A stretch of DNA of 64,000 nucleotides, taken from Candidatus Multivoradales bacterium (GTDB lineage Bacteria; Acidobacteriota; Thermoanaerobaculia; Multivoradales; JAHEKO01). The position numbers and the translations under genes are program-made. Within the stretch, counting starts at the first letter, position 1; every line of letters starts with the position of its first letter. This document shows positions 1 to 64,000 of the stretch, piece by piece. The notes under the pieces are model-generated. The model searched no databases and was not told the DNA's origin. It was given only the letters and a program-made list of their open reading frames with translations. The stretch lies in contig CBDFIJ010000004.1 of assembly GCA_965248055.1 (NCBI GenBank), positions 3,008,001 through 3,072,000 of the forward strand. Reading direction: 5' to 3'.

Positions 1-1454
1 CCAATCAGGAAATCGGCGGTATGAAGGTCCTCACTGACCGCCCCGATCGACCAAGCTAAGGTCAATACGGTGAATGCCATCACCATCGAACGGAATCCTT
101 CCACGGTGGTGTCTGCGGCTTCGCGTAGGCTCAGGATGCGCTGGCTCAGGGCCAAGATGATCGCTGCCAGCAACCCTGCCAAGCTGGCCCACAACAAGGT
201 GTTAAAAGGGTCAGACTGGGCGAATACTTCGCGTAGCCATGCGGTCAAAGTCCCGGTCCTGGGGCCAACCGCGGCACTACCAGTAATCAGTAAACCCACT
301 AGGGTGGCGACGATCACCACCAGGATCGGAATCAGGGCATTGGATGCACGATGTGGCTTGCCCTCAGGCGGGGTCAAAACCGAGTCGCTCAGGTTGGACA
401 ACGGTGCTGCGTCGTCGGCCAACACTTTGCCCTCTTTGCGTGCGCGCCGCTCGGCGTGCCACATGGCGCCAAAATCCCGCCCACTGACCGCGATCGCCAA
501 CCCAAATGCCAGAGCCAGCAGGGGATAGAACCGATAGGGGATGGACGATAGGAAAGTGGTATATGGGTTCATCGCCAACTCAGAATCCCGCAGAGCGTCG
601 CCGATCAGTCCCACTTCGAACCCGACCCAAGTAGAGATCGGAAAGATCGCGACTACCGGGGCAGCGGTGGAGTCGACAATGTAGGCAAGTTTCTCTCGGC
701 TGATTTTCAACCGGTCGGTGACCGGACGCATAGTCGAGCCGACGATCAGGGTGTTGGCGTAGTCATCGAAGAACACCAAAATACCCATCAACCAGGTTGC
801 CACTTGCCCACGTCGAGCGTCGGTGGCGTAGGGCGCCAAGCGATCGATGATTCCTTGGGTGCCGCCGCTGCGGCTGACCATCGCCACCATCGCTCCAAGC
901 AGCATCGAAAAGACAATGATGGTTGCGTGGCTGGAGTCGGTGATGGCGTTGATCACATAGCGATCGATGGTGCGGGCAAAGGCCTGCCAGAAACTGCCAA
1001 AAACCAGCCAAGCGCCGACGAAGACGCCGGCGAACAGCGCTGGCAGAACATTGCGAAATAGCAGCGCCAGCCCGATCGCGACCAACGGTGGGATGATCGA
1101 AACCCAGCCGGGCAGGATGCGCATCTCGGTAGTTGCGCGAGTACCTGCGGAACTGGCTTCAACGCGGTGCGAACCGAGCGTCAATCCTGAGGCAGGCTGT
1201 CTCGAGTTGAGAGTGACCTGGTGCGTTCCCTCGCCAAGTCTAAAGCTGCCAGCGGGCTGTCCGTCGATGGTGAAATCAATCGCTTGAGCAACTTCAACGT
1301 CGGACACCTGAAGCTCGACGGTGGTCGGAGAACCTCGGTGAATGATCTCGGCGGAGAGTTCCAGTTCGACGGCGGTTGCCGGAGTGGAGAGACCCAAAAG
1401 GAGAATAAGAAAAGCCACTACGGTGCTCGGCGAGACCAACTGAAAACCCCTCAT
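1..1454 (-). CDS. NhaC-family Na+/H+ antiporter (3'-partial, runs off the left edge)
   Basis: Not in the ORF track because it has no stop in the window. Manual translation from ATG 1454 gives MRGFQLVSPSTVVAFLILLLG..., then FFDDYANTLIVGSTMRPVTDRLKISREKLAYIVDSTAAPV, a typical NhaC/COG1757 motif. Confidence 0.88.
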   Translation of the reverse strand, partial: MRGFQLVSPSTVVAFLILLLGLSTPATAVELELSAEIIHRGSPTTVELQVSDVEVAQAIDFTIDGQPAGSFRLGEGTHQVTLNSRQPASGLTLGSHRVEASSAGTRATTEMRILPGWVSIIPPLVAIGLALLFRNVLPALFAGVFVGAWLVFGSFWQAFARTIDRYVINAITDSSHATIIVFSMLLGAMVAMVSRSGGTQGIIDRLAPYATDARRGQVATWLMGILVFFDDYANTLIVGSTMRPVTDRLKISREKLAYIVDSTAAPVVAIFPISTWVGFEVGLIGDALRDSELAMNPYTTFLSSIPYRFYPLLALAFGLAIAVSGRDFGAMWHAERRARKEGKVLADDAAPLSNLSDSVLTPPEGKPHRASNALIPILVVIVATLVGLLITGSAAVGPRTGTLTAWLREVFAQSDPFNTLLWASLAGLLAAIILALSQRILSLREAADTTVEGFRSMVMAFTVLTLAWSIGAVSEDLHTADFLI

Positions 1455-1495
1455 CGATGACACTACGACACTCAACTAGCTGCTCCTCAACTGGC

Positions 1496-2554
1496 TCAAG
1501 CGTCGGAATCTGCGTTGTCTGCGGCTCCCTCTGCTTGTGATGCCACCGGGGTGACTGGTGCTGGTAGCCCCATAGCCTCGCGCAGTCTAGTCTCGATCTC
1601 CAGGCCCAGGTCCGGATTGTCGCGCAGAAAGGCCTTAGACTTCTCGCGCCCCTGTCCCAGCCGAACGTCACCGTAGCTGAACCAGGAGCCACTCTTGGTA
1701 ACAATGTTGTTGTCGACTCCGAGGTCGACCAATTCTCCGCTGTAGGAGATTCCTTCGCTGTAGCTGATTTCAAACTCGGCCATACGGAACGGTGCCGCGA
1801 CCTTGTTTTTGACCACCTTGACCCGTGCCCGACTACCGACCACTTCTTCCCCGTCCTTGACTGCGGCGATACGCCGAATATCCAGTCGAACCGAAGAATA
1901 AAACTTGAGCGCTCGGCCGCCAGTGGTGGTTTCGGGGCTGCCGAACATGACGCCGATTTTTTCGCGAATCTGATTGATGAAGATCAGCGAGGTCTTGGAC
2001 TTGGCGACGATCGCGGTCAGTTTGCGCAAAGCCTGTGACATCAGTCGGGCATGCAGACCGACATGGGAATCTCCCATTTCTCCTTCAAGTTCGGCTCGGG
2101 GAACCAGAGCGGCCACCGAGTCCAAGACCACCACGTCGATCGAGTTCGAACGCACCAGCATTTCGACGATTTCCAGCGCCTGCTCTCCGTTGTCCGGTTG
2201 AGAGACCAGGATTTCGTCGATGTCGACTCCGATTTTGGTTGCGTACTCAGCGTCCAGCGCGTGTTCGGCGTCGATAAAGGCGGCGGTGCCCCCTGCTTTC
2301 TGTGCTTGCGCTACCACCGACAACGCCAGTGTGGTTTTTCCCGACGATTCGGGTCCATAGATCTCGATCACTCTTCCCCGGGGGAGACCTCCCACTCCAA
2401 TCGCCTGATCGAGCGCCAGGGATCCAGTTGAAACTGACTCAATCGCGAGACCTTCTTGTTGACCGAGGCGCATGATCGCACCCTTGCCAAATTGCCGTTC
2501 AATGTTTGCTAGCGCGCTATTGACTGCCTTAAGTCGCTCTTTGGTGTTACTCAT
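1496..2554 (-). CDS. recA: Recombinase RecA
   Basis: GPESSGKTT Walker [40 protein letters not shown] 2554 is preceded by AGGAG. Confidence 0.99.
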
Positions 2555-2646
2555 GGGGGTCTCCTGGTACATTTGCGCTCATCTCACGCCTTTGTTGTCG
2601 CGGCTATACTAGCCCGGAAATCAGGACGCTGTCGGAGGATGATGAA

Positions 2647-2661
2647 GTTCTCAAGCAGTTC
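2647..2661. promoter_or_regulatory. Putative LexA (SOS) box GTTC-N7-GTTC upstream of recA
   Basis: GTTC TCAAGCA GTTC lies about 93 nt upstream of the recA ATG in the recA/murB divergent spacer. It matches the direct-repeat box known for Alphaproteobacteria and Acidobacterium capsulatum LexA. Confidence 0.7.
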
Positions 2662-2770
2662 CCCGATCAAGACGAGTAACCTCGTTTTCCAACACTAAAC
2701 CGCGCGAATCAATACTAAGGACTTCGCCCTAGTCAACCGATAGAGACGTAAGTCAGCCCGGCCATCGCTC

Positions 2771-3736
2771 ATGACCACTCGCATCCGGAATCCAAAGCAA
2801 TGGCGACGCGAACTTGAGGCGATCGCTGCCGGGCTGGTGTTGTCCTGGGACGAGCCCTTGGCGCCACGTACCACCTTGCGCATCGGCGGCAACGCCGAGT
2901 GCTTTGCTGAAATTGGCACGGTGGCCGCTCTCCGCAGCCTGTTGCACACAGTTTCTTTGCACCAAGTTCCGTTTTTTCTACTCGGCCAAGGGTCCAACGT
3001 GTTGGTTCCGGATCAGGGACTACCAGGCGTGGTGGTTCGTCTAGGTGGCTATTTCCGCCGCACCAGGATCGTCGGGGACCGGGTGGCCTCTGGAGGCGCC
3101 GTGTCCCTGGCGCGTTTGGCTAGGCAGACCGCCAAGCGTGGTCTGCGGGGCTTGGAGGCTCTGTCGGGGTTTCCGTCGACGGTGGGCGGCGCGGTGTTTA
3201 TGAACGCTGGTTGTTACGGGTCCGAAATCAAAGATGTTCTGATCCGAGCCACGGTGGTTGATCGGCAAGGTGGGCGTCGTTTGATCACACCGTCGGATCT
3301 TGGAGCGGGCTACCGATCTACCATCCTGCGCGACACCGGCGAGATCGTGGTGCGCGCCAGCTTTCAGTTGAGCGCAGGCGATGCGCAGGCGGCCTTAGAG
3401 CGGATTCAGGAACTGAATCAGCGGCGTTGGGACAGTTTGCCTTCGGGAAACCCGAATGCGGGGTCGATTTTCCGCAATCCGACCGACGACTACGCCGGAC
3501 GGATGATCGAGGCGGCAGGGCTTAAGGGCGAGGCGCTGGGAGCTGCTCTGATCAGTGAGCGGCACGCCAACGTGATTGTCAATGACGGAGACGCGCGGGC
3601 GGTGGACGTATTGGCTTTGATGCAGAAGGCACGCGAGCGGGTGAGGGATCAATTTGGTGTCGACCTGGAGCCGGAATTGGTGCTTGCCGGTTCTTTGCGT
3701 CAGGCGTGGGATGAAGCAGAGTCCTCTGAGGACTGA
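2771..3736 (+). CDS. murB: UDP-N-acetylenolpyruvoylglucosamine reductase
   Basis: LGQGSNVLV, GFPSTVGGAVFMNAG, GYRS, NAGSIFRNP, HANVIVN motifs. Confidence 0.96.
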   Translation: MTTRIRNPKQWRRELEAIAAGLVLSWDEPLAPRTTLRIGGNAECFAEIGTVAALRSLLHTVSLHQVPFFLLGQGSNVLVPDQGLPGVVVRLGGYFRRTRIVGDRVASGGAVSLARLARQTAKRGLRGLEALSGFPSTVGGAVFMNAGCYGSEIKDVLIRATVVDRQGGRRLITPSDLGAGYRSTILRDTGEIVVRASFQLSAGDAQAALERIQELNQRRWDSLPSGNPNAGSIFRNPTDDYAGRMIEAAGLKGEALGAALISERHANVIVNDGDARAVDVLALMQKARERVRDQFGVDLEPELVLAGSLRQAWDEAESSED

Positions 3737-3887
3737 CGAGCTGGTGTGATGGAAGGTCAGAAATCGAATAGACGCTGCGTGATAGCCTGATTCTTAGGCC
3801 GGATTTGGCGTTACGGTACGTGTTTGTCGCAAAAAAATAGGCCAGGCCAAGTCGAACCAGTCCCACTAATAACTTGAGGAGAGATAG

Positions 3888-4427
3888 ATGAGCAGACTCG
3901 GGCGTTACCCCATTATCGCGGTCGTATCGGCGGCATTGTTACTCTTGCTGTCGGCCACCGCCTGCAAGCAGTTAACTCCAGAGGAAGAAATTATCCAAGC
4001 GCGTTCCAAGTACGAAGCGACGCTGAACAGCTTCATCGTTATGCAGGTTCCTTTGCTGGTCGAGGCCGAGGACTTGACTGGAGCTGACGAAGGGGACCAA
4101 ACCACCGAGCCAGCGGCCACGGAAGAAGTTGAGGATGTGCCGCTACGCCAGGATATCTTGGTAGACCTGACGATTCGCCACGAGAGTGACCTCAAAATGG
4201 ACGGCATCACGGTTGATCTTTTTATGGCCGATGCCGATGAAAACGAAGTTGCCAATTGGAAAGTTTGGTTCGATACCTCAGAGGTGGCCGGAGACACCCC
4301 AGGGGTACAGTTTGCCCACACTCTGGAAGACGTTGACTACCAGCCGGGGTATGGATTTTCTGCGGATATGCGCTCTTCGGTATCGGCAGCAGACCAGGCG
4401 GATTATCAGGAGTTCGCTGGTCTTTGA
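3888..4427 (+). CDS. Hypothetical acidic lipoprotein
   Basis: Strong RBS (GAGGAG), signal peptide ending in ATAC lipobox-like motif, acidic mature part. Confidence 0.75.
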   Translation: MSRLGRYPIIAVVSAALLLLLSATACKQLTPEEEIIQARSKYEATLNSFIVMQVPLLVEAEDLTGADEGDQTTEPAATEEVEDVPLRQDILVDLTIRHESDLKMDGITVDLFMADADENEVANWKVWFDTSEVAGDTPGVQFAHTLEDVDYQPGYGFSADMRSSVSAADQADYQEFAGL

Positions 4428-4512
4428 TCGGGGCGTCGTAGATGACGTCAGTAACCGCGTTGGTTGTGTTTTGGAAAAACCAAGCTCGGCGAGAACCGTA
4501 GCTACGGTGGAC

Positions 4513-5475
4513 ATGATGGCTCAAGAGAAAGCGACCGCAGCGGTATTTTCGGATAAGCCTGAGTTACAAGTGCATCGCTTGGAGTTGGCGATATCTGGTG
4601 CTCTACAAGGCAAACCCGAAGCGGTGCGACTGGCAGTGGTGACCCTACTTGCTGGTGGTCATGTACTGGTTGAGGACGTTCCTGGCGTTGGCAAGACGAC
4701 ACTCGGCCAAGCGATCGCCAGGGCCTTGGACCTGAGTTTCCAACGCATTCAGTGCACCAGTGATCTATTGCCTGCGGATATTCTGGGGGTCTCGATCTAC
4801 CGCCAGGCTACCGAAGAATTCGAATTTGTCCCCGGCCCGATCTTCGCCGGCGTGGTCTTGGCGGACGAAATCAATCGTTCGAGTCCCAAGACCCAGTCGG
4901 CGTTACTGGAGGCAATGAGCGAGCGTCAGGTGACTGTTGAGCGTGAGCGTCATCGACTACCACGGCCGTTTTTCTTGATTGCCACCCAGAACCCGCATGA
5001 GTTCACCGGTACTTTTCCGTTGCCGGAGTCGCAGTTAGATCGCTTCATGATGACGATTGAGATTGGCTATCCTTCGTTGGAGAGCGAACGGGACTTGTTG
5101 TCGTTGAATGCGGAAGATCTGCTGGCCTCGGTTGAACCGGTGGTAGACGGCGAGGGGCTAGAGGAGTTGCAGCGGAGGGCACGGGCGATCGTGGTCGCGG
5201 AGAAGCTCAGCAACTACATTCTTCGCATTGTCGGCGCCACCCGAGGCGGCGGCGAATTCGCTCTTGGGGTATCAACTCGTGGCGCCCAAGACCTGTATCG
5301 CGCCGTCCAAGCGTGGGCGTTTTGCGAGGGTCGAAGTTTCGCGATCCCGGACGACGTCCAGACTCTGGCGCCGGCGGTGTTTGGCCACCGGGTTGCGGTA
5401 CGCGGCGAGGTCGGGGTGGCCGCCGGTAGGGCGGCGGTCGAGCGCGTTTTGCGTCGCCTTCCAGTGCCCATCTAG
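4513..5475 (+). CDS. MoxR-family AAA+ ATPase
   Basis: EDVPGVGKT Walker A, LADEINRSSPKTQSALLEAM, ATQNP, LPESQLDRF. Start moved to ATG 4513/4516 to avoid overlap with the upstream gene. Confidence 0.95.
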   Translation: MMAQEKATAAVFSDKPELQVHRLELAISGALQGKPEAVRLAVVTLLAGGHVLVEDVPGVGKTTLGQAIARALDLSFQRIQCTSDLLPADILGVSIYRQATEEFEFVPGPIFAGVVLADEINRSSPKTQSALLEAMSERQVTVERERHRLPRPFFLIATQNPHEFTGTFPLPESQLDRFMMTIEIGYPSLESERDLLSLNAEDLLASVEPVVDGEGLEELQRRARAIVVAEKLSNYILRIVGATRGGGEFALGVSTRGAQDLYRAVQAWAFCEGRSFAIPDDVQTLAPAVFGHRVAVRGEVGVAAGRAAVERVLRRLPVPI

Positions 5476-5549
5476 CGTCGTGGCGCTCTTGTAGCAGGGC
5501 TCCCGGTTCGTAGCGTGCCAACCTGGAAAATCTACGCCTCCCAACCGTC

Positions 5550-6752
5550 ATGGCAACCTTGAAAGGCATTTCAGGGCGACTGAGCAGCGGGTTGTCCTGG
5601 CCTAGTTCGGCTGCATCGCGTTCTACCCCTTCGGTGGGCCGCAACCCGGCGAGCCCACACGGCATTCGCATCACCAAGTTGGGCGCGGTCTTTGTCGGAC
5701 TGGTGGTTCTGGTTGCTCTGGCGGCGATCAATACTGGCAACAACGCTCTGTTTCTATTGTTTGGCCAGATGCTGACTCTACTTGCGGTCTCCGGATGGTT
5801 GTCGCGAACCAATCTGACTAAGGTCTCGACTCACTTAGAGGTGCCTCAGGAGATCTACGCTAAGGGTCCAATGTGGGGCGCGATTGAAGTGGAAAATTTC
5901 GGCCGCCGATGGTCGCGTCGATGGCTGCGGTTCAAGGTTGATGACGCCAGTGATGTCGCCTACTGCGATCAACTAGAACCGGGCGCCAGACGAAAGTTGG
6001 ACTTGCGCATGATTTTTCGCCATCGCGGCCACCACGACGTGGATTCGGTACTGGTGTCTAGCTTGTTTCCGTTTGGCTTCTTCCGAAAAGGGATGCGCCT
6101 GCAGTTGCAGCAGCCGATCTTGATCTATCCGGAGCTGTTTCCCGAGGGCGGGAGCATTCATCCAGAGAGTGGGCGCTTTGGCGACCTCAGCCAGTCCCGG
6201 CTGGGGCATGGTCCCGAGTTGCACTCCTTGAGGCCCTATCGGCCGGGTGACGATCCGCGGCGTATTCATTGGAAGAAATCTGCGCACTCCGGCGAGGTCG
6301 TGGTGTGGGAGCGCGAAGCGGAAGGAGGCCGAAGATTTACCGTGTTGTTTGACAACGGGTTCGGGGATTTGGTTCGTGCCGCCGATCGGGCGCGATTCGA
6401 GTCTTTGGTCAGTGAGGCGGCAACTGCTGTTCACAATTACCTGAAGGGTGGATTCGAGGTCGAGTTGATCACCCGCGATCAGAGATTCGCGGCTTCCGAA
6501 GGCCAGCGTCACTATGAAATGTTGTTAACCCACCTAGCTTTGGTTCAGCCGGTGGGGCTGGCTGAAGGCGCGGCTCCGCTGACGGCTCCGCTGGGAGGGT
6601 GTTTGGCCGACTCTCAGATTCTGCGGTTGGCGATGGCTCCGGCCTCGAGAAGAGGACCCGGGGCTGAGGCGCAAGCTGCCGCGCCTGAATTTGGACCGGC
6701 CAATGACACTGCTTCAAACGCAGTGGTGGATCCGCAGCAAGGCTTATCGTGA
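5550..6752 (+). CDS. DUF58-domain protein (MoxR partner)
   Basis: N-terminal TM pair with AAINTGNN, FPFGFF, LRPYRPGDDPRRIHWKKSA. Confidence 0.92.
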   Translation: MATLKGISGRLSSGLSWPSSAASRSTPSVGRNPASPHGIRITKLGAVFVGLVVLVALAAINTGNNALFLLFGQMLTLLAVSGWLSRTNLTKVSTHLEVPQEIYAKGPMWGAIEVENFGRRWSRRWLRFKVDDASDVAYCDQLEPGARRKLDLRMIFRHRGHHDVDSVLVSSLFPFGFFRKGMRLQLQQPILIYPELFPEGGSIHPESGRFGDLSQSRLGHGPELHSLRPYRPGDDPRRIHWKKSAHSGEVVVWEREAEGGRRFTVLFDNGFGDLVRAADRARFESLVSEAATAVHNYLKGGFEVELITRDQRFAASEGQRHYEMLLTHLALVQPVGLAEGAAPLTAPLGGCLADSQILRLAMAPASRRGPGAEAQAAAPEFGPANDTASNAVVDPQQGLS

Positions 6753-8818
6753 GTTGGCGAGAAAGAAAACGTTGGGTGGGGTTGCTGGCGTTTCTCGCGC
6801 CGCTGCCGCTGCCTTTCAACGAAATGGCATCCTGGTTTGCCACCGTGGCTTTTCTCTGTGTAGTCGCGGGGTTCTTGGTAGGCCTGCAGCGCGGAGCGAC
6901 CCTGTTGCTGGCCCCTTGGGTCTTGAACCTAGCCGGTGCTTTGTATTTTCCAGCTCTGTTTCTGGATCTGGCTTCGGCGCAGAGCGGTCAGATACTGCGT
7001 CCCCTGGTTCACGTCGCAATGTTCGCCACCGCGGCGAAATTGTTCGCTCTTAGAACCGAGCGCGACAAGTGGCACGCGATCCTAGGAGCGTTCTTTCTGT
7101 TCGTTGCGGGCATGGGGTCGAGCGTGCATCCGGCTTTGATCGTCCATCTGTTGGTGTTCTCTTCGGTGACGGTAGCCGGTCTGGTGCATTTTGCCGAGGC
7201 GCATAGCCAGCGCTCCTTTCCGCAGGCCCAACCGATTGCCGGCAAGGCAAGGCTGACCTCGGCGGTGATTGCTTCAACCATCGTCGGCGGTGCGGTGATG
7301 TTCCCGTTTCTGCCACGCATCAATCAGCCGTATGTCGCCGGTGGTGGCGCCATGGACTTGGGCGGAGCGGGGGGAGTTTCTGCCTTTGTTGATGATCTGA
7401 CGCTCGATTCTATTGGTCGAATTCGCACCGATCGAGGGGTCGCTTTGCGGCTGGTGTTTGACGGCCCTGTACCCGATGAGATCCGGCTCAAAGGATCCAG
7501 CTACGACGTCTATCGAGACAATCGCTGGATCCGCACCCAAGGTCGCAAGTTTGTTCGCTCCCAGAGTGGACAAGTGGTGCTTTCCGACCAAGTCCCTTTG
7601 GGTGAGGTCGAGGTGCTAAGTCGGATGACCGGCACGCGGATGATGCCGACCTTGGCGGAAGTGGTGACAGTGGAGGTCGAAGCGCCGGGATTGGGGGTGG
7701 CTCCTGGCGGCGACCTGAGGCCCTCGCGTTGGCGAGGATCTCCCTTGCGCTACCGGATGGCCTATGGCCGTGAGCCGGCCCGCTTGGCGACCGATCCACC
7801 CAACCCGGAGACCCTAGATGAGAGCGGAATCACCCCGAGGATCGCCGAATACGCCCAACCGTTCTTTGCCGGTTCGAGGTCAACGATCAAGCAGATTTTG
7901 GCGCTCGAGGAGCACTTTCAACAACAGTTTTCTTACACCTTAGACCTGGATTTGGATCCTGCTCATCCGGTAGAAGATTTTCTCTTCAACCAGCGTGCCG
8001 GGCACTGCGAGTACTTCGCGTCTAGCATGGTGTTGTTACTCAGGTCGCAGGGGATTCCAGCGCGCGTGGTGAGTGGATTCTTGGGCGCCGATGGCAACCC
8101 GCTGGAGTCGTTTTTCGTAGTGCGAAACTCCAATGCCCATGCTTGGGTGGAAGCCTATGTCGAGGGAAATGGTTGGATCACGGTTGACCCAACTCCTGCG
8201 ATTGGTCGGCCTCAAATCGGGCGCTCTGGGTCGAGTTGGATGGGTCAAATTGGTGATGTCTATGACTGGCTGATCTACCGCTGGGATCGTTACGTGCTGA
8301 CCTTTGGTTCCCAGGATCAAAGCGGTATTTTCGCTTCGATCGGCGCTTGGTTCAAGGAACTTTGGGCGAGCTGGCGAGAGGACGCCGAGGAGCAGTCCAC
8401 CGAGCTTGTTCTCGCTGCCAACGCAGACGAGATCTCCGTCACCGACGTGTCACACGATCCGCTCGAGGAATCTCTGCCAAGCGTCTGGTTGGTGGTGGCC
8501 GCGGTGTTGTTGGCGATCGCCTTGGGGCTGTTTCTTTGGTGGCGCCACGAGCGACAGAGTTTCAATGCCACAGATCTTTATCTGCGGCTTCGCGCGGCGG
8601 CACCTGCCGCGGGGCTGGAGGTGAACCCAACCAGCGCTCCCGTACAGTTGGTCGACGCGTGGATCAATCTGACTCCCGACGCTCAACGCGAGTTACGGGC
8701 GATCTTTGGCGCCTACCTAGAAGAGAGTTTTGGTGGCCGCGAGCTGGAGCGACCGGAGTTGTTGGAACTCGAACAAGATTTCCAGGTTGTCGTTCGCAGT
8801 TACCCTCGGGTTGCCTAG
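6749..8818 (+). CDS. TgpA-like membrane transglutaminase (DUF3488 + transglutaminase core)
   Basis: Multi-TM N-terminus; GHCEYFAS, HAWVE and DPTP give an intact Cys-His-Asp triad; overlaps the DUF58 stop (GTGA). Confidence 0.92.
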   Translation: MSWRERKRWVGLLAFLAPLPLPFNEMASWFATVAFLCVVAGFLVGLQRGATLLLAPWVLNLAGALYFPALFLDLASAQSGQILRPLVHVAMFATAAKLFALRTERDKWHAILGAFFLFVAGMGSSVHPALIVHLLVFSSVTVAGLVHFAEAHSQRSFPQAQPIAGKARLTSAVIASTIVGGAVMFPFLPRINQPYVAGGGAMDLGGAGGVSAFVDDLTLDSIGRIRTDRGVALRLVFDGPVPDEIRLKGSSYDVYRDNRWIRTQGRKFVRSQSGQVVLSDQVPLGEVEVLSRMTGTRMMPTLAEVVTVEVEAPGLGVAPGGDLRPSRWRGSPLRYRMAYGREPARLATDPPNPETLDESGITPRIAEYAQPFFAGSRSTIKQILALEEHFQQQFSYTLDLDLDPAHPVEDFLFNQRAGHCEYFASSMVLLLRSQGIPARVVSGFLGADGNPLESFFVVRNSNAHAWVEAYVEGNGWITVDPTPAIGRPQIGRSGSSWMGQIGDVYDWLIYRWDRYVLTFGSQDQSGIFASIGAWFKELWASWREDAEEQSTELVLAANADEISVTDVSHDPLEESLPSVWLVVAAVLLAIALGLFLWWRHERQSFNATDLYLRLRAAAPAAGLEVNPTSAPVQLVDAWINLTPDAQRELRAIFGAYLEESFGGRELERPELLELEQDFQVVVRSYPRVA

Positions 8819-8958
8819 CTTCACCCGCCGTTACCAACCAGGGAAAGACTCCATTGGCGGTGGTGGATAGAGGGGTGGTGTGCTCTTCGCGCGCGGTCAG
8901 ATAGCCATTGCGATGGCCGAGTGTTGCCGTGAGCGAATGCCGTCTTGTGAGGTTCGCC

Positions 8959-10407
8959 CTAGTAAGCGTTGGTGCGCATTTCGCGCAAGGTCATCCAGAG
9001 GATTTTCAGATCCAGCTTGAGCGACCAATTTTCGATGTAGTAAATGTCGTACTGGATGCGCTTGTTGATCGAGGTGTTGCCCCGCCAGCCGTGTACTTGC
9101 GCCCAGCCGGTAAGTCCGGCCTTGACTCGATGGCGCAGCATGTACTGAGGGATACGATGCTTGAACTGCTCGACGAAATCCGGGCGTTCGGGGCGCGGGC
9201 CGATCAGAGACATTTCCCCACGAAAGATGTTCCACAGCTGGGGCAGTTCGTCGATTGACCAGCGACGCATCCAGGCGCCGACCCGGGTGCGACGAGGGTC
9301 ATCTTCAACCGCCCAAACTGGACCGGTGGTCAGCTCTGCGTTGCTTCTCATCGAGCGAAATTTGTGGATGGTGAATTTTTTGCCATCCAGGCCCATCCGT
9401 TCCTGGTGATAAAAAATCGGTCCACGATCTTCTAACCAGATCGCCAGTGCCAGCGCGGGCAGGATCAAGGTCACGGTTCCGGCGAGTAACGCGGTACCGG
9501 CGACCGATATGTCCATCGCTCGTTTGCCCAGGCTCTTCCAGCCTTGCAAGGGCACTTGCGACAGATTGATGACTGGCGTGCCGTCCAAGTCTTCCAAGGT
9601 GGCTTTGAGAGTTGCGTACTGCAAAATGTCGGGGACCAAGCGGACTTCGACGCACTCGCGGCCTAAGATGTCGACAATATTCACCACTTTCCGATGAGCG
9701 TCGAGCGGCAGAGCGATAAAAGCTAGGTCGATTTCATGGTCTTGCAGAATGGCCTGCAGTTGGTCGAGTCGACCGAGCACTTGAGCGTCGTGGTATTCGT
9801 TCCCTTGCTTGGCCGAATCGTCATCTAGGTAACCGGCGAGGTGGAAACCAAGATCCGCGTGCCCCGCGATCTTGCTGGCGATATCTTGTCCCAGGGCACC
9901 AGCGCCAAGGACCAAAATATTGCGTCGGTAGGCACCGGAAAGTCGGGCCCGCCGTAGATAGCCGCGAATTAACATCCGCCCAGTGGAGACCGTGACCACG
10001 TTGCAGGCTGCAAACATCACCAAAAACAGGCGGCTGTAGGTGAAGATCTCGCGTGATCCGTCGGGGCGCAGAGCCCCTTCGGGGCGATACCAGGCGGTAA
10101 ATACCGAGAGCAGCAGAATCGCTAGCAGCACGGATAGAGCTACGGTCAGTACTTCTTCGATGCGGCTACGCCCACGTCGCACCAAGTAGAGGCCGTGGAA
10201 ATAAAAAGCGATCGGCCACACCACGACGATGAAGGGCAACAGAACTACGTAACGCCGAACGAAGTCGGGGACTTCCTCGACCGCAAACTCGGGGCCGATC
10301 CCAAGCTCGAATCGCAGTAGCCAGGCAATGCCAAAGGCCGCCAGCGTAAACACCAAATCGCTGACTAAATAACTGAACGCTGTGGTTCTAAGTTTTTGCT
10401 GGATCAA
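8959..10407 (-). CDS. Undecaprenyl-phosphate sugar-1-phosphate transferase (WcaJ-like)
   Basis: Four N-terminal TMs, CoA-binding-like middle domain, KFRSM, DDPRRTRVG, SIDELPQLWNI, GPRPERP, GLTGWAQV. Confidence 0.93.
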   Translation of the reverse strand: MIQQKLRTTAFSYLVSDLVFTLAAFGIAWLLRFELGIGPEFAVEEVPDFVRRYVVLLPFIVVVWPIAFYFHGLYLVRRGRSRIEEVLTVALSVLLAILLLSVFTAWYRPEGALRPDGSREIFTYSRLFLVMFAACNVVTVSTGRMLIRGYLRRARLSGAYRRNILVLGAGALGQDIASKIAGHADLGFHLAGYLDDDSAKQGNEYHDAQVLGRLDQLQAILQDHEIDLAFIALPLDAHRKVVNIVDILGRECVEVRLVPDILQYATLKATLEDLDGTPVINLSQVPLQGWKSLGKRAMDISVAGTALLAGTVTLILPALALAIWLEDRGPIFYHQERMGLDGKKFTIHKFRSMRSNAELTTGPVWAVEDDPRRTRVGAWMRRWSIDELPQLWNIFRGEMSLIGPRPERPDFVEQFKHRIPQYMLRHRVKAGLTGWAQVHGWRGNTSINKRIQYDIYYIENWSLKLDLKILWMTLREMRTNAY

Positions 10408-11554
10408 GACGGTTGCATTCCCTTAATCGGCTACTAGTTGGACGACGCCGCAGAATATCTTCGATCCTCGCACGAAAGCGAGCCGGAGAAAACTGCTCGA
10501 CTCGCGCCATGCGATCCAAATAATTGGATCGCATTTGCAGCGCGCTGTCAATTGCCGCGACCCAAGCACTCAAGTCTTGGCTATCAACCAAGACCCCATC
10601 GACATCCGGTCGAACGATGTCGCACACGCCGCCTTCGCCAAAGGCAACCACCGGAGTGCCCGCTGCCAGGGCTTCCACACTGCTGATGCCGAAGTCCTCA
10701 ATGCCTGGTTGGAGGAAAGCTGATGCATGGCGCAGCAGCTCGACCAGTCTGTTTCTTGGTACGCGCCCCTCGAAGTGCACCGGGGCGGAAGACTGTGCTG
10801 CCTGTTGTTCGAGCCGTTGTCGTTCGGGACCATCGCCGATGATGCGCAGCGGTCGACCCGCGGCCTCAGCGATGTCAATGGCCAGGTCGAGTCGTTTGTA
10901 GGGAACCAGAGCCGCGACCGCCACCAAGTAGCCGCGGTCCAGCGCCTGCTCCAGCGAGCGGAGGTCTTGGCTGTGGACCGGGGGATGCACAACTTCCGAG
11001 TCAACCCCGTAGGCGTGGGCGATGCGTTTGGCGACAAAACATGAATTGGCAAGGTACATATCGACCCGTCCCGCAGTGGCGACGTCCCACGCTTGCAATC
11101 GGTCGAGGATCGCCTCGCGAGCACGGCCACGAAAACCACTCGAATTTGGGAAATAGACGCGGCGTTGATCCCACACGTAGCGCATCGGGGAGTTGCAGTA
11201 GCAAAGATGGTAGGTGTCTGCGGGGGTGCGGACGCCGCTGGCAACACTGTGACTTACCGAGATCACCAGGTCGTAGTCGCTGGTATCAAAACGACCGACA
11301 GCCCACGGGAACAAGGGCAGGTAATAGCGGTAGTGTTTCTCTAGTCCGGGCAGGCGTTGAATGGCAGAGCGAAAAATCGGACGTGATTCGATGGTCTCGC
11401 TGACCGAACCTGGGAAGTGGAACAGGGTGGCAATCGGCGCCTCGGGATAGACCTCAAGCAGTTGTTCTAGGACTTGCTCGCCGCCGCGCATCCCGGTCAA
11501 CCAGTCGTGGACCAAGAGTGTTCGCGCAGGGGTTCGGGGGGCGGAACCTGACAT
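10388..11554 (-). CDS. GT4-family glycosyltransferase
   Basis: HDWLTGMRGGE, YKRLDL, EDFGISSVEALAAGTPV. Confidence 0.93.
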   Translation of the reverse strand: MSGSAPRTPARTLLVHDWLTGMRGGEQVLEQLLEVYPEAPIATLFHFPGSVSETIESRPIFRSAIQRLPGLEKHYRYYLPLFPWAVGRFDTSDYDLVISVSHSVASGVRTPADTYHLCYCNSPMRYVWDQRRVYFPNSSGFRGRAREAILDRLQAWDVATAGRVDMYLANSCFVAKRIAHAYGVDSEVVHPPVHSQDLRSLEQALDRGYLVAVAALVPYKRLDLAIDIAEAAGRPLRIIGDGPERQRLEQQAAQSSAPVHFEGRVPRNRLVELLRHASAFLQPGIEDFGISSVEALAAGTPVVAFGEGGVCDIVRPDVDGVLVDSQDLSAWVAAIDSALQMRSNYLDRMARVEQFSPARFRARIEDILRRRPTSSRLRECNRLDPAKT

Positions 11555-11591
11555 GGTATTGAGTCTCGAAGGTGAGGGATTGAGGGAGTTG

Positions 11592-12728
11592 TTATGTCCC
11601 TGGAAAATAACCGTCTTCCAAGGTGGCTCGGTAGACCTCGAGTACCCGGTCTGCGGTTTGGTCCCAAGAGTATGACTGTGCTCTCTGTTTGCCCGCTTGC
11701 CGCAATCGTTCGCGTAAATCTTGATCGGTCAAGCAGCGGGTGATTTCTCTAGTCATCTGTTGCACGTTGAGAGGGTCGACCAAGCGCGCAGCCCCTTGAC
11801 CGATTTCCTTGAGCGCCGAAGTATTGGATGTGATTACTGGGATGCCGGAGGCCATGGCCTCGACCACTGGCAAGCCAAACCCTTCGTACAAGGTGGGGTA
11901 GAGAAATACTTCGGCGCCTTGGTAGAGAGCTGGCAGATCGTCATCCTCCACATAGCCAATGGTCTTGAAGCGGTCCTCAATACCCAGGCGCACGGCGGTG
12001 TGGCGGTTGTGTTCGTGCTGCTCGGAGTGGCCGCCTGCACAAACTAAATCGATATCGAGCTGCCCTTTTCCAACCGCTTCGGCAAACGCGGTCAGAATGT
12101 TAGGAAGGTTCTTGTGCGGTTTGGGGTTGCCGACAAACAGGGCGTAGGGTCGATCCAAGGAAAAACGCTGCTTCACCCGCGCGATCTCGGAAGGCTCTAC
12201 CGATTGATGGAAACGCTGCTCAATACCCGGATACACGACCTCGATTTTGGTCAGGTCGGTGTCGAAATGGGTGACCAGATCGGTGCGGGTCGAGACCGAG
12301 TCCGTGAGCACTCGATCGCTGCGATCCAGTGCGCGCGCAATCATCCGCTGGGCATAGAAAAAGGCGAAGCGGTTGGGCAGAAACTCCGGATACAGCAGAT
12401 GGATGATGTCGTGGATCGTGACCACCGACTTGCGCGGCACCCAGATAGGAAGGACGTAGTGGGTTGCGTGGTAGAGGTCGATGCGATGCCGCAGCAACTG
12501 CCAAGTGAGGGCGAACAGTTCGCGCGCCGAATAACCCGGGGAGCGCTCGATGACTGGATGGAAGTTATCCGGCAAATCGAAAAGCGCCGCCGCCCCCTCT
12601 TCGCCAACAAATAGAAAGTACTCATTCTCGCGATCTCTAGCAGCGAGCCCTCGGATCAAATGCTGAATATAGGTACCGATCCCGTAGTCGGTGAGTTTGC
12701 GAGCGTCTATGCCGATGCGATATGCCAC
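11592..12728 (-). CDS. GT4-family glycosyltransferase
   Basis: GIGTY, TIHD, PHKN, YEGFGLPVVEAMASG. Confidence 0.93.
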   Translation of the reverse strand: MAYRIGIDARKLTDYGIGTYIQHLIRGLAARDRENEYFLFVGEEGAAALFDLPDNFHPVIERSPGYSARELFALTWQLLRHRIDLYHATHYVLPIWVPRKSVVTIHDIIHLLYPEFLPNRFAFFYAQRMIARALDRSDRVLTDSVSTRTDLVTHFDTDLTKIEVVYPGIEQRFHQSVEPSEIARVKQRFSLDRPYALFVGNPKPHKNLPNILTAFAEAVGKGQLDIDLVCAGGHSEQHEHNRHTAVRLGIEDRFKTIGYVEDDDLPALYQGAEVFLYPTLYEGFGLPVVEAMASGIPVITSNTSALKEIGQGAARLVDPLNVQQMTREITRCLTDQDLRERLRQAGKQRAQSYSWDQTADRVLEVYRATLEDGYFPGT

Positions 12729-12766
12729 TTAGGTCTCCGACTTAGCTGTGCCAAGTCGAGCTGATT

Positions 12767-13921
12767 CTAGCTAGTCTCGGCGGCTGTTTCGCGGAATACC
12801 TCAAGGTGCTGGTCGACGCTGCGTGCCCAAGTGAACTTGCGGGACTGTTCCAAGCCTCTCTGTCCTAGGTCTTGGGCCAACGAGTGATTGGTCAAAATAC
12901 GACGAACCGCCGAACCAAGCTCAGTCCGATCCGTGGGGTCCACCAGAATACCGGCGTCAGCCACCACTTCCGGCAGACTCGACCGATTGCTGCTGATCAC
13001 CGGAACCCCACAGGCCATCGCTTCCAGTGCGGGAAAGCCGAATCCTTCATAGAGCGATGGGAAGACCAAGGTGGTCGCCGCTTGAAACGTAGCGACTTGC
13101 TCTGGGCGAGGCAAGGCGCCCAAATAGTGAAGTCCTCGGCCGCGCAGCTCATCCATTCGCTTCACGGTGCTTTGAGATTTCCATCCCACTGGGCCGACGA
13201 TGACCAAGGGAAGAGCTTGTCCTTGCTCAAACAAGGGCTGCCAGACATCGAGCACTGAATCCAAATTCTTCCTTGGCTCGATGGTGCCACCAAACAACAG
13301 ATAGCCATCTTCCAGTCCGAGTTGTTGCCGAGTTGCAGCAATTTGTTCGTCGGATGCTGGTTGAAACGCCGGGTCCACTCCATGAGCGATCACCCGAACC
13401 TTGCGTTTGAGCGCCGGATGGCGATCGATTAGATCACTGGCAGCGTGGGCGGAGGGGGTAATGATTCGCTTGGCAAGCCGTGCTGATCGAGCAAACAGAG
13501 GGCGAATGCTAGCGAGCACTTTAAGTCGATGGGACCCTGGGTAGATCCACGGAGTCATGTCGTGGACGGTAATCACGGATGGTACTCCTGGGTTCCACGG
13601 AAGGGTGAACACCGGGGACCAAAGGGCGTTGCACTGGTGCTTGGCGAGCTGTTGAGACAGCGTCGTTTGCTGCCACCACACCCCGGAAAACGACGACTCC
13701 ACCGACCGAGTGACCGCCAAGTCATCCGGCAGGCCGGACAAGGGGGCATGCGCCATCACCACCGACGTGACGTCGGACTTGTCCGCCAGCCCGCGTAACA
13801 CAGCGTTCAAGTAGACGCCGATGCCGCTCGGCTGGCCGACCACGGCCCGACCGTCGACCGCTAGATTGAGAGCAGTTGTCACGTGGGGATCATATGTCAG
13901 CCCACCGGCTTGCTTAGTCAC
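12767..13921 (-). CDS. GT4-family glycosyltransferase
   Basis: GIGVY, TVHD, EPRKN, YEGFGFPALEAMACG. The true start may be slightly downstream. Confidence 0.92.
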   Translation of the reverse strand: MTKQAGGLTYDPHVTTALNLAVDGRAVVGQPSGIGVYLNAVLRGLADKSDVTSVVMAHAPLSGLPDDLAVTRSVESSFSGVWWQQTTLSQQLAKHQCNALWSPVFTLPWNPGVPSVITVHDMTPWIYPGSHRLKVLASIRPLFARSARLAKRIITPSAHAASDLIDRHPALKRKVRVIAHGVDPAFQPASDEQIAATRQQLGLEDGYLLFGGTIEPRKNLDSVLDVWQPLFEQGQALPLVIVGPVGWKSQSTVKRMDELRGRGLHYLGALPRPEQVATFQAATTLVFPSLYEGFGFPALEAMACGVPVISSNRSSLPEVVADAGILVDPTDRTELGSAVRRILTNHSLAQDLGQRGLEQSRKFTWARSVDQHLEVFRETAAETS

Positions 13922-13976
13922 TAGCTGGTGCTAGAGTCGCTTTTGTTTACGGGCACAATGGCCCATCCTTCACGAG

Positions 13977-14393
13977 GTGGAAATGTCTGAGAATCCGCAA
14001 CAGCCATCGCTCAACGAGGAAAAGCGTGTTGCTGAAGCCATTGAGCGGATTCAAGCGGCAGCGCGTCAGCGAACGGCGGAGCTGTCTACGCTCGCTGATC
14101 GAGGCGAACACCGGAACTTGCGTCTCGTCGAGTTGCGTAATGCGGAATTTCTGCAGGAGCCCTTTCCGGTTTCTCCCCGCCCCGGGTTGGGTCGTTTGAT
14201 TGTGTTTGCGCGCAAGGCGATGTACCACCTGTTTATGAAGTGGCACACCCGGCCGGTGCTGATTCAACAGAATCGGTTTAATCGAGCGGCGACGGCGATG
14301 ATCGAGGATCTACTGCGCGATCAGAAACAGTTGGATACAGAACTGCGGGACTTACGCCGCATTCTGGCTGACCGCGATCGAAATCCTGAGTGA
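13977..14393 (+). CDS. Hypothetical coiled-coil protein associated with the glycosyltransferase cluster
   Basis: Helical/coiled-coil composition; stop overlaps the next start (GTGA). Confidence 0.7.
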   Translation: MEMSENPQQPSLNEEKRVAEAIERIQAAARQRTAELSTLADRGEHRNLRLVELRNAEFLQEPFPVSPRPGLGRLIVFARKAMYHLFMKWHTRPVLIQQNRFNRAATAMIEDLLRDQKQLDTELRDLRRILADRDRNPE

Positions 14394-15436
14394 GTGCCCG
14401 AATCGCCATTGCTGCCAGCCAAGTCCCTTTTTCCCGGGGTGGTGCCGAGCTTCTCGTTAGTTCTCTCGAAGAACGACTCAAGCAACGTGGGTTTGAAGTT
14501 GACGTACTCAGCGTTCCATTCGCCTGGCATACCCGGGAGCAGATCCTCACCAGTGCATTAACTTGGCGGCTGTTGGACCTTTCTGAGAGTGACGGTCGTC
14601 CCATTGACTTGGTGATCGGCACCAAGTTTCCTTCCTACATGGTCAAGCACCCCAACAAAGTGGTGTGGCTGGTCCACCAATTTCGACAGGCCTATGAACT
14701 GTTGGGTACTCGGTTTAGTGACTTTGGTGCGCTCGCTGAAGATCCAGAAGTGATCGAACGGATCCGTGAGATGGATCGTAGAGCGCTGGGTGAAGCGCGC
14801 CGCGTGTTCACCATCTCGCTAAACACGGCTGGACGCCTGGAACGATTTCTCGGCCTGCAGGGGGAGCCGTTGTATCCACCGCCAGCGATCGCGGATCTTC
14901 TCAAGCCCGGACCGCTGGGTGACTACGTTCTTTCGGTGGGGCGCCTCAACCCGATGAAGCGAACCGGTTTGTTGATCGAGGCGATCGCTGCGAGCCGTAG
15001 TGGTGCGAAGTGCGTAATCGTTGGCAGTGGGCCGCAAGAACAAGAACTGCGCAACAAGATCGATCAACTGCAGGTCGGTGATCGGGTCGATCTTCGTGGC
15101 GACGCGAGTGATGACGAGTTGGCGGAGCTTTACGCCAATGCCATGGCGGTGTATTACGCGCCTTATGATGAGGATTACGGCTACGTGACCATCGAGGCGA
15201 TGCTGAGCGGCAAGCCGGTCGTGACGATGGAAGATGCCGGCGGCGTATTGGAGTTTGTCGAGGATGGGGTCAATGGAGCGGTGGTGGCTGCCAACAACCA
15301 CCGTGCGATCGCACGCCAGATCGATGCTTGGCTCAACACCCCAGACGTGGTCGCTGAGCTGGGTGAGAACGGGCGCAGAACAGCAGAGAAGGTGACTTGG
15401 GACCGCGTCTTGGATCGACTGACTGAAACTCTCTAG
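14390..15436 (+). CDS. GT4-family glycosyltransferase
   Basis: GGAE, VGRLNPMKR, DEDYGYVTIEAMLSGKPV. Confidence 0.92.
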   Translation: MSARIAIAASQVPFSRGGAELLVSSLEERLKQRGFEVDVLSVPFAWHTREQILTSALTWRLLDLSESDGRPIDLVIGTKFPSYMVKHPNKVVWLVHQFRQAYELLGTRFSDFGALAEDPEVIERIREMDRRALGEARRVFTISLNTAGRLERFLGLQGEPLYPPPAIADLLKPGPLGDYVLSVGRLNPMKRTGLLIEAIAASRSGAKCVIVGSGPQEQELRNKIDQLQVGDRVDLRGDASDDELAELYANAMAVYYAPYDEDYGYVTIEAMLSGKPVVTMEDAGGVLEFVEDGVNGAVVAANNHRAIARQIDAWLNTPDVVAELGENGRRTAEKVTWDRVLDRLTETL

Positions 15437-15487
15437 ACTGATGAGAATGGCTCCACAGGTTCCAGTTCGGTAAGCAGGAACGGAAAG

Positions 15488-16852
15488 ATGAGCCGCTTAC
15501 GCCTAGCCTACCTGTCTCCGTTGCCGCCCCAGACAACCGGAATAGCCGACTACAGCTTGGAATTGCTGCCGCATCTGGCTGAGCATGTTGATGTGGAGGC
15601 CTTTGCGCCTTCCCCAGCAGACCCGATTGAGGATCTACCCTTGCATCGCCTGCGCGATTTCAAACCGGACATCTGTGATTTGGTGGTCTATCAAATCGGC
15701 AATAGCGAAGAACACCACGGAGCGATCTTTGATCTGTCGCTGCAACACCCCGGGGTCGTGGTGATGCACGAGTACATGCTTCACCACTTGATGCGCGGCC
15801 TCACCCTAGGCAAAGGGAAAACCGCAGCCTTCGGCGAAGAAATGCGCTATGCCTATGGCGAAACGGGGAGGCGAGCGGTGGAGCAGTTTGTCGATACCGG
15901 GGTGCCCGTCGATCCGTGGCCGTTCCCGCTGTTCGAGAGATTGGTCGATCATAGCCTCGGAGTGATCACACACAGCGACACGGTTCGCCAACGTATTTTG
16001 GCCTCTCGCCCTACAGCGGAGGTGTCGGTTGTACCTCACCATCTGTCGATTGAAGGCCTGGAGAGTCCCGATCAAGCGCGAAGTTGGTACGCCCAACACG
16101 ACATTCCCCGCGACGCCCAAGTCATTGGCGTGTTCGGTTTCGTGACGCCGCAAAAACGCATTGATGTGGTCATTGAAGCGTTCCGCGAAATTCGAGATCG
16201 TTATCCCAAAGCCTACCTAGTGGTCGTGGGAGCGATCTCCGGGTTCTATGACATTGACGATCTGCGCGCCGATGCTCCTGCGCGGGTGGTTTGGACCGGA
16301 AGGGTAGAAAAGGTTGATTTGCTGCGGGCGATGGCTGGGTGTGACTTGGCGGTTAATTTGCGTTTTCCCACTGGAGGCGAGACTTCGGGGACCGCGATTC
16401 GTTTGCTGGGTCTTGGAAAGCCTTTGATCGCCAGCGATATCGGTTGGTTCTCAGAAGTGCCCGATGGCTGCATCGCCCGCGTTCCCGTGGGGCGCGGTGA
16501 GTCGGAGTCCCTAGTCGCGACCCTGGTGGCATTGTTGGAAGACCGACAATTGGCCCAAGATATGGGAGACAACGCAAAAGCAAGAGTGGAGTTAGAGAAC
16601 TCCCTCACGGCTTCAGCTCGGGGTTACGCAGACATGCTGGAGCGCGTGTACACCAATGGCAAAGAGGCCTATCGACCTGTGCCCCCCTTAGCGTTAGGAG
16701 GCACTCAACAAGTGGGTCCGGGACATTTGGACTTGATGGCGAGGGCGGCATCTGACCTAGGTTGGCCGGAGGACGAGCCAGCGATGCGTTACTTGGCCGA
16801 GGTTGGTGTCGACTTGGGGCTCGATGCTGAGGTTACTCTCGGTTCTCGATGA
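15488..16852 (+). CDS. GT4-family glycosyltransferase
   Basis: SPLPPQTTGIADYS, GFVTPQKR, LRFPTGGETSG. Confidence 0.88.
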   Translation: MSRLRLAYLSPLPPQTTGIADYSLELLPHLAEHVDVEAFAPSPADPIEDLPLHRLRDFKPDICDLVVYQIGNSEEHHGAIFDLSLQHPGVVVMHEYMLHHLMRGLTLGKGKTAAFGEEMRYAYGETGRRAVEQFVDTGVPVDPWPFPLFERLVDHSLGVITHSDTVRQRILASRPTAEVSVVPHHLSIEGLESPDQARSWYAQHDIPRDAQVIGVFGFVTPQKRIDVVIEAFREIRDRYPKAYLVVVGAISGFYDIDDLRADAPARVVWTGRVEKVDLLRAMAGCDLAVNLRFPTGGETSGTAIRLLGLGKPLIASDIGWFSEVPDGCIARVPVGRGESESLVATLVALLEDRQLAQDMGDNAKARVELENSLTASARGYADMLERVYTNGKEAYRPVPPLALGGTQQVGPGHLDLMARAASDLGWPEDEPAMRYLAEVGVDLGLDAEVTLGSR

Positions 16853-18129
16853 GCGCAGGCGCCCAGTTAGATCGCCGGTCAGATCGTCAGACAGAGCGTC
16901 GACGGTGGGTGCGGACGCTGGTGGTTCTGACGGTCTTGACTCTGGCCGCTGCCGGGCACCTTTGGTTTCACTACTGGCCACGACCTCGGGCGTTGCAACC
17001 GAGTCAAGAGATGATGCGGTTGTGGTCGACACAAGAAGCCGAGCAAGCCCTTTGGCTGGCCTATCCGCACCAAAATTTGGGGGCGTTGGAAAAACTTGTC
17101 GGTAATCTGGAGACTTATCTGTCTGACCTGGGCGTGGCACTGGGCGGCGACACCTTGCCACTTCCCCGTTTCGGCCCTTTTCGATTCCCTCCGGCTAAGG
17201 AAATCGTCGTTGCGGAGGTGGATGGGTTGCCACGATGGCGTGGCGTGGCCGAGATCTACCCGATGGTGGCGATCGCGGCTCGTGGGGCAGGGAAACTGAC
17301 GGGGAATCCATGGCTGGGTGGCGGATCTATTGATGAAAATACCGAGGTTTCGTGGCAAGGCAATACATGGCGCTTCGGCACACTGAATGTTGGGCAGGTT
17401 GCTTCGGAGAGCAGTCGGGAAGTCATAGGCCGCTTGCGGCTGCAGCAAGACCTAGGGCGCTGGCCCCGCGGTGACTTCGACCTTTTGATCCAAGATCTCT
17501 TAATCCAAGACCTGCCGAATCAAAGTCGCCAAGACGACGCTCAAGAAGGTCGGTCAAACCGCGATCTCTGGCTGATCGCCCATGACGCGACTCCCACCCC
17601 AACCTTCGCCGCAATGGATTCGGCGAACTCTGACCTTGCGTTGCTGCCGTTGGTGGTTCGGGAAAACCAAGTTTCTGGGCAAAGGGCGCTGGCTTTTCTG
17701 AACGAAGGAGAGGGGGGGATTCCGGGCGTGGTTTCGTGCGCGCGCGGGTTGCAGCGTTGGCCGCTTCCCGGCGAGCGATTACTCTCGCGTTTGGGTTTGG
17801 AAATCGCTGAAGAGACGGTGGGCGACTGGTCGATCGCAGCCTACTTGCAAGAGGACCTGGTGCAGGCCCGTCGGCGTTTGACCGAAATCGTCGGAGATCC
17901 CGCTACCGCGTTGCCATCTGCCTCCAGCTTCTCGGCTCGCATCCAGGCTGGCCCGGTATCGCGAATCGCCGGGGGCCTAGCCCGTAACTTGGAGCAAATC
18001 CCGATTATTGGCAAACGCAAGGCTGAGTACTGGTGGAGCTTGTCTCGCTCCTTGGCACCGCTGGGCGAGAACGGTTTTCTAGAAGCGACCACCGGACCGG
18101 TTCCGATGCTGCGCATCCACTCCGACTGA
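16849..18129 (+). CDS. Hypothetical N-terminally anchored periplasmic protein
   Basis: 426-aa ORF with a single N-terminal TM; ATGA overlap with the previous gene. Confidence 0.7.
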   Translation: MSAGAQLDRRSDRQTERRRWVRTLVVLTVLTLAAAGHLWFHYWPRPRALQPSQEMMRLWSTQEAEQALWLAYPHQNLGALEKLVGNLETYLSDLGVALGGDTLPLPRFGPFRFPPAKEIVVAEVDGLPRWRGVAEIYPMVAIAARGAGKLTGNPWLGGGSIDENTEVSWQGNTWRFGTLNVGQVASESSREVIGRLRLQQDLGRWPRGDFDLLIQDLLIQDLPNQSRQDDAQEGRSNRDLWLIAHDATPTPTFAAMDSANSDLALLPLVVRENQVSGQRALAFLNEGEGGIPGVVSCARGLQRWPLPGERLLSRLGLEIAEETVGDWSIAAYLQEDLVQARRRLTEIVGDPATALPSASSFSARIQAGPVSRIAGGLARNLEQIPIIGKRKAEYWWSLSRSLAPLGENGFLEATTGPVPMLRIHSD

Positions 18130-18236
18130 CAGGGACACAAACTCGTGTTGTATTTGTAGGCGATTTGGTCGAGCTCTCCGGCCTTGCTAGATTTCCGTTT
18201 ATCCCAACTGGAGATGAGTATTGTGTCCCTACGGCA

Positions 18237-18265
18237 TTGACACTAACGGCTAGCTCCCGTAGCCT
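18237..18265 (+). promoter_or_regulatory. Sigma70-type promoter for the yceD-rpmF-plsX-fab operon
   Basis: TTGACA, 17-nt spacer, TAGCCT, about 32 nt before the yceD ATG. Confidence 0.6.
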
Positions 18266-18297
18266 TTTCTTTCGTTCTTTGGTGGGGGGCTCCACGT

Positions 18298-18807
18298 ATG
18301 AGGATCCAGCTAGAGCAGATCCAAGACCGGCCGTTCCACTGGCAAGAAGCGATTGAGTTGACTCCGGAAGCCTTAGAGCTCACCGAGGTTGTGGTTCCGA
18401 TAGTGGTGGATGTGGACGGTCAAGTGGCTCCCATTGACGGTGGTTTCCTGGTAACGATGGCGTTGGACGCCAGCTTGTTACTGCGTTGTGACCGTTGCTT
18501 GGACGATTTTTCGCGTCCCTTCAACAGTCGCTTTGAGTCGTTGATGGTGGTTGAACAAGACCAGCCGATTCCGGGCGAGTTTGAGTTGGAGGAGCAAGAT
18601 CTTGGAATGGTTCATCTGGAGGTTCCAGAGTTCGATTCCGGAACGTTGGTGTTTGATCAAGTGCAGTTGGCGATTCCCATGAGTCCTCGCTGCCGAGACG
18701 ATTGTGCAGGCCTCTGTGCCCAGTGCGGGAGTAATCAGAATCGAAAGCGGTGCGATTGCCAACCGCCGATGGATCCGCGCTGGCAGGCCTTGGCAGGAAA
18801 GTTTTAG
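18298..18807 (+). CDS. yceD: YceD/DUF177 family 23S rRNA accumulation protein
   Basis: CDRCL, LAIPMSPRCRDDCAGLCAQCG, DPRWQAL; directly upstream of rpmF. Confidence 0.92.
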   Translation: MRIQLEQIQDRPFHWQEAIELTPEALELTEVVVPIVVDVDGQVAPIDGGFLVTMALDASLLLRCDRCLDDFSRPFNSRFESLMVVEQDQPIPGEFELEEQDLGMVHLEVPEFDSGTLVFDQVQLAIPMSPRCRDDCAGLCAQCGSNQNRKRCDCQPPMDPRWQALAGKF

Positions 18808-18850
18808 AGTTCCTGCCTAAATTGATTGATAGAAACTAGGAGATTCTCCG

Positions 18851-19036
18851 ATGGCTAATCCGAAGCGTAGACATTCCTCGGCCCGACGGGATCGTCGTCG
18901 TACTCACGACGCGATCTCTAAGCCCGCAAGATCGACCTGTTCGCAATGTGGTGAGGTCAAGATGCCTCATCGTGCCTGTCCGTCCTGTGGCTACTACCGC
19001 GACCGCGAAGTCTTCGAACCCAAAGACAACGCATAG
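18851..19036 (+). CDS. rpmF: 50S ribosomal protein L32
   Basis: MANPKRRHSSARRDRRR, CSQC...HRACPSCGYY; RBS AGGAG. Confidence 0.97.
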   Translation: MANPKRRHSSARRDRRRTHDAISKPARSTCSQCGEVKMPHRACPSCGYYRDREVFEPKDNA

Positions 19037-19070
19037 AGCCTTTTTCTAGTTTCTCCGGTACCCCTCGGCG

Positions 19071-20165
19071 ATGAATCAGTCCGATTCAGAGTCTTCTGCT
19101 GTCCTTGCTGTCGAGTCGCCTCGGCAGGACGACGCCAAAGTTGTCTCGATCGCGGTCGACGCGATGGGCGGTGACTATGGCCCTGAAGTGATGGTGGCGG
19201 GAGCCCTACAGGCAGCGCGCAGCCAACCGATGAAGCTTAAGTTGGTGGGTCGAATCGACGATATTAACCGTTACCTCAAGACCAAGACCGACACGCAGAT
19301 CGAAGTAGTGGAGGCCACTGAAGTGGTGGGGATGGACGAACCGGCTGTGACCCCGGTGCGCCGCAAACCGGAATCTTCGGTGCGGGTGGCAGCAGAGTTG
19401 GTGCGCGCGGGAAAGGCCGACGGATTGGTCACCGCGGGGCATACCGGGGCGGCAATGATCAGCGCCAAGGTGGTGATCGGGATGGTTCCCGGAGTCGAGC
19501 GTCCGGCGTTGGCAACCGTGTTTCCGAACCGAGCTCACGGACGCACGGTGTTGTTGGACGTTGGCGCCAACGTCGACGTCAAACCGGCACAATTGCGCGA
19601 ATTTGCCATTATGGGGCACGTCTATGCACAGGAACTCTTGGGTTTGGCTGATCCCCGCGTGGGCTTATTGGCGATCGGCGAAGAAGAGAGCAAAGGCAAC
19701 GACCGCCATCGGCAGGGTTTTGAAGTGCTGCAGAACACCGGTTTGAACTTTGCTGGCAATGTTGAGGGGCATGCGGTGTTTGACGGTTCGGTAGACGTGG
19801 TGGTGTGTGATGGCTTCGTCGGTAACGCTATTTTGAAGGCCGCAGAGTCGATTGCTGAGACCATCGGTGGCATGTTGCGCGAAGAGTTCGAGTCCGGTTG
19901 GCGTACTAAGGCCGGCTTTGCCATGGCTCGCCCTGCGGTGCGTCGCCTGCGTGAGCGGTTGGACTATCGCGGCTACGGCGGTGCCCCCTTTCTCGGGGTT
20001 CGAGGCGCTTGCTTTGTCGCCCACGGGCGCTCCAATGCAACCGCGGTGAAAAACACCATTCTGCAGGCTGCGGAATTCTGTCGCGGCGACATTGCCGCGC
20101 GCATGGAGCGTGGGATCGCCGAACTGCATCGCCAAGAAGACCGATTGGCCGAGCAGGTTGGCTGA
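19071..20165 (+). CDS. plsX: Phosphate acyltransferase PlsX
   Basis: IAVDAMGGDYGP, LDVGANVD, IGEEESKG, CDGFVGN, HGRS. Confidence 0.97.
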   Translation: MNQSDSESSAVLAVESPRQDDAKVVSIAVDAMGGDYGPEVMVAGALQAARSQPMKLKLVGRIDDINRYLKTKTDTQIEVVEATEVVGMDEPAVTPVRRKPESSVRVAAELVRAGKADGLVTAGHTGAAMISAKVVIGMVPGVERPALATVFPNRAHGRTVLLDVGANVDVKPAQLREFAIMGHVYAQELLGLADPRVGLLAIGEEESKGNDRHRQGFEVLQNTGLNFAGNVEGHAVFDGSVDVVVCDGFVGNAILKAAESIAETIGGMLREEFESGWRTKAGFAMARPAVRRLRERLDYRGYGGAPFLGVRGACFVAHGRSNATAVKNTILQAAEFCRGDIAARMERGIAELHRQEDRLAEQVG

Positions 20166-20251
20166 GAGAGGGTCGTTGAAAGAGATCAACTGAAGAGAGT
20201 GTTTGAAAGAATACAAACGGTTTGCAGCGTCAAGCCCAGGAGGATTGCTGA

Positions 20252-21238
20252 ATGAGAGCGCGAATTGTAGGGACGGGTCACGCGGTTCCCGATCAGGTGA
20301 TGACCAACGCGGATCTGGCGACCATGGTCGATACCACCGACGAGTGGATCACTGTGCGTACAGGAATCAAAGAGCGGCGTATCGCATTGGATAGCGAAGC
20401 ACTCTCGGATTTCGCGGTGCCCGCAGCAGAGCGAGCTTTGGAAATGGCCGGGATCGAGGGCTCAGAGATCGATATGGTGTTGCTGGCGACGGTCACGGCA
20501 GACCGTTCGTTTCCCGCGACTTCAACCGAGATCCAACACCGAATCGGGGCTAAAGGCGCTCTGGCCTTTGATCTTTCGGCAGCTTGCACCGGGTTTCTCT
20601 ATGGTCTCGGGATTGGCGAAGGGTTCATTTCCTCGGGCGCGGCGCGCAACGTGCTGGTGGTGGGTGGCGAGGTGCTGTCCAAAATTACCGACTGGACCGA
20701 CCGTGGAACCTGCGTATTATTCGGCGATGGTGCAGGCGCCATTGTGATGACCGCCGAAGACGATGCCACCAAAACCCGTGGAGTGCTGGCCACCAAGCTG
20801 CACGCTGACGGTGCCCTGGGAAACCTGATCGAACGCCCGGCAGGAGGCAGTCGTCGGCCTTCTACCCGGGAAACAGTGGACAGCGGTGAAATTTATCTGG
20901 CGATGCGGGGAAACGAGACCTTCAAAGTGGCGGTGCGCGCCCTGGCAGAAGTGTCTCAGGAGGTGTTGGCCGAGTGTGGTCTGGAGATCTCGGACGTGGA
21001 TTGGTTCATTCCACACCAAGCGAATCGGCGGATCATTGATGCTGTGGGTCAGCGACTCAAGGTTCCCGAAGGCCGTACCGTGATCAACGTCGAGCGATTC
21101 GGTAACACCTCTGCGGCGAGCGTTCCGATCGCCCTGGATGAGATCAACCGCGAAGGCAAGATCTCTGAGGGCGACGTGGTGTTGATGGCGGCGTTTGGTT
21201 CCGGGCTCACCTGGGGAGCTTCGGTGGTGCGATGGTGA
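20252..21238 (+). CDS. fabH: 3-oxoacyl-ACP synthase III
   Basis: AACTGF, PHQAN, GNTSAAS (Cys-His-Asn triad). Confidence 0.97.
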   Translation: MRARIVGTGHAVPDQVMTNADLATMVDTTDEWITVRTGIKERRIALDSEALSDFAVPAAERALEMAGIEGSEIDMVLLATVTADRSFPATSTEIQHRIGAKGALAFDLSAACTGFLYGLGIGEGFISSGAARNVLVVGGEVLSKITDWTDRGTCVLFGDGAGAIVMTAEDDATKTRGVLATKLHADGALGNLIERPAGGSRRPSTRETVDSGEIYLAMRGNETFKVAVRALAEVSQEVLAECGLEISDVDWFIPHQANRRIIDAVGQRLKVPEGRTVINVERFGNTSAASVPIALDEINREGKISEGDVVLMAAFGSGLTWGASVVRW

Positions 21239-22203
21239 CCAATCCGAGCGTAAGCGGCTCGAGGGTGAAGGTAGCCTTTGTTTTTCCCGGTCAGGGGTCG
21301 CAGGCGGTGGGGATGGGCTATGAATGGGCTCAGCACTATCCGTTGGCTGCGGAAATCTTTCAACGAGCGGATCAAGCTCTCGAGTTCTCGCTCAGCGAAT
21401 TGTGTTGGCAGGGTCCTGAAGAGGATCTTCAACTCACCGAGAATACGCAACCAGCGATCTTGACTGCCTCGGTGGCAATGCATGCAGTCTTGGAATCTGC
21501 GGGAATTCGCCCGATCGCCGTCGCTGGGCACAGTCTGGGCGAGTATTCGGCGCTGGTTGCTGCCGGTAGCTTGGCATTTGAAGACGCAGTGCGTTTGGTG
21601 CGCGAGCGCGGTCGGTTGATGCAACAAGCGGTGCCGGTGGGGGAAGGGGCGATGGCTGCCGTCTTGGGCTTGGAGCAGTCGTTGCTCGATCAAGCGATCG
21701 AAGAAGCAGCGGAGATCGGCGTCTGCTCGATTGCCAACATAAACTCTCCCCAGCAACTGGTGATCGCGGGAGAGGTCGAAGCAGTGCGCAAGGCGATGGC
21801 GGCGGCTACTGCTGCGGGCGCTCGCCGGGTGGTGGAACTGCCGGTTTCGGCTCCTTTTCATTGTGCCCTGATGGCGCCAGCTCGCGAAGGGCTGACTCCA
21901 CTTCTAAACGCCACCGAGATCGCCGATGCAACGGTGCCAGTGATACCCAATGTTGACCCCAAACCGACCCAGTCTGGTGAACGACTGTGCAATTGTCTGA
22001 TTCGCCAGGTCGATGGAACGGTGCGTTGGGTGGAGGGGATCGAAACCATGATCGACGCCGGGGTCACCACTTTTGTCGAGGTCGGGCCGGGCAGTGTGTT
22101 GACCGGATTGTTGCGACGAATCTCGCGCGAAGTGGACGGATTTGCACTGCCAGGGCCAGAATCGGTCGCGGCACTGATCGAGAAACTAGAAGGCAGTAGC
22201 TAG
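21232..22203 (+). CDS. fabD: Malonyl-CoA:ACP transacylase
   Basis: FPGQGSQ, GHSLGEY, VSAPFH, EVGPG. Confidence 0.97.
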   Translation: MVTNPSVSGSRVKVAFVFPGQGSQAVGMGYEWAQHYPLAAEIFQRADQALEFSLSELCWQGPEEDLQLTENTQPAILTASVAMHAVLESAGIRPIAVAGHSLGEYSALVAAGSLAFEDAVRLVRERGRLMQQAVPVGEGAMAAVLGLEQSLLDQAIEEAAEIGVCSIANINSPQQLVIAGEVEAVRKAMAAATAAGARRVVELPVSAPFHCALMAPAREGLTPLLNATEIADATVPVIPNVDPKPTQSGERLCNCLIRQVDGTVRWVEGIETMIDAGVTTFVEVGPGSVLTGLLRRISREVDGFALPGPESVAALIEKLEGSS

Positions 22204-22216
22204 GAGCGAGGTACTC

Positions 22217-22960
22217 ATGTTCAGACTCAATGATCGAGTTGCCCTGATCACCGGAGCTTCCCGCGGCATCGGAGCCGAGACTGCACGCCAACTGGCGGCC
22301 CAGGGCGCCGCGGTAGTGCTTGCTGCGCGTTCGGTCGATTCCTTGGAGGCAGTCGCCGAAGAAATTCGCGATGCCGGGGGCCGAGCTTGGCCTTTGGAAC
22401 TAGACCTCGACCAGCCGGAGTCGGTGTCAGAAGTCCTGGCAACACTTCCAGAAGACTTCAAGGCCATCGACGTACTGGTGAGTAATGCTGGGATCACTGA
22501 CGACAATCTGCTCGCCAGGATGACATTGGAGCAGTGGGACCGTGTCCTACGCGTCAACTTGACCGCCAGTTACGCCCTCAGCAAGGCGCTACTGCGAGGC
22601 ATGCTGAGACGCAGGCGGGGTCGCATCGTGTTGGTTTCGTCGGTGGTCGGCTTGATGGGTAACGCCGGACAGACCAACTACGCGGCGTCCAAAGCCGGTT
22701 TGGTTGGTTTCGCCAAGTCTCTGGCTCGAGAGGTCGGCAGCCGTGGCATCACCGTCAACGTGGTGGCCCCGGGCTACGTCTCGACCGCCATGACCGAAGA
22801 CCTACCCGAAGCGGCAAGAGCGCAACTGGAGCAGTCGATTGTCTTGGGGCGTCTGGGAGACCCTGCTGATATTGCAACCGCGGTGGGTTATCTCGTCAGC
22901 GACGAAGCGGGGTACGTGACAGGTCAGGTTTTGAATGTTTCTGGTGGTCTCTACATCTAA
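22217..22960 (+). CDS. fabG: 3-oxoacyl-ACP reductase
   Basis: TGASRGIG, NAGIT, YAASKAG; position in the fab operon. Confidence 0.95.
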   Translation: MFRLNDRVALITGASRGIGAETARQLAAQGAAVVLAARSVDSLEAVAEEIRDAGGRAWPLELDLDQPESVSEVLATLPEDFKAIDVLVSNAGITDDNLLARMTLEQWDRVLRVNLTASYALSKALLRGMLRRRRGRIVLVSSVVGLMGNAGQTNYAASKAGLVGFAKSLAREVGSRGITVNVVAPGYVSTAMTEDLPEAARAQLEQSIVLGRLGDPADIATAVGYLVSDEAGYVTGQVLNVSGGLYI

Positions 22961-23144
22961 CCAAGGGAGGTCAGCGGTGGCGCTCGGGCGGTCTTTGTAG
23001 GGTCTGTAATCAGAATTTTGTCGACGAAATGGAAACAATCCCGGATAGAATATACACACGTACTGCGCTCTGGAACGGAGCGCTCGAACGGGCGCTCGAA
23101 CAGTAGATGTCGAGTGCTGAGTGCGTTTCAAAGGAGAACAACAT

Positions 23145-23375
23145 ATGTCTGTCGAAGACAAGGTAAAAGAAATCATTGTCGACCAGTTGAGCGTCGACCA
23201 AGGTCAGGTAACCCCTGAGGCTAGTTTCACCGATGACCTAGGTGCGGACTCGCTGGACATTGTCGAGTTGGTGATGGCGCTAGAGGAAGAGTTTGGAGTT
23301 GAGATTCCGGACGAGGACTCTGAGAAAATTGGGACCGTGCAAGACGCGGTCAAATACATTCAAGATAACGCTTAA
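23145..23375 (+). CDS. acpP: Acyl carrier protein
   Basis: [20 protein letters not shown]; RBS AGGAG before ATG 23145. Confidence 0.98.
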
Positions 23376-23413
23376 GACGACGGCCGCTGTGAGCGGCGTT
23401 GGGGAGTGATTTG

Positions 23414-24664
23414 ATGAGCGGTGCACGCAGACGAGTCGCGATCACCGGTGTGGGATTGGTGTCTCCATTGGGCGTGGGGACGGATGCCACCTGGCAAGGC
23501 CTCATGGATGGGATCAGCGGGGTCGGACCGATTACCCGCTTCGACGCGTCCGACTATCCCTGCCGAATCGCAGCCGAAGTCACCGATTTTGATCCCGAGG
23601 CGTACCTCAGCCGCAAGGATGTCAAGAAGACGGATGCGTTCATCCACTATGCGGTGGCTGCGGCGCAGTTCGCTATCGAAGATTCCGGTTTCGTTATCGA
23701 CGAATCGAATGCCGAACGCGTTGGAGTGATAATTGGTTCAGGGATCGGCGGCTTGCCGTTGATCGAGCGAACCTACGAGACCTTGATCGAGCGTGGACCC
23801 TCAAGGGTTTCGCCGTTCTTCATTCCCGGGCTGATCGTCAATATGCCGTCTGGACAGGTGTCGATCATGCACGGGGCTAAGGGGCCGAACTCGGCGACTT
23901 GCACCGCCTGCACCACCGGTTTGCACGCGATCGGCGACGCCTCCCGACTGATCCAGCATGGCTACGCCGATGCCATGATCTCGGGCGGTACCGAGGGCGT
24001 GATCTCTCGGTTAGCGGTCGGAGGATTCTCTGCCATGCGCGCACTGTCCACCCGCAATGACGACCCGCAACAGGCCTCCAGACCCTGGGATCAGGACCGC
24101 GACGGATTCGTCATCGGCGAGGGGTCGGGAATTCTCTTGATCGAGGAATACGAGTCTGCAGTAGCACGGGGCGCCCACATCTATGCCGAGATCGTTGGCT
24201 ATGGAATGAGTGGCGATGCACACCACATCTCAGCGCCTCATCCGGAGGGAGACGGGGCGGCGCGGGTGATGATTGCGGCAATGGGAGATGCTGGGTTGGA
24301 TCGCGCAGAGATTGAATACATCAACGCACATGGGACTTCCACGGGGTTGGGTGACGCGGCCGAAGTGAAGGCAGTACGTAGAGTCTTTGGCGAGCACGCA
24401 GATCGCTTATCGATGTCTTCCACCAAGTCCTCGACCGGGCATCTTCTGGGTGCGTCGGGCGGCTTGGAGACCGGAATCTTGGCGTTGGCGATCGACCGTG
24501 GCATTCTCCCGGCGACCTACAACCACGATAGTCCCGGCGAGGGTTGCGATCTGGACTTCATTGCCAACCAGCCGCGGCAACAGCAAATTGAAGTTGGATT
24601 GACCAATTCGTTTGGCTTTGGCGGTACCAACGGCTGTTTGGTGCTGCGCCGTCCCTCCAGCTAG
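23414..24664 (+). CDS. fabF: 3-oxoacyl-ACP synthase II
   Basis: TACTTG, NAHGTST, TGHLLG, NSFGFGG. Confidence 0.97.
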   Translation: MSGARRRVAITGVGLVSPLGVGTDATWQGLMDGISGVGPITRFDASDYPCRIAAEVTDFDPEAYLSRKDVKKTDAFIHYAVAAAQFAIEDSGFVIDESNAERVGVIIGSGIGGLPLIERTYETLIERGPSRVSPFFIPGLIVNMPSGQVSIMHGAKGPNSATCTACTTGLHAIGDASRLIQHGYADAMISGGTEGVISRLAVGGFSAMRALSTRNDDPQQASRPWDQDRDGFVIGEGSGILLIEEYESAVARGAHIYAEIVGYGMSGDAHHISAPHPEGDGAARVMIAAMGDAGLDRAEIEYINAHGTSTGLGDAAEVKAVRRVFGEHADRLSMSSTKSSTGHLLGASGGLETGILALAIDRGILPATYNHDSPGEGCDLDFIANQPRQQQIEVGLTNSFGFGGTNGCLVLRRPSS

Positions 24665-24708
24665 AGATCTATCTTGGTGGTCGCGCGGTCCTGGGAAACC
24701 GGATATCG

Positions 24709-26394
24709 TTGGAACTGCTGATGCACATTCTGGCGATCAAATCGGGGCCCAAAGGCGAACTCCAACGAATTCAACTCACTGAAAACGCCTATACCTTGGG
24801 AAGGTCGCGCCTGTGCGATATCCCGATTCCTCATCAATATCTGTCGCGGCAGCACTCAAAGCTAGAGAAGCGTCAAGAAGATTGGTGGTTGATGGATCTA
24901 GGTTCCAAGAACGGAACCTTTGTCAACGATCAGCGGATTGAGCGACCGACCCAGCTCACGGTGGGCGACCGCGTCAAAGTCGCCGATGTCGAAGGAGTCC
25001 TTGAGCGAGAAGAGCCGAGTCATTCGGTAACTTCGATGTCGGATTTCAGTTCCCTGGGCAATTCGGTGATTCTGGATGCCCGGCGTTTTCTCGATCAGTT
25101 GCAGTCTGGCAGTTCCTCGACCGATGCGACGCCGAACGAACGACGTCTTCATTTGCTCAACGAGGTTCACAGTACGGTGGTTGGCATTCGCGATCTGCGG
25201 GGCCTAGGCCGCTTGATGACCGACAAGTTGGTGGCGTTGTTCGATCCCGATGAAGCGGTGGTGGCGACCATGGAAGACGGTGTTCTGGTGCCCTTGGCTT
25301 CCTATCCCGGCGGTCGTTCCACGTTGTCCTTGTCTGAGAGTCTGGTACAGCAGGTATGTGAGGAGCGTCAGGCGGTCTTGCATCAAGAGGTTCTGGGGGG
25401 CGACGCGGTATCCGGAGGGTTCGATGCTGGGCAGAGTTTGATCTTGGCCGGCGTCTGGAGTTTGGTGGCTACACCGATCTTGGATGGCGAACGGGTCCTG
25501 GGGATGATCGCCTTGGCCCGTTCGCGGCAAGGATTTCAGGCATTTCTGGAGGAAGATCTGGAGTTGCTTACCTCTCTCTCTTCGGTCGCCGCTTTGCGGA
25601 TTCAGAATCTTGATTACCTCAATGCCGCGGAAGAGCAGCGGAAACTGGAACAGGAAATCTCGATTGCGCGGGGGGTGCAGCGGAGCTTGCTCCCCGACAT
25701 CTTGCCGGAGATCCCTGGATACGATCTGGTGGCGCAGAACATGCCGTCGCGGGGGGTTTCGGGAGACATTTACCAGGTCTACGATCAACAACAGACGGTG
25801 TCGCTCCTGCTGGTTGACGTTTCGGGTAAAGGAGTCCCGGCGGCAATGCTGACAGCGACCGTCGAGGCCTTAGTCGCTGGTTTGATGGAGATCGAGCAAA
25901 GTCCAGTGGAAATTGCTGATCGGCTGGGTCGTCAGCTCTATGCGCGGACCCCCATAGAACGGTATGCCACGGGTGTTTTGACCCGGGTGGATGTCGCCAG
26001 TGGTGCCCTTGAAATTGTTAGCGCTGGGCACAACACCTCGTTGCTGATTCGGGCTGGCGGCGAGATCGAACAGTTGGACTCGACCGGAGTTCCCTGGGGT
26101 CTGATGCCGGAGGCCAATTACAGCAGCCGCAGGGCGGAGATGGCGCACGGTGACATTCTGATTTTTTACTCAGACGGTATTACCGAGGCAGAGAACAAAG
26201 CAGGTGAAGAATATGGCCTCGATCGGCTGATTGCGGTGTGCAAAGAAAGCCGCCTGGGGAGTCTGGGCGAACTGGTTGCTGCGGTCGGTCGAGACTTGGA
26301 TGAGTTTAGCGAGGGAGTTCACTACCATGACGATCGCACTCTGCTGGCGTTTCGCCGGGTGTCTTTGGATCAGTTGGAAACGGTTAGCGACTGA
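24709..26394 (+). CDS. FHA-GAF-SpoIIE (PP2C, RsbU-like) serine phosphatase
   Basis: FHA (LGRS, SRQH, DLGSKNGTFVN), GAF-like middle, PP2C motifs DVSGKG, YSDGITE, DDRTL. Confidence 0.9.
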   Translation: MELLMHILAIKSGPKGELQRIQLTENAYTLGRSRLCDIPIPHQYLSRQHSKLEKRQEDWWLMDLGSKNGTFVNDQRIERPTQLTVGDRVKVADVEGVLEREEPSHSVTSMSDFSSLGNSVILDARRFLDQLQSGSSSTDATPNERRLHLLNEVHSTVVGIRDLRGLGRLMTDKLVALFDPDEAVVATMEDGVLVPLASYPGGRSTLSLSESLVQQVCEERQAVLHQEVLGGDAVSGGFDAGQSLILAGVWSLVATPILDGERVLGMIALARSRQGFQAFLEEDLELLTSLSSVAALRIQNLDYLNAAEEQRKLEQEISIARGVQRSLLPDILPEIPGYDLVAQNMPSRGVSGDIYQVYDQQQTVSLLLVDVSGKGVPAAMLTATVEALVAGLMEIEQSPVEIADRLGRQLYARTPIERYATGVLTRVDVASGALEIVSAGHNTSLLIRAGGEIEQLDSTGVPWGLMPEANYSSRRAEMAHGDILIFYSDGITEAENKAGEEYGLDRLIAVCKESRLGSLGELVAAVGRDLDEFSEGVHYHDDRTLLAFRRVSLDQLETVSD

Positions 26395-26491
26395 TCAGAA
26401 TCGGGCGTACGGTCAATCCGAGACCGCGAATTACCTAGCCAGAACTCCAGAAGACTATCCAAACTAGAGATAGCCCAACTACAGACAACCC

Positions 26492-28339
26492 CTACAGATA
26501 GCCCAGCGCTCGCAACTCGGCCTGGTGCTCGGGGTCGAGGTTCTCGTCAGCGGTCGAGTCTGATTCCACGCGACCTGCGGCGATGGTCTCCATGAGTTGG
26601 AGCAAACGGTCCGCGACATCAGGGATGTCTTCGGCAATGTTGCGCATCTCCATCGGGTCCGCTTCTAGGTCAAAGAGTTGTATCTGGGGCTCGGTTTCAG
26701 GTTGTTCGGGGTCATAGCGCCAAGTCAGTTTGTACTTGCCGTCGCGGATAGCCCGACCATGGTCGGGCGTATGGAACAACCCTTCGCTGTAAATCGGGAC
26801 TTTCGGCATCACGTTGCCTCGTAGCAACGGCAGCAGCGATCGGCCTTGGATTTTGTGCTGCAATGGGATGTCGAAGAGATCCAACAAAGTTGGGTATAGG
26901 TCGACGATGCGGACCGGGGTCGAGACCATCGCGGAGGGCTGTTTGATTTCCGCGCGGTTTATCATCGACGGTGGAAAATGAACCATCAGGGGTACCGTCG
27001 TGACCGCTCGGTAGAAACTCTTGCCGTGAAACCAGATGCTGTGCTCCCAGAATTCTTCTCCGTGGTCGCTGGTGACGACGATGATCGAATTGTCGAGCAG
27101 GCCGAGCTCTCGAAAGCCGTCCAGAACGACTCCCACCTGTTGATCTAGGAAGCGGATATCTGCGTCGTACAACTGACTCACCCGCCGGTGTTCTTCTTTG
27201 GACATCACCCCGAGCCGCCGATGCAGGTGGTGGCCAAACCGGTCGGTGACTCGGCTGTCTGCGGCTGGAGCGGGCCCTCGCACGAGCTCCGGGTGGTCGT
27301 AGGGGTCGTGGGTCTCGTAGCTGTGGAGAAAAAGAAAAAGCGGTCGGCCCCGCATCTCCGAGAGCTGATCTAGAAGATCCTGTGGTTGCCTCACCCAGTC
27401 ACGGACTTGGAAAGATTCAAACCCTTGATGAAATCCGAACTTAGGATGGAGTTGGACTCCCGCGGTCCAGGCCTCAGTGCGATAACCCGTGTCAAGAAAT
27501 TGCTGCGCCAAGGGCTGGTGTTTGAATCCTGCATAGGACTCCGGGTACAGGCCGCTGAGCATCGACCAGTGCGAGGGCCGAGTCCAGGTGGATTGAGCGG
27601 TGACGTCGGAAAAAACATGGGCGGATTCAGCGAATCGATCCAAGTTGGGACTCGTGGCTTGATCATAGCCATAAACCCCCAATCGGTCTGCGCGCAGAGT
27701 GTCGAGGCTGATCAGGATCAAGTTCGGTTTTTCAGACGTTGTACTGGCGACGATCTCCGGATTCGCCCAGGCGCTATAAGTGCTTCCTTCGGCGGTGGAT
27801 GAGAACATCAGTTCGACTTGTTCTCCCCTCCATCGACTTAGATCCACCGTCGTGTCTTGCCAGGTTCCGTGGTAGATGCCCTCGCGAGTTTCTTCCAGTA
27901 GGGGATACTGCTGACCACTTTCTCTAAGGGTCAACCGGTAACTCACAGGTGGAATGGGTTCTCCGTTTTTCAGCCGGGCGCGCTGTTTAGCCTGCGACTC
28001 GCGCAGGTCCAGCACCCAGCCCAGGGCGAACTTGAGGCGCGAGTACGGGTCATCGGGAATCTGGACCTTCAGTATTTCCTCTGCACCGGACTGCAGAACC
28101 ACCGCGGTTCGGACATCAAGTCCGCCCTCTGGCGTGCGCATGGACACCGAACCGATGTTCTGGTTGCTGGCGTGCTCGATCGCCTCGAAGGTCGTGACCG
28201 TGGCGTCGGGCACGGCGACTTGGGATGTCCATTGCTTGTCCAGGTCGGTCAGGAGAATGCTCGCCGGCTCGTTGGACCGACTGCAGGCGGCGAGCAGACC
28301 GCAGGCAAAGAGGTAGCGGGCCAGTGAGAGGGAAGTCAC
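26492..28339 (-). CDS. Sulfatase-like alkaline-phosphatase-superfamily lipoprotein (Thr nucleophile)
   Basis: Lipobox LAAC, SLDTLRAD, WTRPSH, HDPY, SDHGEEF, C-terminal LRALGYL. Confidence 0.88.
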   Translation of the reverse strand: MTSLSLARYLFACGLLAACSRSNEPASILLTDLDKQWTSQVAVPDATVTTFEAIEHASNQNIGSVSMRTPEGGLDVRTAVVLQSGAEEILKVQIPDDPYSRLKFALGWVLDLRESQAKQRARLKNGEPIPPVSYRLTLRESGQQYPLLEETREGIYHGTWQDTTVDLSRWRGEQVELMFSSTAEGSTYSAWANPEIVASTTSEKPNLILISLDTLRADRLGVYGYDQATSPNLDRFAESAHVFSDVTAQSTWTRPSHWSMLSGLYPESYAGFKHQPLAQQFLDTGYRTEAWTAGVQLHPKFGFHQGFESFQVRDWVRQPQDLLDQLSEMRGRPLFLFLHSYETHDPYDHPELVRGPAPAADSRVTDRFGHHLHRRLGVMSKEEHRRVSQLYDADIRFLDQQVGVVLDGFRELGLLDNSIIVVTSDHGEEFWEHSIWFHGKSFYRAVTTVPLMVHFPPSMINRAEIKQPSAMVSTPVRIVDLYPTLLDLFDIPLQHKIQGRSLLPLLRGNVMPKVPIYSEGLFHTPDHGRAIRDGKYKLTWRYDPEQPETEPQIQLFDLEADPMEMRNIAEDIPDVADRLLQLMETIAAGRVESDSTADENLDPEHQAELRALGYL

Positions 28340-28348
28340 CTTGTGGTC

Positions 28349-30019
28349 CTACATGCGACCGTAGTTGGGCCCCCCCCCGCCCTCTGGAGGTATCCAGTCG
28401 ATGATCTGGTAGGGGTCCATAATGTCGCACGTTTTGCAATGCACGCAGTTAGACGCATTGATTTGCAGACGGGTTCCGGTCGGAGATGCTGCTTCGTCGA
28501 CCATTTCGTAGACCGCGGCGGGACAGAAATGGCGGCACGGATTGCCGTATTCCACGGTGCATTGGTGGATGCAGATATCGGTATCAGCGACCACCAAGTG
28601 GCAGGGCTGGTTTTCCTCGTGCCCAGTCCCGGAGTTGTAGACATCGGCGAGTTTGTCGAAGGTCAAGACGCCGTCGTATTCGATTTCGGTCGGTTCACTC
28701 GCGGCCTGATCGAGGCGTTGCATGTGCTGATGCCCCGGCTTGGTTGCCAAGCGATCGAAAATGCCAAACCCGCGCCCGCGGGTGAACATCCCCAACCCGG
28801 CTTGCAACATGCCAGCGAAGATGCCGTGGTCGAACGCCTGATGAAAGTTGCGCACCTCCCACATTTCCTCGTGGATCCAAGAGTCGTGCACTCGGCGTTC
28901 AAACGAAGTCAGTTGGGAAGCCGATGAGTCTCCAGATTTCAGAGTATCGAAGACACTCTCGGCGGCCAACATGCCGCTTTTGATCGCCAAGTGAATGCCC
29001 TTCAACCTTTGGCTGTTGAGAAAACCGCCCGAGTCGCCGATGATCAGGAATCCGTCGCCGTAGCATCGGGGACGTGCCCACCAACCGCCTTCGGGGATCG
29101 CTTTGGCGCCGTAGAAGGCCATGCTGCCATCCTCCAGCAGTGAGGCGATTTTGGGATGGGTCTTGAAACGCTGAAATTCGGTGTGCGGATCCAAGTGGGG
29201 GTTGCGATAGTCGAGGCCGATCACCAAGCCGACAATCAACTGGTCGCCGCCCATGCCGTAGAGAAACCCGCCGCCAAAGGTATGCCGATCCAGCGGCCAA
29301 CCCATGGTGTGGATGACCTCGCCGGCTGCGATCTTGCCAGGAGCCACGTCCCACACTTCCTTGACCCCGATGGCGTAAACCTGAGGATTGACGCCAGCCA
29401 GCTCCAGGGCTTCCTCAAGCTGCTTAGTGATCGTCCCTCGTGGACCTTCGCCGAGAACCGTGACCGCCGCATGAACGTCGACCCCCGGTTCGTAGTTGTT
29501 CTTAGGATTACCTTGATGGTCGAGTCCTTGATCACCGGTGCGCACGCCGACCACCCGGTCGTCTTCGAGCAGCGGTGAAACTGCAGGGAAACCGTTGAAA
29601 ATTTCGACTCCTGCGGCCTCCGCTTTGCCGCCCATCCATTTGACCAGGCGACCCAAGGAGGCGACATATTTGCCCTCATTTTCGAGCATTGGGGGAACCG
29701 GGATTGACCAAGATCGCTTGCCGGTCATCCATAGCAGTTGCTCTTGTTCGACCTTGCCCTCGAACGGGATTTCTTGCCAATCGTGGGGGAACAACTCACG
29801 CAATGATCGCGGATCGAGGACCGCTCCGGATAGCGCATGGGCACCGAGTTCGGCCCCTTTTTCCAAAACAGCGACCAGGGGTTCCAATTGGTCGCTAGGC
29901 GCCGCTTCTTGATTGTGTTGCTCGACTAACTGTTGAAGCCGGATGGCCCCGGCCAGGGACGCCGGGCCAGCACCGACAAATAAGACGTCGACTTCAAGGA
30001 TCTCTCGTTCGGTGGACAT
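28349..30019 (-). CDS. Electron transfer flavoprotein-ubiquinone oxidoreductase
   Basis: VGAGPA FAD motif, KGIHLAIKSG, C-terminal 4Fe-4S motifs CRHFCPA and CVHCKTCDI. Confidence 0.95.
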   Translation of the reverse strand: MSTEREILEVDVLFVGAGPASLAGAIRLQQLVEQHNQEAAPSDQLEPLVAVLEKGAELGAHALSGAVLDPRSLRELFPHDWQEIPFEGKVEQEQLLWMTGKRSWSIPVPPMLENEGKYVASLGRLVKWMGGKAEAAGVEIFNGFPAVSPLLEDDRVVGVRTGDQGLDHQGNPKNNYEPGVDVHAAVTVLGEGPRGTITKQLEEALELAGVNPQVYAIGVKEVWDVAPGKIAAGEVIHTMGWPLDRHTFGGGFLYGMGGDQLIVGLVIGLDYRNPHLDPHTEFQRFKTHPKIASLLEDGSMAFYGAKAIPEGGWWARPRCYGDGFLIIGDSGGFLNSQRLKGIHLAIKSGMLAAESVFDTLKSGDSSASQLTSFERRVHDSWIHEEMWEVRNFHQAFDHGIFAGMLQAGLGMFTRGRGFGIFDRLATKPGHQHMQRLDQAASEPTEIEYDGVLTFDKLADVYNSGTGHEENQPCHLVVADTDICIHQCTVEYGNPCRHFCPAAVYEMVDEAASPTGTRLQINASNCVHCKTCDIMDPYQIIDWIPPEGGGGPNYGRM

Positions 30020-30246
30020 ATGAACTCGGCTACCCTCCGTAGAATCAATAGAACTGTGAAATCCAAAAAACTTAGTTCCGACCGAGGCAAGAATATCACC
30101 GTCGAGAAGCCCAACCTGGTTGCTAGAATCTCACCAATGACTGCTGAACAACGGGGCGAAACCGTAGCTACCAGAGTAGCCGTCGAAAGAATCGAAAAAA
30201 ACTTCAGGTCGCTCTACAAAGACCGGTGGGAAACCGATCCGGCGCC

Positions 30247-31800
30247 ATGACCACGACCGTGGCATCGTTGGCGGAAATGCCCTCCTCGAGGACTTCGGAG
30301 TTGGTCGACCAACGCGCCGATTGGATTGAAGTGCGCGCGGACCTGTTGGACGCAGGTGCAGTTGGAGAGTTGGTCGAGCGTTTTGCTCGTCGGGTGATCT
30401 ACACCTTGCGCAGTCACGCTGAAGGCGGGTCTTGGCAGGGCTGTGAAGAAGAACGGTTCGCGAGATTGGCAAAGTTTGCTGCGCAGGGGTGCTTGGTGGA
30501 CCTAGAGATCGAGCGCGACACCGACTCACGGCTGTTGGCACAAGTGCCGGTCGAACAGAGGCTATGGTCGTGGCATGGCGCGTTTGCTGGCGTGCCCGCT
30601 CTGCAAAACCAACTGCAGAAGATGTCTACTGTTGGTGGGCGCATCTACAAGCTGGTGCCAGAGACCTGCTGCCAACAGGATTCAATGGCGGTGTTTTCGT
30701 GGCTGGCTCAGCAGGACCAATCGGTGGCAGCATTTGCCACCGGGGCCGCGGCCACTTGGACAAGGGTATTGGCTTCCCGGTGGGGCAGCGGTTGGATCTA
30801 TTTGAGCGTCGGCAGGCCGACCGCGGTGGGGCAGATTTCGCTCGATCGCTGGTTCAGCGATGGCTACCATCTGACCACCCAACGGCCGACGCAGATTTTC
30901 GGGATTGTCGGCTCGCCAGTGGCACACAGCTTGTCGCCACGCATCCACAACACTGCTTACCGGGAACTGAATCTTGATCTTCTTTATCTGCCGTTTGAGG
31001 TGCCGGACTTTGCAGAGTTTTGGTTGGAAGTGGTGGAGTCCGAACACTGGCAAGAGTTGGGCTGTGACCTAGTCGGATTTTCGGTGACTGCGCCTCACAA
31101 GAGTGTGGCGCTGGCGGTAGCCGGTGCCACCAGCCCGTTGGCACAGTACACCGGGTCGGCCAACACCTTGGTCAAGGACCGTGGGGTTTGGGAGGCCGAA
31201 GTCACTGACCCGGACGGTGTTCGTGTGCCGCTGCAGCAACGGGGGATCGAACTTAGGGGAGCTCGATGCGTGGTGGTTGGCGCCGGGGGAGCCGGACGGG
31301 CTGCGGTGGTGGCCTTGCGGCAGGCGGGAGCGGAAGTGACGGTGGTCAACCGCAGTGCTGACCGCGGCCGAAGAGTGGCCGAACGGTTTCAGGTTCCCTT
31401 TGTGCCCATGGACGAATTCAACACCTGGAATGGTCAGGATGTGGTGGTCTTGATCAACACCACTGCGGTGGGTAAGAACGGCGAACCGCCACCATTCGGA
31501 CTGGCGAGCTTGGCTGAGGGTGGTTGTGTGGTCGACATGGTCTATCGAGAGTCGTTGCCGCACGGGTTGCCGGAGTCGGCTGAGCGATCGCCCACAACGC
31601 GAGAAATGGGTGCTCTAGAGACCGAACTCATCCGACAGGCGCGCGAACGAGGATTCCAGGTAATCAATGGGCGAGAAGTCTTGCTGGCGCAAGCGGTTCT
31701 GCAGTTTCGCATGATGACCGGTCACGATCTGCCGATGGACTCGGCTGGTCGGGCATTGGGGCTGGCATCGGGACTGGCATCGAGACTGGCATCGGTGTAG
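30247..31800 (+). CDS. aroDE: Bifunctional type I 3-dehydroquinate dehydratase / shikimate dehydrogenase
   Basis: N-half: IEVRAD, TLRS.AEGG, DLE, SWH, YKLV. C-half: HSLSPRIHN, SVTAPHK, ANT, GAGGAG, DMVY. Confidence 0.88.
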   Translation: MTTTVASLAEMPSSRTSELVDQRADWIEVRADLLDAGAVGELVERFARRVIYTLRSHAEGGSWQGCEEERFARLAKFAAQGCLVDLEIERDTDSRLLAQVPVEQRLWSWHGAFAGVPALQNQLQKMSTVGGRIYKLVPETCCQQDSMAVFSWLAQQDQSVAAFATGAAATWTRVLASRWGSGWIYLSVGRPTAVGQISLDRWFSDGYHLTTQRPTQIFGIVGSPVAHSLSPRIHNTAYRELNLDLLYLPFEVPDFAEFWLEVVESEHWQELGCDLVGFSVTAPHKSVALAVAGATSPLAQYTGSANTLVKDRGVWEAEVTDPDGVRVPLQQRGIELRGARCVVVGAGGAGRAAVVALRQAGAEVTVVNRSADRGRRVAERFQVPFVPMDEFNTWNGQDVVVLINTTAVGKNGEPPPFGLASLAEGGCVVDMVYRESLPHGLPESAERSPTTREMGALETELIRQARERGFQVINGREVLLAQAVLQFRMMTGHDLPMDSAGRALGLASGLASRLASV

Positions 31801-31802
31801 TC

Positions 31803-32399
31803 ATGTTGCTGCTGATCGACAACTACGATTCATTTACCTTCAACTTAGTGCAGGCTTTTCGCTCCCAGGGGGCCGCTGTTGAAGTGGTGCGCAACGACCA
31901 GATCGAGGTTGCCGAGATCGAGTCGATGAGGCCATCGTCGATCGTCTTGTCTCCCGGGCCAGGAAGACCGGAGGATGCCGGGGTATGCTTGGCTCTAGCG
32001 AAATCCAGTCCTCAGATTCCCATCTTGGGAGTGTGCCTGGGGCACCAGGTGTTGGCGCAAGCGGACGGGGCCTCGGTAGTTTCTGCACCGGAGCCGCGCC
32101 ACGGCAAGACCTCGATGATTAAACATCGTGGACAAGGAATCTTTGTCGATCTCGACTCCCCACTGGAAGCAATGAGATATCACAGCCTAGTGGTTGCTCC
32201 CGAGACCTTGCCGCCGGTCTGGCAGCCGGTCGCTTGGGCCGACGATGACGTGTTGATGGCGATGTGCCACTCCACCAAGCCCTATTGGGGAGTGCAGTTT
32301 CATCCGGAGTCGATCTTGAGCCCGCAGGGGCCACAGCTGCTGGGAAATTTCCTGCGTCTCTACGACAACAATGCCTACCGAGGAGCGAACGCGTCATGA
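31803..32399 (+). CDS. Anthranilate/aminodeoxychorismate synthase glutamine amidotransferase component II (TrpG/PabA)
   Basis: IDNYDSFTFN, SPGPGRP, GVCLGHQ, RYHSL, QFHPES. Confidence 0.95.
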   Translation: MLLLIDNYDSFTFNLVQAFRSQGAAVEVVRNDQIEVAEIESMRPSSIVLSPGPGRPEDAGVCLALAKSSPQIPILGVCLGHQVLAQADGASVVSAPEPRHGKTSMIKHRGQGIFVDLDSPLEAMRYHSLVVAPETLPPVWQPVAWADDDVLMAMCHSTKPYWGVQFHPESILSPQGPQLLGNFLRLYDNNAYRGANAS

Positions 32400-33076
32400 A
32401 CCAACCAACGGAGCCTTGGGAGGTCGGGTCGCTGGCGACCCAGATCCACGGGCGTTATTTAGTTCGACGGGCCGTCGACCAGCAAACAGTGCAGGGAGCA
32501 GTGCCGTCAGCCGTGAAGGGCACCGTGATCGGCTTTCACGGCTATGGCGAGACTGCGGCGTTGCAGTTCCCGGAGCTATCTCGCGTGCCCGGGATCGATC
32601 AGTGGGACCTGATCGCTGTGGACGCCCTGCACCAGTTCTACACCCGTTCGGGTGAAGTGGTTGGCTCTTGGATGACCAGTCGAGATAGAGAGCAGATGAT
32701 TGCCGACAACTTGCAGTACGTCACCCAGGTGGTAGCCCAGGCTGTGCGCACCCGTCCACTGGTTGTCGTCGGTTTTTCTCAAGGGGTGGCGATGGCCTAT
32801 CGTGCGGCCGCACTTCCCGCAGTGGCCGCCGCTGGAGTGGTCGCTTTGGCGGGAGATCTACCTCCGGAAGTGGCGACGCGGTCGCTGGCTGATTTTCCAC
32901 CGGTGCTGATTGCTCGGGGAGATCAGGAAAATTGGTACACCGCTGAGCGCGCGGCAGAAGATGCCGCGACGCTACAAAAGGCCGGTGTCTCGGTATCGAC
33001 CTACGAATTTACTGGCGGACACCAGTGGACCGAGGCCTTTCGCGCCCGTTTGGGCGAATTCCTGGCTTCCTGTTGA
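32396..33076 (+). CDS. Phospholipase/carboxylesterase-type alpha/beta hydrolase
   Basis: FHGYG, GFSQG nucleophile elbow, C-terminal GGH; ATGA overlap with trpG. Confidence 0.85.
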   Translation: MNQPTEPWEVGSLATQIHGRYLVRRAVDQQTVQGAVPSAVKGTVIGFHGYGETAALQFPELSRVPGIDQWDLIAVDALHQFYTRSGEVVGSWMTSRDREQMIADNLQYVTQVVAQAVRTRPLVVVGFSQGVAMAYRAAALPAVAAAGVVALAGDLPPEVATRSLADFPPVLIARGDQENWYTAERAAEDAATLQKAGVSVSTYEFTGGHQWTEAFRARLGEFLASC

Positions 33077-33123
33077 AGGCTGGTTGGCGCCAATTGACGC
33101 CCACCGCCTTCTGACGCGAACGT

Positions 33124-33219
33124 CTACTCCTTACGCAGAATCCGCGTCATGCAGTAGGTGGTCAAGATCACCACCGAGGTCATACTGAAAAGCATAAAGG
33201 CAACGGCGATAGTGGTCAT
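33124..33219 (-). CDS. 31-aa single-TM small protein, putative MetS-like NSS transporter small subunit
   Basis: Manual translation MTTIAVAFMLFSMTSVVILTTYCMTRILRKE*. ATGA overlap with the NSS transporter stop and AGGAG RBS upstream. Confidence 0.75.
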   Translation of the reverse strand: MTTIAVAFMLFSMTSVVILTTYCMTRILRKE

Positions 33220-34775
33220 GACTGATCTCCTCTTAGGTCGCTTGGGTTACGCTTCCACGCGGACCGTACCATCAAAGCGCCGCCAGCGATGAGCGCCATG
33301 AGCGCCAACCTGGCGATCCAGATGTACGGTATTTTTTCTGGATCCTTGTCACTCATCAACAAGGTTGGGATCGCCATCTCCCAGGTCCAGACGGTAAGCA
33401 ACACCAGCAGAAACACCGGTGTCACATACTTCATGATGAAGCGAAACACGTTGGGAATCTGCAGTTCGGCACCGTGATGCAGCTCAGCCCAGGCCTTGTC
33501 CATACCGAATACCCAGGCGAACAACACGATTTCGATCAGTGCGAAGATCACCAGACCGAAGGTCCCTGCCCAGAAATCCCACTCACTCAATGCGCCATAG
33601 TTGAAATGAAAGGCGAGGTACAAACCAATTAAGAAAGCGGCCCCAGAGATCAAATAGGAGGCCTTTTTTCGGCTGAAGTCGAACTCGCTCTCAAGAAATG
33701 CCACCGCCGGGCTAGCTAACGCGACGCACGAGGTCACTCCGGCTATAAAAAGTAGGAAATACCACAAGAATCCTGCCAGTTGACCCAAGAACTCGCCGCC
33801 AGGAAGACCTTGGAAGACCACTCCCATGGCGACGATACCAAGGTCGTATGCGCCGTTCTTAGCAATGGCAGTGGCTCCAGTGACGCCGAAGAAAACCACC
33901 GCTGCAGGAATCGCGATGGTGCCCCCAAGGATGATTTCGGCGAACTCATTGGTGGATGCGGTTGCCAGTCCGGTAAGCGTTATGTCGTCCTTCTTTTTTA
34001 GGTACGAGGAGTAAACGTGGATACTTCCCATGCCCACCGACAGGGTGAAGAACATCTGCCCGGCGGCTGCAAGCCACACCTTGATGCTGCCGAGTTGGCT
34101 GAAATCAGGGTTCCAGATGAAGTTGAGACCGTCGGCGGGGGAAGCCACCGCCGCGGGCAGCGTGAGGACCCGGATCATCAGCGCGAAGGCAAAGATAAAT
34201 AGGATCGGCATGCCGATCAAGGCTAATCTCTCGATTCCCTTGTTGATCCCACGGCCCAAGATCCACCCAAGAAAAAGAATGGTGATCAAGAAGAACACGA
34301 CGGTGGGCGCTCCGGCGTGGTAGCTGGACTCGGTGATGGTTTGGTAGGACGCTAGGTAGGACCGCATCTCGTCGACATCTTTTAAACCGAAGTAGTCGCC
34401 AGTGAGACTGAAGACGCTGAAGGCCAACATCCAGGAAACTACATAGGTGTAGTAGATAAACACCACCAGTGGCATCACCAACCCCATCACGCCAAGATAC
34501 TTAGCCCAGGGCTTGCCACCCGAAAGCAGGTCAAACATGCGGGGGATGGTTCGATAGCCCTTGCGTCCTCCGTAGCGGCCGATGCCCCATTCGACCCACA
34601 TGATCGGAATACCGAGCAATATGAAAGAAATGAAGTACGGGATCATGAACGTCCCGCCACCGTTTTGCGCTGCTTGTACTGGGAATCGAAGGAAATTCCC
34701 CAACCCGACGGCGTTGCCAGCCATTGCCAGCACCAAGCCGATGCGGGTGCCCCACTGATCAGATCCGTTACTCAA
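33216..34775 (-). CDS. NSS (LeuT-like) sodium-dependent transporter
   Basis: AGNAVGLGNFLRFP, NGGGTF, AAGQMFFTLSVG, about 12 TMs. Confidence 0.95.
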   Translation of the reverse strand: MSNGSDQWGTRIGLVLAMAGNAVGLGNFLRFPVQAAQNGGGTFMIPYFISFILLGIPIMWVEWGIGRYGGRKGYRTIPRMFDLLSGGKPWAKYLGVMGLVMPLVVFIYYTYVVSWMLAFSVFSLTGDYFGLKDVDEMRSYLASYQTITESSYHAGAPTVVFFLITILFLGWILGRGINKGIERLALIGMPILFIFAFALMIRVLTLPAAVASPADGLNFIWNPDFSQLGSIKVWLAAAGQMFFTLSVGMGSIHVYSSYLKKKDDITLTGLATASTNEFAEIILGGTIAIPAAVVFFGVTGATAIAKNGAYDLGIVAMGVVFQGLPGGEFLGQLAGFLWYFLLFIAGVTSCVALASPAVAFLESEFDFSRKKASYLISGAAFLIGLYLAFHFNYGALSEWDFWAGTFGLVIFALIEIVLFAWVFGMDKAWAELHHGAELQIPNVFRFIMKYVTPVFLLVLLTVWTWEMAIPTLLMSDKDPEKIPYIWIARLALMALIAGGALMVRSAWKRNPSDLRGDQS

Positions 34776-34889
34776 TTTGGACTCCTCTCAAACACTAGGA
34801 CCAAGATAATAGGTTCCAACCTCGAACCGTCGGTCAGGCTACTGACGGGGTAACCAACTGTCAAATTGTCGAATGTGGGTTGGGTGGTT

Positions 34890-35990
34890 TCACCGAGTGG
34901 CGGACAACAGGGACTCCAAAGACAACACCCCAGTGAGCCGCTCTCCTTCGGTGACAAACAGCGTCCGGGTTCCTTCACGCAGCATCCGACGTACCGCTTC
35001 TTGAGCGTCGCTGCCAGCGTCGATGGTGTTGTGTTCCGACTTGGCAACCACCAAAGAGCCAATCGTCTGCCGAGCCCACTCCTGGCGCGGCAGGCGCCGT
35101 ATGTGTGATCGATCAATCCAGCCCAACAGGCGCTCGCCGTCGACCACCGGAATACGGCCACGACTCTTTAGGCCGCCCGCATCCTCAACAACGCTTTCTA
35201 CCGAAAGCGATCTCGGCAGCGCTGCCTCGGGTTGCTGGGCGTAGTCGCGAACGGCTTTGCCAGCCAGCTCGACCTCGCTGGCGGCATAGATCCACCGTGC
35301 GCTGGCGGCTGAACGCAGTAGCAGTCCAAGAGAGATCGCGAACAAGCCCACGGTCCATCCGCCCAGCAACATCAGCGTGATACCTGCGACCACCGAACTG
35401 GATCCCAGCAGCCGACCACTGCGATGCTCCGCGCGATATGCCGCAGAGGGGTTGCCGGTTCGCGCCCACACCGCGGCGTGCAGCATCCGCCCTCCGTCCA
35501 GCGGCTGAGCGGGCACCAAGTTGGTGAGTCCTAGGAACAGACTGACGGTCGCGGTGATATCGATCGCCACTTGGAGCGGGGCAGACGCCAGCCCGACCAA
35601 CAAGTAGGCGGTGACACAAAGTGCCAAATTGGCTATCGGGCCCGCCAGTGCAACCGTAAACATCGCCTCAGGGTGGGGCAGTGGCTGGTTGGTCTCGGGG
35701 ACCCCACCGAACAGGGTCAAGGTGATCCGTCGTGTGTCAACCCCATACGATTTGGCGACCACAAAATGAGCCAACTCGTGAATTAGAAAACACAGCAGCA
35801 AGCCGCCCAATGTCACGGCGGTTGTCGCCGCCAACAGCAGCGGTCCAACGCCCGGGATCCGGGCCGGCAAAATCGAAGTGGCTAACAGTACCCCGGAAAG
35901 GACGATCAGCAGAACCCATCCAGGTTCCCAGCGAATGCGTGGGATGCCCGCCAAGGCGTCGGTTTCCCATTTCACGGGTGGTTGCTTCAT
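34890..35990 (-). CDS. Site-2 protease (M50) with CBS domains
   Basis: HELAH, AGP, NLVPAQPLDGG, C-terminal CBS pair. Confidence 0.9.
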   Translation of the reverse strand: MKQPPVKWETDALAGIPRIRWEPGWVLLIVLSGVLLATSILPARIPGVGPLLLAATTAVTLGGLLLCFLIHELAHFVVAKSYGVDTRRITLTLFGGVPETNQPLPHPEAMFTVALAGPIANLALCVTAYLLVGLASAPLQVAIDITATVSLFLGLTNLVPAQPLDGGRMLHAAVWARTGNPSAAYRAEHRSGRLLGSSSVVAGITLMLLGGWTVGLFAISLGLLLRSAASARWIYAASEVELAGKAVRDYAQQPEAALPRSLSVESVVEDAGGLKSRGRIPVVDGERLLGWIDRSHIRRLPRQEWARQTIGSLVVAKSEHNTIDAGSDAQEAVRRMLREGTRTLFVTEGERLTGVLSLESLLSATR

Positions 35991-36035
35991 CGATTTGGCA
36001 ATACCGACCTGGTTTGCAGGCTGGGCTGGTTGCCC

Positions 36036-36242
36036 CTAGTTGTCCGGCATTACGACCCAAAGGATCAGATAGACCAGCAGGCCAGGGAAGGCTGCGGAAA
36101 GGATAGAGCCAACGACATACAGAATGCGCACTATCGTAGGGTTCCAGCCCAAGAAGTCTGCGACACCTCCGCACACGCCACCGATCATACGGTGGCTTTT
36201 GGACCTAGTGAAACGTCGGTAAACAGTTGACTGTCCGCTCAT
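36036..36242 (-). CDS. PspC-domain protein
   Basis: RSKSHRMIGGVCGGVADFLGWNPTIVR...YLILWVVMP; RBS GAGGAG. Confidence 0.9.
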   Translation of the reverse strand: MSGQSTVYRRFTRSKSHRMIGGVCGGVADFLGWNPTIVRILYVVGSILSAAFPGLLVYLILWVVMPDN

Positions 36243-36291
36243 GATGACTCCTCAGATAATACGCGATGAACCCATCGCTACGATCCTTACG

Positions 36292-36525
36292 TTACGAATT
36301 GGATCGATGTTGCAGTGGAAACAAATCCAAATGCGTCCACTGCCGACACCACGGTTCAATCTCATGCGCCGAACGCGTCGACGCGCCTTGAGAGAACGCG
36401 TCCAGCTCGTCGGCTCCGGCGCCAGCCTTGCGCAGAGCTTCACGCACCGCACCAATCAACGCCAAAGGATGATGGCTGTGCAGACGTACACGTGCCTGCG
36501 GATAACGTGGCTGATCGGTGGTCAT
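36292..36525 (-). CDS. Hypothetical small protein
   Basis: 77-aa helical ORF, co-oriented with pspC and the M50 gene; preferred over the antisense ORFs. Confidence 0.55.
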   Translation of the reverse strand: MTTDQPRYPQARVRLHSHHPLALIGAVREALRKAGAGADELDAFSQGASTRSAHEIEPWCRQWTHLDLFPLQHRSNS

Positions 36526-36752
36526 CTCTGCTCAGGTCGATGCAAGATCAACGCCTTATTGTTAAGACGGTTGAAGAGTCGTTTCGGTTTCAATCCTGGG
36601 CCGAGAATGCAGAGAGTTTGCTCAGAGTTTCTGCGTGGGTTGAGCCAACTCCTTCGACCGGCGATTGGAAAGCACCTTCGCCAGAGATAACCTAGTGAGG
36701 TCGAGACCGGTTCCCGGCTACAGGCGTCAGAAGCCATGGTCAAGATCGACCT

Positions 36753-37640
36753 TTGACTGCGACCTTAGACAGAGACGATTCATCGAGGAGAAACCAGGTG
36801 TCCAGCGACAGAAGCCCGCTCCAAGCAAGTCCATCCAAGAGCCGTCCGTTCACAGGCCAATGCGCCTTGGTAACCGGGGCTGCGCGCGGCATCGGTGAAG
36901 CCTTAGCCAGCGAGTTGGCCCAACAAGGAGCACGGGTTGCCGTCACCGATCTCGATGTTGCAGAAGCCGCGCGGGTTGCCGCTCGACTCCCAGGGCATGG
37001 ACACATTGCCTACCGGTTGGATGTCACCAACACCGAGCGCATCGAGCAAGTGCGCGCCGAAATTCATCGTGACCTCGGACCGGTCCAAGTTCTGGTCAAC
37101 AATGCCGGGGTGGTGTTTGGCGGGGCGTTCTTGGAGGTGCCATTGGAGCGTCACCGACTGACCTTGCGCGTCAACACCGAAGCAGTGGTGGCGATGACCC
37201 ATGCTTTTTTACCCGATTTGATTGCCTCCGAGCGCGGGCGAATTCTGCAGGTCGCTAGCGCTTCCGGGTTCTTGGGGCTGCCCTTTGGATCCACCTACGC
37301 TGCCAGCAAATGGGCGGTGGTTGGGTTCTCCGAATCGTTGCGCATGGAACTCACGCGTCTCGGTCACTCCCACGTCACGGTCACTGCACTGTGTCCCAGC
37401 TACATCCGCACCGGCCTCTTTGAGGGGGTCAAGCCACCCCGGTTTACCCGTTGGCTGACGCCACAAGCGGTGGCCGCCAAAGCGGTTGATGCCACCGCTC
37501 GTGGACGCCGGCGGGTGCTGATGCCTTGGCTCGCTAAGACCGCTCCATCGATGGTTGGAGCCCCGGCGCCGATCGCCGACGCGATCAGTTCGGTGTTGGG
37601 GGCTGCGGACAGTATGAAGACCTGGCGCGGTCGTCACTAG
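36753..37640 (+). CDS. Short-chain dehydrogenase/reductase
   Basis: TGAARGIG, NNAG, YAASK. Start may be GTG 36798. Confidence 0.92.
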   Translation: MTATLDRDDSSRRNQVSSDRSPLQASPSKSRPFTGQCALVTGAARGIGEALASELAQQGARVAVTDLDVAEAARVAARLPGHGHIAYRLDVTNTERIEQVRAEIHRDLGPVQVLVNNAGVVFGGAFLEVPLERHRLTLRVNTEAVVAMTHAFLPDLIASERGRILQVASASGFLGLPFGSTYAASKWAVVGFSESLRMELTRLGHSHVTVTALCPSYIRTGLFEGVKPPRFTRWLTPQAVAAKAVDATARGRRRVLMPWLAKTAPSMVGAPAPIADAISSVLGAADSMKTWRGRH

Positions 37641-37826
37641 GTCTCTCGACCACTGCTTCTCGACCACTTCTGCCAATATCTCTTCAAGTTTATTGTCACT
37701 GGTGGTATTGTCACCAAGAACAATTCGAGGTGGAGGAAAGGGAGGGTTCGGCTCGAAGGGCCTGAGACGTTGTTAGTAGACGTTGGTTGACCCGAGGAGC
37801 CTTTCACCGCGATAAGGAGACCTTCG

Positions 37827-38501
37827 ATGACCCTCAGAATTAACGACTTGGCCCCCGACTTCACGGCCGATACCACCGCTGGGACCGTTCACTTTCATGA
37901 TTGGATCGGGGACGGTTGGGCGATCTTGTTTTCCCATCCCAAAGATTTCACCCCAGTGTGCACCACCGAGCTAGGGACCCTGGCGGGTATGAGCGACGAA
38001 TTCGCCAGCCGCAACTGCAAGCTCATCGGCCTCAGCATTGACGGGATTAGCGATCACCAAAGGTGGTCCAAGGACATCGAAGAGCTGCACGGCAGTCCGG
38101 TCAATTACCCGCTGATTGGCGATCCAGACCTGACCATTGCCAAGCACTATGGCATGCTGCCGGCCCAAGAAGAGGGAGAAGCCGAGAGTCGCACTGCGGT
38201 CGACAACCAAACGGTTCGTACTTTGTTCTTGATCGGCCCGGACAAGAAAATAAAACTCAACTTGACCTATCCGATGAGCACCGGTCGCAACTTCGACGAA
38301 GTACTGCGGGTTATCGACTCGTGCCAACGCACTGCCAACCAACAGGTGGCGACCCCGGCCAACTGGCAGCCCGGAGACGATGTGGTGATTCTCCCTTCGG
38401 TCTCCGATGAGCAAGCCCGGGAGCGTTACCCTGGCGGCTGGAAACAGCCCAAGCCGTATCTGCGGTTGGTCCCTGACTCGGGCCCCGGTTGCGACTCCTG
38501 A
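37827..38501 (+). CDS. 1-Cys peroxiredoxin (Prx6)
   Basis: FSHPKDFTPVCTTELG, YPMSTGRNFDE, ATPANW. Confidence 0.95.
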   Translation: MTLRINDLAPDFTADTTAGTVHFHDWIGDGWAILFSHPKDFTPVCTTELGTLAGMSDEFASRNCKLIGLSIDGISDHQRWSKDIEELHGSPVNYPLIGDPDLTIAKHYGMLPAQEEGEAESRTAVDNQTVRTLFLIGPDKKIKLNLTYPMSTGRNFDEVLRVIDSCQRTANQQVATPANWQPGDDVVILPSVSDEQARERYPGGWKQPKPYLRLVPDSGPGCDS

Positions 38502-38691
38502 ATCCGACTCCTGCAATCCAACGCTGAAGTCCGATCCAGTCGGTCACAAGACCTGCAGGAGACAGCCAAATCCTGGCTAGATTGCCGCCTCGTTTGAAAT
38601 CACACGTGAAACACCGATTTGGTATCTTGGGGCCCCGCAAGCCCGGTCACTCCGGGCGGAACCTTTAGTTAGAGGAGTCGTATTCAACATC

Positions 38692-40902
38692 ATGAGCAAA
38701 TTCAATTCGCTACAACTTGTTACCGTTGCGGCTGCGCTTGCGGTATCCGCCGGGTGCGCTACCCACCAGGCTGCGCAATCATCCGAAACTACTAACAACG
38801 CAGAAATGGCAACCATGGAAACTGAAACCGCCGAAGCAGAAGCTGAAATGTCGACCGATACCGGACCGTTGCTGACCGAGTGGAATACTCCGTTCGGTGT
38901 ACCTCCGTTTGATGAAATTAAGAACGAACACTACCTGCCAGCGTTTCGCCAAACCATGGAAGAACAGCAGCAAGAGATCACTGAGATCGTGGCCAAGCCG
39001 GAACCAGCGACCTTTGCCAACACCATTGAAGCACTGGAACGCACTGGCAAGGGGCTGACCAAGGTCGCCAACGTCTTCTACTCGCTCAACTCCGCACACA
39101 CCAACGACGTCATCAAAGAGGTGGCCTCGACGATTGCTCCGGAACTCTCCGCCCACGGCGACGACATTGCCTTCAACAAGCCGCTCTTTGAGCGAGTCAA
39201 GGCGGTCTACGACCAGCGTGAAGATCTTGGGCTGAGTGTTGAGCAGCTACGGCTGTTGGAAGAAACCCACAAGGGGTTCGTGCGCTCCGGCGTCGGCCTG
39301 GATGATGCCGCACAGGCAGAAATGCGCCGCATCAATGGTCAGTTGGCGGAGCTGTCGCAGGAGTTCCAGAATAATCTGCTGGCTGAGACCAACGATTTCT
39401 TCATTCATACGACCGACTCTGCTGCTCTCGGTGACCTGCCCACCAGCTTGGTTGCTCTGGCTGCCGATGAGGCAAAGAAACGCGAGTTCGAGGATGGCTG
39501 GGTGTTCACCATCCAGCGTCCCAGCATCAATCCGTTCCTGCAGTACTCACCCGACCGCGAACTGCGCAAGCAACTGTTCATGGCCTATGCGCTACGCGGC
39601 GACAACGGCAACGACAATGACAACAACCAGGTGCTGGCCACGATGGCCTCACTGCGGGCAGAAAAGGCTGGCATTCTCGGTTACGACAGCCATTCACACT
39701 TCGTGCTCTCGGATGCTATGGCGGAGACCCCGGATCGGGTCTATCAATTGCTCGATCAAGTCTGGGATCCGGCCATCAACGTGGCCAAGAAAGATCGCGG
39801 CGACCTGGAAGCGATGATGCATGCCGACGGCATCGAAGGCGAGTTGCAAGGATGGGACTGGCGCCACTACCAGGAGAAAGTGCGCAAGGCCCGCTACGAT
39901 CTCGACGAAGAGATTCTGCGGCCTTACTTTGAAGTCAACGCGGTGCGCGATGGTGTCTTCACCGTCGCCAACCGTCTCTATGGCCTGACCTTTCACCAGT
40001 TGGACGGCGTCCCGGTGTGGCAGCAGGACCAACAGGTGTTCGAGGTCAAAGAAGCCGACGGAAGTCACGTCGGCATCCTCTACATGGATTTCTTCACCCG
40101 TGACTCCAAACGCGGCGGTGCCTGGATGAACGATCTGCGCGCCCAGTCCAAGCTGGACGGCGACATCAAGCCGATCGTCACCAATAACTTCAACTTCCCA
40201 CCACCAACCGCCGACGGTCCATCACTGCTCTCGTTCACCAACGCCCAGACCTTGTTCCATGAGATGGGCCATGCGTTGCACGGTCTGCTCTCGGACGTCA
40301 CCTATGAATCTCTGTCCGGCACCAACGTGCCGCGCGACTTCGTCGAGTTTCCATCCCAGGTAATGGAGAACTGGATGGCGCATCCTGAGGTGCTCAAGCT
40401 CTACGCCAAGCACTACCAGACCGGTGAAGTGATCCCCGATGAACTGATCGCCAAGATTACCGCCGCTGACAAATTCGGCCAAGGTTTCGCCACCGTCGAA
40501 TACGTCGCCGCGTCCTATCTCGATATGGCTTGGCATACCCTCACCGAGCCTCAGGAATTAGTTCCGGATGAGATCGAAGAGGCGGAAATGGCCCGCATCG
40601 GCTTGATCGACCAGATCATCCCGCGCTACCGCAACACCTACTTTGCCCACATCTTCGCCGGCGGCTACTCCTCCGGTTACTACAGCTACCTGTGGTCCGA
40701 AGTCCTCGACGCTGACGCCTTTGAAGCCTTCAAAGAGACCGACGTATTCAACGCCGAGGTCGCTGCCCGCTACCGCCGCATGCTCTCCAAAGGCGGCTCC
40801 GAGCCGGGTATGGATCTCTACCGTGAATTCCGCGGTCGCGATCCGATTATTGATCCACTGCTAGAGCGGAGAGGGTTGGTGCAGGGCGAAGCTACAGAGT
40901 AG
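38692..40902 (+). CDS. dcp: M3-family peptidyl-dipeptidase (Dcp-like), lipoprotein signal
   Basis: Lipobox SAGC, KRGGAWM, FHEMGHALHG, DFVEFPSQ, GYYSYLWSEVLDAD. Confidence 0.92.
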   Translation: MSKFNSLQLVTVAAALAVSAGCATHQAAQSSETTNNAEMATMETETAEAEAEMSTDTGPLLTEWNTPFGVPPFDEIKNEHYLPAFRQTMEEQQQEITEIVAKPEPATFANTIEALERTGKGLTKVANVFYSLNSAHTNDVIKEVASTIAPELSAHGDDIAFNKPLFERVKAVYDQREDLGLSVEQLRLLEETHKGFVRSGVGLDDAAQAEMRRINGQLAELSQEFQNNLLAETNDFFIHTTDSAALGDLPTSLVALAADEAKKREFEDGWVFTIQRPSINPFLQYSPDRELRKQLFMAYALRGDNGNDNDNNQVLATMASLRAEKAGILGYDSHSHFVLSDAMAETPDRVYQLLDQVWDPAINVAKKDRGDLEAMMHADGIEGELQGWDWRHYQEKVRKARYDLDEEILRPYFEVNAVRDGVFTVANRLYGLTFHQLDGVPVWQQDQQVFEVKEADGSHVGILYMDFFTRDSKRGGAWMNDLRAQSKLDGDIKPIVTNNFNFPPPTADGPSLLSFTNAQTLFHEMGHALHGLLSDVTYESLSGTNVPRDFVEFPSQVMENWMAHPEVLKLYAKHYQTGEVIPDELIAKITAADKFGQGFATVEYVAASYLDMAWHTLTEPQELVPDEIEEAEMARIGLIDQIIPRYRNTYFAHIFAGGYSSGYYSYLWSEVLDADAFEAFKETDVFNAEVAARYRRMLSKGGSEPGMDLYREFRGRDPIIDPLLERRGLVQGEATE

Positions 40903-40926
40903 ACGCGTCTATTCCAGCGCGCTTAG

Positions 40927-40954
40927 AAAGGGAGGGGTTATCCCCTCCCTTTTT
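40927..40954 (+). terminator. Intrinsic terminator after dcp
   Basis: AAAGGGAGGGG-TTAT-CCCCTCCCTTTTT: perfect hairpin plus T-tract, 25 nt after the stop. Confidence 0.8.
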
Positions 40955-40987
40955 CGCGCCCACCACACTTTTTTGTACCGAATTCTT

Positions 40988-41187
40988 TTGCACTTGCTGC
41001 CCTGGAGGCCGGCGCATGCTTTTCGGACTCCAAAGAATGGCATGCGCCTCGGCTTCGCATCGCGCTGGATCATTAGACGGCCTCGCCACATCGTGCCATG
41101 CGCTTGCGAAAGCCTGTCCTGAGCGACCGCTGGGAGTCGAAGGAACGCCTCCCGGGCTGGCAGGTACGGAGTTCCCCCCTCCCAAGA
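40988..41187. repeat. Structured dispersed repeat, copy A (carries a 34-nt insertion at 41111-41144)
   Basis: Aligns by eye with 42528-42694; long outer stem, inner hairpin GGCGCATGC/GCATGCGCC, shared tail CAGGTACGG...CCCCCTCCCAAGA. Confidence 0.75.
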
Positions 41188-41216
41188 GGACAGAACACAC
41201 GGAGGGAGTCTGCTTC

Positions 41217-41330
41217 GGCGGGGACAGTTCAAACACCTCGTCATCCCAACGCCAGCGAGCCTGCCCCGGCGGGGCGTGGGTGGGAGCCGGGGTCATCCCG
41301 GCGGTGGAAGGGCGAGGGGCCAGGATCTCG
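41217..41330. repeat. REP-like palindromic modules
   Basis: 41217-41247 is close to the reverse complement of GGGATGACGAGGTGTTTGAGCTCCCCGCC in the 294-bp array. 41283-41307 GGAGCCGGGGTCATCCCGGCGGTGG is identical to 44865-44889. Confidence 0.75.
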
Positions 41331-41482
41331 TTTGCTGTTGTCACCCTCGCGGCGATTCGCCAGCAAGCTAGTCGTAAACTAAATATTCCGCTGTCTTAGT
41401 CTTGCGGTGGTACCCGACTTGCACCAAGTAACCCCATGCACAATGGCTGGCCCTAGGGTCAGTTACCAAAAAGGGGGCTGTA

Positions 41483-42283
41483 ATGAAGAAAACGCGTACG
41501 TTGATTGCCACTGGATTACTAGGGATTTGTTTCGCGTTACCGTTGGCGGCACAGCAGGCTAGTGAGGAAAGCAAGGTCGAGGAAAACTTGGTCACCCGCC
41601 AGTTTCGGCTGGAGTATATCGGTGCCGAAATGGCGGCGAACGTGCTTCGTGGCATCTTTGCGATGAGAAACATGGCCCCGATTGGTGAGAGCACCGTCGT
41701 CGTATCCGATCAGCTTGTGCGCATTGAACGGGCGGCTGAGGTTCTCGCTATGTTAGACCGTTCTCCGGGTGCATACGCAGCCGAGGTATTGCTTTACCAA
41801 GTTCCCTGGAATCTTGGCGCGGCAGAATTAACTCTTTCAGAGTACCTAGCTGAGCTAGGAAATGGTGGTGTATTGAAAGATAGGCAGACGTTGACCGCGT
41901 TCGGTGGCGAGAATATGTTCTGGGATTCGGGTCACGGCGGTTCGGCGCCTTGTTCTCAAGTCAAGGTCGAGCTCGCGGTTCAATCTTCCGATCCGGAACA
42001 GCTTTCGTTGGGCTACTCGATCCGGGGTGCGAGTGGCTCCAAATTACAGGGATCCACACCTATCGTTTCTGAACAGCAATTGGTTCTCAATGCGGGAGCT
42101 CTTACAGCTTTCTCCGATCAGGCGCGCAAGCTGCAAACAGATGAGGGTTCGCGCAAATCAGGGGATACGGTCGCGAAGAAGGAGAGCCAGGAAGCGCACT
42201 GTTTGGTCGCCGTGACCCTCAGCGTGCTCCAGGATCCCGATCCTGTCGACGAATCCGCTATTGAGCTCAACTGGTCGCGTTGA
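41483..42283 (+). CDS. Secreted hypothetical protein with a secretin-N (NolW)-like domain
   Basis: Signal peptide; TRQFRLEYIGAEMAANVL...STVVVSD..RIERAAEVLAMLDRSP resembles the secretin N repeat. Confidence 0.6.
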   Translation: MKKTRTLIATGLLGICFALPLAAQQASEESKVEENLVTRQFRLEYIGAEMAANVLRGIFAMRNMAPIGESTVVVSDQLVRIERAAEVLAMLDRSPGAYAAEVLLYQVPWNLGAAELTLSEYLAELGNGGVLKDRQTLTAFGGENMFWDSGHGGSAPCSQVKVELAVQSSDPEQLSLGYSIRGASGSKLQGSTPIVSEQQLVLNAGALTAFSDQARKLQTDEGSRKSGDTVAKKESQEAHCLVAVTLSVLQDPDPVDESAIELNWSR

Positions 42284-42417
42284 AGGCAGGGCGGTTCTCC
42301 AGCCGTTCGACGATGTTGCGAGAAACACTGCATCGTTGACGAAGGCGCGTTAGGTCAATGTTTCGACAGGTGCGAACGATTTTTTCGGTGTTAGACGTGC
42401 AACAAACTTGTGATCGT

Positions 42418-42524
42418 GCGCCGGCAGCACAGTGGGATATTGCACCAGCGAGCCTGCCCTGAGCGAGTTCGGCGAGCCGAAGGGGATCTGGGGGTCGAGG
42501 GTTCGAATCCTTCCCGGCGCGCCA
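42418..42524 (+). pseudogene. tRNA-Arg-like gene with the anticodon loop replaced by a REP-like insertion
   Basis: Acceptor GCGCCGG/CCGGCGC, D arm GCAC-AGTGGGATA-TTGC, anticodon stem CCAG/CTGG, variable GGGTC, T arm GAGGG-TTCGAAT-CCTTC, end GCCA. U8 is C and about 37 nt of repeat sits in the anticodon loop. Arg identity is inferred from body similarity only. Confidence 0.75.
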
Positions 42525-42527
42525 TTC

Positions 42528-42694
42528 TTGTACCTGCTGCGCTGGGAGCTGGCGAGCACTTCTCAGAATCCGAAAGTGGGTGCTCGCCTCGGCTTTGCTT
42601 CGCGCCGAATCGATGAAGGCCTATTGACGCCGGTGCTACGCACTTGCAAAGACGCCCCAGCGGCATCAGGTACGGGGGTTTCCCCCTCCCAAGA
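42528..42694. repeat. Structured dispersed repeat, copy B
   Basis: Starts 3 nt after the tRNA-like CCA; outer stem GTACCTG...CAGGTAC, inner hairpin GGCGAGCAC/GTGCTCGCC; homologous to 40988-41187. Confidence 0.75.
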
Positions 42695-42770
42695 TCAAAG
42701 AAGGAACTCGTCGTACGTCCCGTCCTGCGTGAGATGTGGGGTATAAACTATCGACGGAGGTTTGCTAAGA

Positions 42771-43895
42771 ATGACTACACGACTGTCTGCCTTCCCGGTC
42801 TGGATACTGGTGGTATCGCTAGTCGTCAGCGCGCTCCACGCGGAACCTCCCACGGCCCTAGAGAAGATCCTCGACCAAAACCCGCGCACCGATGAGCTCT
42901 ACCGACTCGTCCGCTTGTCGGACCGGGTGGTGTTTGCCAAGTTGGCCTCGAGCGAAGCACGGATTTCGCTATTGGGCGAAGTCGGGCCCGCGCCCGGGGT
43001 TGGTCTTTGGGCCGGCCCCACTTTGAGCATGACCAACACCGCTCTGGCGGCCGAATTGGATACCACTACGCTGACGGAATCCGGGCAGCAACTGCGAGAG
43101 GATCTGATCGATCTCGGGTTCATTCCCGCCGAAGACAAGCTTCAAGTTCTGATCACACTGGTCGATGGCGCGAGGGTGGACCAGATGTTCGATTTTTCAG
43201 ATTGGGAACGATTGGGTGAAAGACAGCGCGAAGAAGACCTCATAACTCAAGGCCACAGTGGGGATCAGGTACTCGAGCGGCGACTCGGGACGCGCTTTGG
43301 CGAGGCCGTGGCCCGGCAAGCCGCGTATGACGCAGACTGGAAATTTGACGACCAGGCAGATGTGATGGCCGGGGAGAGAGCACGGGAAGCCGAACGACAG
43401 CAGTTGATCGCTGGGCGGCGGGCGCGCTTTGTTACCGAAGCAATTCGCGCCCTGTATTGGGTCGATCCAACCTACGAAACCACAATCATTGATTGGCTTG
43501 AGAGCCTTCCACAAGAAGACACCAATCGCCTTGCCCGTCTGCTACAACTTGCGGGTTTCGATCAGATGAGCCCCGAGATCTTGGTGCGCGAGAGCGCGCC
43601 CAACCTGCATCAGCCTCTGGTCCTAAGTGCCCGCCTGTACCAACGCCTGGAGAGCGTTACGGTCGGCGGAGCGAGCAAACGACAACTTGATCCGGAGCGC
43701 TTCGCCAATGCCGAAGTTCTGGCGCAGGCGGAGAGCTTCTACCAGCAGTTCTTTGTTGCCGACCGCAAGGGTAGGTTCGAGTTTGAGCTTGCAGAGGGAG
43801 TTGCGACGTTTGTCGAGACGCAATCAGCTTTGGTCCGTGAGTTGACCGCATCACATCTTGAGGGATTGTTAGGTTCCGGCTGGTTAGAAGACTGA
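42771..43895 (+). CDS. Hypothetical secreted protein
   Basis: RBS GGAGG, signal peptide ending ALHA-E, 374-aa ORF with no motif I recognise. Confidence 0.7.
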   Translation: MTTRLSAFPVWILVVSLVVSALHAEPPTALEKILDQNPRTDELYRLVRLSDRVVFAKLASSEARISLLGEVGPAPGVGLWAGPTLSMTNTALAAELDTTTLTESGQQLREDLIDLGFIPAEDKLQVLITLVDGARVDQMFDFSDWERLGERQREEDLITQGHSGDQVLERRLGTRFGEAVARQAAYDADWKFDDQADVMAGERAREAERQQLIAGRRARFVTEAIRALYWVDPTYETTIIDWLESLPQEDTNRLARLLQLAGFDQMSPEILVRESAPNLHQPLVLSARLYQRLESVTVGGASKRQLDPERFANAEVLAQAESFYQQFFVADRKGRFEFELAEGVATFVETQSALVRELTASHLEGLLGSGWLED

Positions 43896-43970
43896 TTTGT
43901 TTTTGCACCCGCCGTCCTGAAGACGGTGAGCGCTTCTCGGACTCCGCAGTACGGCGCTCACCTCGCCGGA

Positions 43971-44072
43971 GGGGACACAATACTTTGTTTGTGTCCCCAT
44001 CTCCGCCGAGCGGCGATCTGCGCGCTGAGTCATCCTGAGCGACCGAGCTTTGCGAGGGAGTCGAAGGATCTC
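43971..44072. repeat. Hairpin plus REP-like half element
   Basis: GGGGACACAA..TTGTGTCCCC hairpin (43971-43998). GTCATCCTGAGCG...GGAGTCGAAGGATCTC (44029-44072) matches 44918-44961. Confidence 0.75.
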
Positions 44073-44099
44073 AATGTACCCTTCTGTGAATCCTTCCTT

Positions 44100-44564
44100 T
44101 CAATCCTTGGATCTGTCCCGTTGCTCTTTCAGCAAGGAGAGGCGCTCAACATCGGGCTTGTCTTTGTCCTCTCGACCGGTCGCTTTCTTCATCGCCAAGA
44201 GCTCGTCCAGGCCAGCGAAGTAGGTTGAGACGCCGGACAGTTCGCCGACTACTTTGCCCTGATCGACTTGTTCCCAAGTAACGCCGGGTACATCCGAATG
44301 GACCTCAACTCGGAGAATGTCGCCAAACGACAGAATGTCTCCAGCGATGAACTCCTCAGCAGAGAAATCAGGCTCGAAGTCTCCCCAAGTTTGCACTGCA
44401 CAGCGCACGTTGCGTGCGTTGTCGATCGACGGTTCGATCAGAACATCAATGGCACGCGTGGTCCGATACGGGATATACGAGATCACCGCGAACCCGCCGA
44501 TGACTACGTAGTCCGCGTCTTCTCTGTTGAGTGCATCCAGGAAAGCGGCAAAGTCCTTGATCAT
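44100..44564 (-). CDS. Nucleotidyltransferase-fold protein (Pol-beta superfamily)
   Basis: DFAAFLDALNREDADYVVIGGFAV...RTTRAIDVLI...MKKATGREDKDKPDV. Alternative ATG at 44582. Confidence 0.8.
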   Translation of the reverse strand: MIKDFAAFLDALNREDADYVVIGGFAVISYIPYRTTRAIDVLIEPSIDNARNVRCAVQTWGDFEPDFSAEEFIAGDILSFGDILRVEVHSDVPGVTWEQVDQGKVVGELSGVSTYFAGLDELLAMKKATGREDKDKPDVERLSLLKEQRDRSKD

Positions 44565-44736
44565 CGGCCCACCCTTGATCATCCATCAATCCTTGGTTCT
44601 TCCACAGTCCGTAAACGGTATCGAGCAACACCACCGCGGCCTGCATCCGCTCTTGGGAGCTCAATCCAATGCTGTCGGCGACATCGCGGGCAGCCTGTCG
44701 GTTGGAAGTGGCGAAAGTGAAGCATTCTTGTTTCAT
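44446..44736 (-). CDS. Small hypothetical protein overlapping the nucleotidyltransferase (antitoxin-like partner)
   Basis: LSSQERMQAAVVLL segment; its 3' end overlaps the NTase start in another frame. Confidence 0.5.
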   Translation of the reverse strand: MKQECFTFATSNRQAARDVADSIGLSSQERMQAAVVLLDTVYGLWKNQGLMDDQGWADDQGLCRFPGCTQQRRRGLRSHRRVRGDLVYPVSDHACH

Positions 44737-44917
44737 GAGAAGGTTATTATCTTCAATGAGATCAGTATTTTGACATGATTTGTGCCTGCCGCTCGGAGGA
44801 CTGTGGGCGCTTCTCGGAGGGCAGAACACAACATGGGAGCCTGCGTGGGCGTGGGCGTGGGCGTGGAGCCGGGGTCATCCCGGCGGTGGGTAGGGAGGGG
44901 GCTGGGACCTATTTTCT

Positions 44918-45035
44918 GTCATCCTGAGCGGAGCTGCGTAGCAGTGGAGTCGAAGGATCTCGATGCTGGCATATCGAGGTCATTGAAGAATCGAGATCCT
45001 TCGACTCCCTCGAAGATTCAGTCGCTCAGGATGAC
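44918..45035. repeat. Complete inverted REP-like doublet
   Basis: GTCATCCTGAGCG..GGAGTCGAAGGATCTCGAT...ATCGAGATCCTTCGACTCC..CGCTCAGGATGAC forms a long hairpin. Confidence 0.85.
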
Positions 45036-45114
45036 TAAGAAAAACGGGAGCAGGTTCATAACAAGCGTGCCGAGCAGACCTGTCTGCTTCGCGAAATAAC
45101 TTAACGAAATAGCG

Positions 45115-46301
45115 TCAACTAGAAGGTGGTTTTCCGCTCCATCCGACCGCGTTCCAAAGGTAGGACATCAGATGTTGAACGGTTTCTTCGGCGGTGTCGG
45201 CGCTTCCTTCTATTAGTGCCTCTGGGATTCTGATCGTGGCCTGTCGAATCAAGCCACATTTTCTTCTGGCCAAACGTTCATGTTGTGTAGGGGCGCCAAG
45301 CTTTGCCCCCTAGCGTCAAGTATCGTCATGAACACTAAGAACGGCGAGTTGACCACAGTATTTGACATCTGCTGTAGATAAGCGGAGATCATTTCTCCCA
45401 ACCTACCCTCCATCGTCTTTGTTGGGATTTTGTACGGAGTTCGATTCAAAAAATAGCTGTCGACGCATTCAAGGATTCCGGTTCGTCGGAGGGTTACAGC
45501 CGACGCGATCACACCGGTCTCTTCTTGCGTCAGTGTCTTCAGGTGACCATCAAGAGTCGCGCAAGTCCAGGTTGAAGAGTCCCCGGCAAGGACCGGTATG
45601 TTGCGCAGTAGATCCCTGGTGTCGATAGAAGAAAGAGGTTCAATGCCACCACCAAACGCACCGATTGGGATGATGTGGAGTAGCAAGCGACCTTCACGGC
45701 TGGCACTGAGAGGGCTCTCCGAGGAACTTGCGGCAACGTCCAACAGGCGCCCAGTGACAAACTTTCGAATCTGTTCGCTTTGCCCCTCGGATAGCAGGAA
45801 GTGCCTTCGAATTTCCTCCATCTCTAGTGGGACACTCTGCCCTGAAGTTGTGCGTCGATAAAAGTGCCGAGTTCCGGATACTCGATGAGGTTTGCGCCAA
45901 CTTACTGGCACCTGAACGATGAGAGCATTGCGACCGTTAGCTAGTTCGATGCCGGTAACGTGATGGCCTGACAGTTCCGGTTCAAGGAGGCTGCGGCAAA
46001 TGTCGTTTAGTGCGTTGAGTTCGGTGTCCAGATCGCGAACGAGTTCTATGCCAGGCAAACCAGTTGGAAGGGCGCTATCTTCCTCCAAACACTCCATTCC
46101 GATGACCAAGTAACCTCCGGATGTGTTCGCGAAAGCTGCCAAGGCCTTCCCGAGCTTGCGTCGCCCTTGGGGCTCTCCGTAGTCAATTTTCGTCTTGTAC
46201 TCGATGTGTAGTCCTTCTCGGGTTCTACTTTCGACGAGTGATTGAAGGTCGGATTCTGCAAGCTGATCTACAGGTTTGTCTAGCATTGAGCCTTCTCCCA
46301 T
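45115..46301 (-). pseudogene. Schlafen/AlbA_2-domain protein, frameshifted near the C-terminus
   Basis: EGLHIEYK and AFANTSGGYLVIG motifs. The ORF stops at 45249, but a shifted frame continues ...IRIPEALIEG...LMSYLWNAVGWSGKPPSS* to 45115. Confidence 0.75.
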
Positions 46302-46430
46302 CGGCGCGGCGGAACTTGTACTGGCCAGTGGAGAATATTAGCGAAATTTGGGGTCATAGGTTTCGAATCCTTGCTGGAGTTACCCAATATCGTCGCTGAG
46401 CCTGAAATAATTAGGGGACAGGCGACAACA

Positions 46431-49400
46431 ATGACCACCACCCCCTACAAACCCCAACACCCGATCCGCATCGTCTCCGCGGCTTCGCTCTTTGACGGCC
46501 ACGACGCGGCGATCAATGTGATGCGGCGGATTTTGCAGTCGTCGGGGGCGGAGGTGATTCATCTGGGGCATAACCGTTCGGTTGCGGAGATTGTCGAGTG
46601 CGCGATCGAGGAGGATGCGCAGGCGATCGCGATCACCAGTTATCAGGGTGGGCATATCGAGTACTTCAAGTACATGGTTGATCTGCTCAGAGAGCGGGGG
46701 GCCAAGACCAAGATTTTTGGTGGTGGCGGTGGAACGATTTTGCCTGAGGAGGCGGAGGAGTTGCACGCCTACGGCATTGCCCGGATTTATTCGCCGGACG
46801 ATGGTCGGGAGATGGGGTTGCAGGGGATGATCAATCACTTGCTGGAGAGCAGTGATTTCCCGATGGTGGAGCCGGCTGTGAATGGAGAGGGTGCGCAGTT
46901 CAAGAAAGCAGTCCAGGAGAAAGACCCGCAGGCGATTGCCCGCTTGATAACCCTGGTGGAGAACCACCCGGAGACCGTGGACGATCTGCAGTCGATGCTG
47001 GCGACCTTGAACTCCAACCAGAGTAACGGAGATCAATCGGTCGCTGCGGTGAAAAGCCCAGTGTTGGGAATCACCGGTACCGGCGGCGCAGGGAAGTCGT
47101 CGTTGGTGGACGAGTTGGTGCGCCGCTACCTGATCGACTTCCCGGACAAGACCTTGGCGGTGATTTCGGTGGATCCGTCGCGGCGCAAGAGCGGTGGGGC
47201 GCTGTTGGGCGACCGTATCCGGATGAATTCGATCCATCACCCCCGGGTGTACATGCGTTCGCTGGCGACTCGTCAGTCGAATTTGGCGATGTCCAAGTAT
47301 GTCGGTCAGGCGGTGGAGATCGTGCAGGCGGCGGGCTATGACTTGGTGCTGCTGGAGACCTCGGGCATCGGTCAGTCGGACACCGAGATCGTCGAGCATT
47401 CGGATCTGTCGCTGTATGTGATGACTTCGGAGTACGGTGCAGCGACCCAGTTGGAGAAGATCGACATGCTCGATTTTGCTGACGTGATCGCGATCAACAA
47501 GTTCGACAAGAAGGGCTCGCTGGACGCGCTGCGCGACGTGCGCAAGCAGTACCGGCGTAACCACACGCTGTTTGACGGTGAGGATGAGGCACTGCCGATT
47601 TTCGGCACGGTGGCGTCGCAGTTCAATGACGCCGGCACCAACCGGTTGTACAAGAAGCTGATTGCGGCGTTGTCAGAGAAAGCAGGCGACGCCTTTGAAT
47701 CAACCTTGGAGCTGCCGCTGGAAGAGGCAGTCGATCCGCCGATCGTGCCACCGGCCAAGGTGCGCTACTTGGCGGAAATCGCTGAGGACAACCGGGCTTA
47801 CAATCAGACCGTCGAAGAGCAGTGCGCAACGGCACGACGCGCCTACCAATTGGCCGGGTCAATCGCCGCACTCCGGAGTAAAGATCTGGGCAGTAAGGAT
47901 CTGGGGGGTGACGACATCGAAGGCTGGTTGCCCGAAATCGCGGTCTCTGACGGGGATACCAGCGCGGCGCAAGAGTTGGTGGAGCTGTACCAGCAAACCC
48001 GCGAGCGCCTCGACTTTGACAATCGCCAGTTGTTGGCCGAGTGGCCGGCGACCCGACAACGCTATACCGATGAAAAGTTTGTCTATCAGGTGCGGGGCAA
48101 GAAGATCGAGCGGGCGCTCTATCGTCAGTCGTTGTCGCACCTACAGATCCCACGGGTGGCGCTGCCCAAGTATCACGACTGGGGTGAGGTACTGCGCTGG
48201 CTGTTGACCGAGAACGTGCCCGGTGAGTACCCCTACGCCGCCGGGGTTTTTCCGCTCAAGCGCCAAGGAGAAGACCCAACCCGGATGTTTGCCGGTGAGG
48301 GTGGCCCAGAACGCACCAATCGACGCTTTCATTACGTTTCGTTGGAGGAACCGGCCAAGCGGCTTTCGACGGCCTTTGATTCGGTGACGCTGTACGGAGA
48401 AGACCCAGATCATCGCCCGGACATCTACGGCAAGGTGGGCAACTCCGGGGTCTCAGTGGCGTCGTTGGATGACGCCAAAAGGCTTTACTCGGGCTTCGAT
48501 TTGATTGACCCGGCAACTTCTGTGTCGATGACCATCAACGGTCCGGCACCGATGCTCTTGGGTTTCTTTTTGAACACCGCGGTCGATCAGCAGTGTGAGG
48601 CCTACTTGCGTGAGCAGGGCAAGGCGGATCAGATCGCTCAGGAATTGGATCAGCAGTATGCGGACCTCGACTTGGTGCGTCCGGTCTACCGGGCCGAGAT
48701 ACCCAAGGGGCATGACGGCTCCGGACTGTTGCTTCTGGGCACCTCGGGCGACCAAGTGCTGGACGCCGAGACCTACGGGCGTATTCGCGAAGAGACTCTG
48801 GCCAAGGTGCGAGGCACCGTGCAAGCCGACATCCTCAAAGAGGATCAAGCGCAGAACACCTGCATTTTTTCCACCGAGTTCGCGCTGCGGATGATGGGCG
48901 ACGTGCAGCAGTACTTCATCGACCACGGAGTGCGCAATTTCTACTCGGTGTCGATTTCCGGGTACCACATTGCCGAAGCCGGGGCGAACCCGATCTCGCA
49001 ATTGGCATTTACCTTGGCCAATGGATTCACCTACGTCGAGTACTACCTATCGCGCGGCATGGACATCGACGCCTTCGCCGCCAATCTATCGTTTTTCTTT
49101 TCCAACGGCATGGACCCCGAGTACTCGGTGATGGGGCGTGTAGCACGGCGGATCTGGGCCAAAGCGATGCGACGACGCTATGGCGCTAACGCCCGCTCAC
49201 AGAAGCTCAAATACCACATCCAGACTTCGGGTCGCAGCTTGCACGCGCAGGAAATTTCCTTCAACGACATTCGCACCACGCTGCAGGCTTTGTACGCGAT
49301 TTACGACAATTGCAACTCGCTGCACACCAACGCCTACGACGAGGCGATTACCACCCCGACTGAGGAGAGCGTGCGTCGGGCGCAGGCGATCCAGTTGATC

Positions 49401-49910
49401 ATCAACCGCGAGTTAGGGCTGGCCAACAATGAAAACCCGCTGCAGGGGGCGTTTATCATCGACGAGTTGACCGAGTTGGTGGAAGAGGCGGTGCTGGTCG
49501 AGTTTGAGAGTCTGTCGGATCGGGGTGGGGTGCTGGGGGCGATGGAGCGGATGTACCAGAGAACCAAGATCCAGGAAGAGTCGCTGTACTACGAGACCTT
49601 GAAGCACAGCGGTGAATTACCGGTGGTGGGGGTTAACACTTTCCTGAGCTCGCAAGGCTCACCTACCGTGATCCCGGGTGAGGTCATTCGCGCCACCGAG
49701 GAAGAGAAAAAGGACGCGATTGCCGCGCGCGATGCGATCCAATGCCGCAATCCTGAGGCGACCTCCGCCGCGCTGGGCGAACTGCAACGCTCAGCCATCA
49801 GTGGTGGCAACGTGTTTGGCGGATTGATGGAAGTGTGTAAGACAGCGACCTTGGGCCAGATCACGCATGCTTTGTATGAAGTGGGGGGGCAGTACCGGCG
49901 CAACATGTAG
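46431..49910 (+). CDS. icmF: Fused isobutyryl-CoA mutase (B12-binding + MeaB-like GTPase + mutase)
   Basis: [10 protein letters not shown]12 motif, GTGGAGKSS and NKFD G-domain, TRMFAGEG and AQNTCIFS substrate determinants. Confidence 0.96.
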
Positions 49911-50036
49911 GGTTGCTGCGGGGTCACGCCATTTCTCGACGATCTCTCAGGTCGCCTGCGTCGTGGTGCTGACCGGCATCTAACGAGCGCCGCTGGCAAT
50001 CCGGCGTCCTCCAAATAGCGTTAGGGTCATTGAACC

Positions 50037-53000
50037 GTGAAGCAGAGCAACAGATCTAGCACTCAGGAGCAAAAATTGACCCATGACGGGGTGACGGTTC
50101 AGTCGCTGTACCGAGAGCGTGGAGAGTGGGCATTGGCCCAGCGGACGACTCCTGGTTGGCGGGGCTTGGCATTGGTTGATCCCCGACGCGGGGATCCGGT
50201 AGCGGCGACCGAGCAGGCCCTGGCGTTGGGCGCTCACGGGATCTGGTTGCGCGGACCGGTGCCGCACGAAGAAGCTTTCCTCAACATGGTGCAGGCCGCC
50301 TCTGACGCACCCATAGCGCTGAGTCCAACGTCCGCGATTGCCTACGTCGAAGGATTGCTTGCCGATCCTCCCACCCGGTTGGCGATCAACTACGATCCCG
50401 TGACAGCGGCAATCCTCAAGGATGACCTGGAGGCCGACTGCCAGCCGGGTTACCTCCGGGTGAAATCACTGCTGCGCTTGGTTCAGGGCCAGCCATCTGA
50501 AGAGGGGCAGCCATCTAAAGGACAGTACTGCGGATCGTCCTCCCTGGCTTGCTCCAGCCTGCTGCTGCATGCGGCGGGCGGAGATCCGGTCGACGAACTG
50601 GCGCTGATCGGCGCCTCATGGCTCGAGCTAGTGCGCCGACTTGGAGCGCGGCGGGTCTCGGTCGATGAATTAGTGCTGCAAACCGTATTTCAGGTCGGCG
50701 TCGGCAGTCACATGCTCACCGAGTTGGCGAAGTTGCGGGCCTTGCGCGAAGTCCTAGCGCGTCTGGTCATTGCCGGCGGTGGTTCGGTGGAGAGTGCTCA
50801 TTCGTTGCGCATTCACGCGCTGACCTCGTCCAGGACCTTGGCGCGCCGCGGATATCGCACCAACGCATTGCGCGCCACCGGACAAGCCACCGCTGCGGTG
50901 CTGGGCGGAGCTGACTGGCTGACGGTGTTGCCCTGGGATGACCGCTTGGCGGTCACCAGACCCTCTGCCGAACGTTTGGCGATGCAGGTCCACAACGTGC
51001 TGCGCGAGGAAGCGACCTTGGCCGAAGTTGCCGACCCTGCGGCTGGTTCCTACGCAGTGGAGTCGTTGACCATACAACTAGCTCGTCAAGTCTGGGGGTT
51101 GATCGGAGAAGTCGAAAGTGACGGCGGGGTGTGGCAGAGCTTGGGCGAAGGGCTGTTGCGCCAGCGATTGCGCGCGGCGCGACTCCGTCGTCGGCAACAG
51201 ATCGAGTCCGGCGCACAGCCGGTGCTCGGTGTCAGCGTCTATCCGCACCCAGAGGAACCGGGGGCGGGGTTGGCCGATTCATTTACAGGGGACCCGGACT
51301 TTGCCCCCTTGTACGACGCCCCCTTGCACGACCCCGCTTCGGACAATGCTGAGTCGGTCTGGACCGCGGAGGCAGCAGCAGTGAGCGGCTCTTTCGACGG
51401 TGTTGTCTTCGGCAGTGTCGATCTAGGGCGAGTCGACCTTGATCAAGCCGCCTTCGATCGATGGGGTCAGCATCTAGAAAGACAGAACGCTGGCTTGTTG
51501 AACTCGACGGTTGACAGTCGCGCGGGCTCGCTCCCTGGCCAGCCCCCCTACTTGCGCGGTCCCTATTCGAGCATGTACACCCAGCGCCCCTGGACCATCC
51601 GCCAGTACGCCGGATTCTCTACCGCTGAGGAGTCCAACGCTTTTTATCGGCGCAACCTAGCGGCGGGGCAGAAGGGGTTATCAATCGCTTTTGATCTGCC
51701 CACCCATCGTGGTTACGACTCCGATCATCCTCGGGTGACCGGCGATGTCGGGATGGCCGGGGTGGCGGTGGACTCGATCCGCGATACGCGGGTGCTATTT
51801 GACGGCATTCCGCTAGATCAGGTGAGCGTGTCGATGACCATGAACGGTGCGGTATTGCCGATCCTGGCGCTCTACATCGTCGCGGCGGAAGAACAAGGTG
51901 TTGCGCCAGAACAACTGCGCGGAACGATCCAAAACGATGTGCTCAAAGAGTTCATGGTGCGCAATACCTATATCTATCCGCCCACTCCTTCGATGCGCAT
52001 CGTCGCCGACATCTTCGGTTACACCGCGGCCAAGATGCCCAAGTTCAATTCGATCTCGATCTCTGGGTACCACATGCAAGAGGCCGGGGCGACGCCGGAT
52101 CTGGAGTTGGCCTACACCTTGGCCGACGGCATTGAATACGTGCGCACCGGGATCGCTGCCGGGCTCGATGTGGATGACTTCGCACCACAGTTATCGTTCT
52201 TTTTCTGCATCGGCATGTCATTTTTTGACGAGATCGCCAAGCTGCGCGCGGCGCGCGTGTTGTGGCATGACCTAATGCAGCAGTTTGATCCACAGAATAC
52301 CAAGTCGTCGATATTGCGCACCCATTGCCAGACCTCTGGCTGGTCGCTGACCGCGCAAGATCCATACAACAACCTGGTACGCACCGCCAACGAAGCGCTG
52401 GCGGCGGTCTGGGGTCAGACCCAGTCGTTGCATACCAATGCGTTCGACGAAGCTCTAGCGCTGCCCACCGACGATTCGGCGCGCCTGGCGCGTAATACCC
52501 AGTTGCAGTTGCAACTAGAGGCCGGGATCTGCGACGTCATCGATCCATGGGGTGGCAGCGTGTTTCTTGAGCAACGCACCCTGGAGATGGTCGAGCGGGC
52601 TCAATCCCACATCGACGAGGTGGAAGCTTTGGGCGGCATGACCAAGGCAATCGAGGCGGGACTACCCAAGGCCCGCATCGAAGAGTCGGCGACGCGTATC
52701 CAAGCGCAGATCGACGCTGGAACACGACCGATTATTGGCATCAATCGCTATCGCCCAATCGAACGCACTGCGGTGGAGGTGCTGCGGGTCGACGCCTCTG
52801 CGGTGCGCCGAACCCAGATCGAGAGACTGCAGCGATTGTGTGCTGAACGGGACCCGCAACAAGTGGAGGCGTCGCTGGCGGCGATCACCGAGGCAGCGGC
52901 CGGAAACGGCAATCTGCTGGAAGTCGCAGTCGATGCGGCCCGGGCCGGAGCCACAGTGGGCGAGATGAGTTTGGCATTGGAGCAGGTGTTCGGACGGCAT

Positions 53001-53504
53001 CGCGCCGAAGTGCGCGCGGTGACCGGTGTGTATGCTAGAGAGATGGCGAGTCATGAAGAGGTCCAAGCGGTGCGCGCTCATTGCCAGGAATTCGCCGAGC
53101 GCGAGGGACGCCGACCGAGGATTCTGGTCGCCAAGATGGGTCAAGACGGCCACGACCGGGGCCAAAAGGTAGTCGCCAGCGGCTTTGCCGACCTCGGCTT
53201 TGACGTCGACATTGGTTCGCTGTTTATGACCCCAACCGAGACCGCCCGCCAAGCGATCGAGAATGATGTCCACGTGGTCGGGGTCAGCACCCTAGCTGCT
53301 GGTCATCGAGAGTTGGTGCCAGCGTTGATCGCGGAACTTGCCACCATGGGGCGTGGCGATATCGCGGTGGTGGTAGGAGGAGTGGTTCCGGCGGAGGATG
53401 AAGCGGCTCTCTTGGAGGCCGGGGTAGGAGCCATCTTTGGCCCCGGAAGCGTACTGGCCGCCACCGCCGACACGGTCCTGCAGTTGCTGGAGGGCGGACG
53501 CTAG
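50037..53504 (+). CDS. scpA: Methylmalonyl-CoA mutase, single-chain fusion of a degenerate beta-like domain and a catalytic alpha subunit
   Basis: N-half: [39 protein letters not shown]-half: [33 protein letters not shown]. Confidence 0.9.
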
Positions 53505-53517
53505 TTCGCGTTCCACC

Positions 53518-54507
53518 GTGACACGACTCGATATCCCAGATTTGGCGCAAAAGGTGCGCGGCGGCGAGCGCGCGTCGCTGGCCAGAGCCATCACCCTGGT
53601 CGAGAGTAGTCGCCGCGAAGATCAGAAGCCGGCCCGCCAGTTACTGGAAGGGCTGCTGCCGGATACCGGCAAGGTGATCCGAGTCGGCATCAGCGGCGCT
53701 CCCGGAGTCGGCAAGAGCACGCTGATCGAGACCCTAGGGTTACATCTACTGGAACGAGGACACCGGCCCGCGGTGTTGGCGGTTGATCCTTCGAGCACGG
53801 TCTCCGGCGGCAGTATCTTGGGCGACAAGAGTCGCATGGATCGCTTGGCGCAGCAAAAGGATGCTTTTATCCGCCCTTCACCCAGTGCTTCGACCTTGGG
53901 TGGAGTCGCCCGGCGTACCCGAGAGGTAATGCTGCTGTGTGAGGCGGCGGGCTACGACGTGGTACTGATTGAAACCGTCGGCGTCGGGCAATCGGAGGTT
54001 GAAGTCGCCGAGATGGTGGACTTCTTTCTGCTAATGCTGCTCGCGGGCAGCGGCGATGAATTACAGGGGATCAAGAAAGGAATCTTGGAGCACGCGGATG
54101 CCTGGGTGGTCAACAAGGCCGATGGCGACAACCTGGCTGCAGCTCAAGCAACGCTGGCGGAATACCAAGCAGCGCTGGCCTACACCCCAACCGAAGGCGG
54201 CTGGAAGCCACGCGCGATGGCGATCTCCGCGCTTACCGGAGACCGAGTCGCGGACCTGTGGCAGACGGTGGTGGAGTACATCCAATTGGCCTCAGAGTCA
54301 GGTCATTTGCAGGAACATCGCGGGACGCAAAAAATTCACTGGGTTGAGCGCATGGCCCGCGAACAACTTCTGGACCGGTTTTCCAACCACCCCGAAGTTA
54401 CCGCGCTAAGAGCGCAACTGAATCGACAAGTTGAAACCGGAAAGACCTCGCCCTGGCGAGCCGCGGAGGCTTTGGTCGTTCATTTGTTGGAGGGAGGTTC
54501 GGAGTGA
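53518..54507 (+). CDS. meaB: Methylmalonyl-CoA mutase-associated GTPase
   Basis: GAPGVGKST, DPSS..GGSILGDK.RM, ETVGVGQSE, NKADG. Confidence 0.95.
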   Translation: MTRLDIPDLAQKVRGGERASLARAITLVESSRREDQKPARQLLEGLLPDTGKVIRVGISGAPGVGKSTLIETLGLHLLERGHRPAVLAVDPSSTVSGGSILGDKSRMDRLAQQKDAFIRPSPSASTLGGVARRTREVMLLCEAAGYDVVLIETVGVGQSEVEVAEMVDFFLLMLLAGSGDELQGIKKGILEHADAWVVNKADGDNLAAAQATLAEYQAALAYTPTEGGWKPRAMAISALTGDRVADLWQTVVEYIQLASESGHLQEHRGTQKIHWVERMAREQLLDRFSNHPEVTALRAQLNRQVETGKTSPWRAAEALVVHLLEGGSE

Positions 54508-55523
54508 AGGCATCGAGACCGTCTGGGATGGATAGGTTACTGGGCAGCTTGTTGGTGCTGGCATCGGTCGCTACGCCGATGACGGCACAGTTGAGTTCTG
54601 AGCAAATCACCAAGGTGATCGACAAGGCTAATCAATACCTGCAGCAGGGCGAGGCGTTGAAAGCGGCCAAGAGCTTGGAGAAGGCCGCTAAGAAAGACGG
54701 TTATCGATCTGCCGATCTGTTGGTGACGTTGGGTAAGGCGCAGGCGATGACCGGGCGCTATCTAGAACTGGAGCAAACCGGGCGCGCTCTGGTCGGACGC
54801 AACGAGAGTGCGGATGTTGAAAACGCAGGTCTCAATCTGCTCGGGCTGGCGCTGACCGGACAGCAAGATCCAGACAAGATGCTCCAAGCGGTCGAGATCT
54901 ACACCGCTCTGCGGCAGCGGGTGGGAGACCAGTTTCCCGCAGTCACCTACAACTTGGCGGTGCTGTTGCTGCGGTTGGACCGGATCGATGAGGGTATGCC
55001 ATTGCTCGAGCACTATTTGGAGGTCGCTCCCAGCCACGTTTTTGCCACCCGCGCTAAGATCTTGCTGGTACGGCCTGAGCTCGCCAACGCGGCGACTCTG
55101 CCACGTTTTTCGGTACAGACGGTGGATGGTGGCCAGCTCACCGACGCTGACTTTGCCGGCAAAGTGGTGGTGATTGATTTTTGGGCTACCTGGTGCGGAC
55201 CGTGTCGCACGGCGATGCCCAAGTTGCGCGAGTTTTACGAGCTCTACCGGGAGCAGGGTTTGGAAATCGTTGGGGTCAGTGCTGACCGTACTCGACGGAG
55301 CCTGGAGATCTACTTGACGGAAGAAGAACTGCCGTGGGTGAATGTCTGGGATACCTTTGAAAATCGACTCCTAGGACCGTTTAATGTCCGTGCATATCCA
55401 ACCTATGCGGTGATCGATGCAGCAGGTTACGTTCGCCATAGTGCAAACGCTCTTGGGGGATTTGACCGAGTAGAGGAAGTGGTCAAGCAATCGCTAGCCG
55501 ACCTAGAGGCAATAAGAAACTAG
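54504..55523 (+). CDS. TPR + TlpA-like thioredoxin (redoxin), secreted
   Basis: Signal peptide, TPR-like helices, DFWATWCGPC, cis-Pro motif YPT. Confidence 0.85.
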   Translation: MKASRPSGMDRLLGSLLVLASVATPMTAQLSSEQITKVIDKANQYLQQGEALKAAKSLEKAAKKDGYRSADLLVTLGKAQAMTGRYLELEQTGRALVGRNESADVENAGLNLLGLALTGQQDPDKMLQAVEIYTALRQRVGDQFPAVTYNLAVLLLRLDRIDEGMPLLEHYLEVAPSHVFATRAKILLVRPELANAATLPRFSVQTVDGGQLTDADFAGKVVVIDFWATWCGPCRTAMPKLREFYELYREQGLEIVGVSADRTRRSLEIYLTEEELPWVNVWDTFENRLLGPFNVRAYPTYAVIDAAGYVRHSANALGGFDRVEEVVKQSLADLEAIRN

Positions 55524-55586
55524 AAATCGTTAAAACGGCGAGTCACTCTCGCCATCTCTGCAGAGAGAGGCCCAATCGCCTACCGC

Positions 55587-56240
55587 GTCATCCCCGTGGG
55601 GAGGGGGTTTGGTGGTCGGGGATCTACCTCATTTTGGTAACAGACCCCGGCCCCCCTCCCTCCCGGCCGCCGGGATGACGAGGTGTTTGAGCTCCCCGCC
55701 GGGGTGACAAAAAACCGGTACAGCTAGCCGAAATGGTTGGGTGTCTTTATGTAGGGGAGCCCTTCACGGGCTCCCGCGGGAGGGGGTAAACCCCTCCCCT
55801 ACGAAGAAGCCACAGTGTAGCCTGGCTTCTCATTCTCTTGGGTGGGGGAAGATCTTCGCCCGAAGAGCTCCCCCAACTAGGTCATCCCCGTGGGGAGGGG
55901 GTTTGGTGGTCGGGGATCTACCTCATTTTGGTAACAGATCCCGGCCCCCCTCCCTCCCGGCCGCCGGGATGACGAGGTGTTTGAGCTCCCCGCCGGGATG
56001 ACAAAAAACCGGTACGGCTAGCCGAAATGGTTGGGTGTCTTTATGTAGGGGAGCCCTTTACGGGCTCCCGCGGGAGGGGGTAAACCCCTCCCCTACGAAG
56101 AAGCCACAGTGTAGCCTGGCTTCTCATTCTCTTGGGTGGGGGAAGATCTTCGCCCGAAGAGCTCCCCCAACTAGGTCATTCCCGTGGGGCGGGGGTTTGG
56201 CGGTCGGGAATCTTTCTCAACCAAGCAACAGATCCCGGCT
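55587..56240. repeat. Tandem array of about 2.2 copies of a 294-bp composite REP unit
   Basis: Units start at 55587, 55881 and 56175. The first two are nearly identical and each contains GTAG-REP inverted doublets (55751-55802, 56045-56096) and GTCATCCC/GGGATGAC modules. Confidence 0.92.
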
Positions 56241-56368
56241 CCTCGTACCAGCAAAATCTTCCTATCGGGCATTCCAGACTCGTTCGCTTTGTTGTCTCAG
56301 TAAATGCGCCCGCTGAAGCTTAGCTACGCACTGAAACGCCCGGTTGTTGCTTCGGCTATGCTAAGGCA

Positions 56369-56983
56369 ATGCGAAGCCGTTTATTGACCCTCGTAGTGTT
56401 GATCCTTAGCCTAACGGCAGGTCGAATCTGGGCCGAGCCGGTGGTCGTCTTGCAGACCAACCACGGGGAAATGGTGATCCGTTTTGTCGAGTCCGGCGCG
56501 CCGCACACCGTGGCTCAGTTCAAGCGCCTCGTTGAGCAGGGGTTTTATGATGGTTTGCCCTTTTACCGGGTGGTAGAGGGGCATGTGATTCAGGCGGGGG
56601 ACGGTGGTGAGAACGAGCAACCGACGGTGGCTGGCGAGTTTGGTGCTTATCCCCACGTCACTGGGGCGGTGGGTCTGGCGCGCTCGGAAGATCCGGATAG
56701 TGGCAGTACCGAGTTTTATATCTGCGTTGCGCCGCGACCCCACCTAGACGGTCGCTACGCGGTGTTTGGCTTGGTGCAGGAGGGATACGACACCATGTTG
56801 TCGATCGCTCGTAGCGATGTGGATCAACAGTTCGTCGGCGACGAGTCGAATATCGCCTTTCACTCCCCGGTGGAGCCGGTGGTGATCGAACGGGCGTATT
56901 TGGAGGATCGAGCACTGGCTGCCCTGCAGCCGTTGGCTGTTGCCGCTTCGGTGGAAGCGGCTGGAGAGGAGGATACGGAATGA
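56369..56983 (+). CDS. Cyclophilin-type peptidyl-prolyl isomerase
   Basis: Signal peptide, GFYDGLPFYRV, IQAGD, LARSEDPDSGSTEFYI, HLDGRYAVFG. Confidence 0.93.
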   Translation: MRSRLLTLVVLILSLTAGRIWAEPVVVLQTNHGEMVIRFVESGAPHTVAQFKRLVEQGFYDGLPFYRVVEGHVIQAGDGGENEQPTVAGEFGAYPHVTGAVGLARSEDPDSGSTEFYICVAPRPHLDGRYAVFGLVQEGYDTMLSIARSDVDQQFVGDESNIAFHSPVEPVVIERAYLEDRALAALQPLAVAASVEAAGEEDTE

Positions 56984-57249
56984 CCGATTTCTTGGCCCTA
57001 CTTGCAGACTACCCAGTGATGGAAGTGATGTTTGTTTTGAGTGTCGCTTTGGTGCTGATCGACTATTTCTTCCCGGTCGACTACCCAGCTTTTCTGGGCT
57101 ACCTATGTTTTGCCATTGGGATCTTTTTTGCCGCGCCCTGGACCTGGGGCCCCAGTCTGGTGCTTGCTGCGGTGGTATGGGTGGTTCTTCTGGTGTTGCA
57201 TTGGGTGTGGTTTAGCCGGTTTTTGACCAACGCTCCCAGTCGCGCTTAG
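56980..57249 (+). CDS. Small membrane protein resembling an NfeD N-terminal TM segment
   Basis: 89 aa, about three hydrophobic segments, ATGA overlap and GAGGA RBS. Confidence 0.65.
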   Translation: MTDFLALLADYPVMEVMFVLSVALVLIDYFFPVDYPAFLGYLCFAIGIFFAAPWTWGPSLVLAAVVWVVLLVLHWVWFSRFLTNAPSRA

Positions 57250-57306
57250 TCGCGGCCTCGGCTTCCATTTCTCGCCTGTTCCAGAGCGGAGGCTGACCCT
57301 CGAAAG

Positions 57307-58743
57307 TTAGCTCGCTGGGTTGCTCGTCTGCGTCGTTGCGGGCCGACGGTTTGTGGTGACGGGTGTGGCTAGCGCTATCGCCAGCAACAACAGTGCGCTC
57401 GGCAACAGCAGAATGATCTCAGACAAGTAGCGCAGCATGGGAAACGAGGTCATGCTGACCAGGACCAGTGCTCCGGCTCCGTGAGCCAGACAGGCGACCC
57501 CCAGAGGCGTAGCTCTGGCCGCTCTCCCAGTCGCAATGTCAGGCGGTAGCGTCTTGGACTTGCCGAACCTTCGCCACCCCAGTGCAGCGAGGGTGAACAA
57601 CAGCGAGATGATCACCGTAGGCTGTCGGATAAGGCCTTCTAAACCGTAGCGTATCGCGCCCAAAATCCAACTCAGATAGCCACCGGGACGCTGTTGGATC
57701 ACCCCCACCGCGATCGATTGCAAACGCCGATCGCGTTCCACCGCGAAACTGGTGCCCCACAGGTCTTCAGCCTGGGTGACCTGACCTCGTTCGAGGTCGC
57801 GGTTCATATGCCAACTGGTCGATCGTACGCTGACCCGCCACAGGCTCCGGTTGTAGTAGGGAAACCACTCGCGCGCATCCGCCCCCCAGCGCAACTGGGG
57901 CCAATGGTTCCGATCGCGCCGTTTGAGAATCAACCGCGCTGTGGGCCGTACGTCATCCGCCAGCTGAGTGATGGCCTGCTGATCCACCAGAAAGGTGGAA
58001 ATCGCAGCCAGGTTGGTTCCGGCAAACGAAACCAGACCGAAGTGTCCGACGGTGACCAATCGCAGCGTGGCAAACAACAGCCACGGAACCACCGTGGCTA
58101 GCGCTGCAGCGGCAATCGAAGGCCAGCGCCGGCGGTTGGGGTTTCGCCAACTGAGCAGGGCGACCGCCAGCGGCACCCAGACCACCAGCCACTGGGTGGT
58201 CGGGCGCACTTGAATGGCGCTAAATACCAGTACTGCGAGAGCAGGCCATAGCCACGCTGAACGGCGCTCGGAACAAAGGGCGAAAACTGCACCGGTCGCC
58301 AGCAAGGTCAGCGACGTTGCAACACTCTCGGTCAGCAGGCTGGCGGTAAAACGTGTGGTCAAGGCAAAAGGCAGCGGCAGTGCTGCGATCAGTGCGATAT
58401 TCGGGCTAGAGGTGAAGCGGCGAACTCCGAAAAAGAAGCCGATGCAGCCCAACGAGTAGAACAGGGTGTGGAGATAGGGGACTGCAGCGTGCTGTGGCGC
58501 GAGTTGGCCAGCGATCCGAAGAAACCACGGATACCCAATCGTCCGGTAGTAGCTCAAAGAGCGGGACCAAGATCCGTCCAGCGGTGCGGTCAAGTAGCTT
58601 TCGGTGTCGGGCTCGACCACCGGTTCAAACCCACCGTGCAGTGTTCGCCAGCTCCAGGAAATCAACAGAGCGAGGATTAGCAGCGCCAGTGGGGCAGCGG
58701 CTCGCCATCGGCTCGAAGGATTCTCAGTTGGCGCGGGCGTCAT
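57307..58743 (-). CDS. Polytopic membrane protein, GT-C (ArnT/PMT-like) glycosyltransferase candidate
   Basis: TM1 followed by PDTESY, RTIGYPWFL, LLTES, VRP. ATG 58743 overlaps the UbiA stop. Confidence 0.65.
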   Translation of the reverse strand: MTPAPTENPSSRWRAAAPLALLILALLISWSWRTLHGGFEPVVEPDTESYLTAPLDGSWSRSLSYYRTIGYPWFLRIAGQLAPQHAAVPYLHTLFYSLGCIGFFFGVRRFTSSPNIALIAALPLPFALTTRFTASLLTESVATSLTLLATGAVFALCSERRSAWLWPALAVLVFSAIQVRPTTQWLVVWVPLAVALLSWRNPNRRRWPSIAAAALATVVPWLLFATLRLVTVGHFGLVSFAGTNLAAISTFLVDQQAITQLADDVRPTARLILKRRDRNHWPQLRWGADAREWFPYYNRSLWRVSVRSTSWHMNRDLERGQVTQAEDLWGTSFAVERDRRLQSIAVGVIQQRPGGYLSWILGAIRYGLEGLIRQPTVIISLLFTLAALGWRRFGKSKTLPPDIATGRAARATPLGVACLAHGAGALVLVSMTSFPMLRYLSEIILLLPSALLLLAIALATPVTTNRRPATTQTSNPAS

Positions 58744-59720
58744 GGCACTGGAGGGAGGATGCGGATGTAGTGGGGTTCCGCCAGTCGATTCAAGATCGGT
58801 AGGTCGATCCAAGTGAGCACCACGAAACCGACCACCACAGCTGCGGCTAGTAGCACTATGTGGGATTCGCGCCACAGTTTCTCAGGAGTTTGGGTCGGCG
58901 ACTGGGGGTCGAGCCCGAGCCCTAGATAAAGAACGAACAGCAATGCCACCAAGGGGATCAGGAGCAGGTACTCGATACGGTACTTGACCAAGAAAACGGT
59001 GAGGGCGAAGGTCGAACCCAGGGCATAGAGCACGGCAACTTGCAGCAGGTGTCGTTCATTGAGCGCTGCGATCGAAGGTCGGTAGGCGACCAGGGCTTCC
59101 TCTCCCGCTTGCTGCACCACGAAACGACGTTCAGCCAGACGCTTGATGGTCATCAAGAATGCGCCTCCAGTCCAGTAGGCCAACAAAAGGCTCGACGGAG
59201 GCAGGGTCGATGGGTCGACGATTGCCCAACCCAACGCCAGCCGCAGCGGGTTGTTAAACGACTCCAAGACGACGTCGGCCAGGGCGCGGTCTTTGAGTCG
59301 GAGCGGAGGGGTGTTGTAGAGAGCCCCGGCGACTAAGAACAACACGCTCAACACCACGAAGGTGCGATTGATCGCCATCACTCCGAGCCCCAGTCCGAGC
59401 ACGACTAAGGCTGTGTAGAGGGCGAAGACGCCCGGAGAGCGCAGTTGGAATCGGACCGCTGGACGGCTGGATTTGAGCGGGTGCTGAGCATCGTGATGAC
59501 GATCCAGCCACTCGTTGAGCACATAGTTGGCGGAAGCCAGCAAGCAGACTGCCAGCACGCCGATTACCGCCCGCGTGACCCAGGGATCGTGCGAGGGAGT
59601 TAGCAGGGCCGCGAGGCCGATCCCCGGCAGCACAAAGACCTGTTTGATCCAGTGGTCTACCCGTGCCAGAGACAGATAGTGGCGCCAGTTTCCGGCGGGA
59701 CGATGGGCAGGGGAGGGCAT
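58740..59720 (-). CDS. UbiA-family prenyltransferase (decaprenyl-phosphate phosphoribosyltransferase-like)
   Basis: RVDHWIKQVFV, SANYVLNEWLDRHHDAQHPLKSSRP, LYN.PP.RLK, KRLAE. Confidence 0.88.
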   Translation of the reverse strand: MPSPAHRPAGNWRHYLSLARVDHWIKQVFVLPGIGLAALLTPSHDPWVTRAVIGVLAVCLLASANYVLNEWLDRHHDAQHPLKSSRPAVRFQLRSPGVFALYTALVVLGLGLGVMAINRTFVVLSVLFLVAGALYNTPPLRLKDRALADVVLESFNNPLRLALGWAIVDPSTLPPSSLLLAYWTGGAFLMTIKRLAERRFVVQQAGEEALVAYRPSIAALNERHLLQVAVLYALGSTFALTVFLVKYRIEYLLLIPLVALLFVLYLGLGLDPQSPTQTPEKLWRESHIVLLAAAVVVGFVVLTWIDLPILNRLAEPHYIRILPPVP

Positions 59721-59845
59721 GGTGGTCGCGGACGCAAGATGCAAACCGGAAGCCAGGATGGTAGCAAGGTTGGGCCCCAGTTGGAGCGAGTTTTCCTATC
59801 GCCAATAGAGGGAATGATCAGGCTGGCCTCGTTGGTGGCGCGGTT

Positions 59846-59980
59846 AGATCCCGGCTCCCCGCTCGTTCCGCCCGCCGGGATGACGGTAGTACTGTCACCC
59901 TGCCATCGCTATCGTCCCCCGTAGAGCCCTGGCCCAGCGTGAGGGGACTGGGGACTGAGTTCTTGGTGATCGGGGATCTG
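59846..59980. repeat. REP-like modules between nrdB and the UbiA gene
   Basis: AGATCCCGGCTCCC...GCCGGGATGAC and GGTGATCGGGGATCT match modules of the 294-bp unit. Confidence 0.65.
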
Positions 59981-60025
59981 CTCAGCGAAGCCAACTGCCG
60001 AGCTTGGCTTAGGGGATTGATCCGG

Positions 60026-61021
60026 TTAGTCCCATTCCAGGCTGGCGCCGGTCTGGTACTCAGTGACCCGGGTCTCGAAGAAGTTCTTTTCTTTGGAGAG
60101 ATCGGTTGCCTGGGACATCCAAGGAAAGGGATTCTTGGTGTTGTACTGCTCCGGCAAGTCGATGCGTTTCAAGCGTCGGTCGGCGATGTACTCGACATAT
60201 TCGGCGAACTGCTCGGCGTTGATGCCCAGCAATCCTTGCGGGCAAGCGTCGTAGGCGTAGGCTTTTTCCAGTTCCACCGAGTGGCGAATCAAGCCCACCA
60301 ATTCGTCTTGAAAGTCTGCGGTCCAGATCTGTGGGAACTCGGTCTTGATGGTGTTGATCAGATCGCAGCCGAAGGCTAAGTGGAGACTCTCGTCGCGCAT
60401 GATGTATTCGAACTGCTCGCCGATGCCGATCATCTTGTTCTGGCGCTTGAGCGCTAGGATCATTGCAAACCCAGCGTAGAAAAAGATCCCTTCCATGATC
60501 ACGTAGTAACCGACCAGATCGTGGACAAACTTTTGGATGTTCTCGTCACCTTCGGTAACAAAGGTGGGGTCAAAAACCGACTTGGTCAAATTGACCACAA
60601 AGTCGTCCTTTTCCTTGATCGAAGGGACGGTGTTGTACATGTTGTAGATCTCGTCGGGGTCGAGCCCGAGAGTGTCACAACAGTAGATGAAGGTGTCGGT
60701 ATGAATCGCCTCTTCAAAGGCCTGACGCAACAAGTACTGGCGCGATTCGGGGTTGGTGACGTGCTGATAAACCGCGAGCACGATGTTGTTGGCGGTCAAG
60801 GACTCGGCTGTCGAGAAAAAGCCCAGATTCCACAGGATCAGACGCCGCTCTGCCTCGGACAACACGGTCGACGATTTCCACTGTTCGACGTCCTTTTGCA
60901 TCGACACTTCTTCCGGGCTCCAGTTGTTCGCCACCCCATCCTTGTAGTGCTGGCGAGCCCAGTTGTAGGTCATCGGCAGAATTTTGTTGGGATCGGTCTT
61001 GGAGTTGTTAATGATCGACAT
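60026..61021 (-). CDS. nrdB: Ribonucleotide reductase beta subunit, class Ic (Mn/Fe) signature
   Basis: FSTAES (E73), EEAIHTDTF (E104, H107, F111), MEGIFF (E177), DESLH (E211, H214), C-terminal FFETRVTEY. Confidence 0.95.
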   Translation of the reverse strand: MSIINNSKTDPNKILPMTYNWARQHYKDGVANNWSPEEVSMQKDVEQWKSSTVLSEAERRLILWNLGFFSTAESLTANNIVLAVYQHVTNPESRQYLLRQAFEEAIHTDTFIYCCDTLGLDPDEIYNMYNTVPSIKEKDDFVVNLTKSVFDPTFVTEGDENIQKFVHDLVGYYVIMEGIFFYAGFAMILALKRQNKMIGIGEQFEYIMRDESLHLAFGCDLINTIKTEFPQIWTADFQDELVGLIRHSVELEKAYAYDACPQGLLGINAEQFAEYVEYIADRRLKRIDLPEQYNTKNPFPWMSQATDLSKEKNFFETRVTEYQTGASLEWD

Positions 61022-61124
61022 GGAAGACTAGCTCTCTCCGGCTAACAAAAGTTGGGTTATTGACGGGCCGGTATCGGCTACGCGGTCCCCCAAAGGGTTA
61101 TTAAAATGCTGCACCCGGTTGCCC

Positions 61125-63986
<2,862 letters not shown>

Positions 63987-64000
63987 GCTCTTAATTCCTC

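Follow-up and report, generated by a model that had tools for sequence, protein, structure and literature searches.

We propose that the two elements A and B in the analysed stretch of DNA (the window, 64,000 nt in full length) are old copies of a dispersed, structure-dependent and non-autonomous intergenic repeat of the MITE or REP/BIME kind, and we put the probability of this reading at roughly 0.5. The repeat belongs to a family that our searches found in one bacterial order only and that is absent from the RNA family catalogue Rfam 15. It would multiply by inserting copies in gene-distal intergenic DNA, mostly behind the ends of genes, and an enzyme encoded elsewhere would presumably recognise the folded single-stranded element and act in trans. 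What must be kept in such a process would be the fold and not the sequence of the stems.

Copy A extends over 40984..41195 of the + strand (167.5 bits, E 2.5e-46) and copy B over 42524..42701 of the same strand (159 bits, E 7e-44), both scored with R1, a covariance model derived from the six full copies of this genome. The repeat unit has a length of ~175 nt; a long closing stem P1 and the hairpins P2 and P3 form a three-way junction, followed by a small 3′ hairpin and a C-rich tail. According to alignment A2, copy A is composed of the 5′ strand of P1 (40990-41008), the P2 hairpin (41011-41048), P3 (41054-41110), a foreign insert (41111-41143), the 3′ strand of P1 (41148-41167), P4 (41168-41179) and the C-rich tail (41180-41195). 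The corresponding parts of copy B are the 5′ strand of P1 (42530-42548), P2 (42551-42588), P3 (42594-42650), the junction GACG (42651-42654), the 3′ strand of P1 (42655-42673), P4 (42674-42685) and the tail (42686-42701). Compared to dinucleotide shuffles the fold has a z-score of -3.26 for A and -3.36 for B. The original prediction had described the two copies as collinear and in direct orientation, and they align over a wider stretch with 65% mean column identity. It had also named the inner stems, GGCGCATGC/GCATGCGCC at 41011-41019 and 41040-41048 in A and GGCGAGCAC/GTGCTCGCC at 42551-42559 and 42580-42588 in B, the motif CAGGTAC closing both outer stems, and a common tail CCCCCTCCCAAGA; all of these are found in the sequence. 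A partial copy, p1 (43899..43973, + strand; nhmmer E 2.4e-8), possesses only the 5′ strand of P1 and the P2 hairpin. It scores 35.9 bits with R1 over 43899-44047, begins 3-4 nt past the stop codon of a 377-aa gene and merges on its 3′ side into a small REP-type hairpin.

Upstream of A lies a dcp-like M3 peptidase gene (38692..40902, + strand; Pfam Peptidase_M3, E 4e-127), and copy A begins ~30 nt past a terminator-like G+C-rich hairpin with a T run (40926..40958, + strand), which was read from the sequence and agrees with the placement predicted for A. This hairpin yields only weak terminator-type alignments in Rfam and is omitted by a simple terminator scan. Between A and B a gene for a 266-aa secreted protein is located (41483..42283, + strand; weak Secretin_N match, Pfam E 0.0019, below cut-off), and between B and p1 the 377-aa gene (42762..43895, + strand), which has no assigned function and whose sole Pfam match is below the cut-off. 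Copy B was correctly placed directly after ...GCGCCA, but the “tRNA” to which these residues had been attributed has to be regarded as a tRNA-like remnant (42418..42525, + strand), because ARAGORN calls no tRNA and no tmRNA in the whole window. Acceptor stem, T arm and CCA of the remnant are intact as read from the sequence, and a REP-type hairpin (42451-42483) occupies the place where the anticodon loop is expected. The insert in copy A, a REP-type hairpin of 33 nt (41111..41143, + strand) between P3 and the 3′ strand of P1, is 79% identical to this hairpin; among the six full copies only A carries it, and it is outside the family consensus. Directly 3′ of A we find GTCATCC-tagged REP-type hairpin units (41240..41331, + strand; strict tagged hairpin at 41292-41326), which are a separate repeat family with many genome copies in arrays (BLAST). 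These tagged units often adjoin copies of the three-way-junction repeat: a small tagged hairpin stands beside 9 of 18 copies in another genome of the order (G285 in our numbering), and the strict form occurs within 150 nt of 1 out of 8 copies in this genome.

The original prediction had argued from A and B for selection on structure, and the large alignments bear this out. Double changes occur at 43 of 45 pairs in the model-based alignment and at 21 of 23 pairs in a MAFFT alignment that was not fitted to the model. The branched fold spans 115-180 nt across copies, with a P1 of 18 to ~30 bp, and the core measures 113-120 nt in 79 of 86 copies; a later covariance model was built from the trimmed core alignment of these 86. 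Loop and junction nucleotides are conserved, and a U-G pair is present atop P2 in 61 of the 86 copies. In the genomes G285 and G019, copies that are otherwise similar diverge in the outer ~10 bp of P1, where the two strands are still complementary. The conserved tail comes in two types, both of which are met again in different families of the order. We considered whether the TGGCACC tail is sigma-54-like and dropped this since the spacing does not fit.

Among the 1806 cells of the MAFFT alignment of the repeat, G-U occurs 17 times and other non-standard combinations 119 times, whereas the stems of 48 tRNAs of the same genome, taken as control, contain 15 G-U and 2 other non-standard pairs in a total of 576. 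The repeat helices do not display the RNA-like behaviour in which G-U is tolerated far above other non-standard pairs. In ~100 copies of one genus, two systematic C-A mismatches are found on the modelled strand.

Searching the genome with a profile from four copies resulted in six full copies at E 2e-47 to 5e-17, and this genome (G000) contains three partial copies in addition. The four full copies other than A and B are located 46 to 430 kb away from them. The copies here are old and low in number, and their median likeness of only 59% gives no sign of recent movement in this genome. The original prediction had advised a covariance-model search for further copies, and besides those of this genome 30 of 61 relatives and, within the same order, 53 of 151 genomes gave matches. 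A sample of the phylum contains 4 matching genomes among 151, all four of them inside the order. Copy number differs widely: the highest counts per genome are at least 44 or at least 24 scored copies, depending on the scan, and in the genome G025 a 17-nt arm pattern is found 205 times compared to 19 times for a control, an excess which suggests that about 100 copies are present. The distribution is patchy, and in one family (f7) G285 carries at least 24 copies while the other 20 of 21 genomes have no match. In one genus (g16) the repeated unit has 172 nt and sharp ends. In viral contigs at least 118 stretches agree with a degenerate core pattern, and model R2 confirmed none among the first 80 loci listed. 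The element occurs at none of 20 dcp loci in named genomes from several phyla, a set from which the closest relatives are probably left out. Metagenome contigs were queried with the 20-nt hairpin behind dcp for an empty A site, and none of the 45 loci obtained is related beyond the hairpin.

The sister species of the same genus (G001) allows a comparison site by site. Four of its 13 loci are syntenic with copies in G000, at two the G000 site is clearly empty, and seven are ambiguous; the empty sites are too diverged for exact joints. Copies were gained or lost between these two species. Copy A is absent at the syntenic site in G001, and the counterpart of copy B is syntenic, 72% identical and differs by 5 compensatory pair changes. 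The tRNA-like remnant is kept together with this counterpart at ~80% identity. For the 266-aa gene no matching DNA is present at the syntenic site of G001, and the two species differ in what lies between dcp and the tRNA-like piece. With dcp genes ~78% identical, all four syntenic copy pairs still fold, having accumulated 4, 5, 6 and 10 compensatory pair changes. As at least four copies are held at the same sites in both species, a local role may since have arisen. In sister genomes of genus g16 the copy is kept or the contig is broken at the repeat. Target-site duplications were sought in the flanks of 86 copies, and no evident direct repeat was seen at ends that are blurred by the conservation of the 3′ flank itself. 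The upstream flanks are without conservation among family copies.

Outside the window the copies are mostly single, occur in both orientations and lie between housekeeping genes. Based on rough ORF calls, 22 copies in co-directional gene gaps run along the genes and 15 against them, and 24 copies are located in convergent compared to 11 in divergent gaps. For 34 copies the downstream gene runs in the same direction, and for 43 in the opposite one. Copy F and its counterpart in G001 have an overlap of 4 nt with a stop codon. Since F overlaps a stop codon and p1 starts 3-4 nt after one, transcription of the upstream gene must extend into some copies. By eye, the strands of 22 listed G019 copies are mixed along the contig, without an obvious replication-strand bias. 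Adjacent copies are arranged tail-to-tail in six pairs, head-to-head in one and in tandem in one, and the members of such doublets are only 50-67% alike. The repeat is nested with other repeats. At a syntenic site in the genome G016 the core is replaced by another repeat module, and in G025 an element of the IS481 family sits inside the P2 loop of one copy.

No gene linked to the repeat emerges from the flanking ORFs. The 130 ORFs flanking 81 copies match 198 Pfam families, the commonest being TPR with 5 ORFs. Transposase, reverse transcriptase and integrase are not enriched among these ORFs, and RVT families are not among the recurrent ones. A reverse transcriptase, TnpB, IscB or IS110-type gene adjoins none of the 81 copies examined, and TnpB is absent in 5 out of 5 genomes. 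Seven tyrosine recombinases were matched in the genome, none of them within ~40 kb of a copy. The original prediction had offered an unnamed ncRNA or a MITE/REPIN-like element and had advised looking for a RAYT/HUH or GIY-YIG neighbour. Its general direction holds, but the REPIN/RAYT version finds no support: G000 has 13 Y1 matches, all of them away from the copies, and across the order Y1 (118 of 151 genomes) and the repeat (53 of 151) are not correlated. A Y1 hit is missing from nine genomes with 8-24 copies, and one family has Y1 in 19 of its 21 genomes but lacks the repeat in all of them. Y1/RAYT was rejected as mobiliser because its presence in the 151 genomes does not track the repeat. 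A small GIY-YIG gene does exist in this genome, with 12 tagged hairpins around it; such genes are tied to these hairpins and not to the repeat, and were rejected as the enzyme. One arm pair in G025 brackets a transposase gene; this locus, L308, was considered as a parent element but is the IS481-family insertion in the P2 loop, whose terminal repeats are its own and differ from those of the repeat. No insertion sequence that shares the ends of the repeat and could be its parent was found among the listed arm matches of G025 (the first 100 of 205).

The scarcity of G-U, the patchy distribution and the gain and loss between species make us lean towards a mobile or DNA-level option, as judged from sequence comparison. 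We infer movement, single-stranded DNA and not RNA as the folded form, and the enzyme acting in trans. Several observations speak against a mobile repeat. Neither a target-site duplication nor a full-length parent nor a candidate enzyme was found in the searches above. The compensatory changes at syntenic copies together with the fixed core look like selection at each locus, which is not expected of plain selfish DNA. A variable and yet complementary outer P1 would be odd for terminal repeats bound by a transposase, and the low likeness of the copies argues against recent mobility here.

It is possible, and we hold this tentatively, that the copies are functional structured RNAs acting in place, for example as part of an intergenic transcript or of an mRNA 3′ end. 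They could block exonucleases, end transcription or provide an RNase cut site, and in convergent gaps they could do so on both strands. Heavy covariation, a fixed core with conserved loop and junction nucleotides, retention at syntenic sites with compensatory changes, the necessary co-transcription of F and p1 and the over-representation of convergent gaps favor such a function, and use on both strands would explain the intolerance to G-U. The low G-U count compared to the tRNA control and the systematic C-A mismatches argue against it, as do the near-random orientation in co-directional gaps and the patchiness within the order. In addition, a simple scan reveals neither a sigma-70-like promoter nor a terminator beside A or B.

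A more far-reaching idea, which we regard as rather unlikely, is that the three-way junction could be the recognition module of an undescribed system, either a new kind of DNA mobilisation by way of a folded, branched single strand, whose enzyme would read shape and not sequence, or a multi-copy scaffold or guide RNA with a protein partner encoded at another place. If this were true, the copy-specific and perfectly paired outer stem would carry information and not be filler. The RNA form of it, a trans-acting scaffold or guide ncRNA of an unrecognised protein system with the outer P1 or the tail providing specificity, appears improbable to us. There is precedent in HEARO, a multi-copy motif that was later recognised as the guide RNA of IscB, and the copy-specific outer P1 of G285 and G019, the recurrence of two tail types across families and the strongly conserved structure are in agreement with it. 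However, the variable segment of P1 is base-paired and therefore not free to pair with a target, no recurrent protein family emerges from the 130 flanking ORFs, no promoter was seen, and G-U is lacking.

Very doubtful is the view that the copies are attC-like recombination sites of a cassette system, in which each gene is followed by its folded site. A, B and p1 do stand each behind a + strand gene in the same orientation, the content between dcp and the tRNA-like piece does differ between G000 and G001, and the sequence is variable with a conserved fold. Against this, no tyrosine recombinase is near, copies elsewhere are single and in both orientations, the ends share no core-site-like motif, and the internal hairpins keep their sequence and length. 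That A and B, only 1.3 kb apart and in direct orientation, are alike by chance or local segmental duplication can be dismissed in view of the four more distant full copies in this genome and hundreds in other genera.

Bacteria commonly carry small hairpin repeats; it is unusual for a repeat to be branched, with a covarying junction of fixed length, to be order-wide and to be absent from Rfam. With this family one can ask cleanly how a fold is preserved in DNA that is selfish or domesticated. The scarcity of G-U relative to tRNAs of the same genome provides a simple test of DNA-level or both-strand pairing versus ordinary RNA constraint. Should an enzyme read the shape, recognition would follow a new principle that might also serve as a tool; should the element be an RNA, a phylum that has been little studied would gain a new and abundant RNA class. 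As the repeats break short-read assemblies in the order, a model for them would help annotation.

With regard to known systems, the original prediction recognised no known family, and this stands. Rfam 15 yields no match in the whole window at gathering score and none at eight loci of other genera at E up to 0.1. In the region only four chance-level matches appear at E up to 10, namely a human lncRNA model, an archaeal snoRNA model and two terminator-type hairpins. No description of the family was found in the literature searched. The Rfam motifs Acido-1 and Acido-Lenti-1, which we take to be the nearest comparison there, are likewise structured, covarying, non-coding and derived from comparative analysis. 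In contrast to a riboswitch or cis-regulatory leader, the repeat has no constant position or orientation, and its neighbour genes are heterogeneous. Retron msr-msd RNA, HEARO/omega RNA and IS110 bridge RNA have a terminal pairing around two hairpins, 120-180 nt and multiple copies. The repeat resembles them in that P1 closes a two-hairpin domain of this size in many copies, and differs in that no partner-type gene stands beside 81 copies. attC sites have a variable middle and form arrays behind cassettes with an integron integrase, unlike the mostly single copies of the repeat with their conserved hairpins.

CGTC-tagged REPs, NTS and Ssn-related motifs are described to go with the GIY-YIG single-strand nuclease SsnA (PMC11893778). 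REP-type hairpins of this kind adjoin or sit inside repeat copies (41111-41143, 41240-41331, 42451-42483), but they are a separate family of simple ~30-nt hairpins, and nothing ties SsnA to the three-way-junction repeat. A REP unit is a palindrome of 20-40 nt, in the REPIN-RAYT system a RAYT (Y1 HUH) gene is flanked by the repeat, and REPIN doublets consist of two like copies in inverted orientation. Correia and ERIC are examples of the MITE type. For REP/RAYT our comparison paper was Nunvar et al. 2010 (PMC2817692). The branched fold of the repeat with two conserved internal hairpins differs from such a palindrome, and unlike REPIN-RAYT there is no RAYT beside the copies, no Y1 co-occurrence and little likeness between doublet members. 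By the criteria for MITEs given in PMC11602168, such an element is small and non-coding, occurs in many copies and has terminal inverted repeats of at least 10-15 bp, a target-site duplication of 2-10 bp and a parent insertion sequence that shares its ends. The repeat differs from MITEs in that neither of the last two was found, in that its outer stem varies in sequence and still pairs, and in its fixed-length covarying interior. It agrees with MITEs in being small, non-coding and multi-copy, in the inverted repeat formed by P1, in its patchy distribution and in a presence that varies between species. Like REP and BIME it is non-coding, high-copy, intergenic and hairpin-forming and prefers gene ends, and as in BIMEs neighbouring copies alternate in orientation and form mosaics with other modules.

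All strings and coordinates of the original prediction for the two copies A (40984-41195, plus strand) and B (42524-42701, plus strand) are present in the sequence, and alignment bears out their collinearity, with a 33-nt insertion in A at 41111-41143 that is similar to 42451-42483. Folding with RNA parameters gives each copy a long closing stem (P1) enclosing two hairpins (P2 and P3), and both folds are more stable than those of dinucleotide shuffles (z of -3.26 for A and -3.36 for B). The finding is real and extends well past these two copies, to a branched intergenic repeat that is uncatalogued and order-wide.

The original prediction had called for a search for further copies, and these exist both in the genome and in relatives. 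The window corresponds to C4:3008001-3072000 of the 3.4-Mb genome, in which BLAST and a profile from four copies found six full copies (C on the minus strand, the other five, A, B, D, E and F, on the plus strand) and three partial ones that contain only the 5' strand of P1 and P2 (p1 at 43899-43973 of the window, p2 abutting C, and p3). A covariance model of the six full copies (R1) recovers these at E-values of 2e-49 to 2e-39, and p1 at 2e-7. The consensus consists of P1 with 18 bp, P2 with 10 bp and a loop of 18 nt, P3 as a hairpin of irregular pairing, and, at the 3' side, the small hairpin P4 and a C-rich tail.

With R1 we obtained matches in 30 of 61 relatives, including 23 of the 36 genomes of the same family, and some relatives carry at least 44 scored candidates per genome. 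We then aligned 86 copies from this genome, its sister species G001, the relatives G019 and G025, and 15 other genomes. Between the inner P1 strands, the core measures 113-120 nt in 79 of them, and a MAFFT alignment of these 79 served as the basis of a core model (R2). Searching the order with R2 we found the repeat in 53 of 151 genomes. By family, matches occur in 19/22 genomes of f1 (a count that takes in the unpublished genome G002), 5/8 of f3, 3/8 of f4, 1/21 of f7, 8/21 of f8, 2/21 of f9, 7/10 of f10 and 7/10 of f11, and in 0/6 of f2, 0/21 of f6 and the single genomes of f5 and f12 (0/1 each). In f7 all copies belong to one genome, G285, with at least 24 that score highly; the other 20 genomes have none. 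An even sample of the phylum yielded 4 matching genomes out of 151, all four within the order. In G025 a 17-nt arm pattern occurs 205 times compared to 19 times in the control, which suggests about 100 repeat copies. That the element was not recognised as a known family agrees with Rfam 15, which has no match at gathering score in the window, only chance-level matches to the A/B region at E up to 10, and none to eight loci from other genera at E up to 0.1. A literature search found no description of the repeat family.

The selection on structure claimed for the two copies is borne out by the larger alignments. In the model-fitted alignment 88.6% of the cells are paired (shuffles 65.9%, slid partners no more than 50.3%), and both sides change at 43 of 45 pairs. 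As this alignment is biased to its own structure, the count was redone on the MAFFT alignment, giving 93.4% paired cells (74.2% in shuffles, at most 55.6% with partners slid) and double changes at 21 of 23 pairs. Sequence conservation falls mainly on G-C pairs in P3 and at the P2 base and on a few loop letters; a U-G pair tops P2 in 61 of the 86 copies. The outer approximately 10 bp of P1 differ from copy to copy yet are perfectly complementary, the rest being similar (loci L117-L134 of G285 and the G019 loci). There are two alternative conserved 3' tails, the C-rich one of the window and a GGCACC type.

Four pairs of copies are syntenic between this genome and its sister species. They are 56-72% identical and show 5, 6, 10 and 4 compensatory pair changes, where neutral decay is estimated to produce about one per pair of copies, and the intergenic DNA around them does not align. 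This indicates either that the fold is kept at individual loci or that conversion or re-insertion renews the copies. Among 13 sister-species loci examined, four are those syntenic with B, C, D and F, two correspond to clearly empty sites in this genome, and seven are ambiguous. Copy A is absent behind the sister's dcp (M3 peptidase) gene. The interval between A and B is variable between species: its 266-aa secretin-N-like gene (41483-42283) has no DNA match at G001:C1:1021779-1022754, where about 1 kb of unrelated DNA is found instead, apparently coding on the opposite strand.

We regard a structure-dependent non-autonomous repeat, with a probability of roughly one half, as the leading reading. 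The median identity between copies is 0.59 in this genome, 0.55 in the sister species, 0.73 in G019 and 0.79 in G025 (maximum 0.94), pointing to an older expansion here and younger ones in other genomes. In the genus g16 the repeated unit is 172 nt long with sharp ends. Nesting is seen as well: a hairpin of the separate REP family lies within A, and at L308 (G025:C3:765900-768600) the P2 loop of a repeat copy is interrupted by an IS481-family element, which encodes a 343-aa transposase (rve and HTH) and is bounded by terminal repeats of its own, about 44 nt long. Compared to the syntenic L065 of G025, L135 (G016:C39) has kept the P1 stem ends and has its whole P2-P3 core swapped for a repeat module of some 190 nt that is unrelated to it and that also adjoins another G025 copy. 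Around many G025 copies, octamer repeats of the GGGGCNTA type were observed about 60-200 nt downstream (L062, L067, L069, L072-L074, L076, L081), followed by a highly conserved module of about 110 nt without an Rfam match, potentially able to pair into a long-range stem; a third module is found around copies in both orientations.

A partner for such a repeat was sought among known enzymes. TnpB is absent from all five genomes searched, and no tyrosine recombinase lies near the copies. The suggested RAYT link is not supported, as none of the 13 Y1/RAYT matches in this genome is near a copy and their presence across the order does not track the repeat.

A locally acting structured RNA is a possible though weaker alternative, on which the genomic context and the type of pairing bear. 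The genes adjoining copies are heterogeneous. For 81 copies outside this genome, the closest ORFs, 130 in all, match 198 Pfam families; even the most frequent, TPR, appears in just 5 of these ORFs, and there is no recurrent transposase, reverse transcriptase or integrase. By rough ORF calls, 24 copies lie in convergent and 11 in divergent gene gaps and, between co-directional genes, 22 follow the gene direction and 15 oppose it, so that the repeat avoids promoter regions and obeys no strand rule. Some copies touch an upstream stop codon: the overlap is 4 nt for copy F and for its sister-species counterpart, whereas p1 begins 3-4 nt past one. Neighbouring copies are arranged tail-to-tail six times, head-to-head once and in tandem once, the members of a doublet being only 50-67% alike. 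G-U is rare among the non-Watson-Crick cells of the MAFFT alignment (17 compared to 119 others); the larger alignment has 176 G-U (61 from the one conserved U-G pair), 108 A-C and 275 others. As a control, the genome's 48 tRNAs, counted over their acceptor and anticodon stems, gave 559 Watson-Crick, 15 G-U, 1 A-C and 1 other pair, with a slight bias towards G-U because the acceptor window was picked with G-U counted as a pair. The g16 arms differ systematically at two positions, where the modelled strand has C-A and the opposite strand U-G, and the pairing constraint is thus strand-symmetric. This fits pairing at the DNA level or use of both strands better than it fits an ordinary RNA made from one strand. 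A trans-acting RNA of an undescribed system, likewise an RNA reading, appears improbable, and options beyond these three are minor.

The tRNA proposed in front of B is present as a tRNA-like piece only, since ARAGORN calls none anywhere in the window. In this remnant (42418-42525) the T arm, the acceptor stem and an encoded CCA are perfect, and a 30-39 nt REP-type hairpin takes the place of the anticodon loop; the sister species has kept it, about 80% identical, with B right behind it. The other tRNAs of the genome cover all 20 amino acids without it. The contigs C1-C3 (14.8, 16.7 and 28.4 kb) have 39-43% G+C compared to 57% in the main contig, lack tRNA genes and could represent a plasmid, a phage or contamination.

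Small GTCATCC-tagged hairpins of the CGTC-REP, NTS or SRM kind lie in the window at 41111-41143, 41240-41331 and 42451-42483, and the genome holds 217 of them compared to 24 in a reversed-sequence control. The original prediction had also pointed to a possible GIY-YIG neighbour of the copies. A 106-codon, SsnA-like GIY-YIG gene at C4:3096163-3096381, about 24 kb past the window end, is ringed by 12 GTCATYC-tagged hairpins and was rejected as a partner, as it goes with that separate hairpin family. According to a published account (PMC11893778), the SsnA gene is likewise ringed by such tagged hairpins.

Follow-up and report, generated by a model that had tools for sequence, protein, structure and literature searches.

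The 34-nt unit lodged in one copy of a structured repeat (unit A; 41111..41144, + strand) is a real finding. It adds one more case to a repeat type that is already known and does not define a new class of mobile unit. It is probably an atypical, tag-less copy of a hairpin repeat of the Ssn-/REP class, with unit A representing an insertion and a second unit (unit T; 42451..42483, + strand) representing an older event in a tRNA gene. Positions given without a prefix refer to the window, that is, the whole 64,000-nt stretch of DNA that was analysed (C4:3008001-3072000 of the 3.4-Mb genome G000). A genome of the same genus (G001) was used for comparison, and L-numbers denote loci pulled from genomes or contigs. 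Tallies over the 301 genomes of the phylum and the 24 genomes of the family each take in one unpublished genome (G189 and G002, respectively), and none of the claims made here depends on these two. In three small contigs of G000 (C1-C3; 14.8, 16.7 and 28.4 kb), no tRNAs are present and the G+C content is 39-43%, compared to 57% in the chromosome; plasmids, phage or contamination are possible origins.

Unit A is inserted in one copy of a structured repeat

We confirmed the pair of filled and empty repeat copies on which the original prediction was built, both by the letters themselves and by an alignment of eight copies, one of which is filled. The filled, structured RNA-like copy A (40985..41200, + strand; nhmmer and alignment) reads CTTGCGAA-AGCCTGTCCTGAGCGACCGCTGGGAGTCGAAGGA-ACGCC at 41103-41149, while the empty copy B (42524..42705, + strand), located directly 3' of the CCA of a tRNA-like gene, reads CTTGCAAAGACGCC at 42645-42658. 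Overall, this host repeat is roughly 175 nt long and is present in G000 in six full copies plus one 5' fragment, and in G001 in two copies (loci L010 and L020). The further copies in G000 were identified with nhmmer and lie at C4:2673775-2673965 (copy C, - strand), C4:3002083-3002265 (copy D), C4:2632915-2633100 (copy E) and C4:2620135-2620315 (copy G), with the 5' fragment F at ~43892-43975 of the window. The extra 34 nt were found in copy A alone, and seven of the eight aligned copies (six from G000, two from G001) are without them, including the nearest paralogue of A, copy C, which matches copy A at E 2e-25 (nhmmer) with 86% identity. In G001, copy A is absent at the syntenic place, from the M3 peptidase gene to the tRNA-like gene. 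As one copy in eight is filled, the nearest paralogue is empty and G001 has no copy A, the filled state of copy A is the derived one, and copy B is very unlikely to be a deletion.

A consensus fold of the eight host-repeat copies (RNAalifold) comprised 43 pairs, 18 of which show changes on both sides (compensatory), and placed the site of unit A in a 3-4-nt unpaired linker joining two predicted helices. Unit A is a DNA-level insertion into this linker in one copy of the structured repeat. In agreement with what had been stated earlier, no target-site duplication was visible at unit A, nor at unit T, when the junction letters were inspected. The empty host copies read RRRGAYG or RRRGACGC at the insertion site; because of the latter reading, the AG at 41111-41112 may be host sequence, in which case the left border would be at 41113 and the insert would be 32 nt long. 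A reading as a MITE was rejected because neither unit has a target-site duplication and the whole unit is one hairpin. In the contigs of four runs from one sample, copy A was found in the filled state alone, with no empty allele and no joints; contigs drop rare variants. The independent mobility that was proposed for the unit is inferred, no empty allele having appeared in the contigs of the four runs.

In the predicted fold, a long helix closes the host repeat, which also contains a 5' hairpin and inner helices. The repeat has no Rfam match, and within the window it is located upstream of ORFs whose products have signal-peptide-like starts. We consider it a candidate for an undescribed structured RNA or leader of this lineage. 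Rfam searches of the window at the gathering score, and of 40800-42850 at E up to 10, returned nothing relevant, and a promoter and terminator scan of 40850-42800 remained at shuffle level.

Similarity assigns both units to a genome-wide hairpin family

The genome search suggested along with the original prediction was performed. The pattern AGCCTGYCCTGAGCG-N(3-30)-GAGYCGAAGG matched the window twice (41111-41143 and 42451-42483) and matched none of 100 window shuffles; as a head-plus-core pattern (AGCCTGYCCTGAGCG-N-GAGYCGAAGG), these two window sites were the sole matches in the 3.4-Mb genome. The second match bears out the statement that the unit recurs in a tRNA insert. Contrary to what had been supposed, the unit does not stand alone as an element bounded by ends of its own: its core belongs to a hairpin family (family 1, GTCATCCTGAGCG-variable hairpin-GTCGAAGGATCTC) with about 45 copies in G000, almost all of them extragenic, and the true ends of this family are (T)GTCAT... 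and ...GGATCTC. A relaxed pattern (CCTGAGCGA..CGAAGG) gave 26 matches in G000, 20 of which are preceded by GTCAT and followed by ATCTC, and a two-anchor search gave 53 candidates, including 38 canonical copies (at most one mismatch in each 13-nt end).

The canonical copies are 35-49 nt long without favouring multiples of three (17/11/10) and are distributed 19/19 between the strands. The base preceding GTC varies (TGTC in 21 copies, GGTC in 8, AGTC in 6 and CGTC in 3), the stem starts with AT..AT, and the stem is bipartite; its purine-rich internal loop is fixed, while the inner hairpin varies. Of the 38 copies, 3 lie wholly within open frames of at least 200 codons, compared to 1707 of 2000 random 44-mers. 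Ten pairs of neighbouring canonical copies are at most 600 nt apart, and inverted pairs are frequent. Within the window, the best HMM match (E 1.8e-11) is a canonical copy just 3' of host-repeat fragment F (44029..44072, + strand), and the two-anchor search identified an inverted pair (44918..44961, + strand, and 44993..45035, - strand) whose members are 32 nt apart. Single-sequence folds of the units and of canonical copies were not more stable than those of shuffles (z -0.33 to +0.83). Hammerhead, K-turn and loop-E readings of the internal loop were dropped by eye, as the conserved letters misfit the respective consensus sequences.

A copy of a second hairpin family, with ends as in family 1 (GTCATCCCGGCGG...GGATCTC), is located at 41292..41329 (+ strand). 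Long tandem arrays with a period of about 170-220 nt at C4:1044643-1047321 and C4:2865988-2866950 are built of this second family (GTCATCCCGGCGG...GCCGGGATCTC) and inverted partners. Inner hairpins of tandem arrays (L186, L193) are without the GTCAT head. In G001 locus L010 (reverse strand, ~545-585), a canonical family 1 copy directly follows the stop codon of the M3 peptidase gene, while the same 3' site in G000 (window ~40903) has no hairpin copy, which is another filled/empty difference between the species.

Both units match the core CCTGAGCG-hairpin-GAGYCGAAGG exactly and have an outer stem of the form YCCU/AGGR. The T/C and A/G differences between them that the original prediction pointed out are the two sides of one base pair (UCCU/AGGA compared to CCCU/AGGG) and are compensatory. 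An HMM of family 1 was built from the 38 canonical copies, with units A and T left out. It gave 44 genome matches at E up to 1e-3, and unit A was the next in line (rank 45; 41117-41144, 19.2 bits, genome-wide E 0.0047); its alignment covers model positions 5-39 and so leaves out the family ends. Unit T scored 6.9 bits, which is not significant, and was outside the genome-wide list. The core of unit A shares 93% identity with a canonical copy at C4:2129099-2129126, and unit T shares 89% identity with a family copy at C4:900657-900689. Since each core is closer to another copy in the genome, the two cores derive from different sub-lineages. Judged by sequence similarity, both units can be assigned to family 1, strongly in the case of unit A and through a chain of similarities in the case of unit T.

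Unit A reads CCTGT...AGGAACGCC and unit T reads CCTGC...AGGGGATCTGG. The GTC(AT) head, the ATCTC tail and the C after the palindrome are absent from both units, and because of the missing tag and tail, the ends proposed in the original prediction are not those of the family. Beyond the core, the units share just a 5-7-nt head, (AG)CCTGY. Copies with the same unusual head or tail also occur in unrelated contexts, namely at G001 loci L192 and L193, where the heads are GAGCCTGC or GCTTGC and the tails GGATCTGGG. The supposed preference for structured targets, which rests on two cases, is not upheld.

Unit T interrupts a conserved tRNA-Arg(UCG)-derived gene

Unit T is located in the former anticodon loop of a 107-nt gene derived from tRNA-Arg(UCG) (42418..42524, + strand), in which the acceptor, D and T arms are kept and the anticodon loop is replaced by the unit. 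Its arms were aligned by eye, one after the other, with those of intact tRNA-Arg(tcg) genes from relatives, which ARAGORN called in five of the eight loci examined. The relatives read CCAGA-CTTCGGA-TCTGG, compared to CCAGC-G-(unit T)-GGA-TCTGG in G000. Homology to the intact tRNA-Arg resumes at 42484, and same-sample contigs of other organisms with an intact gene align from there. ARAGORN reported no tRNA in the window and Rfam missed the gene as well; with introns allowed, ARAGORN yielded only a forced, implausible tRNA-Ala(agc). The gene does not form a cloverleaf with a 7-nt anticodon loop carrying UCG, its loop being replaced, and it is not a decoding tRNA, because removing unit T restores neither the 7-nt loop nor the anticodon. 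A group I tRNA intron was rejected, as the insert has just 33 nt and no Rfam intron matched even at E up to 10.

The tRNA set of G000 (ARAGORN) comprises 48 tRNAs for all amino acids, with acg, ccg, cct and tct for Arg and no tcg. A full-length tRNA-Arg(tcg) copy of at least 89% identity was found in 13 of 24 other genomes of the family, and the same query found none in G000 or G001. With inosine modification, tRNA-Arg(ACG) can read CGA codons, and for this reason the loss of tRNA-Arg(UCG) is tolerated. The same ARAGORN set includes a tRNA-Ala(cgc) of 67 nt (C4:3322643-3322709) beside a normal 76-nt tRNA-Ala(cgc) elsewhere; the former may be a truncated or aberrant gene.

G001 has the same interrupted gene, with a hairpin interior that is 9 nt shorter, followed by the orthologue of host copy B. 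Between the two genomes, 68 of 74 columns of the tRNA body are identical, as are 23 of 33 in unit T (head and tail identical, 9 gap columns) and 138 of 193 in host copy B. The 120 nt upstream and downstream show 69/145 and 69/140 identical columns, respectively, with a mean of 0.49 for unrelated 120-mers, and four-fold degenerate sites of the adjacent M3 peptidase gene differ at 33 of 76 positions. With the tRNA body so similar while the four-fold sites have diverged, the interrupted gene looks to have been under purifying selection since the split of the two species. Unit T is the older event, dating to the ancestor of the genus, and replaced the 5' part of the anticodon loop.

It is possible, and we propose it tentatively, that the hairpin-bearing tRNA-Arg(UCG) gene encodes a new tRNA-shaped RNA, serving as an RNase P/Z processing handle for the structured repeat RNA directly 3' of its CCA or as a tRNA mimic that displays the hairpin. 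In this reading, selection would have retained the three arms (acceptor, D and T) and the hairpin junctions once the loop had been replaced, and a compensatory change in the D-stem relative to the intact genes fits it. A metagenome scan for a hairpin plus a T-arm was too loose and uninformative: 83 of the 121 matches were listed at 40 nt long, those of 61-64 nt were class II tRNAs, and the matches seen were ordinary tRNAs. On one metagenome contig (L224, 151-192), a CCCTGAGCGCAGTCGAAGGG hairpin precedes a T-arm-like AGTTCGAATCC by about 20 nt; this may be a further case of a hairpin within or beside a tRNA-like sequence.

Hairpin copies adjoin small GIY-YIG genes

The core pattern was found in 5 of 41 relatives, G000 included (23 matches in G000, 16 in G003, 8 in G001, 3 in G034 and 1 in G030), while the reversed-pattern control gave 0-1 matches per genome in the 41 genomes. 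Exact 13+13-nt family ends were present in at least 119 stretches of a species-representative genome set from many phyla. Among the stretches listed, Rhodothermales, several candidate-phyla-radiation groups, Gammaproteobacteria, Eggerthellaceae, Clostridia, Acidobacteria, Bacteroidota, Verrucomicrobiota, Chloroflexia, Bdellovibrionales and others are represented; the sequences around the copies are unrelated, and in many cases another copy lies close by in inverted orientation.

A GIY-YIG domain search of G000 gave three matches, one in a 617-aa frame and two in small ORFs, both of which pass the Pfam GIY-YIG cut-off and contain no other domain. The ORF at C4:3096136-3096438 (100 aa) has an inverted copy of the second family 9 nt downstream, and the ORF at ~C4:2160150-2160440 ends inside an inverted family 1 copy, with a forward degenerate family 1 copy upstream (C4:2160064-2160106); both small ORFs in G000 accordingly have an inverted hairpin copy within 0-12 nt downstream. 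A comparison of the GIY-YIG protein with NCBIfam and with solved structures gave no match. Relatives of the protein were found in 48 of the 301 genomes of the phylum. For the 30 best loci by protein similarity, the 150 nt preceding the ORF were compared with the 130 nt following it. In 16 of these 30 loci, the two flanks share an exact inverted repeat of 10 nt or more, compared to 22 of 174 mismatched-locus pairs, and the other 14 loci had none; a forward GTCATYS tag was found upstream in 19 of the 30. The enzyme acting in trans from outside the window, which had been postulated, finds putative candidates in the two small GIY-YIG genes, each adjoining a hairpin copy. Hairpin family 1 brackets Ssn-like genes and behaves like REPs; the position beside such genes applies to the family and not to units A and T.

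Tandem arrays of a ~32-nt unit (GTCATCCCCGTAGCATGGGGATACATCAACAC) are located about 24 kb past the window end at C4:3095830-3096075 and C4:3096600-3096700, on both sides of an Ssn-like gene, and share the GTCATCC head with the hairpin families. A link to RAYT was rejected: none of the 13 Y1_Tnp ORFs in G000 is flanked by family hairpins. GTCATCC words, one to three of them, occur within 2.5 kb of five of the 13 Y1_Tnp matches, but in no case do they flank the match. The 13 places with Y1 transposase matches (e.g., C4:1142467-1142733 and C4:2107097-2107363) represent a multi-copy family, are unrelated in position to the hairpins, and eight of them fall in open frames of about 305-346 aa (range 103-346).

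Comparison with known repeat systems

Rickettsia palindromic elements (RPE) insert in genes, including RNA genes, and in protein genes they are mostly in-frame. Similar to RPE, a small palindromic repeat is tolerated here inside a functional gene; unlike RPE, the host is a tRNA gene with a destroyed decoding loop.

A close parallel concerns the small nucleases. SsnA of Neisseria meningitidis, a 94-aa GIY-YIG protein, binds the CGTCATTCCCGCG..GCGGGAATC hairpin repeat when it is single-stranded DNA and not otherwise, and its cut falls a few nucleotides upstream, with the nucleotides before the palindrome mattering for cutting and the C after the palindrome for binding (Chenal et al. 2025, PMC11893778). 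Ssn homologues across bacteria are flanked by "Ssn-related motifs" (SRM), including an IS-like NTS-ssnA-NTS layout (PMC11893778). The pairing of GIY-YIG genes and hairpins found here matches this published pairing of Ssn nuclease and SRM and is, in that sense, already in print (PMC11893778). Similar to SRM/NTS, the canonical copies form hairpins of 35-49 nt that carry a GTC tag, begin the stem with A-T pairs and have a C following the palindrome; they are scattered over G000 and bracket single-domain GIY-YIG genes of ~95-100 aa as inverted repeats; unlike SRM, the G000 stem is longer and bipartite, and units A and T are without tag and tail (PMC11893778). The degenerate SRM pattern HGTCWY..RNCYNB (PMC11893778) gave 26 matches in G000 compared to 24 in a reversed-sequence control, and matched none of the 38 canonical copies and neither unit A nor unit T.

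Repeats of this kind were classed earlier as CGTC/TGTC-tagged REPs, at a time when the enzyme was not known (Di Nocera et al. 2013, PMC3733652). Like these, the canonical copies carry TGTC (21/38) or CGTC (3/38) tags, AT at the first two stem positions and a short unpaired tail, and they occupy extragenic sites and form head-to-head pairs (PMC3733652). The CGTC/TGTC REPs have 8-9-bp stems and 4-5-nt loops, compared to which the G000 copies are longer, and the portion of that paper compared here gives cases inside protein genes and none inside a tRNA gene (PMC3733652). With REP/REPIN and RAYT (Y1), the family shares short extragenic hairpins, inverted doublets, the lack of a target duplication and a repeat-flanked enzyme gene, while it differs in that the G000 hairpins have no GTAG tag and that the associated enzyme is a GIY-YIG nuclease (PMC3116915, PMC2817692). 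Neither these exact letters nor a REP-type hairpin inside a tRNA gene turned up in our literature searches; the phylum may be listed in the supplementary tables of PMC11893778.

Proposed origin and alternative explanations

The hairpins may spread as single-stranded DNA hairpins, aided by an Ssn-like nuclease and host repair. In G001, the tail of the family, GGATCTGGGGG, resembles the CGGATCTGG(S)GG of intact tRNA-Arg(tcg) genes, and this resemblance may have guided the insertion: the tRNA would have been struck since its own GGATCTGG(G)GG stretch resembles the 3' tail of the repeat (homology-guided capture). Units A and T, which are without GTC tag and tail, would now be inert, and selection would have preserved the broken tRNA gene, probably for a tRNA-shaped RNA that is produced jointly with the structured repeat downstream. 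GIY-YIG nucleases act hydrolytically, and no joining activity is known among them, which counts against the proposed spread. The missing GTC tag and C after the palindrome in both units likewise count against an Ssn-driven explanation, by comparison with the Neisseria system as described in the portion of PMC11893778 used here.

An unlikely alternative in our assessment is that the units are a functional RNA module, with a purine-rich internal loop binding a factor, that was recruited into structured RNAs and is not selfish DNA. The compensatory stem pair between units A and T would suit such a module, and so would the inner stems of family copies, which vary while the loop letters GAGCG/GAGTCGA are fixed; both insertions are located where an extra arm would leave the host helices intact, purifying selection acts on the tRNA-like gene, and unit T has the same head and tail in G000 and G001. 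The distribution of the family argues the other way: it is extragenic, divided 19/19 between the strands, with frequent inverted pairs, its hairpins bracket nuclease genes as inverted repeats, and the unit is present in one of eight host copies. In addition, the G001 unit lost its inner hairpin through a 9-nt deletion, the units have no Rfam match and fold no better than shuffles, and the Ssn protein studied binds single-stranded DNA, not RNA (PMC11893778, in the portion used). Quite unlikely is a local origin of unit A, with the tRNA-borne unit at a distance of 1.3 kb as the source, gene conversion or template switching as the process and the AGCCTGY head as a by-product. This would account for the two units being the sole genome matches to the head-plus-core pattern, 1340 nt apart, and for a third local stretch (41252..41266, + strand; CCAGCGAGCCTGCCC) that repeats 15 nt of the tRNA-unit junction; this 15-mer, which recurs at 42445-42459 within the tRNA-like gene, here stands at the head of a GAGCCTGCCCCGGCGGGG-type repeat and is found twice in the G000 genome. 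However, the cores differ (CCGCTGG and GAGTCG compared to GTTCGGC and GAGCCG), each unit has a closer relative elsewhere in the genome, the G001 copies in unrelated places carry the same head or tail, and the AG of the head in copy A may be host sequence.

The anticodon loop is the usual place for tRNA introns, and the interrupted gene is conserved (68/74) compared to diverged nearby neutral sites (33/76 differ), both of which would agree with the tRNA insert being a short intron that is removed from the RNA, so that the gene yields a working tRNA-Arg. We regard this as very improbable given that removal of 33-34 nt leaves CCAG-CGGGAT-CTGG, with no 7-nt loop, U33 or UCG anticodon, that position 31 is changed from A to C, and that ARAGORN with introns yields nothing beyond the forced tRNA-Ala(agc); moreover, the known bacterial tRNA introns are group I introns of about 200 nt or more. 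A loss of 34 ancestral nt from copy B and the other empty copies is hardly conceivable: nothing beyond the bare filled/empty pair speaks for it, while seven of eight copies in two genomes lack the unit with the linker otherwise conserved (RRRGAYG), and the closest paralogue of copy A is empty.

Implications

The part that may surprise a specialist is the tRNA-Arg(UCG) gene, which is interrupted by a hairpin and yet conserved. Together, the filled/empty site of copy A and the genus-wide tRNA insertion provide concrete junctions for deriving the insertion rule of Ssn-linked hairpins. For annotation, the interrupted tRNA gene carries a warning, as the genus appears to be without tRNA-Arg(UCG) only because the gene is interrupted. 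A tRNA that has lost its anticodon loop and is still 92% identical between the species, while 43% of neighbouring silent sites have changed, suggests that a broken tRNA can persist for another job. If the reading as a tRNA-shaped RNA is true, a selfish DNA hairpin would have been domesticated inside a tRNA scaffold.

What the first reader, a model, noticed from the sequence alone, without database searches (positions are those of the whole stretch)
42418..42524. tRNA-like gene whose anticodon loop is occupied by a ~35-nt mobile palindromic mini-element
Seen: intact acceptor stem, T arm, variable loop and CCA end. The 7-nt anticodon loop is replaced by CG-AGCCTGCCCTGAGCGAGTTCGGCGAGCCGAAGGG-GA (about 42449-42486). 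The insert belongs to the same family as 41111-41144 and shares the CCTGAGCG...GAG(T/C)CGAAGG core with 44029-44072 and 44918-44961. It is far too short to be a group I intron. U8 is changed to C and the D stem has a mismatch. Inference: either a tRNA killed by a REP-like insertion, or a retained anticodon-less tRNA-like RNA or integration scar. Palindromic elements inserting into RNA genes are known from Rickettsia RPEs; an anticodon-loop target is unusual.
Basis: partly seen in the sequence, partly recalled or inferred. Interest (0 to 1): 0.8.

Follow-up and report, generated by a model that had tools for sequence, protein, structure and literature searches.

The report
Anticodon-less tRNA-Arg relic carrying a repeat module
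A former arginine tRNA gene has had its anticodon replaced by a short piece of a repeat family, so it can no longer decode, yet two related species keep it almost unchanged, which suggests it still does something.

Summary
Window 42418-42524 (+) is a full tRNA body. Rfam tRNA RF00005 gives 35.6 bits against a cut-off of 29, but only when a short stretch is searched. The anticodon loop is missing.

Comparison with intact genes in related genomes identifies it as a derivative of tRNA-Arg(UCG). Five nucleotides (31-35) are replaced by 35 nt (42449-42483). That piece belongs to a repeat family with 35 strict copies in this chromosome. The same module occurs outside tRNA genes in other genomes. Its native 3' end, GGATCTGG, equals tRNA positions 36-43, so the join lies in a microhomology.

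The only congener held (G001) has the same interrupted gene at the syntenic site, with a 9-nt shorter module. The two copies are 91/97 identical. Four-fold codon sites in neighbouring genes are 50% identical and the upstream DNA cannot be aligned. So the chimera looks held by purifying selection, not decaying.

It cannot decode. The genome has no tRNA-Arg(UCG) but has ACG and CCG.

Best reading: a retained, non-decoding tRNA-like RNA whose tRNA body carries the module. Expression is untested. Rivals are a plain pseudogene and a recombination site.

The parts
42418..42524 (+). tRNA-like gene: a tRNA-Arg(UCG) derivative of 107 nt, including the encoded CCA
   Evidence: RF00005 scores 35.6 bits over the full model. 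Acceptor stem and T arm match intact tRNA-Arg(TCG) genes of relatives. The G001 orthologue scores 48.1 bits.
42418..42448 (+). 5' tRNA part: acceptor 5' strand, C8-A9, D arm (GCAC / AGTGGGATA / TTGC), A26, and anticodon-stem 5' strand CCAG (positions 27-30)
   Evidence: Read and aligned to intact genes. Against G001 there are 4 substitutions and 1 indel, all at position 8 or in the D arm.
42449..42483 (+). 35-nt foreign module that replaces tRNA nucleotides 31-35 (A, C, U, U, C), including the first two anticodon bases
   Evidence: Alignment with intact CCAGACTTCGGATCTGG arms. The same module occurs outside tRNA genes in G001, in 12 metagenome contigs and in one Terriglobales MAG. The nearest copy in this genome is at C4:900662-900689, identical at 26 of 28 positions.
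42484..42491 (+). GGATCTGG: tRNA positions 36-43 and also the native 3' end of the module, so a microhomology at the right-hand join (9 nt if the next G is counted)
   Evidence: All module copies outside tRNA genes end in GGGATCTGG(G). Most of the listed intact tRNAs read GGATCTGG at 36-43; some differ in the stem.
42492..42524 (+). Variable loop, T arm, acceptor 3' strand, discriminator G and CCA
   Evidence: 32 of 33 positions identical to G001. The T arm equals that of the intact gene in G008.
42525..42715 (+). Repeat of about 190 nt directly after the CCA, containing a hairpin whose stem co-varies between copies
   Evidence: 122 of 173 positions identical to the stretch after the G001 tRNA-like gene. 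Two more copies exist in this genome. No Rfam match was found over 42300-42650.
40956..41195 (+). Second copy of the ~190-nt repeat, carrying a nested module at about 41112-41143
   Evidence: In alignment A3 the module block is present in this copy and absent from the other three. This is a presence/absence difference that argues the module was inserted.
44029..44072 (+). Canonical family copy (GTCAT-CCTGAGCG ... GAGTCGAAGG-ATCTC)
44918..45035 (.). Two family copies in inverted orientation (44918-44961 on +, 44993-45035 on -), a REPIN-like doublet

Best explanation
SHOWN.
- The locus is a tRNA-Arg(UCG) gene in which nucleotides 31-35 were replaced by a 26-35-nt module of a dispersed GC-rich repeat family.
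- The right-hand join lies in an 8-9-nt identity between the module's native end and tRNA positions 36-44.
- The two species of the genus held here both carry the interrupted form at the syntenic locus. This points to a single event before they split.
- The product cannot decode. There is no 7-nt loop, no U33 and no UCG anticodon. The genome manages without this tRNA because tRNA-Arg(ACG) and tRNA-Arg(CCG) are present.

INFERRED FROM CONSERVATION.
- The chimera, module included, has been held by purifying selection since the split.
- The acceptor stem, T arm and module flanks are unchanged. The few changes fall at position 8, in the D arm, in the variable loop and in the middle of the module.

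INFERRED MECHANISM (not shown).
- It is transcribed and matured like a tRNA: RNase P at the 5' end, trimming to the encoded CCA at the 3' end.
- It then persists as a stable, non-decoding tRNA-like RNA. The tRNA body acts as a scaffold that presents the conserved boxes of the module (CCCUGAG ... GAGCCGAAGGG) in place of the anticodon loop.
- It may also define the 5' end of the conserved ~190-nt RNA that follows it.
- What the displayed module binds is unknown.
For: ORIGIN.
- The full RF00005 model aligns at 35.6 bits here and 48.1 bits in G001 (cut-off 29), with 39 and 30 nt in place of the 9 central positions.
- ARAGORN confirms an intact tRNA-Arg(TCG) with the same or a near-identical acceptor stem (GCGCCGG in many) and a similar T arm in 26 of the 43 other family genomes searched, plus 1 genome of the same order.
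- In G000 and G001 only the 3' half (positions 36-76) matches the intact gene, at 93-95%.
- This genome has 48 tRNAs. Its Arg anticodons are ACG, CCG, CCT and TCT; there is no TCG.

MODULE.
- 35 strict copies in the chromosome, 29 of them with the GTC(A/G)T 5' flank.
- The same module with the GGGGATCTGG end lies outside tRNA genes in G001 and in 13 other contigs.
- It is nested in one of four copies of the 190-nt repeat.

SHARED ANCESTRY.
- Both genomes have the order M3 peptidase, variable genes, tRNA-like gene, 190-nt repeat, variable genes, IcmF-type mutase.

SELECTION.
- The tRNA-like gene is 91/97 identical between the species. The central region 42444-42491 (A26, both anticodon-stem strands and the module) is 38/39 and the 3' part 32/33.
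- The upstream DNA is 47/100, the downstream repeat 122/173, and the DNA beyond it 40/95.
- Fisher test, tRNA-like versus downstream repeat: p = 2e-6.
- Four-fold sites in 5 neighbouring gene segments are 509/1017 = 50% identical.
- 20 true tRNA pairs are 1498/1527 = 98% identical, range 92-100%.
- The shared accessory toxin-antitoxin-like pair is more diverged than the core genes (about 52-74% amino-acid identity in tblastx). This argues against a recent transfer of the island.
- The indels (1 nt and 9 nt) rule out a conserved overlapping ORF.
Against: - There is no expression evidence. No RNA run is available for this organism.
- No sigma-70-like promoter lies within 120 nt upstream in either species. 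The best match is 7 of 12, the mode for random 120-mers. By contrast, 19 of 48 true tRNA genes reach 9 of 12 or more, against 48 of 2000 random 120-mers.
- The two species share no upstream block.
- In G001 the upstream gene is divergent, so read-through transcription cannot explain expression there.
- In G000, universal U8 is C and the 13-22 pair is broken. Changes in the 5' part (4 substitutions and 1 indel in 26 nt) outnumber those elsewhere, which looks like relaxed constraint.
- Thermodynamic folding alone does not recover the cloverleaf. The module pairs with the T arm in the minimum-energy fold, z +0.4 for G000 and -1.4 for G001.
- Only two genomes carry it, so there is no covariation test, and none of the 6 substitutions is compensatory.
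- No partner or function for the module is known.
Confidence: 0.5

Rival explanations
1. A plain pseudogene. The tRNA-Arg(UCG) gene was dispensable because inosine-modified tRNA-Arg(ACG) reads CGA. It was destroyed by the module and is now silent, functionless DNA. On this view its similarity between the two species has some cause other than selection on an RNA.
For: - The anticodon is gone and no deletion restores it. Of 819 deletion variants, 6 give an ARAGORN call, and none is TCG.
- G000 has C8 and a D-stem mismatch that G001 lacks.
- Neither species has a promoter-like site upstream.
- It scores below every true tRNA (35.6 and 48.1 bits against 52 or more).
Against: - Neutral DNA between these species is about 50% identical and the adjacent upstream DNA cannot be aligned. 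The gene is 91/97 identical; binomial p against 0.5 is about 7e-21.
- It is significantly better conserved than the repeat directly after it (p = 2e-6). A single recent transfer of the whole patch therefore does not explain it.
- The gene is unique in each genome, so gene conversion from paralogues is excluded.
Confidence: 0.2
2. A recombination site. The chimera, or at least the module plus the 3' half, is kept because it is the attachment site at which integrative elements repeatedly enter and leave this variable region. On this view the conservation comes from the elements' own copies, and the chimera itself may stem from an aberrant integrase event in the anticodon loop.
For: - In all 5 related genomes checked, a copy of tRNA-Arg(TCG) positions ~32-76 lies without a 5' half. 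In G048 it is 6.6 kb from the intact gene, and in G058 1.8 kb.
- The G048 interval holds a plasmid RepA-like gene and a BrnT toxin gene.
- The left edge of those repeats (positions 31/32) coincides with the left edge of the replaced segment.
- Gene content differs between G000 and G001 on both sides of the tRNA-like gene.
Against: - Neither G000 nor G001 has a second 3' half.
- None of the 7 Phage_integrase matches in the genome falls in the window.
- Exchange at an attachment site would refresh only the 3' side of the crossover. It would not keep the 5' acceptor strand (7/7) or the left module junction (19/19) unchanged.
Confidence: 0.15
3. A functional decoding tRNA whose insert is an intron removed from the RNA.
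For: The insert lies in the anticodon loop, where all known bacterial (group I) and most archaeal tRNA introns lie. The tRNA body is intact.
Against: - At 26-35 nt it is far below group I intron size, and no Rfam family other than tRNA matches.
- The genome has no tRNA splicing endonuclease (PF01974: 0 matches, while 4 archaeal controls are positive).
- Five tRNA nucleotides, including U33, U34 and C35, are missing. No excision can therefore rebuild a UCG loop.
Confidence: 0.03

Closest known systems
Rickettsia palindromic elements (RPE) and REP sequences inserted into genes
   Same: A short, dispersed, GC-rich, partly self-complementary repeat has landed inside a gene for a structured product without destroying the surrounding fold. 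Passages read in PMC3733652 describe REPs inside protein-coding genes and RPE-1 in a Rickettsia gene. RPE insertion into RNA genes is recalled, not read here.
   Different: The host here is a tRNA gene and the site is the anticodon loop. Five nucleotides were replaced rather than a clean insertion. The interrupted gene is conserved across two species. In the passages I read, no REP or RPE in a tRNA anticodon loop is mentioned. Searches (listings only) gave none.
REP/REPIN elements mobilised by RAYT (Y1) transposases
   Same: Multi-copy (35 strict copies). Intergenic in the copies inspected in the window. Some copies form inverted doublets such as 44918-45035. The genome has 13 Y1_Tnp matches.
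   Different: No family copy lies within 2 kb of any of the 13 Y1_Tnp matches. No GTAG or CGTC end tag is visible in the copies listed. The centre of the element varies while the flanks are fixed, and opposed GA/GA positions replace Watson-Crick pairs. The mobilising enzyme is unknown.
tRNA gene fragments at integration sites (attL/attR repeats)
   Same: The same tRNA species, Arg(UCG), is a repeated integration target in relatives, with the boundary in the anticodon loop.
   Different: Those fragments are bare 3' halves. Here both halves are present and contiguous apart from the module, and there is no second copy and no integrase nearby.
tRNA-like RNAs without an anticodon function (tmRNA tRNA-like domain, bacterial YrlA), and engineered 'tRNA scaffolds' in which a foreign RNA replaces the anticodon arm (all recalled, not read here)
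   Same: The acceptor/T-arm half is kept and the anticodon arm is given over to another RNA module. The proposed working (tRNA-type maturation and stability for a passenger RNA) is the one the engineered scaffolds exploit.
   Different: It is not a member of those families. Rfam models other than tRNA do not match. tmRNA is present elsewhere, at C4:1972708. No function, charging or partner has been shown here.
Group I introns in bacterial tRNA anticodon loops
   Same: The interruption lies in the anticodon loop of a bacterial tRNA gene.
   Different: The insert is about a tenth of the size, has no intron model match, and the flanking 'exons' lack five tRNA nucleotides.

Membership tests
tRNA (Rfam RF00005) | Covariance-model score at or above the gathering cut-off over the full model | tested here: met
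   35.6 bits (G000) and 48.1 bits (G001) against 29, model positions 1-71. The match is missed when 351 nt or 64 kb are searched.
Decoding tRNA | 7-nt anticodon loop with U33 and an anticodon, found by a standard tRNA finder | tested here: not met
   ARAGORN at default settings makes no call. The loop region is 39 nt. Nucleotides 31-35 are absent when aligned to intact genes.
tRNA-Arg(UCG) lineage | Acceptor stem, discriminator, D-loop GGAUA, positions 36-43 and T arm shared with intact tRNA-Arg(TCG) genes of the same family | tested here: met
   The 3' half is 93-95% identical to the G008 gene.
Group I intron | Catalytic core of about 200 nt or more that matches the intron model | tested here: not met
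   The insert is 35 nt (26 nt in G001). No Rfam match other than tRNA.
Protein-spliced (bulge-helix-bulge) tRNA intron | A splicing endonuclease in the genome, and exons that rebuild a complete tRNA | tested here: not met
   PF01974 has 0 matches in the genome while the archaeal controls are positive. No deletion variant restores TCG. The bulge-helix-bulge motif itself was not modelled.
REP/REPIN-RAYT system | Repeats flank, or are associated with, a RAYT (Y1_Tnp) gene | tested here: not met
   13 Y1_Tnp matches, none with a family motif within 2 kb.
REP/REPIN-RAYT system | High-copy short imperfect palindrome, often in inverted pairs | tested here: inconclusive
   35 strict copies and 51 loose copies, against 7-13 in block-shuffled genomes. 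Inverted pairs are present. Folds are weak rods with GA/GA internal loops. Positions 42445-42492, which span the tRNA-borne copy, fold no better than shuffles.
MITE | Terminal inverted repeats and target-site duplication | tested here: not met
   There is no duplication at either junction. Five target nucleotides are lost instead.
Integration scar (att site) | Direct repeat of the tRNA 3' part bounding an element, with an integrase nearby | tested here: not met
   No second 3' half in G000 or G001. No Phage_integrase match in the window. The feature is met in relatives G048 and G058 for the intact gene.

The most novel reading that the evidence does not exclude
A natural 'tRNA scaffold'. A bacterium has turned a redundant tRNA-Arg(UCG) gene into a stable, tRNA-processed carrier that displays a module of a widespread Acidobacteria-type repeat family in place of the anticodon loop. 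This would make a new class of small RNA, kept by selection. It would also imply that the repeat module is an RNA-level ligand, for example for a protein that recognises its conserved CCCUGAG / GAGCCGAAGGG boxes, and not merely selfish DNA.
Probability: 0.3. Interest if true: 0.75.

Novelty: new variant of a known kind. Interest (0 to 1): 0.55.

Why it matters
Interrupted bacterial tRNA genes are normally either group I intron hosts or debris. This one is neither. It is a short repeat module fused into the anticodon arm, and the whole chimera is conserved far above the neutral level in two species.

If it is expressed, three things follow:
- It would be a natural counterpart of the engineered tRNA scaffold.
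- It would be a rare case of a tRNA gene recruited to a non-decoding role after becoming redundant.
- It would give an experimental handle on what these very widespread but uncharacterised GC-rich repeat modules do as RNA.

If it is not expressed, the conservation itself needs an explanation, such as a recombination hot spot.

There is also a practical point. Standard annotation misses the locus. ARAGORN at default settings, and Rfam with its speed filters over long stretches, both return nothing.

Tried and rejected
- ARAGORN with introns allowed and lowered thresholds gives only forced calls with arbitrary anticodons (Ala-AGC with a 10-nt 'intron'). Rejected as artefacts.
- Paralogue search: no close tRNA paralogue in the genome.
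- Synteny beyond the genus. The 1.5-kb flanks of the intact tRNA-Arg(TCG) loci in hand (L003-L039) hold no M3 peptidase or IcmF homologue. In G012 the IcmF gene is about 28 kb from the tRNA, and the M3-like gene is far away. An 'uninterrupted tRNA at the orthologous locus' therefore could not be shown beyond homology of the tRNA itself.
- The ~190-nt downstream repeat does not follow the intact gene in other genera.
- Collection scans for the exact module-to-T-arm junction found nothing. Looser scans found only copies outside tRNA genes.
- A pattern search for 'module 3' box followed by a T loop' covered 401 genomes of the phylum and matched in 130. By reading the roughly 150 listed strings (2 more were not listed), only G000 and G001 have the module. 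Two look-alikes were fetched and are not tRNA-like.
- Sequencing runs: no RNA holder is listed. The 4 runs that hold the stretch come from one sample.
- PADLOC finds nothing for the 6 neighbouring proteins. NCBIfam gives an ATP-grasp peptide maturase for the G001 neighbour and a weak partial match (far below cut-off) to a GspD secretin model for the 266-aa ORF.
- Literature. A sequence-fragment search gave only unrelated primer hits (listing). Three keyword searches (listings only) and passages of PMC3733652 mention no repeat element in a tRNA anticodon loop. Supplements were not available.

Full report
WHAT IS THERE.

Window 42418-42524 (+) reads as a tRNA with every part except the anticodon loop:
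- acceptor stem GCGCCGG/CCGGCGC
- C8-A9
- D arm GCAC / AGTGGGATA / TTGC
- A26
- anticodon-stem strands CCAG ... CTGG
- variable loop GGGTC
- T arm GAGGG / TTCGAAT / CCTTC
- discriminator G and an encoded CCA

Standard detection fails. ARAGORN finds no tRNA in the window, nor with introns allowed. Rfam finds nothing at gathering level over 64 kb, and no tRNA over 351 nt. This is a filter effect. On 119 nt, cmscan aligns the full RF00005 model at 35.6 bits, E 1.7e-6, cut-off 29, with 39 nt in place of the 9 central model positions. The whole-genome run gives the same score. True tRNAs of the genome score 52 bits or more.

WHICH tRNA IT WAS.

The chromosome has 48 tRNA genes. All of the 12 printed end in an encoded CCA. 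The Arg anticodons are ACG, CCG, CCT and TCT; there is no TCG. No gene is a close paralogue of the tRNA-like sequence.

In related genomes an intact tRNA-Arg(TCG) has the same or a near-identical acceptor stem, the same discriminator and a similar T arm. ARAGORN confirms it in 26 of the 43 other genomes of the family that were searched, and in one genome of the same order. Many of the genomes without it are 61-89% complete.

The intact arm is typically CCAGA-CTTCGGA-TCTGG. Here CCAG is followed by 35 foreign nucleotides (42449-42483) and then GGATCTGG. So nucleotides 31-35 (A, C, U, U, C), including the first two anticodon bases, were replaced.

A scan of 819 deletion variants gave an ARAGORN call in 6. 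The anticodons were arbitrary (GGG, AGG, AGC), and none was TCG. The body is therefore tRNA-competent, but the anticodon cannot be recovered.

THE INSERT.

The core CCTGAGCG-N-CGAAGG occurs 5 times in the window against 0.03 expected, and 35 times in the chromosome. Of the 35, 29 have the consensus flanks GTC(A/G)T-CCTGAGCG ... GAGTCGAAGG-ATCTC and a variable centre. A looser motif gives 51 hits, against 7-13 in five block-shuffled genomes.

The tRNA-borne copy belongs to a sub-type (GAGCC-TGCCCTGAGCG ... GAGCCGAAGGGGATCTGG). This sub-type also occurs outside tRNA genes:
- once more in this genome, identical at 26 of 28 positions
- twice in the congener G001, as the second half of composite repeats
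- in 12 metagenome contigs and one MAG labelled Terriglobales

All these copies end in GGGATCTGG(G). The right-hand join lies in an 8-9-nt microhomology.

A second sign that the module was inserted comes from a repeat of about 190 nt. In alignment A3 the copy at 40956-41195 has the module nested at about 41112-41143. The three other copies lack it.

How the module moves is unknown. The genome has 13 Y1-transposase matches, but none lies within 2 kb of a family copy. 'REP-like' is an analogy, not a membership.

Typical copies fold into short rods with opposed GA/GA positions instead of Watson-Crick pairs. Positions 42445-42492, which span the tRNA-borne copy, fold no better than shuffles (z +1.7).

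THE SAME CHIMERA IN A SECOND SPECIES.

G001 is the only other species of the genus that is held. It has a 97-nt version that scores 48.1 bits. This version keeps U8 and a perfect D stem, has identical junctions, and has a module 9 nt shorter. The missing piece lies between two GCGAG repeats in G000. The copies outside tRNA genes have the longer form, so the G001 form is probably a deletion.

The locus is syntenic. Both genomes read: short-chain dehydrogenase, peroxiredoxin, M3 peptidase, variable genes, tRNA-like gene, 190-nt repeat, variable genes, IcmF-type mutase.

The variable genes differ:
- G000 has a 266-aa ORF upstream. Downstream it has a 377-aa ORF, a 52-aa + DUF6036 nucleotidyltransferase pair, and a Schlafen/AlbA_2 protein.
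- G001 has the DUF6036 pair upstream and an ATP-grasp peptide maturase downstream.

G001 has no intact tRNA-Arg(TCG) either.

IS IT DECAYING?

The two species are well diverged.
- Neighbouring core proteins are 80-89% identical, and four-fold degenerate sites are 509/1017 = 50% identical, against 30% expected from composition.
- Twenty orthologous true tRNA pairs are 1498/1527 = 98% identical, range 92-100%.

The tRNA-like gene is 91/97 identical over ungapped columns, plus 10 gap columns. By part:
- central region 42444-42491 (A26, both anticodon-stem strands and the module): 38/39
- variable loop to CCA: 32/33
- D arm: 13/16
- upstream DNA: 47/100
- downstream repeat: 122/173
- DNA beyond the repeat: 40/95

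The gene is significantly better conserved than the repeat that abuts it (Fisher p = 2e-6). One recent transfer of the whole patch therefore cannot explain it. The shared DUF6036 pair is more diverged than the core genes, so the island is not young. The indels exclude a conserved overlapping ORF. The gene is single-copy in each genome, which excludes gene conversion.

I conclude that the chimera, module included, has been under purifying selection since the species split. With only two sequences, this rests on rate comparison, not covariation. Five of the six substitutions fall outside stems, one breaks the 13-22 pair, and none is compensatory.

WHAT SPEAKS AGAINST A WORKING RNA.

- Neither species has a sigma-70-like promoter within 120 nt upstream. 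The best match is 7 of 12, the mode for random 120-mers. By contrast, 19 of 48 true tRNA genes reach 9 or more.
- No upstream block is shared.
- In G001 the upstream gene is divergent.
- G000 has lost U8.
- Minimum-energy folding lets the module pair with the T arm instead of giving a cloverleaf.
- No RNA data exist for the organism.

MECHANISM I THINK MOST LIKELY.

Shown: origin from tRNA-Arg(UCG), replacement of positions 31-35 by a repeat module at a microhomology, loss of decoding, shared ancestry, and conservation.

Inferred: the gene became dispensable because tRNA-Arg(ACG), read as ICG after deamination, covers CGU, CGC and CGA, and tRNA-Arg(CCG) covers CGG. That is established decoding knowledge. 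The deaminase itself was not searched for here.

Also inferred: the chimera persists as a non-decoding tRNA-like RNA. The acceptor/T-arm half gives tRNA-type maturation and stability, and the module's conserved boxes are displayed where the anticodon loop was. Engineered tRNA scaffolds use the same logic (recalled). The RNA may also set the 5' end of the conserved ~190-nt RNA that follows. I put about 0.5 on this package. The origin part alone is about 0.9.

RIVALS.

(a) Plain pseudogene, 0.2. It fits the lost anticodon, C8 and the missing promoter. It does not fit 94% identity against a 50% neutral level.

(b) Recombination site, 0.15. In all 5 related genomes checked, copies of positions ~32-76 of this tRNA lie without a 5' half. 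In G048 the copy is 6.6 kb from the intact gene, and in G058 1.8 kb. The G048 interval holds RepA-like and BrnT genes. This tRNA is therefore an integration hot spot whose boundary coincides with the left edge of the replaced segment. But this genome has no second 3' half and no integrase in the window. Exchange at an attachment site also would not preserve the 5' half or the left junction.

(c) Spliced intron, 0.03. The insert is too short for group I, no splicing endonuclease is present, and the exons are incomplete.

COMPARISON WITH KNOWN THINGS AND NOVELTY.

It works like a tRNA-like RNA without an anticodon (tmRNA domain, YrlA, engineered scaffolds; all recalled). It arose like an RPE or REP insertion into a gene (passages of PMC3733652). 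It is a member of none of these families; see the membership table.

I found no report of a repeat element in a bacterial tRNA anticodon loop. The basis is searches (listings only) and the passages of one paper. Supplements were closed.

A pattern search of 401 genomes of the phylum found the module-plus-T-arm arrangement only in G000 and G001. That search is limited to the exact pattern.

I rate it a new variant of a known kind, interest 0.55. The conservation is really unexpected for a beheaded tRNA. But there are only two genomes, no expression data and no known partner.

Noticed in passing
window 42525-42715, 40956-41195; G000:C4:2673790-2673897 (L012); G001 (L002, reverse strand): A repeat of about 190 nt with 3 copies in this genome and at least 1 in G001. 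It contains a hairpin whose stem sequence differs between copies while pairing is kept (GGCGAGCAC/GTGCTCGCC versus GGCGCATGC/GCATGCGCC). It also has strongly conserved blocks such as CGCCTCGGCTT. No Rfam match was found over the part searched, 42300-42650. It could be an unrecognised structured RNA or a protein-binding site.
   Followed up: partly
window 41253-41330 and 44838-44915; about 12 further copies in C4: A further GC-rich repeat family (GAGCCTGCCCCGGCGGGG ... GGAGCCGGGGTCATCCCGGCGG). It shares its first 12-15 nt with the left end of the tRNA-borne module. CCAGCGAGCCTGCCC occurs only at 41252-41266 and in the tRNA-like gene.
   Followed up: partly
G000 chromosome C4, 13 places (e.g. 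1142467, 2107097, 2374619): 13 matches to Y1_Tnp (PF01797), mostly in open frames of 305-346 aa. That is an unusually high number if they are RAYT-type genes. None is next to the repeat family studied here.
   Followed up: partly
window 44100-44737 (-): A two-gene pair: a 52-aa ORF overlapping a 160-aa protein with a weak DUF6036 nucleotidyltransferase match (E 5e-4, below cut-off). It looks like a toxin-antitoxin pair. A homologous pair lies directly upstream of the tRNA-like gene in G001. There is no PADLOC or NCBIfam match.
   Followed up: partly
relatives: G048:C15:172355-179086; G058:C14:111426-113328; G003:C116, G047:C223, G016:C69: 45-nt copies of the 3' part (positions ~32-76) of tRNA-Arg(TCG) without a 5' half. 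These are attachment-site-type repeats, which makes this tRNA an integration hot spot in the family. G016:C69 also has a second 20-nt fragment 26 nt further on.
   Followed up: yes
G000:C4:2576758-2578012: A Phage_integrase match (2577524-2578012) lies about 0.7 kb after tRNA-SeC (2576758-2576856). This is probably an integrated element at the selenocysteine tRNA.
   Followed up: no
G000 contigs C1-C3 (14.8, 16.7 and 28.4 kb): Three small contigs have 39-43% G+C against 57% for the chromosome, and carry no tRNA genes. They may be plasmids, phage or contamination.
   Followed up: no
G000:C4:645184-646559 and C4:3322643-3322709: Two tRNA-Leu(TAA) genes lie 1.2 kb apart on opposite strands. A 67-nt ARAGORN 'tRNA-Ala(cgc)' at 3322643 has no RF00005 match in the listing, so it is probably spurious.
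   Followed up: no
window 40927-40955 (+): A perfect 8-bp GC-rich hairpin followed by a T run directly after the M3 peptidase stop codon. It looks like an intrinsic terminator. It was read and is not listed by the scan.
   Followed up: no
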